From a candidate division WOR-3 bacterium (GTDB lineage: Bacteria; Hydrothermota; UBA3072; B12-G15), in assembly GCA_965649055.1 (NCBI GenBank), contig CBFGJG010000024.1, positions 1 to 28,797 of the forward strand: a stretch of 28,797 nucleotides of DNA, in the 5' to 3' direction. Shown piece after piece: positions 1-28,797 of the stretch. Position 1 is the first letter of the stretch. Every line of letters begins with the position of its first letter. The translations under genes and the position numbers were made by a program. A model generated the notes under the pieces. It searched no databases and was not told the DNA's origin. It saw only the letters and a program-made list of their open reading frames with translations.

Positions 1-1
1 T

Positions 2-1609
2 TCTTTAACAAAGGACTGGGGTGTATATGATGTTGTTATTCTCTGTTCAGGTGATGACCACTCTCCATTAACAACATCAGGTATACAGCAGAAGATAACA
101 GATTATTACAATGCAGGTGGTAAGTTAATATTTGAAGGTGGAGAATTAGGATATGTATATAGAGGAACAGCTTTCGGGACGAATATACTTCATTTTGGTT
201 CAACATGGCGTGGAGATAATGTTGGTGCATTGACATTACAGAATCCGACACATCCAGTTGCGACGATACCGAATGTATTACCTGCAAGTTTACCGATAAC
301 ATATGGGGAGTATGGAGATAATGATGCTACAGATATTGGAGCAGATGCGACACTGATATACGGGACAACGAACTATCCTACATCAGCAGGAATCCTTGGA
401 TATGATGATACACCACCACCTGAGGCTGGTAAGGTAGTTGTGTTTAATTTCAATCTATCAGCGACAGATACGATAAATATAGGACCTAAGTTGATAGAGA
501 ATGCTGTTCACTGGCTTTTGGCACAGGAGACAGGAGCTGATGGTCTTATATATGGTCATGTTGAATCAAACGGGACACCTAATGATGGTGGTGCGATAGT
601 TCGTGCAACAAGTTCAGGTAAGTATATAGCATATGATACAACAGATGCATCAGGTAATTACTCAATACCTGTATATTCAGGGACATACAGTTTATACTTC
701 TATCGTGAAAATTATTCAGATACTACAGTAACAGGTGTAGTAGTTCCATCAGGTGGTTCTGTGGAGGTTAATGTTAATCTATATCCATTTGTTGTTTTAT
801 GGGAGAGTGATTTTGAGGCGAATAATGGTGGGCTTACAGGAGATGGTTGCTGGCAGTGGGGAGACCCGCAGTATTCAGGGACATATACAGGTTGTTCAGA
901 TGCACATTCAGGTGTGAACTGCTGGGCTACGAATCTTACAGGAGATTATCCTAATTCAACGAATTCAAGGTTAACATTACCTGTTATATCACTCCCATCA
1001 GGTTCGAAGCCGGCGATGGATTACTGGCAGTGGTTAAATACAGAATTTAGGTATGATGGTGGTAATGTAAAGGTATCAACGAATGGTTCAACATACAACA
1101 TAATATATCCATCTTCACCTGAGAAGTATGATACTATTGCTGCAAATACAAATGCAGGTGTTCCGAATGAATGGGTATTCAGTAACAGGTCTTCAAGGAC
1201 ATACTGGCACAATGTGAAGTTTAATCTTACGAGTTATGCGGGACAGAATGTATATCTGAGGTTCCATTTTGGTTCAGATGGTTCTGTTGTAGGGCCTGGA
1301 TGGTATATAGATGATATAAGGATAGGTTATTATGACTACAATGTTGGTATAACAGAGATTCCAAAGGTGTTTGGTGTTGATGTTCAGACTTTACAGGGTA
1401 AGGATATGAATATTTCACTCTCACTTCCTGTGAATTCAGATGTTGAGATAAAGGTGATGGATATAACAGGAAGGGTTATAGAAGAGAGGAGTATGATAAA
1501 GCCAGCTGGAAGATGGGATGAGAACTTCAAGATGAACCATTCAGGTGTATATTTTGTGAAGGTAAGACTTGGTGGAAAGAACTTCACAAAGAAGGTAGTT
1601 ATTTTCTAA
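2..1609 (+). CDS. Large secreted/surface multidomain protein, 5'-truncated by the window edge (carboxypeptidase-regulatory-like beta-sandwich, MAM/immune-inhibitor-A-like domain, T9SS type A-like C-terminal sorting domain)
   Basis: The frame of ORF 230..1609 is open back to base 2 (SLTKDWGVYDVVILCSGD...), so the TTG at 230 is not the start. Contains 'TTDASGNYSIPVYSGTYSLYF', 'WESDFE..NGG...WQWG.P...AHSGVNCWATNL.G.Y...DGGNV...GWYIDDI' and the C-terminus 'IKVMDITGRVI...SGVYFVKV...TKKVVIF'. Confidence 0.8.
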   Translation, partial: SLTKDWGVYDVVILCSGDDHSPLTTSGIQQKITDYYNAGGKLIFEGGELGYVYRGTAFGTNILHFGSTWRGDNVGALTLQNPTHPVATIPNVLPASLPITYGEYGDNDATDIGADATLIYGTTNYPTSAGILGYDDTPPPEAGKVVVFNFNLSATDTINIGPKLIENAVHWLLAQETGADGLIYGHVESNGTPNDGGAIVRATSSGKYIAYDTTDASGNYSIPVYSGTYSLYFYRENYSDTTVTGVVVPSGGSVEVNVNLYPFVVLWESDFEANNGGLTGDGCWQWGDPQYSGTYTGCSDAHSGVNCWATNLTGDYPNSTNSRLTLPVISLPSGSKPAMDYWQWLNTEFRYDGGNVKVSTNGSTYNIIYPSSPEKYDTIAANTNAGVPNEWVFSNRSSRTYWHNVKFNLTSYAGQNVYLRFHFGSDGSVVGPGWYIDDIRIGYYDYNVGITEIPKVFGVDVQTLQGKDMNISLSLPVNSDVEIKVMDITGRVIEERSMIKPAGRWDENFKMNHSGVYFVKVRLGGKNFTKKVVIF

Positions 1610-1631
1610 TTAAATCGAACATTTTATTCTT

Positions 1632-1662
1632 TAAAAAAGGGGGCTTTAAGCCCCCTTTTTTA
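1632..1662. terminator. Bidirectional intrinsic terminator
   Basis: Inverted repeat TAAAAAAGGGGGCTT-T-AAGCCCCCTTTTTTA about 20 bp after the stop at 1609, with an A tract before and a T tract after the GC stem. Confidence 0.9.
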
Positions 1663-1665
1663 TTC

Positions 1666-1693
1666 TTGACATCTCCTTATAGTATGTTAAATT
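1666..1693 (+). promoter_or_regulatory. Sigma70-type promoter for the M14 operon
   Basis: TTGACA (1666-1671), 16 bp, TAAATT (1688-1693) with upstream TG. RBS GGAGG at 1703-1707. Confidence 0.7.
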
Positions 1694-1712
1694 TTAAAAA
1701 ACGGAGGTTTTT

Positions 1713-3284
1713 ATGTTTTATATAATTCTTTTATTTTTAGGGTTAAACGATAAGAAAAATGTAAGAATATTTATAAACGAACATAATGATGTATATAAAA
1801 TACACAATCTTGGTGTTTCAATTGAACATCTTACTGATAATTTTATAGAAACACATATAGATGATAGTATGATAAAAAAATTAAAAGATAAAGGATTCAT
1901 TGTTGAAGAGATAGAAGAGAAAAAAGATTATGATTTTACAGGCTATCATAATTACGAACAGATGGTCGCAAAGATTGATTCTATTGTTAATGAATATCCT
2001 GAACTCGCAAAGAAAATAATCGTTGGTTATACACAGCAAGGAAGAACAATATATGCTTTGAAGATATCTGATAATGTGAATCTGATTGAAAATGAACCAA
2101 GGGTTAGATTCATTGGGATTATTCATGGTGATGAACCAATTGGATGTGAATTAACATTATACTTGGCAGATACTCTAACAAGAGGATATAACAATGAACC
2201 ATATATTACAAATTTAGTGAATAACAGGGAAATCTATCTTATACCCATGTTCAATGTTGACGGAAGAGAGAATTCAAGTAGGTATTATGCGAACTGGATT
2301 GACCCAAACAGAAATTTCCCAGATCCTGATGGTTCAATAGGTGATGATGGAACTTACACAAATTATATTGAGACTCAATCAATGATAGACTGGTCTGATA
2401 CAATGAATTTTGTCTTATCTGTAACTTATCATGGCGGTGCAAAGATAGTTAACTACGATTGGGATTATACATCTGAATACCCACCTTTTTATCAACTCAT
2501 AAGAAAGATAGCAATAGGTTATGCTATAAGGAATGATACTATTTTTCTCTCACCTTCGCCATCTTATATTGCTGATAGTGGAACTGTTCGCGGATACTTA
2601 TGGTATGAAGTGGACGGTTCATTACAGGATTGGTCCTATCACTGGACAGGCTGTATAGATTTAACGGTTGAGTTAAATAGTAATAAATGGCCCAATGCCT
2701 CAAAACTTCCAGTGATATGGGAATGCAATAGAAATTCAATGTTGTGGATTATAGAACAGGCAGGTAAAGGTTTATCTGGTATAGTAAAAGATAGTATCAC
2801 AGGTATTCCTATCCAGGCAGAATACCAGATAGATGGGGTAAACAAAGTATTTAAAACAGGTCTGAATGGTGATTTTACAAGGCCACTTCTTAATGGTAAT
2901 TATACAATAACATTTACAAAAGAAAATTACAATACAAAGACTATCTCAGGTATACCTGTTTCATTTGATACCACTACATATATAGAAGTCCTTCTTTCAC
3001 CAATAACAGGTGTTATTGAAGATACTACAAAGGTTAGTCTTATTATAAGAAATCCTTTTAGAAAAGATTTTTCTTTTATTTATTTTATACCTGAAAGTGG
3101 ATACTATGATTTAACCATTTTTGATGTGAATGGAAAGAATATAAAAACTTTATTTGAGAATAAATTTCTCATCAAAGGTCTATACACAAATAATAAAATT
3201 GAAGATTTAAAAACAGGTATATACTTTATTAATCTAAGTTCAAACAAAGAAAAAGTCTTAAAAAAGATTGTATATCTGAAGTAA
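1713..3284 (+). CDS. M14 zinc carboxypeptidase (CPD/N-E-like) with beta-sandwich domain and T9SS-like C-terminal domain
   Basis: HGDE zinc motif, D.NRNFP, TYHGG, GSLQDWSY, catalytic E in 'TVELNSNKWP'. Short hydrophobic N-terminus. C-terminal 'IFDVNGK...LKTGIYFINL...KKIVYLK'. Confidence 0.9.
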   Translation: MFYIILLFLGLNDKKNVRIFINEHNDVYKIHNLGVSIEHLTDNFIETHIDDSMIKKLKDKGFIVEEIEEKKDYDFTGYHNYEQMVAKIDSIVNEYPELAKKIIVGYTQQGRTIYALKISDNVNLIENEPRVRFIGIIHGDEPIGCELTLYLADTLTRGYNNEPYITNLVNNREIYLIPMFNVDGRENSSRYYANWIDPNRNFPDPDGSIGDDGTYTNYIETQSMIDWSDTMNFVLSVTYHGGAKIVNYDWDYTSEYPPFYQLIRKIAIGYAIRNDTIFLSPSPSYIADSGTVRGYLWYEVDGSLQDWSYHWTGCIDLTVELNSNKWPNASKLPVIWECNRNSMLWIIEQAGKGLSGIVKDSITGIPIQAEYQIDGVNKVFKTGLNGDFTRPLLNGNYTITFTKENYNTKTISGIPVSFDTTTYIEVLLSPITGVIEDTTKVSLIIRNPFRKDFSFIYFIPESGYYDLTIFDVNGKNIKTLFENKFLIKGLYTNNKIEDLKTGIYFINLSSNKEKVLKKIVYLK

Positions 3285-3285
3285 A

Positions 3286-4119
3286 ATGTTTATGCCTTTC
3301 ATGATGTTAATAACAACAATGGTTTTAACATTTATTCCTTACGAATCAATTCCTAAAATTTCAAGTATTGTTGGTTTTTTATGGTATAAGATAACAAGAA
3401 GAAAAGAGATTGTAAGGAAAAATATAATGATGGTGAATAATCTTACAGATGAAGAAATGGTTAAAAGAACATTTATAAATTTTATCCAGATCTATCTTAC
3501 TATCCTTAAATTACCAAATATGAAAAAAAATGAATTTATAAAAATTTTCCCTGATAACATTAAAGAAAAACACCTTAAAGAGATTGAAAAGAACAGAGGT
3601 GCAATACTTGTTGGTGCACATCTTGGTGCCTGGGAGCTTGCAGGACCTCTGCTTGCTGCATTGGGATATAAAATAATATCTGTTGCTGAGTCAAAAGGTC
3701 CTGGTGAAAAATTTTTTAGATTTTATTTAAGATATAGAGAGATGTTTGGAGCAAGGATATTAAGGCTTGAAGAAAAGGATATAACAGAAAGAATATTTAA
3801 TTATTTTAAAAAAGGATATCTAATAGGTCTTATCTCAGACAGGGATATATCCAAGACTGGAAGAATTGTAAATTTCCTTGGTGGGAAAATAAGTCTACCA
3901 GCTGGCCCTGCAATAATTTCATACAGATTAAAATCCAAAATACTGATTGGTTTTATTGTTATTGAAAAAAATGCTTTCAGAATTTTAACATACCCTGTTA
4001 TTCAAACTGAGAATATGAAGATTGACGAGATCTTTGTAAAAATTAAGGATTGCATCGAAGATGCAGTTAGAAGATATCCTGATAACTGGTTTGTTTTTGA
4101 AGACATATGGAGGGAATAA
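3286..4119 (+). CDS. Lipid acyltransferase, LpxL/PatA (phosphatidylinositol mannoside acyltransferase) family
   Basis: 'GAILVGAHLGAWELAG' (HxxxxE), 'LISDRDISKTGRIVNFLG...LPAGPA', 'RYPDNWFVFEDIW'. Confidence 0.8.
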   Translation: MFMPFMMLITTMVLTFIPYESIPKISSIVGFLWYKITRRKEIVRKNIMMVNNLTDEEMVKRTFINFIQIYLTILKLPNMKKNEFIKIFPDNIKEKHLKEIEKNRGAILVGAHLGAWELAGPLLAALGYKIISVAESKGPGEKFFRFYLRYREMFGARILRLEEKDITERIFNYFKKGYLIGLISDRDISKTGRIVNFLGGKISLPAGPAIISYRLKSKILIGFIVIEKNAFRILTYPVIQTENMKIDEIFVKIKDCIEDAVRRYPDNWFVFEDIWRE

Positions 4120-5210
4120 TGAAAATACTGTTTGTTTCTGATTTATACTATCCACATCTTGGAGGTGTTTCTGAACACATATACCATCTTGCAAATGAAT
4201 TTGAAAATATGGGGCATTATGTAAGAATATTAACTGGAAAAATGGAAGGAAATTTTAGACCTGATGAAGAAAGGGTTATAAGGATTGGCGTTGGTAAAAG
4301 GGTTAAATACAATAAATCTGTAGGAAGGGTAACAATTGGATTAGATCTATTAAAAATAAAAAAAATTATGAAGGATTTTGACGTTATTCATTCTCACGGA
4401 GGCCTTTCACCAGCATTGCCAATTCTTGCATTATGCTTTTCTGAAAAGACAAATTTTCTCACATTTCACGCAACATTTGAAAAATGCCTTCCTTATAGGA
4501 TTTTTAATAGACCTTTTAAGTTTCTATTCAACAGGATAGATGGCAGGATTGCAGTTTCTCAAACTGCAATGGAAAGTTTCGCAAGATATTTCCCTGGTGA
4601 TTACAAGATAATACCAAACGGAATAGATACAAACAGGTTTTATCCTATGAAAAACAAAAAGGAGAATACAATACTTTTTGTTGGAAGGATTGAGAAAAGA
4701 AAGGGTTTGGAATATTTATTAGAAGCAATAAGACTTTTAAGGAAAGATATAAAAGATATTAAACTTTTAATTGCAGGTGAAAGATATGCAGATTATAAGA
4801 TTGAAATACCAGAAGAAATAAAAGATAATATAGTTTTTTTAGGATTTGTAAAACCCGATAGACTACCTGAAATTTACAGTTCTGCAAATGTATTTGTATC
4901 ACCTGCGATTGGAAATGAAAGTTTCGGAATCGTTCTTCTTGAAGCAATGGCCTCAGGAACACCCGTGATTGCATCTGATATACCTGGATATAAATGCGTG
5001 ATAGAAGATGGAATAGATGGAATATTATTTCCCGGAAAAGATGCAGTAGCACTTAAAGATAAATTAAAAGAAGTTTTAACTAATAAAGAATTACAAAAAT
5101 CTCTTATAAGGAACGGTTTGATGAAAGCAAAAAAATATGACTGGAAAAACATAGCAAGAGAAATAATCAATTTTTACTATGAAATCAATCCTGAACTACC
5201 ACGATATTGA
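4119..5210 (+). CDS. GT4 family glycosyltransferase, PimA/PIG-A-like
   Basis: 'VSDLYYPHLGGVSEHIYHL', 'YNKSVGR', 'RIAVS', 'IIPNGID', 'FVGRIEKRKG', 'ESFGIVLLEAMASG' (EX7E). Start placed at ATG 4119 (TAATG coupling with the upstream stop, GGAGG at 4109-4113) rather than 4107. Confidence 0.88.
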   Translation: MKILFVSDLYYPHLGGVSEHIYHLANEFENMGHYVRILTGKMEGNFRPDEERVIRIGVGKRVKYNKSVGRVTIGLDLLKIKKIMKDFDVIHSHGGLSPALPILALCFSEKTNFLTFHATFEKCLPYRIFNRPFKFLFNRIDGRIAVSQTAMESFARYFPGDYKIIPNGIDTNRFYPMKNKKENTILFVGRIEKRKGLEYLLEAIRLLRKDIKDIKLLIAGERYADYKIEIPEEIKDNIVFLGFVKPDRLPEIYSSANVFVSPAIGNESFGIVLLEAMASGTPVIASDIPGYKCVIEDGIDGILFPGKDAVALKDKLKEVLTNKELQKSLIRNGLMKAKKYDWKNIAREIINFYYEINPELPRY

Positions 5211-5919
5211 TAGAAGTTTCTCACCTTTTTTTTCCACAATACCACCTGAGATATTTAAAAAACACTTATCTTTTTTTAAGAAATATTCTATCGAGATAAT
5301 AGATTTTGAACATTATTTCAAGAAAGATAAAGGTGTTGTGATAACATTTGATGATGGATTCAGAAATCTTTATTACTATCTGCCTGAACTGATTAAAGAA
5401 TTTAAATTCAGACCAATAGTTTTCGTTGTAACAGGATTTTTAGGTGAGAAAAGCAACTGGGATATATGGATAAATAGAGGCGAACATTTAAGTATTAAAG
5501 AGATAAAATACCTAAATAGCTTAGGCGTTATTTTCGGTTCTCACACACATAATCATTATCTTTTGACTGCTCTTGATAAAAAAGATTTAAGATATGAACT
5601 TGATTATTCTAAAAAAATTATTGAAGATTTAACAGGTGAAGAGGTAAAATATCTATCATACCCTTTTGGTAAATATAATGAATATGTTATTGAAACAGCA
5701 AAAGAAACCGGTTATTCAAATGCATTTGTCTCAACACCATTAAGATTCAAGGAAGGTGACTTCAATATAGGTAGATGGAGTGTTTATCTTATTGATAATC
5801 TTTTCACCATAAAATTAAAGAATGACAATAATGGTTTTCTATCAGAAATTGAAAAAATTAAATGCAAGATGATAAATAAATTTTCATTCCTGACATATTA
5901 TGCAAATACTATTTTTTAA
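5179..5919 (+). CDS. Polysaccharide deacetylase (CE4/NodB-like)
   Basis: 'ILNYH', 'ITFDDG', 'GSHTHNH', 'SYPFG' motifs. No evident signal peptide. Confidence 0.88.
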   Translation: MKSILNYHDIDRSFSPFFSTIPPEIFKKHLSFFKKYSIEIIDFEHYFKKDKGVVITFDDGFRNLYYYLPELIKEFKFRPIVFVVTGFLGEKSNWDIWINRGEHLSIKEIKYLNSLGVIFGSHTHNHYLLTALDKKDLRYELDYSKKIIEDLTGEEVKYLSYPFGKYNEYVIETAKETGYSNAFVSTPLRFKEGDFNIGRWSVYLIDNLFTIKLKNDNNGFLSEIEKIKCKMINKFSFLTYYANTIF

Positions 5920-8083
5920 TCTCTTTATCAATATATTTTTCACAAACTGGGCAGTATTTCTCACCGGATTTTGATTTTTTTAACAGAACATATTTTGAGC
6001 CACAAACAGGACATTCAATATTCAAAGGTTTGCTCCAGAATATCTCTTTACATTCCTTATTAGAACAAACATAATAGATTTTACCTTTTTTACTTTTTCT
6101 CTCAACAATATCGGAATTACATTTTGGGCATTTCGTATCTATAAATAAACTTTCGGTAAAATCACATTCAGGATATCTTGAACATGCTATGAACCGGCCA
6201 AATTTACCGTTTTTAATATAAAGTTCAGACCCGCATTTTGGGCATTTCCTGTCTTTAACTACTTCTCCTTTCTTTTCATTATTGTTTATTGGTTTGGTAT
6301 TTTTACATTCAGGCCAACCTGAACATGCAAGAAATTTTCCATATCTACCCCATTTAACAACCATTGGTCTTCCACATAATTCACATTTAATATCTGTTTC
6401 CTGTTCATAATCTTTTTTAATTTCTATCATCATAGAATTAACTTCTTTTAATTTTTTTTCAAATGGTTCATAGAATTCTTTTATAACATTCAGACTCTCT
6501 TTATTCCCTTCTTCTATCTCATCAAGTTCTTCTTCCATTATACTCGTAAACTTCACATCAAATAAATCCTTAAAATGTTTTATCAATATTGAATTTACTA
6601 TCTTCCCGAGTTCCTGAACATATAAAACCCCCTTAACACTTTTCACATATCCTCTTTCTATTAAAAGTGATACTGTTGGTGCATATGTGCTTGGTCTTCC
6701 TATACCAACATCTTCCATTTTTTTTACTATAGTTCCTTCTGTATATCTCGGTGGTGGTTGTGTCTCCTTCTCTTCATAATTTGCTTCTATAAGTTTCACC
6801 TTATCATTTGCAAATAATTCAGGTAATTGTTCTTCTTCTTTAGGAATCCCAAGAACCTTCAAGAAACCATCAAATATAAGTCTTCTTGAAGAAGCCTCAA
6901 AAAGAAATTTTCCACCTTTAATCTTCACACTTGTATTCTCCCATTCTGCTGGTTTCATCTGTGAAGCTACTGCCCTTTCCCATATCAGCTTATAAATATT
7001 GAACTGGTCTTTTGTAAGATAATTTTTTATTGAATCAGGTGTATATTGTATAAAAGTAGGTCTTATTGCCTCATGTGCACCCTGTGTGGTCTTTTTCTCT
7101 TTGAATACATTTGGTTTTTCAGGAAGATAATCAACACCGAAATTATTCCTTATTGTTTCTCTTATCTCCTTTATTGCCTTATCTGAAAGTCTTACTGAAT
7201 CCGTCCTCATATATGTTATAAGACCAACCCTTCCTTCTTTTAAATCTATACCTTCATAAAGTTGTTGTGCAATTAACATTGTCTTCTTTGTAGAAAATTT
7301 GAATCTTGTTGCGGCTTCCCTTTCGAGTGAACTCGTTATAAGTGGAGGAAGTGTCTCCTGTTTTTTTATCTTTTTTAAAACTGATAAAATAGAATAATCT
7401 TCTTTCTTTATTTGATTTAAGATATCTTCCGCATATTCCTTGTTTTTTATCTCTGCTTTTTTTCCATCTATTTCAATAAGTTTTCCTTTAAATCTGTCTT
7501 TACCTTTTTCAAAAACTCCTGTGATTACATAATACTTTTCAGGTATAAATTTTTCTATTTCATCTTCCCTTTCGCAAAGAATCCTTAGAACTGCACTCTG
7601 GACCCTTCCTGCTGAAAGTCCCCTTTTTATTGCCTTCCATAAAATAGGACTTACAAGATAACCAACAAGTCTATCTAAAACCCTTCTTGTTTTCTGTGAT
7701 TCAACTTTTTTTATATCTATATCAAGTGGATTAGACATTCCTTCTCTTATTCCATCCTTTGTCATCTCATAGAATAAAACCCTTTTTACATCTTTATTTA
7801 TCTCTTCTTTTAAATGATACGCTATTGCCTCACCTTCTCTATCAGGGTCTGTTGCAATATAAATCTCTTTCGCCTTTGCAGATAATTCTTTTATCTCTTT
7901 AACTATCTTCCTTTTATTCATCAATATTATATAATGTGGCTTAAATCCATTATTTATATCTATCCCGAGTTTTGATTTTGGAAGGTCTTTTATATGTCCC
8001 ATTGAAGCCTTAACAACAAATCCTTTTAAGTAATTCTCTATAGTCTTGGACTTTGTTGGAGACTCAACTATTATCAATTTCAT
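5909..8083 (-). CDS. topA: DNA topoisomerase I (type IA) with C-terminal zinc ribbons
   Basis: TOPRIM 'IVESPTK' and 'ATDPDREGEAI', 'SAGRVQS', catalytic 'GLITYMRTDS', 'AHEAIRPT', 'GIGRPSTYA', four Cys-rich ribbons. Confidence 0.97.
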   Translation of the reverse strand: MKLIIVESPTKSKTIENYLKGFVVKASMGHIKDLPKSKLGIDINNGFKPHYIILMNKRKIVKEIKELSAKAKEIYIATDPDREGEAIAYHLKEEINKDVKRVLFYEMTKDGIREGMSNPLDIDIKKVESQKTRRVLDRLVGYLVSPILWKAIKRGLSAGRVQSAVLRILCEREDEIEKFIPEKYYVITGVFEKGKDRFKGKLIEIDGKKAEIKNKEYAEDILNQIKKEDYSILSVLKKIKKQETLPPLITSSLEREAATRFKFSTKKTMLIAQQLYEGIDLKEGRVGLITYMRTDSVRLSDKAIKEIRETIRNNFGVDYLPEKPNVFKEKKTTQGAHEAIRPTFIQYTPDSIKNYLTKDQFNIYKLIWERAVASQMKPAEWENTSVKIKGGKFLFEASSRRLIFDGFLKVLGIPKEEEQLPELFANDKVKLIEANYEEKETQPPPRYTEGTIVKKMEDVGIGRPSTYAPTVSLLIERGYVKSVKGVLYVQELGKIVNSILIKHFKDLFDVKFTSIMEEELDEIEEGNKESLNVIKEFYEPFEKKLKEVNSMMIEIKKDYEQETDIKCELCGRPMVVKWGRYGKFLACSGWPECKNTKPINNNEKKGEVVKDRKCPKCGSELYIKNGKFGRFIACSRYPECDFTESLFIDTKCPKCNSDIVERKSKKGKIYYVCSNKECKEIFWSKPLNIECPVCGSKYVLLKKSKSGEKYCPVCEKYIDKEIKK

Positions 8084-8090
8084 AATTACA

Positions 8091-8118
8091 TATATATAGA
8101 TTAAAAGATAAATGTCAA
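8091..8118 (-). promoter_or_regulatory. Putative sigma70 promoter of topA (probably leaderless)
   Basis: Minus strand TTGACA (8118-8113), 16 bp, TATATA (8096-8091), 7 nt, ATG. No SD sequence. Confidence 0.55.
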
Positions 8119-8136
8119 TTAATATTTAAATTTACA

Positions 8137-9108
8137 TTACGAATTTTTATTCTTATCTTCAATAATATGGTTTATTACACTCTTCATATCTTTTTTTAAC
8201 ATAGAGAAGAATCTCACTTCCTTCTTTGTCCTTGGATGAATGAATCTTAACATTATTGCATGCAATGCCTGTCTATCTATCATTGATAGTATCTTTTCAA
8301 AATCTTCTCTATATTGCAAACCAATCTTTTGTAATATATTCTTATTCCTTCCACCATATTCAGGGTCTCCTATAACAGGGAATCCAAGATGCGATAGATG
8401 AACCCTTATCTGATGTGTTCTTCCAGTCTTCAATCCCAAAAGAAGAATACTTGCATATTTTCCCCGATATATCACCCTGAATTTTGTAACTGCATCTTTT
8501 GAACCAAAAGGCGTAACTGCCATCTTTTCCTTGAATATCTGATGTCTTCCTATTGGTGCATCTATCTCTCCTTCATCCATCGGAAATTTACCCCATACCA
8601 CAGCAAGGTATCTCCTCTCAAGTTCCCTCTTTGCAAGCTGTTCCGAAAGTATGTTGTGTGCGTAATTATTTTTTGCAAATATTATAAGACCTGTTGTATC
8701 TTTATCAAGTCTGTGGATTACACCCGGTCTTTCATTTGATGTTCCTTCCGAAAGATTCTTTGAATGATAAAGGACAGCATTCACCAGTGTTCCTGTTAAA
8801 TGTCCTTTCGCAGGATGGACAACCATATTTTTATCTTTATCAACAATAAGGATATCCTCATCTTCATAGATAATATCTATCGGTATATCTTCAGGAAATG
8901 CCTTTGCAGGCTCAAATGGTTCATAATCAACCACAATCTCGTCATTATCTTTTACGATATAACTTGGTTTTACAGGTCTTCCATTAACAATAACATTCCC
9001 GTTCTCTATCAATTTTTTTATCCTTGACCTTGAAACCCTTAAACCATTCTTTGCAAGGTATGTATCAATCCTTGTATTATTACCTGAGACTATTCTCTTC
9101 CAGATCAC
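8137..9108 (-). CDS. rluD: RluA-family pseudouridine synthase with S4 domain (RluD-like)
   Basis: N-terminal S4 domain 'RIDTYLA...SRSRIKKLI..G.V.VNG', 'HRLDKDTTG', 'TGRTHQIRVH', 'RQALHA'. Confidence 0.88.
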   Translation of the reverse strand: MIWKRIVSGNNTRIDTYLAKNGLRVSRSRIKKLIENGNVIVNGRPVKPSYIVKDNDEIVVDYEPFEPAKAFPEDIPIDIIYEDEDILIVDKDKNMVVHPAKGHLTGTLVNAVLYHSKNLSEGTSNERPGVIHRLDKDTTGLIIFAKNNYAHNILSEQLAKRELERRYLAVVWGKFPMDEGEIDAPIGRHQIFKEKMAVTPFGSKDAVTKFRVIYRGKYASILLLGLKTGRTHQIRVHLSHLGFPVIGDPEYGGRNKNILQKIGLQYREDFEKILSMIDRQALHAIMLRFIHPRTKKEVRFFSMLKKDMKSVINHIIEDKNKNS

Positions 9109-9830
9109 ATTGAAAGAGTTATTGAAAGGACTTCTTTCTGAATATTTATGAGTTCTTTTATTCCTTTCTTACCAAGCTCAAGCATTATATCAAATTCATC
9201 TTTACTGAAAACTTCCTTTTCAGCTGTTCCCTGTATCTCGATGAATTTTTCATCATCTGTCATAACAAGATTCATATCTACCTGAGCATTTGAATCCTCA
9301 TTGTAATCAAGGTCTAATATATATTCATTATCAACCTTCCCAACACTTACTGCTGCAACAAAATTTAACAAAGGGAATTCATTTATTATATCCCTTGTAT
9401 ACATCATTCTCATAATATAATAAACACTCACAAATGCACCTGTTATTGAAGCAGTCCTTGTTCCACCGTCTGCCTGCAGGACATCACAATCAACATAGAT
9501 TGTTCTTTCACCTATTTTTTTCAAATCAAATGCCTGTCTTAAAGACCTTCCTATAAGCCTCTGTATCTCATATGTTCTACCTGAAACCTGTTTTCTTTCC
9601 CTCTGTATCCTCACATCTGAACTTCTTGGTAGCATTGAATATTCAGCTGTTATCCAGCCTGTATTAGTCCCTTTTAAGAATGGCGCAACATTATCTTCCA
9701 GAGTTGAAGTTATCAAAACTTTTGTATCACCCTGTTCTATTAACACAGAACCAGGAACCCTGTTCAGGAAATTAAGATGTATCTTTACAGGTCTTAACTG
9801 GTCTTTAGTTCTTCCATAAGACCTTTCCAA
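9105..9830 (-). CDS. rph: Ribonuclease PH
   Basis: 'GWITAEYSMLPRS', 'SGRTYEIQRLIGRSLR', 'DCDVLQADGGTRTASITG', 'EIQGTAE'. TTG start. Confidence 0.96.
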   Translation of the reverse strand: MERSYGRTKDQLRPVKIHLNFLNRVPGSVLIEQGDTKVLITSTLEDNVAPFLKGTNTGWITAEYSMLPRSSDVRIQRERKQVSGRTYEIQRLIGRSLRQAFDLKKIGERTIYVDCDVLQADGGTRTASITGAFVSVYYIMRMMYTRDIINEFPLLNFVAAVSVGKVDNEYILDLDYNEDSNAQVDMNLVMTDDEKFIEIQGTAEKEVFSKDEFDIMLELGKKGIKELINIQKEVLSITLSM

Positions 9831-9832
9831 AA

Positions 9833-10183
9833 TTATCCTTCCTTTTTCTCTTTGAATTTTTTCTCTTTCATTGATACATTACCATCAAGTATCACTCCTT
9901 CTTCAACTATCAGCTTTTTGCAGGATAATTCACCTTCAAGTATTGTCCCTTTCAGTAGTTCAGCAAGCTCAGATACTTCAAATGTTCCTTCACATTTTCC
10001 AGATGATGAGAAAGAATGACATTTCACTTTACCTTTAATATGCCCATTGTTTCCTATAATAACTTTTTCAGTGACATATATCTCACCATCTACAAATCCA
10101 TCAATCCTCACAGAACCATTAAAACTTATCTTACCTTCAATCTTTGAACCTTCTGTTATTAGACTCATCAAACCTTCTTTCAT
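9833..10183 (-). CDS. Bactofilin (polymer-forming cytoskeletal protein, CcmA family)
   Basis: Beta-helix repeats 'SLITEGSKIEGKISFNGSVRIDGFVDGEI...LIVEEGVILDGNVSM'. Confidence 0.9.
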   Translation of the reverse strand: MKEGLMSLITEGSKIEGKISFNGSVRIDGFVDGEIYVTEKVIIGNNGHIKGKVKCHSFSSSGKCEGTFEVSELAELLKGTILEGELSCKKLIVEEGVILDGNVSMKEKKFKEKKEG

Positions 10184-10932
10184 TATTCTCCTCCTTTTGG
10201 TAAATAATTTAACGGGTCAACATTTTTTCCTTGGAATATTATTTCAAAATGGAGATGAGCAGATGAACTCTTACCTGTGTTTCCAACATATGCAACAATA
10301 TTTCCTTTTTTTATTGTATCTCCAACCTTCACAAGGTTTTCCTTATTATGGCATAAAACAACTTCAAAACCAAAATCATTACTTATTTTTAACATATTCC
10401 CAAAATAAGAATCGAATTTGGATTCTTTAACAACACCATCAATTGGCGAAAGGATTGGTGTTCCTTCTTTTGCTGAAATATCAATACCTAAATGATTATC
10501 CTGGAATTTCCTGCTTATCCAGCCCGTAACAGGATATATGTCAGGAATATATCTATTCATATCTTCATCATTCTCTTTCTGTTCTTTCCTCAAAGTATCT
10601 TTATTAGCGGTTTCTTTATTCGGATTGAATTGTGGCAATTTCTCTATTTCAAGTGCATAGTAAAGTTTTTTATAAATCCTGTCTATGTTGTTTAATCTTT
10701 TCTTTATCTCTTCAACCTTTTCAACCTCTGCCTTCAATTTCTTATTTTCATTCTCAAGTATATTTGCCCTTAAAGCCATAATATAAACCCTTCCATAAAT
10801 AGCTATAAGATAAGCTATTCCTAAAATTATAACACCTAAAAGTATACCGAGCAATTTAAGCAACCTATACGATAAAGATATATTTATAACTTTCCCATTC
10901 TCAGGGATTATGTTTACTATAAGTTTCTTCAA
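10183..10932 (-). CDS. M23 family peptidoglycan endopeptidase with N-terminal TM helix and coiled coil
   Basis: 'HLGIDI' (HxxxD), 'VGNTGKSSSAHLHFEI' (HxH), 'NVDPLNYL'. Confidence 0.92.
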   Translation of the reverse strand: MKKLIVNIIPENGKVINISLSYRLLKLLGILLGVIILGIAYLIAIYGRVYIMALRANILENENKKLKAEVEKVEEIKKRLNNIDRIYKKLYYALEIEKLPQFNPNKETANKDTLRKEQKENDEDMNRYIPDIYPVTGWISRKFQDNHLGIDISAKEGTPILSPIDGVVKESKFDSYFGNMLKISNDFGFEVVLCHNKENLVKVGDTIKKGNIVAYVGNTGKSSSAHLHFEIIFQGKNVDPLNYLPKGGE

Positions 10933-11915
10933 TCAAGTTTCTCCTGAGAAAATGCTACAACTAAATCAATGGTCGCCTGAACATCACTATAATCTGCAAG
11001 TTCGGATGGTGAATGAATATATCTTGTTGGGACGGAAAGGACACCGCTTGGAACACCTTCTTTCGTAAGCTGAATAACAGCCGCATCTGTTGTTCCCATC
11101 AGAAGTATTTCAAGCTGATAAGGTATTTTCTTTTTTTCTGCAAGTTCTACAAGTTTTTCCCTTACATATCTTGAAGATATCATACCATAATCTTTCACCT
11201 TTATACAGGTTCCTTTCCCAAGCTCCATTGGTATCTTTGGTGATTCCGGGATATCGCCTGTTCCGGTTACATCAATAGCGATTGCATAATCAGGTTCAAT
11301 CCCGTAAGAAGAAGTCCTTGCACCTCTTAAACCGAGTTCTTCCTGAACAGTGAATACAAAATAAAGGTCATTTATAGAATCTTTAATTTTCTTTAATGCC
11401 TCTACAAGAACAACACATCCTATTCTGTCATCAAGTGCTTTTGAGATAAATCTTTTCCCGAGGTCATCAAACCCTCTATAGAACACACCAACTTCACCTA
11501 TTTTTACATTCTTCTCTGCATCTTTCTTATCTCTCATACCAATATCAATAAAGAGTTTATCAATACCTGAAACTTCTTTAAAATCTTTCCTTGGTTCTTC
11601 ACCTATAACACCGATAATTCCATTAGAAAAAACAACCCGCTGGTTTAGAAGATTTGTGGGGAAAAGTCCACCAACATTTGTAAACCTCAGGAAACCTTTC
11701 TCATCTATATGTGTTACCATAAGACCAATCTCATCCATATGTGCAGCAAACATTATCTTTTTACCTTTTCCTTTCTTCCTTACGATTAAATTACCAAGTT
11801 TATCAACCTTGTAATCTCCATAATCCTTGATTTCCTGAATAATTAAATTCCTTATTTCTTCTTCATTGCCTGATGGACCAAATGCCTCTGTGAACCTCTT
11901 AATAATATCTTTCAT
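10929..11915 (-). CDS. M42 (TET) aminopeptidase, paralog 3
   Basis: GPSGNE, AHMDEIG, KALDDR, QEELGLRGA, IDVT, RYIHS. Confidence 0.93.
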   Translation of the reverse strand: MKDIIKRFTEAFGPSGNEEEIRNLIIQEIKDYGDYKVDKLGNLIVRKKGKGKKIMFAAHMDEIGLMVTHIDEKGFLRFTNVGGLFPTNLLNQRVVFSNGIIGVIGEEPRKDFKEVSGIDKLFIDIGMRDKKDAEKNVKIGEVGVFYRGFDDLGKRFISKALDDRIGCVVLVEALKKIKDSINDLYFVFTVQEELGLRGARTSSYGIEPDYAIAIDVTGTGDIPESPKIPMELGKGTCIKVKDYGMISSRYVREKLVELAEKKKIPYQLEILLMGTTDAAVIQLTKEGVPSGVLSVPTRYIHSPSELADYSDVQATIDLVVAFSQEKLD

Positions 11916-12925
11916 ATTACCTCCTGAATATTTGCAATTGCTTCTTCAACAAGTTTCAATGTGTTTTTGTAGTCTCTTGTTAACATAATCCCCGCCGGAG
12001 AATGTATATATCTTATTGGGACTGCAACAACCATACTTGGGACTCCAGTTTTTGAAATATGTATTTTACCTGCATCTGTTGAACCAATGTTTGGTCTTTT
12101 GAACTGATAAGGTATCTTATTCTTCTCTGAAACTTTTACAAGGAAATCTACAAGCCTTTTTTCAACTATAAGACTTCTATCTAATAAAGTTATAACAGGT
12201 CCAGCATTTATTTTAGGATATTTAGGAATATCCTTGTCTGATGGGAAATCACCTGCGCCGGTTCCCTCAATAACAATACATATATCAGGAAAGATTTTAT
12301 AACCTGCAACCTTCGCACCTCTTAAACCTACCTCTTCCTGCACTGTGAATGCAAGTATTGTATCAAAAGGAAAATCATTTCTTGAAATATCCATCAGGAT
12401 TGAACAACCTGCCCTGTCATCAAAAGCCTTACCTATGCATATTCCATTTTTTTCCTGGAATGAAGTATCAAACGCAATATAATCACCCAATGATATTTTA
12501 CCAGATGCTTCCTCTTTAGAATTAAAACCCGCATCTATTCTTAAAGTGTCAAATTTTGGAATAACTTTTTCTTCCTCAACTGTATTAAGATGTGTTGCTT
12601 TTATACCTATTACACCGGGAATCTTATTCTTGCCTATCAAAACCCTTTTTGCAAGGCAACTTAACGGGTCTATACCACCAACTGGTTTAAATCTTATCTC
12701 ACCAGATGTGTCAATTCCGGTTACCATAAAACCAACTTCATCCATATGTGCTGCAAGCATTATTTTTTTATTTTTGTTCTTACCTGATTTGAATGCATAT
12801 AAATTACCAATACTATCAACTTCAAATTTATCAACATTATTTCTAATTTTATCAATGATGTATTTTCTCACATCACTTTCATTACCAGCAACACCATTTA
12901 TATTTGATAGTTCATTTATGAACAT
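11912..12925 (-). CDS. M42 (TET) aminopeptidase, paralog 2
   Basis: GVAGNE, AHMDEVG, KAFDDR, QEEVGLRGA, IEGT, RYIHS. Confidence 0.93.
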   Translation of the reverse strand: MFINELSNINGVAGNESDVRKYIIDKIRNNVDKFEVDSIGNLYAFKSGKNKNKKIMLAAHMDEVGFMVTGIDTSGEIRFKPVGGIDPLSCLAKRVLIGKNKIPGVIGIKATHLNTVEEEKVIPKFDTLRIDAGFNSKEEASGKISLGDYIAFDTSFQEKNGICIGKAFDDRAGCSILMDISRNDFPFDTILAFTVQEEVGLRGAKVAGYKIFPDICIVIEGTGAGDFPSDKDIPKYPKINAGPVITLLDRSLIVEKRLVDFLVKVSEKNKIPYQFKRPNIGSTDAGKIHISKTGVPSMVVAVPIRYIHSPAGIMLTRDYKNTLKLVEEAIANIQEVI

Positions 12926-13955
12926 CTATCACCTCCAGATTTATACCTTCAAAATCCCGTAAGAAGAAGTATATAAGCCTTTCAGTCCTTTTAAGGTCGT
13001 TAATGTTTAAAACTTCAACAGGTGTGTGCATATATCTTATAGGTATAGAAAGAAGCGCTGTCGGGATACCTTCCTGAACAACCTGTATTGTGGAAGCATC
13101 AGTTCCTGTAAGACCTGGAACAGGTTCTATAATATATGGAATTTCATACTTTTTCGCAATCTCTGTAAAATCTTTATATAGTTGTGGATGTATATTTGGC
13201 CCTGTTGCAATACATGGGCCTTTACCCCATTGATATGCTTTATCTTCTCCAACACCGAAAGAAGTTGCATGGGTTACATCTATCACGATTGCAAAATCAG
13301 GTTTGATCTTATATGTTGAAGTAACAGCACCAAGTGATGTTGTCTCTTCCTGAGAAGTAAAGACACCATATATATCCCATTTTAATTCTTCAGGGTTCAT
13401 ATTCAAAAAGAGTGAACATATTATTGCACAGGACGCCCTGTTATCAAGGGCTTTTCCAGTGACAAGATCACCATTTAATGATGTAAATTTTACATCAATA
13501 TATATTGGGTCGCCTATATTTACTAATTTTCTAACATCTTTCTCGGGAAGCCCAACATCAATGAACAGATCATCTATTGAAGGAACTTTTTGTTCTTTCC
13601 CACGAAGGTAATGCGGTGGTATTGCACCTACAAGGCCATTTAATCTTTCTTTTCCAAGAATAACTACTTTTTGACCTATAAAAACCCTGTTATCCCATCC
13701 ACCAAGTGTGTTAAATTTAATATATGGTCCATCGAATGCAGTAACTATCATTCCAAGTTCATCAAGATGAGCGGTTATCATTGCAGTCCCTTTTTTCTTT
13801 CCTTTCGCCTTCTTAACTGCAATCACATTTCCCATTCTATCAATATTAATCTCATCTGTTCTATCCTTCAATATTTCACAAATTACATTTCCTGCATTTT
13901 CTTCAAAACCGGATGGACCATATGCATTTGATAATTTCTCAAGAATATCTTTCAT
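12912..13955 (-). CDS. M42 (TET) aminopeptidase, paralog 1
   Basis: GPSGFE, AHLDELG, KALDNR, QEETTSLGA, IDVT, RYMHT. Confidence 0.93.
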   Translation of the reverse strand: MKDILEKLSNAYGPSGFEENAGNVICEILKDRTDEINIDRMGNVIAVKKAKGKKKGTAMITAHLDELGMIVTAFDGPYIKFNTLGGWDNRVFIGQKVVILGKERLNGLVGAIPPHYLRGKEQKVPSIDDLFIDVGLPEKDVRKLVNIGDPIYIDVKFTSLNGDLVTGKALDNRASCAIICSLFLNMNPEELKWDIYGVFTSQEETTSLGAVTSTYKIKPDFAIVIDVTHATSFGVGEDKAYQWGKGPCIATGPNIHPQLYKDFTEIAKKYEIPYIIEPVPGLTGTDASTIQVVQEGIPTALLSIPIRYMHTPVEVLNINDLKRTERLIYFFLRDFEGINLEVIDVHK

Positions 13956-14740
13956 TTCTCCTCCATTATTTTTTTAACAATCCTCTCAAGGTCATCAGCT
14001 GAATAAAAATAAATCTCAATTTTACCTTTTTTCTTTGAAAAACTTATACTTACCTTTGTTCCCAGATATTCAAATAAATTCTCCTCGTACTCAATAATCT
14101 CAGGCGGTATATTCCTTGTTTTCTTCTCAACATTCCTTACAGGTTCCTTTTTCTTTATAATATTATCAAGCTCCTTTAAAATCTTATTTTCATCTTTCAT
14201 TGAAAGAAGCGATCTTGCATGCCCTTCCGTTATTAATTTATTTCTTAATGCATCCTGAACCTTTTCCGGAAGATTTAAAAGTCTCAATTTATTCGTAATT
14301 GTGCTCCTGTTCTTCCCTACCCTCTCTGCTATCTCTTCCTGGGATAAACCAAATTCTTTAATCAGTTTTTTATAAGCCAGTGCCTCATCTATTGGATTTA
14401 AATCTTCACGCTGAATATTCTCAATGATTGCAATCTCAACAACTTCCCTGTCAGATAATTCCTTAATTATAGCAGGAATATCATTTAATCCAGCCCTCTT
14501 TGCTGCTTCGAATCTTCTGTGTCCATATACGAGTTCAAAATTATCCCCATTTTTCCTCACAAGAACAGGCTGTAAAACACCTTTCTCCTTTATTGATGCA
14601 ACAAGTTCCTTAAGTGATTCCTCATCTATTTTTGTTCTGGGTTGTAGTGGACTATGAATTATTTTATTTAAAGGGATTAAGGTCTCATTACCCTGTGGTA
14701 TTAGAGCCTCTAAACCCCTGCCAAGAACCTTTCTGCCCAT
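13952..14740 (-). CDS. parB: Chromosome partitioning protein ParB/Spo0J
   Basis: Starts at 'MGRKVLGRGLEALIP' (ATG 14740; the longer ORF call runs inside parA). 'QPR', 'GVLQPVLVR', 'GHRR', 'ENIQREDL', HTH 'SQEEIAERVGKNRSTITN'. Confidence 0.95.
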   Translation of the reverse strand: MGRKVLGRGLEALIPQGNETLIPLNKIIHSPLQPRTKIDEESLKELVASIKEKGVLQPVLVRKNGDNFELVYGHRRFEAAKRAGLNDIPAIIKELSDREVVEIAIIENIQREDLNPIDEALAYKKLIKEFGLSQEEIAERVGKNRSTITNKLRLLNLPEKVQDALRNKLITEGHARSLLSMKDENKILKELDNIIKKKEPVRNVEKKTRNIPPEIIEYEENLFEYLGTKVSISFSKKKGKIEIYFYSADDLERIVKKIMEEK

Positions 14741-15491
14741 TTCTTTCAAGAACTTCCTCTGCAAGTAATTTGTATGCCTCGGCACCTTTTGAATTAATAT
14801 CGTATTCGAATATAGTAAGACCAAAACTTGGTGCCTCTGCAAGTTTTACATTCCTTGGAATTATTGATTGATAAACCTTTTCACCAAAATATTTTTTTAC
14901 CTCTTCCACGACCTGCATTGAAAGGTTTAATCTTGAATCATACATTGTAATTAAAACACCTTCAATCGTAAGCCTTGGATTGAATGTTGATTGAATCTTT
15001 CTTATTGTATTTAACAACTTTCCTAAACCTTCAAGTGCGTAGAACTCGCTCTGTATAGGAATGATTAAAGAATCTGCTGAAACTATAGAGTTTAATGTAA
15101 GTAGCCCGAGGGAAGGTGGAGAATCAACAAATATATAATCAAATTTTTTCTTTAAAGGCATTAAAATCCTTTTAAGCCTTGTTTCCCTGTTTTTCTCGTC
15201 AACAAGTTCAACCTCAGCACCTACAAGTGAGAGTTCGCTCGGAAGGATAGACAGTTTTTTAAGTCTTGTCTCCCTAATGGCTGATTCAAGCGAGAGACCT
15301 TTCACAAGAACATCATAAACAGAAGGATAAACCCTGCTAAAACCAAAACCACTCGTGAGATTTGCCTGTGGGTCCATATCAACAACAAGGACCTCAAATC
15401 CCATCGATGAAATAGCATAAGAAAGATTACAAACAGTTGTAGTCTTTCCTACACCACCTTTTTGATTTGCTACTGCTATAATTTTACCCAT
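14688..15491 (-). CDS. parA: Chromosome partitioning ATPase ParA/Soj
   Basis: Deviant Walker A 'NQKGGVGKTTT', 'DMDPQAN', 'DSPPSLG', 'IPRNVKLAEAPSFG'. Confidence 0.96.
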   Translation of the reverse strand: MGKIIAVANQKGGVGKTTTVCNLSYAISSMGFEVLVVDMDPQANLTSGFGFSRVYPSVYDVLVKGLSLESAIRETRLKKLSILPSELSLVGAEVELVDEKNRETRLKRILMPLKKKFDYIFVDSPPSLGLLTLNSIVSADSLIIPIQSEFYALEGLGKLLNTIRKIQSTFNPRLTIEGVLITMYDSRLNLSMQVVEEVKKYFGEKVYQSIIPRNVKLAEAPSFGLTIFEYDINSKGAEAYKLLAEEVLERNGQKGSWQGFRGSNTTG

Positions 15492-15499
15492 TTTGAAGA

Positions 15500-15527
15500 T
15501 TTATAATAGAAATTAATTAAAAGTCAA
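15500..15527 (-). promoter_or_regulatory. Putative sigma70 promoter of the parA operon (probably leaderless)
   Basis: Minus strand TTGACT (15527-15522), 16 bp, TATAAA (15505-15500), 8 nt, ATG. No SD sequence. Confidence 0.6.
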
Positions 15528-15553
15528 CTATTTTTAATTAAATTATTTAAATT

Positions 15554-16129
15554 TCAATAATTTTCTATCAATTCTTCAAAATATGCCATTGGATGTGCGC
15601 ACGCAGGACATTTCTCAGGTGGTTCTTTACCTTCATGAATATACCCGCAATTCCTGCATTTCCACTTTATTGTCTTATCTCTCTTAAACACATTTTTATC
15701 CTTTACCATCTTCAAGAAGTAACGGTATCTTTTTTCATGCTGTTTTTCAGCCACTGATACTGCCTTAAAAACACTACTTATCTCTTCAAAACCTTCCTCA
15801 CTAGCAATCTTTGCAAATTCAGGGTACATCTTTGACCATTCATAATTTTCCCCATTTGCTGCCTCTTCAAGGTTCTGAGCGGTTGTTCCTATAATTCCTG
15901 CCGGGAATGAAGCTGTAATTTCAACATCACCACCTTCAAGAAACTTAAAGAACCTTTTCGCATGCTCTTTTTCATTCTCAGCAGTCTCCAAGAATATTCC
16001 GGAAATCTGTTCAAAACCTTCTTTTTTTGCGACTGATGCAAAATATGTGTATCTATTCCTTGCTTGTGATTCACCTGCAAATGCTATCAGTAAATTCTTT
16101 TCTGTTTTTGTTCCTTTCAAACTTTTCAT
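15554..16129 (-). CDS. rbr: Rubrerythrin
   Basis: 'AFAGESQARNRY', diiron ExxH motifs (EKEHA, EKQHE), C-terminal rubredoxin-like CRNC...CPAC. Confidence 0.96.
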   Translation of the reverse strand: MKSLKGTKTEKNLLIAFAGESQARNRYTYFASVAKKEGFEQISGIFLETAENEKEHAKRFFKFLEGGDVEITASFPAGIIGTTAQNLEEAANGENYEWSKMYPEFAKIASEEGFEEISSVFKAVSVAEKQHEKRYRYFLKMVKDKNVFKRDKTIKWKCRNCGYIHEGKEPPEKCPACAHPMAYFEELIENY

Positions 16130-16147
16130 AATACCTCCCTTTCTGGA

Positions 16148-16175
16148 AATATAGAAGATTAAAAAAAATTGTCAA
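16148..16175 (-). promoter_or_regulatory. Sigma70 promoter of rbr
   Basis: Minus strand TTGACA (16175-16170), 16 bp, TATATT (16153-16148), then GGAGG RBS. Confidence 0.7.
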
Positions 16176-16204
16176 TAAGGAATTTTTTCAAATGATATAT
16201 CTAT

Positions 16205-16516
16205 TTACTCTGTTAATAATTTTGTTATTCCAGCGATTACAAAATAAACTATTATTAACGTGATGAACGGATAATTTTCTAAAGTTATCTTTGTAATTAA
16301 ATGTATAAAATGTAAAAAATCTAAATTAACCTGAAATTTTGTGATTTTGAGAACGAATATTGATAAAGCAAAAGTCATTGGAATTACATAATAAAAAAAG
16401 AAATTTAATATATTAAGCCTTCTTCTTTGGTATAATAAACTGTATTTCCATAATTTGATAATATCCTTTGATGGTTTTTCTAATATAGATTTTTTTAATA
16501 ATTCTTCAAACTCCAT
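16205..16516 (-). CDS. Small membrane protein, probable anti-sigma factor
   Basis: Directly downstream of the ECF sigma gene, with a GGGAG RBS. Short charged N-terminus ('LEKPS') followed by two hydrophobic segments. Confidence 0.55.
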   Translation of the reverse strand: MEFEELLKKSILEKPSKDIIKLWKYSLLYQRRRLNILNFFFYYVIPMTFALSIFVLKITKFQVNLDFLHFIHLITKITLENYPFITLIIVYFVIAGITKLLTE

Positions 16517-17038
16517 TTTTTCTCCCTTCTTAAGAAGTTTTTTTTCAATTTCTCTTTTCCCCTGTGAATATAATTTTTTTACATCTTATAGATTCACTCC
16601 CATAACATTCGCTATCTCATTGTAATCCATATCCTCAAAATAATGAAGAGTTATTGCAACCCTTTGATTTTCTGGAAGTTTTTCAATTTCTTTCTTTAAT
16701 ATTCTCTCTTTTTCCTTAGCATCAATATCATTAATAAGATCTTCTTCTACCTTTATATCTTCCGGAATTTCTATAAACTCTATTTTTTCTTTTCTTTTGA
16801 ATTCAAGAGCGCTATTATATGCTATACTATAAACCCATGTTGATAATTTACTCTCTCCTTTAAAATAATCTATTTTCTGCCATATCTTATTCATAACAAT
16901 CATTGTAACATCCTCTGAATAATGATGATCATTTAAAACCCTGTAAACAATAGTATATATCCTGTTTATATAAATCATAAAAAATTTTTCAAATTCATTT
17001 ATATCCTTTCTCTTTAGTTTTTCAATATCTATTTCCAT
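16495..17038 (-). pseudogene. ECF (sigma70 group 4) sigma factor disrupted in region 4.2
   Basis: Region 2 'SEDVT...FKGESKLSTWVYSIAYN' and region 4 'LPENQRVAITLHYFEDMDYNEIANVMGVNL'. A TAA at 16588-16586 follows, and the expected continuation 'VKNYIHRGKEKLKK' lies in a shifted frame after an A7 run (16580-16574). Confidence 0.75.
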
Positions 17039-17048
17039 TTATATTTTT

Positions 17049-17074
17049 GACGAAATTTAAGTATATTTGTTTCA
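17049..17074 (-). promoter_or_regulatory. ECF-type (SigW/SigM-like) autoregulatory promoter
   Basis: Minus strand TGAAAC (17074-17069), 16 bp, CGTC (17052-17049), 10 nt before the sigma ATG. Confidence 0.75.
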
Positions 17075-17082
17075 AATTTTTC

Positions 17083-17110
17083 TTGACTAAAAAATTTTTT
17101 ATGTAAGAAT
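17083..17110 (+). promoter_or_regulatory. Putative sigma70 promoter of the gcv operon
   Basis: TTGACT (17083-17088), 16 bp, AAGAAT with upstream TG. AGGAG RBS before ATG 17129. Confidence 0.55.
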
Positions 17111-17128
17111 CTATAAAAAGGAGATGAA

Positions 17129-18217
17129 ATGTTAAAAAGGACACCTTTTTATAATAAACATAAGGAACTCGGTGCAAAGATTGTTCCTTTTGCAGGTTTT
17201 GAGATGCCTGTTTATTTCGGTTCTATTGTTGAAGAGGTGCTTGCTGTTAGAAGAAATGTTGGTATATTTGATGTATCGCATATGGGAGAGATTGAGATAA
17301 CGGGAAAAGATAGGATTAAATTTGCAGATTATATAACAACGAATAATGTTGCTTCTCTTGGTGAATTCCAGGTTCAGTATTCAACCATGTTATATCCTGA
17401 TGGTGGGATTGTTGACGACTTGCTTGTTTATAACCTTCCTGATAAGATACTTCTCGTTGTGAATGCATCAAATACGGATAAGGATTATAACTGGATAATT
17501 GAAAATAAGAAATGGGATGTTGAGATTACAAATAAAAGCGACGATATTTTCCAGCTTGCAATTCAGGGAATAAAATCAGAAGAAATTTTAAGCAAGATTG
17601 TTGATATTAATTTAAAAGATATGAAATATTACTGGTCCGGTTATTCTAATGTTTCAGGAAAAAGGATGCTTATTTCAAGGACAGGATATACAGGTGAAGA
17701 TGGGTTTGAAATATATGGTGATAGAGATTATGGCGAAATGGTCTGGGATATAATTTTCGAGATTGGAAAGGATTATTCTCTAAAACCTATAGGGCTTGGC
17801 GCAAGGGATACATTAAGGCTTGAGATGAAATATTGTCTTTACGGGAATGATATTGATAATACAACAAATCCACTTGAAGCAGGTCTTGGATGGGTTGTGA
17901 AATTTGACAAGGACTTTATTGGTAAAGATGCGCTTATCAGGGTGAAAGAAAAAGGTATAACAAGGAAACTTGTAGCAATTGAACTTGAAGGCAAGATGAT
18001 TGCAAGAAAAGGGTATAAAATATTCTTCGAAGATAATGAAATAGGTTTTATAACAAGCGGTAACTGGTCACCATCTATAGAGAAATCAATAGCACTTGGT
18101 TATGTAAAGACTGAATTTTCTGAAATTGGTAAGAATATTGATATTGAGATAAAAGATACAAAGGTAAAAGGACAGATAGTAAAACCACCTTTTTATAAAA
18201 AAGGAACACACAAATAG
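17129..18217 (+). CDS. gcvT: Glycine cleavage system T protein (aminomethyltransferase)
   Basis: 'FAGFEMPV', 'FDVSHMGEI', 'SRTGYTGEDGFEI', 'GLGARDTLRLE'. Confidence 0.97.
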   Translation: MLKRTPFYNKHKELGAKIVPFAGFEMPVYFGSIVEEVLAVRRNVGIFDVSHMGEIEITGKDRIKFADYITTNNVASLGEFQVQYSTMLYPDGGIVDDLLVYNLPDKILLVVNASNTDKDYNWIIENKKWDVEITNKSDDIFQLAIQGIKSEEILSKIVDINLKDMKYYWSGYSNVSGKRMLISRTGYTGEDGFEIYGDRDYGEMVWDIIFEIGKDYSLKPIGLGARDTLRLEMKYCLYGNDIDNTTNPLEAGLGWVVKFDKDFIGKDALIRVKEKGITRKLVAIELEGKMIARKGYKIFFEDNEIGFITSGNWSPSIEKSIALGYVKTEFSEIGKNIDIEIKDTKVKGQIVKPPFYKKGTHK

Positions 18218-18225
18218 GAGGAAAA

Positions 18226-18606
18226 ATGAATATTCCGGATAATTTAAGATATTCAAAGGATCATGAGTGGGCAAAGTTAGAAGGTGATGTTGTTATTGAA
18301 GGAATCACAGATTATGCACAGCAGGAACTTGCCGATATTATTTATGTTAATCTACCACAGGTTGGTAGGGAAGTCAAACAAGGTGAAGCAATTGGTTCAA
18401 TTGATGCTGTAAAGACTGTTGCTGATATCTATGCAATTGTGAGTGGAACTGTTGTGGAAGTGAATAATGAACTTAAAGAACATCCTGATTATGTTAATAA
18501 AGAACCTTATGGGAAAGGGTGGATGATAAAGATAAAACCTTCAAACCCTTCGGAATACAGTTCCTTACTTGATTCTGAAGGATATAAAAAATTGTTTGTA
18601 GGGTAA
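18226..18606 (+). CDS. gcvH: Glycine cleavage system H protein
   Basis: 'YSKDHEW', 'GITDYAQ', lipoyl-Lys 'DAVKTVADIY', 'VNKEPYGKGWMIKI'. Confidence 0.96.
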   Translation: MNIPDNLRYSKDHEWAKLEGDVVIEGITDYAQQELADIIYVNLPQVGREVKQGEAIGSIDAVKTVADIYAIVSGTVVEVNNELKEHPDYVNKEPYGKGWMIKIKPSNPSEYSSLLDSEGYKKLFVG

Positions 18607-18607
18607 A

Positions 18608-19915
18608 ATGCATTATATACCTGTTAATGAAAAAGAAAGGGAAGAGATGCTCAAGGTTATTGGAGCATCCATTGAAGAGATATTTTCAACCATACCTGAA
18701 AATGTAAGATTTAAAGGTGAATTACCGGTTCCTGATGGAATCTCGGAGATTGAAGTGAGAAGATTGTTAAAAGAAATAGGAGGTAAAAATAAGGAACTTG
18801 TAATATTTGCGGGTCTTGGTGCTTATGACCATTATATTCCAGCAGTTATAGATACAATAATATCAAGGCCTGAATTTTATACTGCATATACACCTTATCA
18901 ACCTGAAGTGAGCCAGGGGACATTGCAGGCAATATATGAATATCAGTCAATGATATGTGAACTAACAAAGATGGATGTATCCAATGCATCTATCTATGAT
19001 GGTGCAACAGCACTCGCAGAAGCAGTCTGGATGGGAAATGCAATTACGGGAAAAAAGAAAGTCATATTAAGTAAAGGCATCAATCCATTCTATATTGAAG
19101 TAATAAAAACATACTCACAATTTCTTGAACTGGAATTTTTAGAATTAGATGAGAATGGAATGACAATAATTGATGAGAAGAAAATCGACGATAATACTGC
19201 CTGTGTTGTGCTTCAGAATCCGAATTTTCTTGGAATAATTGAAGATGTATTTAAGATTGAAAAAACAGTTCACAGTAAAAACGTTCTCTATATTGTTTCA
19301 TTTGACCCTATCTCTCTTGGAATTCTGATACCACCAGGTGATTACAATGCAGATATTGCAACTGCTGAAGGTCAATCACTCGGGCTTCCATTGAATTTTG
19401 GTGGTCCATACCTTGGGATATTCACAGCAAAGAAGGATTTTATTCGTTTTATGCCTGGAAGGATTATAGGTAAAACTACCGATGCTGAAGGAAAAGAAGG
19501 ATTTGTTATGACATTACAGACAAGGGAACAACATATAAGAAGGGAAAAGGCTACATCAAACATATGCACAAATCAACAATTATGTGCGTTAACAGCAGCT
19601 GTATACCTCGCAATAATGGGTAAACAGGGTATTTATGAGGTTGCCTATCAATCTTTACAGAAGGCACATTATCTTGAAGAAGAACTTTCTATGAGAGGAA
19701 TAAAAAGGGTTTTTAATTCCCCATTTTTCAGGGAATTTGTTGTGAAGGTTCCTGGACTTAATGATAAATATAATAGATGTATCAATGAAGGAATACTTCC
19801 AGGTATAAAGATGGAAAAATTTGTTCCAGAATGGAAAGATTACCTGCTTATAGCAGTAACCGAAAAAAGAAACAAAGAAGAGATTGACAAATTTGTTAAG
19901 TTGTTAACGGAATAA
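18608..19915 (+). CDS. gcvPA: Glycine dehydrogenase (decarboxylating) subunit 1
   Basis: 'EFYTAYTPYQPEVSQGTLQ', 'NASIYDGATA', 'FGGPYLG', 'REQHIRREKATSNICTNQ'. Confidence 0.96.
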   Translation: MHYIPVNEKEREEMLKVIGASIEEIFSTIPENVRFKGELPVPDGISEIEVRRLLKEIGGKNKELVIFAGLGAYDHYIPAVIDTIISRPEFYTAYTPYQPEVSQGTLQAIYEYQSMICELTKMDVSNASIYDGATALAEAVWMGNAITGKKKVILSKGINPFYIEVIKTYSQFLELEFLELDENGMTIIDEKKIDDNTACVVLQNPNFLGIIEDVFKIEKTVHSKNVLYIVSFDPISLGILIPPGDYNADIATAEGQSLGLPLNFGGPYLGIFTAKKDFIRFMPGRIIGKTTDAEGKEGFVMTLQTREQHIRREKATSNICTNQQLCALTAAVYLAIMGKQGIYEVAYQSLQKAHYLEEELSMRGIKRVFNSPFFREFVVKVPGLNDKYNRCINEGILPGIKMEKFVPEWKDYLLIAVTEKRNKEEIDKFVKLLTE

Positions 19916-20325
19916 TAAATGATTTTAAAATTTAGTGCTAAAACTCTGGCAAATTTAACTTATTATTTCAGTAAGTGCAAGTGTTTTAAATATTATAGAA
20001 TTTTATCATCACTAATATAAAAATCTTCTTGAGTAAATAAGCGAGCAATACACATAATTTCTTATCTATCCTTTATAACGATTTTTTGATTTCATCCTCT
20101 AAATTTTTTATCTGAAACAATCTAAAATATTATAATTTTTATTCGATATCCAAGATTCCATATATTTAATAGTTTCATGAATGTGAATTAGCAAAATTTT
20201 TTATATGCTATAATATAAAGATCTAAGTTAATCACCTTTTTAAATCAATCTGAAAATTGTTTTATCCAATTTATAATTGTTTACCGATATCATATCTTTA
20301 TATCTTTTTTTCTTATATTATTGTC

Positions 20326-20351
20326 CCACCATGTGCATGATCTTTTCCAAA
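20326..20351 (+). repeat. 26-bp element, copy 1 (CCACCATGTGCATGATCTTTTCCAAA)
   Basis: Exact reverse complement of 28562-28587. Confidence 0.9.
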
Positions 20352-20368
20352 CAATTTACAAATTTTAC

Positions 20369-20396
20369 TTGACAAAATAATCATTAAATTTATAAT
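20369..20396 (+). promoter_or_regulatory. Consensus sigma70 promoter of the outer-membrane barrel gene
   Basis: TTGACA (20369-20374), 16 bp, TATAAT (20391-20396). AAGGAGG RBS before TTG 20457. Confidence 0.8.
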
Positions 20397-20456
20397 ATAA
20401 TTAAGCTGCCTTGGGACTGTTAAAAAGATTTTAAACAATTAAACAAGGAGGTAATT

Positions 20457-21713
20457 TTGAGAAGATGTTTAATAATTATGTTGTGTATATTTCTTTCTTT
20501 AAATCTTTTAGCTATTGGATTTGATGAATTGGATATAAATGGAGAGATGAGGACTCGTGCATTTTATCTTTATAATTATAAAGCAAACGGTATAAAAGAC
20601 ATTTACTTTATTAATCGCTCACTGATAAAACTATCTTTTAGTCCTGTTGAAGAAACAGAAATAGGGATTCTCTTTGGTTATACAAGATATTTTGGCAAGA
20701 ATAAATGGTATTATCAACAAGCAGAACCTGGACCTTTTGAAAATCTATCAGGAATATTTAATGAAATAGGGTTATATAATGCATATTTTAAAATTCCTCT
20801 ACCTCTCAATGGAAAAGCAACTATTGGGAGACAATTTCTTGGAGATAGGGATGATGCCTTTTTTTTCTATGGACCACAAAGGGGAAGATTCCTTGAAGTT
20901 ACATCTTTGGATGCAATAAAGATTGAATATTTGGTATCCAACTTCAACACTTATTTTGCAGTCGGTAAGAAGAACGAATATAATCTTGATACCCTTTCTA
21001 AAGATATAGACATTGTTGCAATTGGTGTAAAAAATGAAGCCTTACTTAAAAATAACGAGATCTCCCTAAACATGTATTCAAGGATTAAAGAATTTAATGA
21101 CAAACTTTACTTACCTGTAGTAAGGGTTAAAGGTAATTTTATTGAAAAATTAGGGCATGATATAATGTTTGGAATAAACTTTGGTAGTAAAGATACTATA
21201 AATTATACTGGATGGTTGGGAAGGGCAATTTTTAACTTTAAATTTTCCACATTTAAGTTTACAGGTGGATATGTTTATGTCTCTGGAGACACAAATACTG
21301 TTGATGGTAACGATGGTAATTTTAGAAGGATAAGCAGGGATTGTTTTTATAATATGGCTATTTTAACTTATGAATTATTGAATGATGTCCATCCTGAAAA
21401 TGTAACGAATGTAACAATACCATTTGGTGGAATTGATTATTCTCAAGAGATATTAGGCGGAAACTTAAAGTTTACATTAATCGGATGCTATCTGCAGTTT
21501 GCTGTCCCATCAGTGATAGCAGGAACACTTTGTAAAGATAAGGGTAAAGAAGTAAATTTCAGAATAGAATATCAATTCAAAGAGAATCTGACACTTGAAT
21601 TGATTTTAGCAAGATTTATACCTGGTGATCAATTCAAAGCAGCTTTTGGTTCTTCACCTACCTTTGATAAACCATATGACCAAGCTACATTTGATTTTAC
21701 TTTGAATTTCTAA
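20457..21713 (+). CDS. Outer-membrane beta-barrel protein, alginate-export-like porin
   Basis: Signal peptide. 'INGEMRTR', 'IGRQFL...SLDAIK', 'YVSGD', 'GKEVNFRIEYQFKENL...FIPGD'. Amphipathic last strand ending in Phe ('FDFTLNF'). Confidence 0.7.
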   Translation: MRRCLIIMLCIFLSLNLLAIGFDELDINGEMRTRAFYLYNYKANGIKDIYFINRSLIKLSFSPVEETEIGILFGYTRYFGKNKWYYQQAEPGPFENLSGIFNEIGLYNAYFKIPLPLNGKATIGRQFLGDRDDAFFFYGPQRGRFLEVTSLDAIKIEYLVSNFNTYFAVGKKNEYNLDTLSKDIDIVAIGVKNEALLKNNEISLNMYSRIKEFNDKLYLPVVRVKGNFIEKLGHDIMFGINFGSKDTINYTGWLGRAIFNFKFSTFKFTGGYVYVSGDTNTVDGNDGNFRRISRDCFYNMAILTYELLNDVHPENVTNVTIPFGGIDYSQEILGGNLKFTLIGCYLQFAVPSVIAGTLCKDKGKEVNFRIEYQFKENLTLELILARFIPGDQFKAAFGSSPTFDKPYDQATFDFTLNF

Positions 21714-21739
21714 GGGGAGGAATTTTCGCCTCCCCTTTT
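21712..21739 (+). terminator. Intrinsic terminator-like hairpin
   Basis: AAGGGGAGG-AATTTTCG-CCTCCCCTT followed by TTATT, directly at the stop codon. Confidence 0.75.
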
Positions 21740-21756
21740 ATTCAATTGGAGGCACT

Positions 21757-22743
21757 ATGAGAAAGGTAATTTCAATTTTTTTCATATTTTTAACTCTCTT
21801 ACCGGTTGAAAAAGTTTTCAAAGTTGGTGTTATAAGACTTCCAGCACAATATGCAGAGGATATAGAAAAAGGATTAAAAAAACAGCTTGAAATTATGGGT
21901 TTTAAAGAAGGAAAAAATCTTATATACATTTCAAAGATTGGATATCCTGAATATGTAAATTATGGAAAGAATAGGGATATTGCAAAGGAATTCTTAAATG
22001 AAAGTGTTGATGTTATCGTAACAATTGGGACTGGTGCAAGCATCTCAGTTTGGGATATAGTAAAAAATTCAAATATTCCACAGGTTTTTGTTGGTGTTAC
22101 ATACCCAATACAAGGTGGACTCATTGAAAATTTTGATGTTCCTACAAATAAAAATATAACAGGGATAAGCTACGGAGTCTCTCCGGAAACGAGACTTAAG
22201 ATTTTCAGAATATTACTACCAGATACATTAAGGTTTAAAAATCTTGGATTTGTTTATTCTTCAGTGATTGAGCAGGAAACAATATATGTGAATGAATTAA
22301 AAAACTTGAAAAATACATCTGGTTTTAATATCAAGTTTATAGACATTTATAATAAGGAAAAGAAAAAGAACGATTTCAATATTTTAAAAAATTTATCTAC
22401 TTCAATGAATATCGATTTGATTTTTGGGTGGTATTCCCTTGATGAATTATTTACGAAAGAAGATTTAGGGAATGAATTTATTGAGTTTAAAATTCCAATC
22501 ATGGGTATTACAAGCAAACATACAGATATGGGTGCATTAGGAGGTATTCTAACTGACCACATCCATCTTGGTATTGAAACAGCAAAAATTTTAGGACAAA
22601 TATATAATGGTGAATCTATAGAAAACATACCTCCAACAATACCTAAAAACTATATATTTGAAATAAACCTGAAAAAAGCAAAAGAATTGAATATTGATAT
22701 ACCTAAGGAGGCATTGAAATTAGCTCATAGAATAGTCCAGTAG
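21757..22743 (+). CDS. ABC-type substrate-binding protein (ABC_sub_bind-like), no adjacent permease or ATPase
   Basis: N-terminal hydrophobic leader. 'GFKEGKNL', 'VDVIVTIGTGAS', 'IPQVFVGV', 'NITGIS', 'INLKKAKELNIDIP'. Confidence 0.85.
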   Translation: MRKVISIFFIFLTLLPVEKVFKVGVIRLPAQYAEDIEKGLKKQLEIMGFKEGKNLIYISKIGYPEYVNYGKNRDIAKEFLNESVDVIVTIGTGASISVWDIVKNSNIPQVFVGVTYPIQGGLIENFDVPTNKNITGISYGVSPETRLKIFRILLPDTLRFKNLGFVYSSVIEQETIYVNELKNLKNTSGFNIKFIDIYNKEKKKNDFNILKNLSTSMNIDLIFGWYSLDELFTKEDLGNEFIEFKIPIMGITSKHTDMGALGGILTDHIHLGIETAKILGQIYNGESIENIPPTIPKNYIFEINLKKAKELNIDIPKEALKLAHRIVQ

Positions 22744-22746
22744 AGA

Positions 22747-23178
22747 TTATCTTCCGGTTGAGCCAAATCCATTTGAATTCCTTTTAGTGCTTTTAAGTTT
22801 TTTTACTTCTTTAATTTTTACATCATAAACTTTATTTATAACCATCTGTGCAATTCTATCGCCTTTCTTTATCCTGTATCTTTTTTTTGAGAAATTGAAA
22901 AGAATAACATATATCTCACCTCTATAATCTGAATCTATCGTTCCCGGAGAATTTAAGATACCAATCCCGTTCTTAGCAGCAAGCCCACTCCTTGGTCTTA
23001 TCTGTGCTTCATATCCTCTCTTTAGTTCAATAGCTATCCCGGTTGGAATTGGTTTATATTCAAAAGGTTTCAAAACATAATCAATTGACGAGAAAATATC
23101 AAATCCCGAACTCCCGGTTGACCCTTTTTTTGGTAATGGAAGGTCCTTATCAATCCTTAAGACCTTTAAACTTTTCAT
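22747..23178 (-). CDS. dut: dUTP diphosphatase (trimeric dUTPase)
   Basis: 'SGFDI', 'RPRSGLA', 'PGTIDSDYRGE', 'GDRIAQ', 'R..NGFGSTG'. Start set at ATG 23178 after GAGG. Confidence 0.95.
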   Translation of the reverse strand: MKSLKVLRIDKDLPLPKKGSTGSSGFDIFSSIDYVLKPFEYKPIPTGIAIELKRGYEAQIRPRSGLAAKNGIGILNSPGTIDSDYRGEIYVILFNFSKKRYRIKKGDRIAQMVINKVYDVKIKEVKKLKSTKRNSNGFGSTGR

Positions 23179-24355
23179 ATTCCTCAAGACCAGCTTTAAG
23201 AATCCTTATTGCATCCCTAAGGTCATTTTCATTCAAAACGTATGCTATCCTTGCCTCATCCAGGCCTTTATTCGGTGTAGAATAAAACCCGCTTGCAGGT
23301 GCAAGCATTGTTGTCTTACCATCAACATTGAAATCTGTTAACATCCATTTAATAAATTCTTCTGCATCCTTAACCGGCAATTTGACAATATTATAGAATG
23401 CACCTTCAGGCTTTAAATAAAACAAACCTTTTATTTTCTTCAATTCCTCGCATACAATATTTCTTCTTTTCTCATATTCTTTCACAATATCTTCCATAAA
23501 ATTATCAATTTTTTTGAAACCTTCAGCAGCAGCATACTGTTCAAATGTAGGCGGGCATAATCTTGCCTGACCAAATTTAAGAATTGTGCACCACAAATCC
23601 CTATTTTTTGTAACAATAAAACCTATCCTTGCACCACAGGCACTGAATCTTTTTGATATACTATCAACAACAATAACCCTTTCCTGTGCCTCCTTAAATT
23701 GAAGAACCGATGTATGTTTTTTTCTGTCAAATGTAAATTCCCTGTAAACCTCATCTGCAATAACGTATAAGTCATATTCAAGTGCTATATCAACAATGCT
23801 CTTTATTTCATTGTAAGAATAAACTGTTCCTGTAGGGTTATTGGGTGAACATAAAAGGATTGCTTTAGTTTTTGGATTAATATAATGTTTTATTACACCC
23901 GGTTCCTTTATATGGAAATTATCCTCAACATTCAATGTAATAGGAACAAGTTTAACACCGGCCATTTTGGCAAAACCATTATAATTTGTATAAAAAGGCT
24001 CAGGGACAATAATTTCATCCCCATAATCACAAATGCTAAGTATTGCAAAAAGTATTGCTTCACTTCCACCTGTTGTTATAAAAATATTATCTGGTGAAAC
24101 ATCAATTTGATATTTCTTAAAATAATCTGATATTGCGTTTCTTAAAAAAGGTAGTCCTTCAGATGGACCATAAGGAAGAACCTTTTCCTTGAAGTTTTTG
24201 TATCCCTGGAATACTTCAGGTGGTGTTGGTATATCAGGGTCACCAATATTTAAATGGTAAACCTTGATTCCCCTTTCTTTTGCCTTATTTGAATATGGTG
24301 CTAACCTTCTTATTGGCGATGCGGGCATATCAATTCCTCTCTGGGAAATTTTCAT
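23150..24355 (-). CDS. PLP-dependent class I/II aminotransferase (aspartate aminotransferase-like)
   Basis: 'LNIGDPD', 'TTGGSEA', 'SPNNPTG', 'DEVY', PLP lysine in 'SISKRFSACGARIG', C-terminal 'RIAY'. Confidence 0.93.
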   Translation of the reverse strand: MKISQRGIDMPASPIRRLAPYSNKAKERGIKVYHLNIGDPDIPTPPEVFQGYKNFKEKVLPYGPSEGLPFLRNAISDYFKKYQIDVSPDNIFITTGGSEAILFAILSICDYGDEIIVPEPFYTNYNGFAKMAGVKLVPITLNVEDNFHIKEPGVIKHYINPKTKAILLCSPNNPTGTVYSYNEIKSIVDIALEYDLYVIADEVYREFTFDRKKHTSVLQFKEAQERVIVVDSISKRFSACGARIGFIVTKNRDLWCTILKFGQARLCPPTFEQYAAAEGFKKIDNFMEDIVKEYEKRRNIVCEELKKIKGLFYLKPEGAFYNIVKLPVKDAEEFIKWMLTDFNVDGKTTMLAPASGFYSTPNKGLDEARIAYVLNENDLRDAIRILKAGLEEYEKFKGLKD

Positions 24356-25491
24356 TGGACCTCCTTTAAATAGTTTTCTAAACCTAATTTAAGAATTCGA
24401 ATACCTTCTTCCATCTCTGCCTTTTCTAAATTTGAAAAGTTTATCACAAGAAGTTCTTTACCTTTCTCTTTTTCTACAAAGAAATCCGACATTGGCATAG
24501 CAAATGCAGATGAACCATTCTCTTCAAATGAGTTTATCATATAATCTATGAAACTATCAGAGTCACCTGTTGGAATTTTCAATATCATACAAGGTCCGGC
24601 AAAAGGTTTAATAACAGAGATGTCTTTTGAAAGAACTGCTTTGTATATATAGTCTGAATTATCAAATATTTTCTTTCTCAGATTCCCAATCCCGGATATA
24701 AATCTTGAAAGAAATAAATTCCCTGCATTTATCAATTGACTGCTCACAGGATACAATTCATCCCTATATCTTCTTAAGATTTCATATATTTCAGGGTTTG
24801 TTATTACAAAAACAATGTTTTCATCTGAATAAACCTCAATCAATCTATTGATAATAAAAATATTCTGGTGGCCTTTTACAAGCTCAAAAGCTGAACGAAA
24901 AAAAACATTTTCAAATACACTGAAAGAAAATGTTTCATCCAAAATCACCGGTATTCTATATGTATTTGAAAGGAATATTACCCTTTCCATTTCTTCTTCA
25001 GAGTATACATTCCCAGAAAAAAACTGCGGATTGGAAATAAAAAAAAGTTTTACCCTTGGTGTAATCAATGGCTCTATAAAATCCCTTGATGGTATTGAAA
25101 AATTATTATAGTAATATGTCTTAATAACCTTCAATCTAACCTGTGAGATTGCCGAACTTATACTTAAATAATGTAAAATAGGTTCAGGGAGCAATACTTC
25201 ATCGTTTGTATCAAGAAAGGTAAAGAAAATAGTTGATAATGCCGGTATTGTTCCGGGGAAGGCTAAAACCCGGTAACTTTTAGGTATTTTATAAAAATTT
25301 GCAAATTTTTCAGTTAACCCTTCTTCAGTTGTTTCTGTTCTTTCTCCAAGAAGCGAAATATAGGGATTTAACTTAAATAAATTGTAAATTCTTTTTCCTT
25401 TTTTGGTTTTTTCTTCAATTATCCTGTAATAATATCTGAATGAAGGAAAATCAAAAATATTTGCCCTTTTTGAGATTTTACCATTTGACAT
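24352..25491 (-). CDS. Degenerate class I/II aminotransferase homolog lacking the PLP lysine (probable pseudoenzyme)
   Basis: Colinear with the downstream aminotransferase from end to end ('KISKR' vs 'KISQR'; 'GIRILKLGLENY' vs 'AIRILKAGLEEY'), but catalytic motifs are substituted. Confidence 0.75.
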   Translation of the reverse strand: MSNGKISKRANIFDFPSFRYYYRIIEEKTKKGKRIYNLFKLNPYISLLGERTETTEEGLTEKFANFYKIPKSYRVLAFPGTIPALSTIFFTFLDTNDEVLLPEPILHYLSISSAISQVRLKVIKTYYYNNFSIPSRDFIEPLITPRVKLFFISNPQFFSGNVYSEEEMERVIFLSNTYRIPVILDETFSFSVFENVFFRSAFELVKGHQNIFIINRLIEVYSDENIVFVITNPEIYEILRRYRDELYPVSSQLINAGNLFLSRFISGIGNLRKKIFDNSDYIYKAVLSKDISVIKPFAGPCMILKIPTGDSDSFIDYMINSFEENGSSAFAMPMSDFFVEKEKGKELLVINFSNLEKAEMEEGIRILKLGLENYLKEVQ

Positions 25492-26719
25492 TTCTAACTT
25501 TCCCCAACGTTGTAATTGTTAAATCATCAGGATTAAAAAGATATTTATACAGTTCCATAAGGTCATCCAGTTTTACTCTGTTTAATTTTTCGATAAGTTC
25601 ATCAATATCCATTATACTCTCATTATGGAAATATTCCCTTTGATAGAATCCGGCCCTTCTTCCACAATTTTCAAAATCGATCTTAAATCCTTTTGCAATC
25701 CTCGTTTTTGCCTTACTCAACATATCTTCATCAACACTAAACTCAACAAGTATTTTTCTCATCAATTTTACCAGTGTATTAATATTTCTTTCATCTGTCG
25801 CAAGAAAAATCCCTATTTCTCCGGTGTTCTGGAATTGATTTGAATATGTGAATACACTATATACAAGCGGATTCTCTTCCCTTAATTTCAGAAAAAGATA
25901 AGAGCTCATACCATAACCAAGTATTGACATTAAAATAAGTAAAGAATACCTTCTCTCATCATTATATGGAAATCCAATATTTGACGCAGCAAGATAAACC
26001 TGTTCAAGGGCATTTTTGTAAATACATTTGACTTTCTTTTTGTCCCTCTGAATAAAAGTATCCTTATTTACCGTCAATTTTCCCTTCTCGGAAAATGGTA
26101 TCCTGGATAATTCATTTAACAAATCATCAAGACTACAATTACCAACGCAAGTTACAATTATATTTTCCGGAAAATAGAAATTTTCCCAATACTTAATAAC
26201 ATCTTTCAACGAAATTGAATTCACACTTTTTATTGTTCCTTCGATTGGTAATGCAAATGGACTCCCTTTACCGAAAAGCCTCTCTGAATGATACTTCATA
26301 AGCAGGTTTTCCGGAGAATCAAAATAACTTTTTACTTCCTGAATTATAACCTTTTTTTCTTTTTCAAAATCTTCTTCACGAAATGCAGGATTAAAGATTA
26401 AGTCAGTTAAAAGGTCTATACCGGTTGCAAAATCTTCAGAAAGAAGATGTGTATAAAAACAGGTATATTCAGAAGTGGTGAATGCATCAAGACTACCACC
26501 TTTTAATTCGATCTCTTCAGAGATTTCCTTATAAGATCTTTTCTTTGTCCCTTTGAATAGAAGATGTTCAATTAAATGTGATATACCATTATTATTCTGA
26601 TTTTCGTTGATAGAACCCGTTTTTACAAGAAATGATATATCTATAGTTGAAACCTTTTTATCTTCTTCAAAAATCAATATAGAACCACAAGGTAGTTTCT
26701 CTATTTTAACTTTATTCAT
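25478..26719 (-). CDS. M16 (pitrilysin/insulinase) zinc peptidase
   Basis: Inverted zinc motif 'GISHLIEHLLFKGT', 'AFTTSEYT', 'EKKVIIQE', 'GMSSYLFLKLREE..LVYSV'. Confidence 0.92.
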   Translation of the reverse strand: MNKVKIEKLPCGSILIFEEDKKVSTIDISFLVKTGSINENQNNNGISHLIEHLLFKGTKKRSYKEISEEIELKGGSLDAFTTSEYTCFYTHLLSEDFATGIDLLTDLIFNPAFREEDFEKEKKVIIQEVKSYFDSPENLLMKYHSERLFGKGSPFALPIEGTIKSVNSISLKDVIKYWENFYFPENIIVTCVGNCSLDDLLNELSRIPFSEKGKLTVNKDTFIQRDKKKVKCIYKNALEQVYLAASNIGFPYNDERRYSLLILMSILGYGMSSYLFLKLREENPLVYSVFTYSNQFQNTGEIGIFLATDERNINTLVKLMRKILVEFSVDEDMLSKAKTRIAKGFKIDFENCGRRAGFYQREYFHNESIMDIDELIEKLNRVKLDDLMELYKYLFNPDDLTITTLGKVRNVKW

Positions 26720-28496
26720 TAATGGTCTTCTTTATAACCTCTTTATCAACTTTATATTTTTCAAGAAATGCCTTTCTATCCATCTTTATCCTCTTAACCC
26801 ATTCTTTATATTCATTCAATCTTCCTGCCTTTTCATAGAATATTACAGGTTCAAGTATTTCAGGTGGGACTAATTTTAATAGTTCCTTATTCTCTTCTGC
26901 ATTAGTGTCAACTATATAATACCCAAAATCAGGGTCAACCTTCCATTTTATCTGATTCCTGAACAAAAATTCAAGCATTGCCGATGAATGTTTTATCTTC
27001 ACTTTTAAAGCCTTCCCATTCTTCTCATCAAGTTCATCACCACCAATAAAACCTGTATTCATCATCCAGTTTGTAAGTTCAGGGATATCCTTTGCGAGTA
27101 AAGCAAATCTCTCTGCTTGAAGACCCAATGCCCTCGGGAAAAAATCCTGGGTAAAAGGGGATCTTGTCTTTCCTCTTTCCTTACCGGTTGCAGAAGTCTT
27201 CGAAGTTTCTCCAAGCATAAAGTATCCCGCTGCCTGTTCTGGAGAACTGAAGACAACTATTCCGGGTGTTGCTGCATCAGGTCCTTCATCCCTGTTAAGA
27301 ATACCAAGGTATTTCACCTTCGGTATCTCTTTAAGATTTGCAGCACCTTCTATAGCAGACATCGGAATTATTGATCTTCCATTTTGTGTCCAGACAACAA
27401 AATCCCATCCATCTTTTGGTATCTTGTATTCATCAATCACATCTTCTGCTTTTACTTCCCCTCTTATGAATCTGTCAATATTTTCAGGATTGTTTCCTGT
27501 TTGTATGAATATTTCTCTGTATCTTTTTACCTCTTCTGGTGTTAAAACTTCCTTAGAAAAATCATATGTTCCATCTTCGTTCACAAATACATTTTCAACC
27601 CACGCATCAGGTGAAATAGTTCCCTTATAAATTATGGGTTCTGTTTCAAGTTTTAAACCAAAAGTCTTTGCAAAACAACCATTTTCTGTTATCGAAAACT
27701 TACCCTTTTCCCAGAAACATACCATATCATCCTGTAAAGGCTGTGCAAGTTCACCCTGTTTTGAAAATGTTGTTGTGGTTTTACCTGTCCCTGAAAGACC
27801 CATAATACCAACCGTTACTTTTTCATCCCCTATCTTTACAACCTTGGCACCTGCATGAAGAACCAATCCACCCCTCTGATAGACCCATTCATTAAGCATC
27901 CTTAACATACCTTTCTTACTTTCACCAAAATAGTCTGAACCCATTGCATATGTTGTATTATTTTCAATATCAACAATTATAGCAATTTTTCCGGGCATAT
28001 CATCGAGCAGAAGACCAGGTGTCATTACAAGCCTCATTTTAGGGACAAATGGTTTCTTCAATTCATCCTTTTCCTCTACCATTTCCCTTGGAAATGCAAG
28101 TATCTGTTGCATACCGGCAACATTTGCACCTTCAAGTGTATACATCCATTGAACAGGAACAGCATAGTTTCTATCAATCCCTTCATATCCATTTATAACT
28201 ATTAATGTCCCTTTATCTTCTATGTATCTCTTCTGTATCTCAATAAGTTTATCTGCTTTCTCAGGTGGAATCATCTTACTTGACCATTTATCTGCTTCAC
28301 TTTCAGGACCTATTATATAGGTTAATTTCGCTTTTCTTGCCTTGCATCTTGAAATTTTATTTAAATTCCCATATTTTGTCTTCATCATGCAGGGAGTGTA
28401 TTTCAGGGATAATTCTTTGAGCTCAGACTGGGTTGGGTCTTCAATATACTTTACATTGTAAGGCTTTAGATTTTTTTCAGGTAATTCTCTTTTCAT
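26712..28496 (-). CDS. pckA: Phosphoenolpyruvate carboxykinase (ATP-type)
   Basis: 'DYFGESKKG', 'LHAG', P-loop 'GLSGTGKTT', 'QDD', 'ENGCFAKT', 'NGRSII'. Start at ATG 28496 preferred because GGAGG precedes it; 28508 is the alternative. Confidence 0.88.
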   Translation of the reverse strand: MKRELPEKNLKPYNVKYIEDPTQSELKELSLKYTPCMMKTKYGNLNKISRCKARKAKLTYIIGPESEADKWSSKMIPPEKADKLIEIQKRYIEDKGTLIVINGYEGIDRNYAVPVQWMYTLEGANVAGMQQILAFPREMVEEKDELKKPFVPKMRLVMTPGLLLDDMPGKIAIIVDIENNTTYAMGSDYFGESKKGMLRMLNEWVYQRGGLVLHAGAKVVKIGDEKVTVGIMGLSGTGKTTTTFSKQGELAQPLQDDMVCFWEKGKFSITENGCFAKTFGLKLETEPIIYKGTISPDAWVENVFVNEDGTYDFSKEVLTPEEVKRYREIFIQTGNNPENIDRFIRGEVKAEDVIDEYKIPKDGWDFVVWTQNGRSIIPMSAIEGAANLKEIPKVKYLGILNRDEGPDAATPGIVVFSSPEQAAGYFMLGETSKTSATGKERGKTRSPFTQDFFPRALGLQAERFALLAKDIPELTNWMMNTGFIGGDELDEKNGKALKVKIKHSSAMLEFLFRNQIKWKVDPDFGYYIVDTNAEENKELLKLVPPEILEPVIFYEKAGRLNEYKEWVKRIKMDRKAFLEKYKVDKEVIKKTINE

Positions 28497-28516
28497 ATTA
28501 ACCTCCATTTTGATTT

Positions 28517-28544
28517 ATTTTTATTTAAATATAAAAAAAGTCAA
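28517..28544 (-). promoter_or_regulatory. Putative sigma70 promoter of the pckA operon
   Basis: Minus strand TTGACT (28544-28539), 16 bp, weak -10 AAAAAT. Confidence 0.45.
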
Positions 28545-28561
28545 GGATAATTTAGATTTAT

Positions 28562-28587
28562 TTTGGAAAAGATCATGCACATGGTGG
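28562..28587 (-). repeat. 26-bp element, copy 2
   Basis: TTTGGAAAAGATCATGCACATGGTGG is the reverse complement of 20326-20351. Confidence 0.9.
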
Positions 28588-28625
28588 AAAGTTTTGATAG
28601 TGAAGATAGGGGTAATGAATGAAGA

Positions 28626-28653
28626 GAGGATTGCCCTGGGGAGGGCAATCCTC
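28626..28653. other. Perfect 12-bp hairpin
   Basis: GAGGATTGCCCT-GGGG-AGGGCAATCCTC. No strong U tract on either side. Confidence 0.75.
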
Positions 28654-28709
28654 AAAGGAGTTGCAAAAACCAATTTTTAAAGTTAATAACTCTAAAAAAG
28701 GAGTTACCC

Positions 28710-28797
28710 ATGACTTATAATATATTAGCAAATAATAAGTTAAAAGACAAGGAAATTTTATATGATTACAGGAAGAAGATAGTTATGTATTATTTTA
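28710..28797 (+). CDS. Start of an ORF running off the window edge (MTYNILANNKLKDKEILYDYRKKIVMYYF...), possibly a transposase
   Basis: AAGGAG RBS 6 nt before ATG 28710. The frame is open to the window end. The product is a guess. Confidence 0.4.
   Translation, partial: MTYNILANNKLKDKEILYDYRKKIVMYYF

Follow-up and report, generated by a model that had tools for sequence, protein, structure and literature searches.

The window analysed, 28,797 nucleotides of a candidate division WOR-3 genome, carries three plus-strand ORFs at positions 3286-5919 (Table 1). A sequence-only reading had described them as three coupled or overlapping genes, and the overlaps are indeed there: the acyltransferase and GT4 genes share 1 nt, common to stop and start, and the GT4 and CE4 genes share 32 nt. 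The protein motifs quoted in that reading for all three genes were also found in the translations. An alternative GT4 start at 4107, given by the ORF finder, would lengthen the protein to 367 aa. The gene before the acyltransferase encodes an M14 peptidase and stops 1 nt short of it, and topA is convergent with the triad, with an 11-nt overlap. No terminator was found in the promoter/terminator scan, which returned 23 sites against 27 expected.

Table 1. Genes of the triad, with positions in the window
Gene	Position	Strand	Length (aa)	Family and features
Acyltransferase	3286..4119	+	277	PatA-clade, PF03279
GT4 glycosyltransferase	4119..5210	+	363	PimA-family, PF00534/PF13439
CE4 de-N-acetylase	5179..5919	+	246	PF01522, PgaB/IcaB/PplD fold type, C-terminal helix

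Affiliation of the glycosyltransferase and the acyltransferase

The best PDB match of the GT4 was PimA (E 3.8e-46; next match 1e-19), a profile built from 32 WOR-3 GT4 orthologues scored PimA at 304 bits and the next PDB sequence at 150, and the AlphaFold model (pLDDT 93) had PimA as its top Foldseek match (TM 0.84). In an IQ-TREE phylogeny of 52 sequences, in which PimA is represented by two actinobacterial proteins only, the GT4 fell in a clade with these two (support 100/99) and PIG-A lay outside; a FastTree of 183 rows, of which the deep supports were not relied on, agreed with this placement. On sequence grounds the GT4 is thus a member of the PimA family, as had been proposed.

Seven catalytic and PI-binding residues, reported as essential in PimA (PMC9202250), are all kept in this GT4. 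Their frequencies in the WOR-3 orthologues are 31/32 for N63, K202 and E274, 32/32 for H118 and R196, 30/32 for R201 and 29/32 for E199, and the 274-278 loop and the PI-binding loop are kept as well. Other positions differ. This GT4 has L9, S18, P246 and L249 at PimA Y9, Q18, D253 and K256, Q18 being a weak diagnostic site since Nonomuraea PimA has K there. Among the orthologues, tyrosine is not one of the five commonest residues at Y9 (0/32), E95 is kept in 1/32, and in the guanine pocket D253 is outside the five commonest residues and K256 is found in 3/32. As Y9, E95 and D253/K256 are not kept, the substrate site of the GT4 is altered. The protein lacks the Y9, Q18 and D253/K256 of PimA sensu stricto (EC 2.4.1.345), and transfer of mannose from GDP-Man to PI is a putative activity. 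A nucleotide pocket unlike that of PimA, together with variable residues at the PI-contacting positions Y62 and R68 (R in 14/32), would suit an enzyme that transfers a different neutral hexose (glucose, galactose) or works on a different lipid, such as diacylglycerol, and so leads to an acylated glycolipid lacking an amino sugar. We consider this highly improbable, because the GT4 retains N63, R201 and the PI-binding loop, a family member of non-actinobacterial type (P0251) is fused to a PIP synthase, and among CDP-DAG-derived lipids a synthase was detected in the genome for PI alone.

The N-terminus of the GT4 had also been likened to PIG-A, and the resemblance is visible in an alignment with PIG-A sequences, where by eye the N-terminal segment is PIG-A-similar and segments 113-121 and 263-276 are PimA-like. 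Kinship with PIG-A was not supported. When a profile was made from 21 PIG-A sequences, the WOR-3 GT4s scored higher on it (median 135, maximum 162) than two actinobacterial PimA (95-98), as a true GPI pathway with a bacterial PIG-A, homologous to the eukaryotic one, would have it, but a haloarchaeal GT4 of unrelated context reached 138 on the same profile. The PIG-A domain PF08288 had no match in this GT4 and was detected in 2 of the 32 orthologues (best E 0.033). The tree parts the WOR-3 GT4s from PIG-A, and an AU test (LG+G4, with neither a mixture model nor archaeal PIG-A-like rows) rejected a WOR-3 + PIG-A grouping (p=0.010). Tree, AU test and near-absence of PF08288 together speak against the GT4 as PIG-A kin. 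PIG-L (PF02585) is not found in this genome, which is 93.8% complete, and a homologous GPI pathway is extremely improbable. No PIG-A was found in viral contigs.

The acyltransferase matched PatA best among PDB sequences (E 3.6e-15, compared with 5.3e-5 for LpxL), and the PIM acyltransferase model NF005919 was the top one of nine NCBIfam models, although its 106 bits fall short of the 209 that the model requires. In a tree of 31 sequences it clustered with three actinobacterial PatA (99/98), apart from six LpxL-type proteins, two of which pass an NCBIfam cut-off. Its residues H112, E117, E135, R151 and D185 align with PatA H126, D131, E149, R164 and E200, so that in the H126/E200 relay of PatA the His is kept and E200 is replaced by Asp; of the acceptor residues, E149 and R164, the latter modelled on mannose O2, are kept, and H284 is replaced by F269. 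The acidic-Arg-Asp motif of PatA is present at 185-187 and missing from the six LpxL-type references. By its sequence, the acyltransferase is of the PatA type and groups with PatA rather than LpxL, in agreement with the earlier assignment.

The genome encodes LpxC, LpxB and KdtA, and a second full-length PF03279 paralogue at C21:2210-3109; both full-length proteins belong to the PatA clade, and the 31-sequence tree places no protein of this genome in the LpxL clade. The acyltransferase might therefore be a secondary lipid A acyltransferase and the CE4 de-N-acetylate an LPS sugar, with only the GT4 working on PI or on an LPS intermediate, and in one relative (G047) the acyltransferase and CE4 genes overlap with no GT4 gene between them. 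This is improbable, given the PatA acceptor residues E149 and R164 and the 185-187 motif, the coupling of the acyltransferase to a PimA orthologue, like patA/pimA in Nonomuraea and Tsukamurella, and a paralogue that is free to serve lipid A.

Inositol-lipid genes and conservation of the triad in WOR-3

The search for ino1 and a PIP synthase gene that the sequence-only reading had advised found both, adjoining each other elsewhere in the genome. That reading had named as adverse a grouping with LpxL in a genome with a lipid A pathway and no inositol-lipid genes; of these, only the lipid A genes were observed. The PIP-synthase-like protein is the only PF01066 (CDP-alcohol transferase) protein of the genome. 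A tblastx search for a PG synthase, with a pair of WOR-3 pgsA-like genes as queries, found none, Psd is present in a single one of the 26 genomes examined in the class and absent from this one, and the three PLD-family proteins are short and single-domain, by their size not cardiolipin or PS synthases. A phylum-wide search with TIGR00560 was too strict (true pgsA-like genes gave E 1e-16 to 1e-27) and was not used as a test of absence.

Across the phylum, ino1 was found in 198/201 and the GT4 in 191/201 genomes, and the whole triad recurs in 10 of 40 families, which answers the conservation check that had been suggested. Within 1.5 kb of the 30 best GT4 loci, a set biased towards close kin, the acyltransferase was present at 29 and the CE4 at 26; this arrangement is not due to chance. 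At one WOR-3 locus (L263), a single run combines a CDP-alcohol transferase gene with a PimA-like paralogue and a pair of acyltransferase genes. With PimA and PatA family enzymes, ino1 and a PIP synthase in the genome, and near-universal ino1 and GT4, the triad probably makes an acylated glycosyl-PI, the GT4 using PI as acceptor. The proposal of an acylated glucosaminyl- or mannosyl-inositol lipid is supported to this extent, minus its link to PIG-A.

The CE4 de-N-acetylase and its linkage

The CE4 has the Asp-Asp and His-x3-His metal site and the N-terminal catalytic His of the permuted PgaB/IcaB type, and H8, D58, D59, H122 and H126 are invariant in 20/20 orthologues. Its model (pLDDT 92) matched PplD, PgaB and IcaB best in Foldseek (TM 0.73-0.77). 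The first catalytic strand lies at the very start of the protein, with no hydrophobic leader; the C-terminal helix (220-245) is moderately amphipathic, and an N-terminal membrane anchor occurs in 3/20 orthologues. As predicted from these features, the active site is intact and the enzyme cytoplasmic, which agrees with the de-N-acetylase without signal peptide first described.

One to five genomes were read in each of the 40 families: the CE4 gene shares a run with the GT4 in 14, adjoins the acyltransferase in two more (16/40), is elsewhere in the genome in 14, gave only weak matches in three and was not found in seven, all of which retain the GT4. The CE4 stays with the GT4 or the acyltransferase through several rearrangements. 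The region is, however, a superoperon that holds unrelated genes (in four families dut separates the acyltransferase from the GT4, and in three a UbiA prenyltransferase gene comes after the CE4), so this linkage may be inherited gene order. The CE4 also persists in seven genomes, 80-98% complete, in which a profile search for the PimA-like GT4 gave no full-length protein (G047, G124, G127 and four genomes of family f33).

PIG-L was considered as a stand-in where the CE4 is missing and was rejected: PF02585 proteins, present in 65/201 genomes of the phylum, are patchy in the families lacking CE4 (f21 6/6, f30 4/5, f12 3/4, f7 7/19, f23 0/3), and none is encoded beside the PimA-like GT4 in the 12 loci read. 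The proposal that a CE4 enzyme takes the place of PIG-L agrees with the absence of PIG-L from the genome studied here, and the CE4 may act on this lipid. Among 77 longer CE4 relatives, no fusion to a GT4 of this PimA-like family was found; the four scanned either carry GT4 domains of other types or are doubled. Some multi-GT4 proteins bear a CE4 domain, and membership of their GT4 in the PimA family is putative.

The donor sugar and the proposed pathway

The donor sugar was not told apart by any residue examined in these sequences. Loss of D253/K256 was rejected as proof of a UDP-linked donor, since PimB', a GDP-Man enzyme, and most non-actinobacterial PimA-like proteins lack them too; the 274-277 loop was rejected as proof of mannose, since the GlcNAc transferase BshA has the same sugar-binding loop. 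Nor does a missing GDP-Man synthesis favour GlcNAc: PF01050 is absent, but a ManC-type GDP-Man pyrophosphorylase domain is present in 96/101 WOR-3 genomes, this one included.

The chemistry could be of the mycobacterial type: the GT4 would use GDP-Man to convert PI into PIM1, the acyltransferase would make Ac-PIM1, and the CE4, though encoded beside them, would serve a separate substrate such as a lipid-linked O-antigen, LPS core or wall precursor. No other characterised enzyme comes nearly as close to the GT4 as PimA, the GT4 retains the 274-278 loop and the acyltransferase E149/R164 of PatA, GDP-Man synthesis is near-universal, GT4 and CE4 each occur without the other (in seven families and seven genomes), and the nearest fused CE4 relatives, many in Fusobacterium, are joined to other GT2/GT4 domains. 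This possibility is nevertheless less likely than not as a whole, because in 16/40 families the CE4 gene overlaps that of the GT4 or acyltransferase or comes after it, staying there through several rearrangements, and because the acceptor-side Y9/E95 and the guanine pocket of PimA are remodelled.

We tentatively propose a pathway at the cytoplasmic face that leads to an acylated amino-sugar PI (acyl-GlcN-PI), a proposal that falls somewhat short of even confidence when its four steps are taken together. First, Ino1 and the PIP synthase, the genes of which are present, would make PI(P), with a putative phosphatase. Second, the GT4 would glycosylate PI with a single sugar on its inositol, at O2 by analogy with PimA. 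Third, the PatA-clade enzyme, which has the catalytic His, would acylate the sugar at C6, taking the fatty acid from acyl-CoA or acyl-ACP. Fourth, the sugar would be GlcNAc, which the CE4 would deacetylate to give zwitterionic acyl-GlcN-PI, as linkage and precedent suggest. An MFS protein, encoded directly after the GT4 in many WOR-3 relatives and not found in this genome by blastp with four queries, could flip the lipid. In a lineage where no PE or PG synthesis was detected, acyl-GlcN-PI could accompany anionic PI as its neutral counterpart. More tentative still is the wider view of a PI-only membrane in this WOR-3 class, in which a PimA-family GlcNAc transferase, the CE4 and the PatA-type enzyme supply acylated glucosaminyl-PI as zwitterionic lipid, with a switch of donor between WOR-3 and Actinobacteria.

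Two systems serve as precedent. Pseudomonas aeruginosa GpgSDF, a GT4, a deacetylase and a flippase, makes GlcN-PG (PMC12713373), and the likeness extends to a cytoplasmic GT4, a deacetylase, a candidate flippase (in many WOR-3 relatives) and a proposed amino-sugar phospholipid. The GpgS model scored 67 bits on the WOR-3 GT4 against a cut-off of 480, GpgD is COG3233 and GpgF UPF0104, unlike the PgaB-type CE4 and MFS of WOR-3, the acceptor is PG, and GpgSDF includes no acyltransferase. In Clostridioides difficile HexSDF, a polysaccharide-deacetylase-type enzyme is needed to de-N-acetylate the glycolipid of the neighbouring transferase (PMC10128005); the product is an amino-hexosyl glycolipid, and the likeness lies in this pairing of enzymes. 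As described there, HexS is of the MGDG-synthase type, the acceptor a glycosyl-diradylglycerol and the flippase MprF-like, unlike WOR-3. These precedents, with the CE4 linkage in 16/40 families, hint at glucosamine as the sugar.

Inositol lipids are described as rare in bacteria, mainly actinobacterial, spirochaetal and lately Bacteroidetes (PMC9246714), and full-text searches of a literature set that lacks most subscription journals brought up, among the titles listed, nothing on WOR-3 inositol lipids or bacterial GlcN-PI. In a whole uncultured diderm phylum, ino1, PIP synthase and PimA/PatA orthologues are near-core, and PE and PG have no detected route in this genome; from this, a membrane of unusual composition and a WOR-3 lipid biomarker are predicted. 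Should the sugar be glucosamine, the lipid would be a bacterial GlcN-PI and a convergent GPI core, made by enzymes that offer soluble single-chain catalysts for GlcN-PI, and the PimA family would have switched donor sugar between WOR-3 and Actinobacteria.

The actinobacterial pgsA1-patA-pimA operon, which serves the initial steps towards acyl-PIM, has orthologous GT4 and acyltransferase genes in the same order and with the same coupling. In WOR-3, the PIP synthase gene lies beside ino1 outside the triad operon, a CE4 gene (often also an MFS gene) stands where the actinobacterial operon has a Nudix gene, PimA Y9, E95, D253 and K256 and PatA H284 are not kept, and the host, unlike those of the actinobacterial operon, is diderm and encodes lipid A enzymes.

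Eukaryotic GPI initiation by PIG-A, PIG-L and PIG-W proceeds by GlcNAc transfer, de-N-acetylation and acylation, an order of chemistry on PI that WOR-3 would share if acyl-GlcN-PI is its product. 'GPI-like' would here mean chemical convergence, not homology: there is orthology at no step examined, the WOR-3 enzymes being a PimA-family GT4, a CE4 rather than an LmbE/PIG-L protein and a PatA-type acyltransferase, and a PI-only membrane of the kind outlined would contain a lipid chemically equivalent in its core to GPI anchors, yet of bacterial origin and made by enzymes that are not related to PIG-L and PIG-W. The acyl group is on inositol in GPI and would be on the sugar in WOR-3; the sugar is linked to inositol O6 in GPI, and to O2 by PimA.

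Families of the acyltransferase and the GT4

The three ORFs of the triad are coupled, with overlaps of 1 nt (acyltransferase/GT4) and 32 nt (GT4/CE4), and their Pfam families fit the enzyme classes named in the sequence-only reading. The likeness of the acyltransferase to PatA was also upheld, and on sequence the protein is assigned to the PatA type. PatA stands above LpxL among its PDB matches, and the NCBIfam PatA model scores above the LpxL model, yet under its cut-off. In the phylogeny, 22 WOR-3 proteins and three PatA formed a clade (99/98), with six LpxL-type references apart; WOR-3 here means the phylum whose close GT4 relatives carry the source labels candidate division WOR-3, Hydrothermales and TA06. 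Residues described for PatA in PMC4792965 include the catalytic His, the acceptor residues E149 and R164, E200 and H284; the triad enzyme keeps the first three, has Asp for E200 and has lost H284.

The assembly in which the window is contig C24 (2.08 Mb, 31.6% GC, 93.8% complete) encodes LpxC, LpxB and KdtA, which makes a diderm host a reasonable reading. No LpxL-clade gene was found in it, both full-length PF03279 proteins falling in the PatA clade; this keeps alive the alternative that the triad acyltransferase works on lipid A. For the same reason the second protein, on contig C21, may carry out the secondary acylation of lipid A, or else belong to another glycolipid route.

Sequence and predicted fold place the GT4 in the PimA family. 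PimA is its top solved relative, ahead by 27 orders of magnitude, and the closest structural match of its predicted fold; against a profile built from 32 WOR-3 orthologues, PimA scores 304 bits and the second-best GT4 150. The earlier comparison with PIG-A stood as likeness and failed as kinship. On a PIG-A profile the WOR-3 median is 135 versus 95-98 for PimA, and a haloarchaeal GT4 reaches 138, so that the likeness may be retained ancestral GT4 character. The PIG-A references were genes from metagenomes (80 of 118 matches listed), with 21 intact proteins of at least 430 aa. In an IQ-TREE of 52 rows (10 of these 21, 13 of the 32 WOR-3 proteins, 19 of 113 representatives, two actinobacterial PimA and eight other GT4s), WOR-3, representatives and PimA made a single clade (100/99) with PIG-A outside, and a tree constrained to group WOR-3 with PIG-A was rejected (p=0.010). 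The deepest branches of the clade are WOR-3 rows, the representatives having been selected with a WOR-3 profile. The triad is not a PIG-A/PIG-L system.

Two or three PimA-like paralogues are found in many WOR-3 genomes, against a single copy here; a second subfamily differs near the H118 segment (L244-L252, L263), and the two paralogues may use different sugars, or inositol O2 versus O6. PimA-like GT4 domains also occur fused to a PIP synthase, an MGDG-synthase-type GT28 and a phosphodiesterase domain (P0251, P0150, P0268).

The CE4 deacetylase and the conservation of the triad

The CE4 gene encodes an intact protein, cytoplasmic by sequence. The five residues of its active site do not vary among 20 orthologues, structure comparison of the model gives the PplD/PgaB/IcaB fold type, and the lack of a signal peptide noted earlier was confirmed. 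The C-terminal helix ranks in the 79th-100th percentile for amphipathicity in all 20 orthologues, three of which bear an N-terminal hydrophobic anchor. Given the missing leader, this helix and these anchors, a substrate on the inner face of the membrane fits; these features leave its identity unnamed.

At the thresholds used, 201 WOR-3 genomes contained ino1 in 198, the GT4 in 191, CE4 in 149 and the acyltransferase in 148, the last by a single query that misses divergent copies. Neighbourhoods were read in 1-5 genomes per family (more in family f2), and as families are kin, the counts are not independent events. The triad recurs as a single run in 10 of 40 families. CE4 accompanies the GT4 in 14 families and only the acyltransferase in two; in another 14 it sits at a different place, in two of these on a short contig, and it was weak in three and not found in seven. 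The CE4 link is weakened on two counts: the block in relatives sits inside a superoperon (pnp, M16 peptidase, aminotransferases, dut), and CE4 persists in 7 of 10 genomes picked for an absent or near-absent GT4, in which a profile search found no full-length PimA-like gene.

A prenyltransferase of the UbiA family, with no clear subfamily, adjoins CE4 in seven families, even with the GT4 elsewhere (L051, L054, L082, L249, L262, L324, L332, L334, L340). Directly after the GT4, 13 of 29 families read have an MFS gene of 390-480 aa (L052, L053, L055, L059-L064, L067, L069, L071, L072, L076-L078, L083, L089); all 17 proteins scanned were MFS_1 with weak LplT likeness, making this neighbour a candidate glycolipid flippase. 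Most families with this MFS gene seem to have a pgsA-like gene too, and a search of the host genome found no protein of this type.

Phosphatidylinositol supply and the predicted product

Both ino1 and a PIP synthase gene were found in the host genome. Its sole match to PF01066, the CDP-alcohol phosphatidyltransferase family, lies on contig C28 and has archaeal and bacterial PIP synthases as best models; C50 opens with a matching membrane-protein tail. The two contig ends overlap by 13 nt, as do four of the 28,560 ordered pairs of ends in all, and on sequence we read a PIP synthase gene split across the two contigs, directly upstream of ino1. At least 53 of 101 WOR-3 genomes, among the matches listed, have a PF01066 gene about 1 kb upstream of ino1, and several relatives have further PF01066 matches. 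The host assembly, from which about 6% of the genome is missing, yielded no pgsA-like gene and no gene for PG, PS or PE synthesis; its PLD-family genes are short, and 1 of the 26 genomes in the class has Psd. PI may therefore be the main phospholipid.

The first two triad genes probably serve to glycosylate and acylate PI, and in function the triad would resemble the pgsA-patA-pimA operon, extended by a deacetylase module of the gpgD/hexD kind. As first choice, held tentatively, the sugar would be GlcNAc, then de-N-acetylated by CE4. This is preferred because the genes are coupled, CE4 is cytoplasmic, the GT4 substrate site is remodelled and a neutral lipid is presumably required in a genome with no PE route found, and because of the sugar-lipid de-N-acetylation chemistry shown for GpgSDF (Pseudomonas aeruginosa; PMC12713373) and HexSDF (Clostridioides difficile; PMC10128005). 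Mannose ranks close behind, because GDP-Man synthesis is almost universal in WOR-3.

The residues that PMC9202250 gives as essential to PimA include N63, H118, R196, E199, R201, K202 and E274-I278, kept in 29-32 of 32 WOR-3 GT4s, and Y9, Q18, E95, D253 and K256, which are not conserved; numbering was transferred through Tsukamurella PimA, aligned gap-free to the solved enzyme. Controls on other GT4s ruled out such changes as identifiers of the donor, and the labels 'phosphatidylinositol alpha-mannosyltransferase' on relatives are automatic and carry no weight for it.

Genes around the triad

The M14 peptidase gene may share a transcript with the triad. The dut block, which precedes the triad in relatives, marks a local rearrangement. 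The 418-aa protein looks like an outer-membrane beta-barrel, and the ECF sigma-like ORF is followed by a 103-aa membrane protein with no Pfam match.

Features of the window and of related contigs
Feature	Location	Strand	Remark
Secreted protein, C-terminal T9SS-type sorting domain PF18962	window 2-1609	+	
Secreted M14 peptidase, C-terminal T9SS-type sorting domain PF18962	window 1713-3284	+	ends 1 nt before triad
Acyltransferase (PF03279)	window 3286-4119	+	
GT4 (PF00534/PF13439)	window 4119-5210	+	
CE4 de-N-acetylase (PF01522)	window 5179-5919	+	
ECF sigma-like ORF, 150 aa	window 16586-17038	-	seems to end early in region 4
418-aa protein, leader, C-terminal Phe, no Pfam match	window 20457-21713	+	
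dut, two aminotransferases, M16 peptidase	window 22747-26719	-	17 kb from triad, opposite strand
Second full-length PF03279 protein (L009)	C21:2210-3109		coupled to GT2 gene after pcm, surE
PF01066 match	C28:1-424	-	runs off contig end
Membrane-protein tail	C50:1-189	+	at contig start; stop overlaps ino1 start
Operon of a relative (L263)	G188:C80:1301-5496	-	two PatA-like acyltransferases, dut, CDP-alcohol transferase, second PimA-like paralogue
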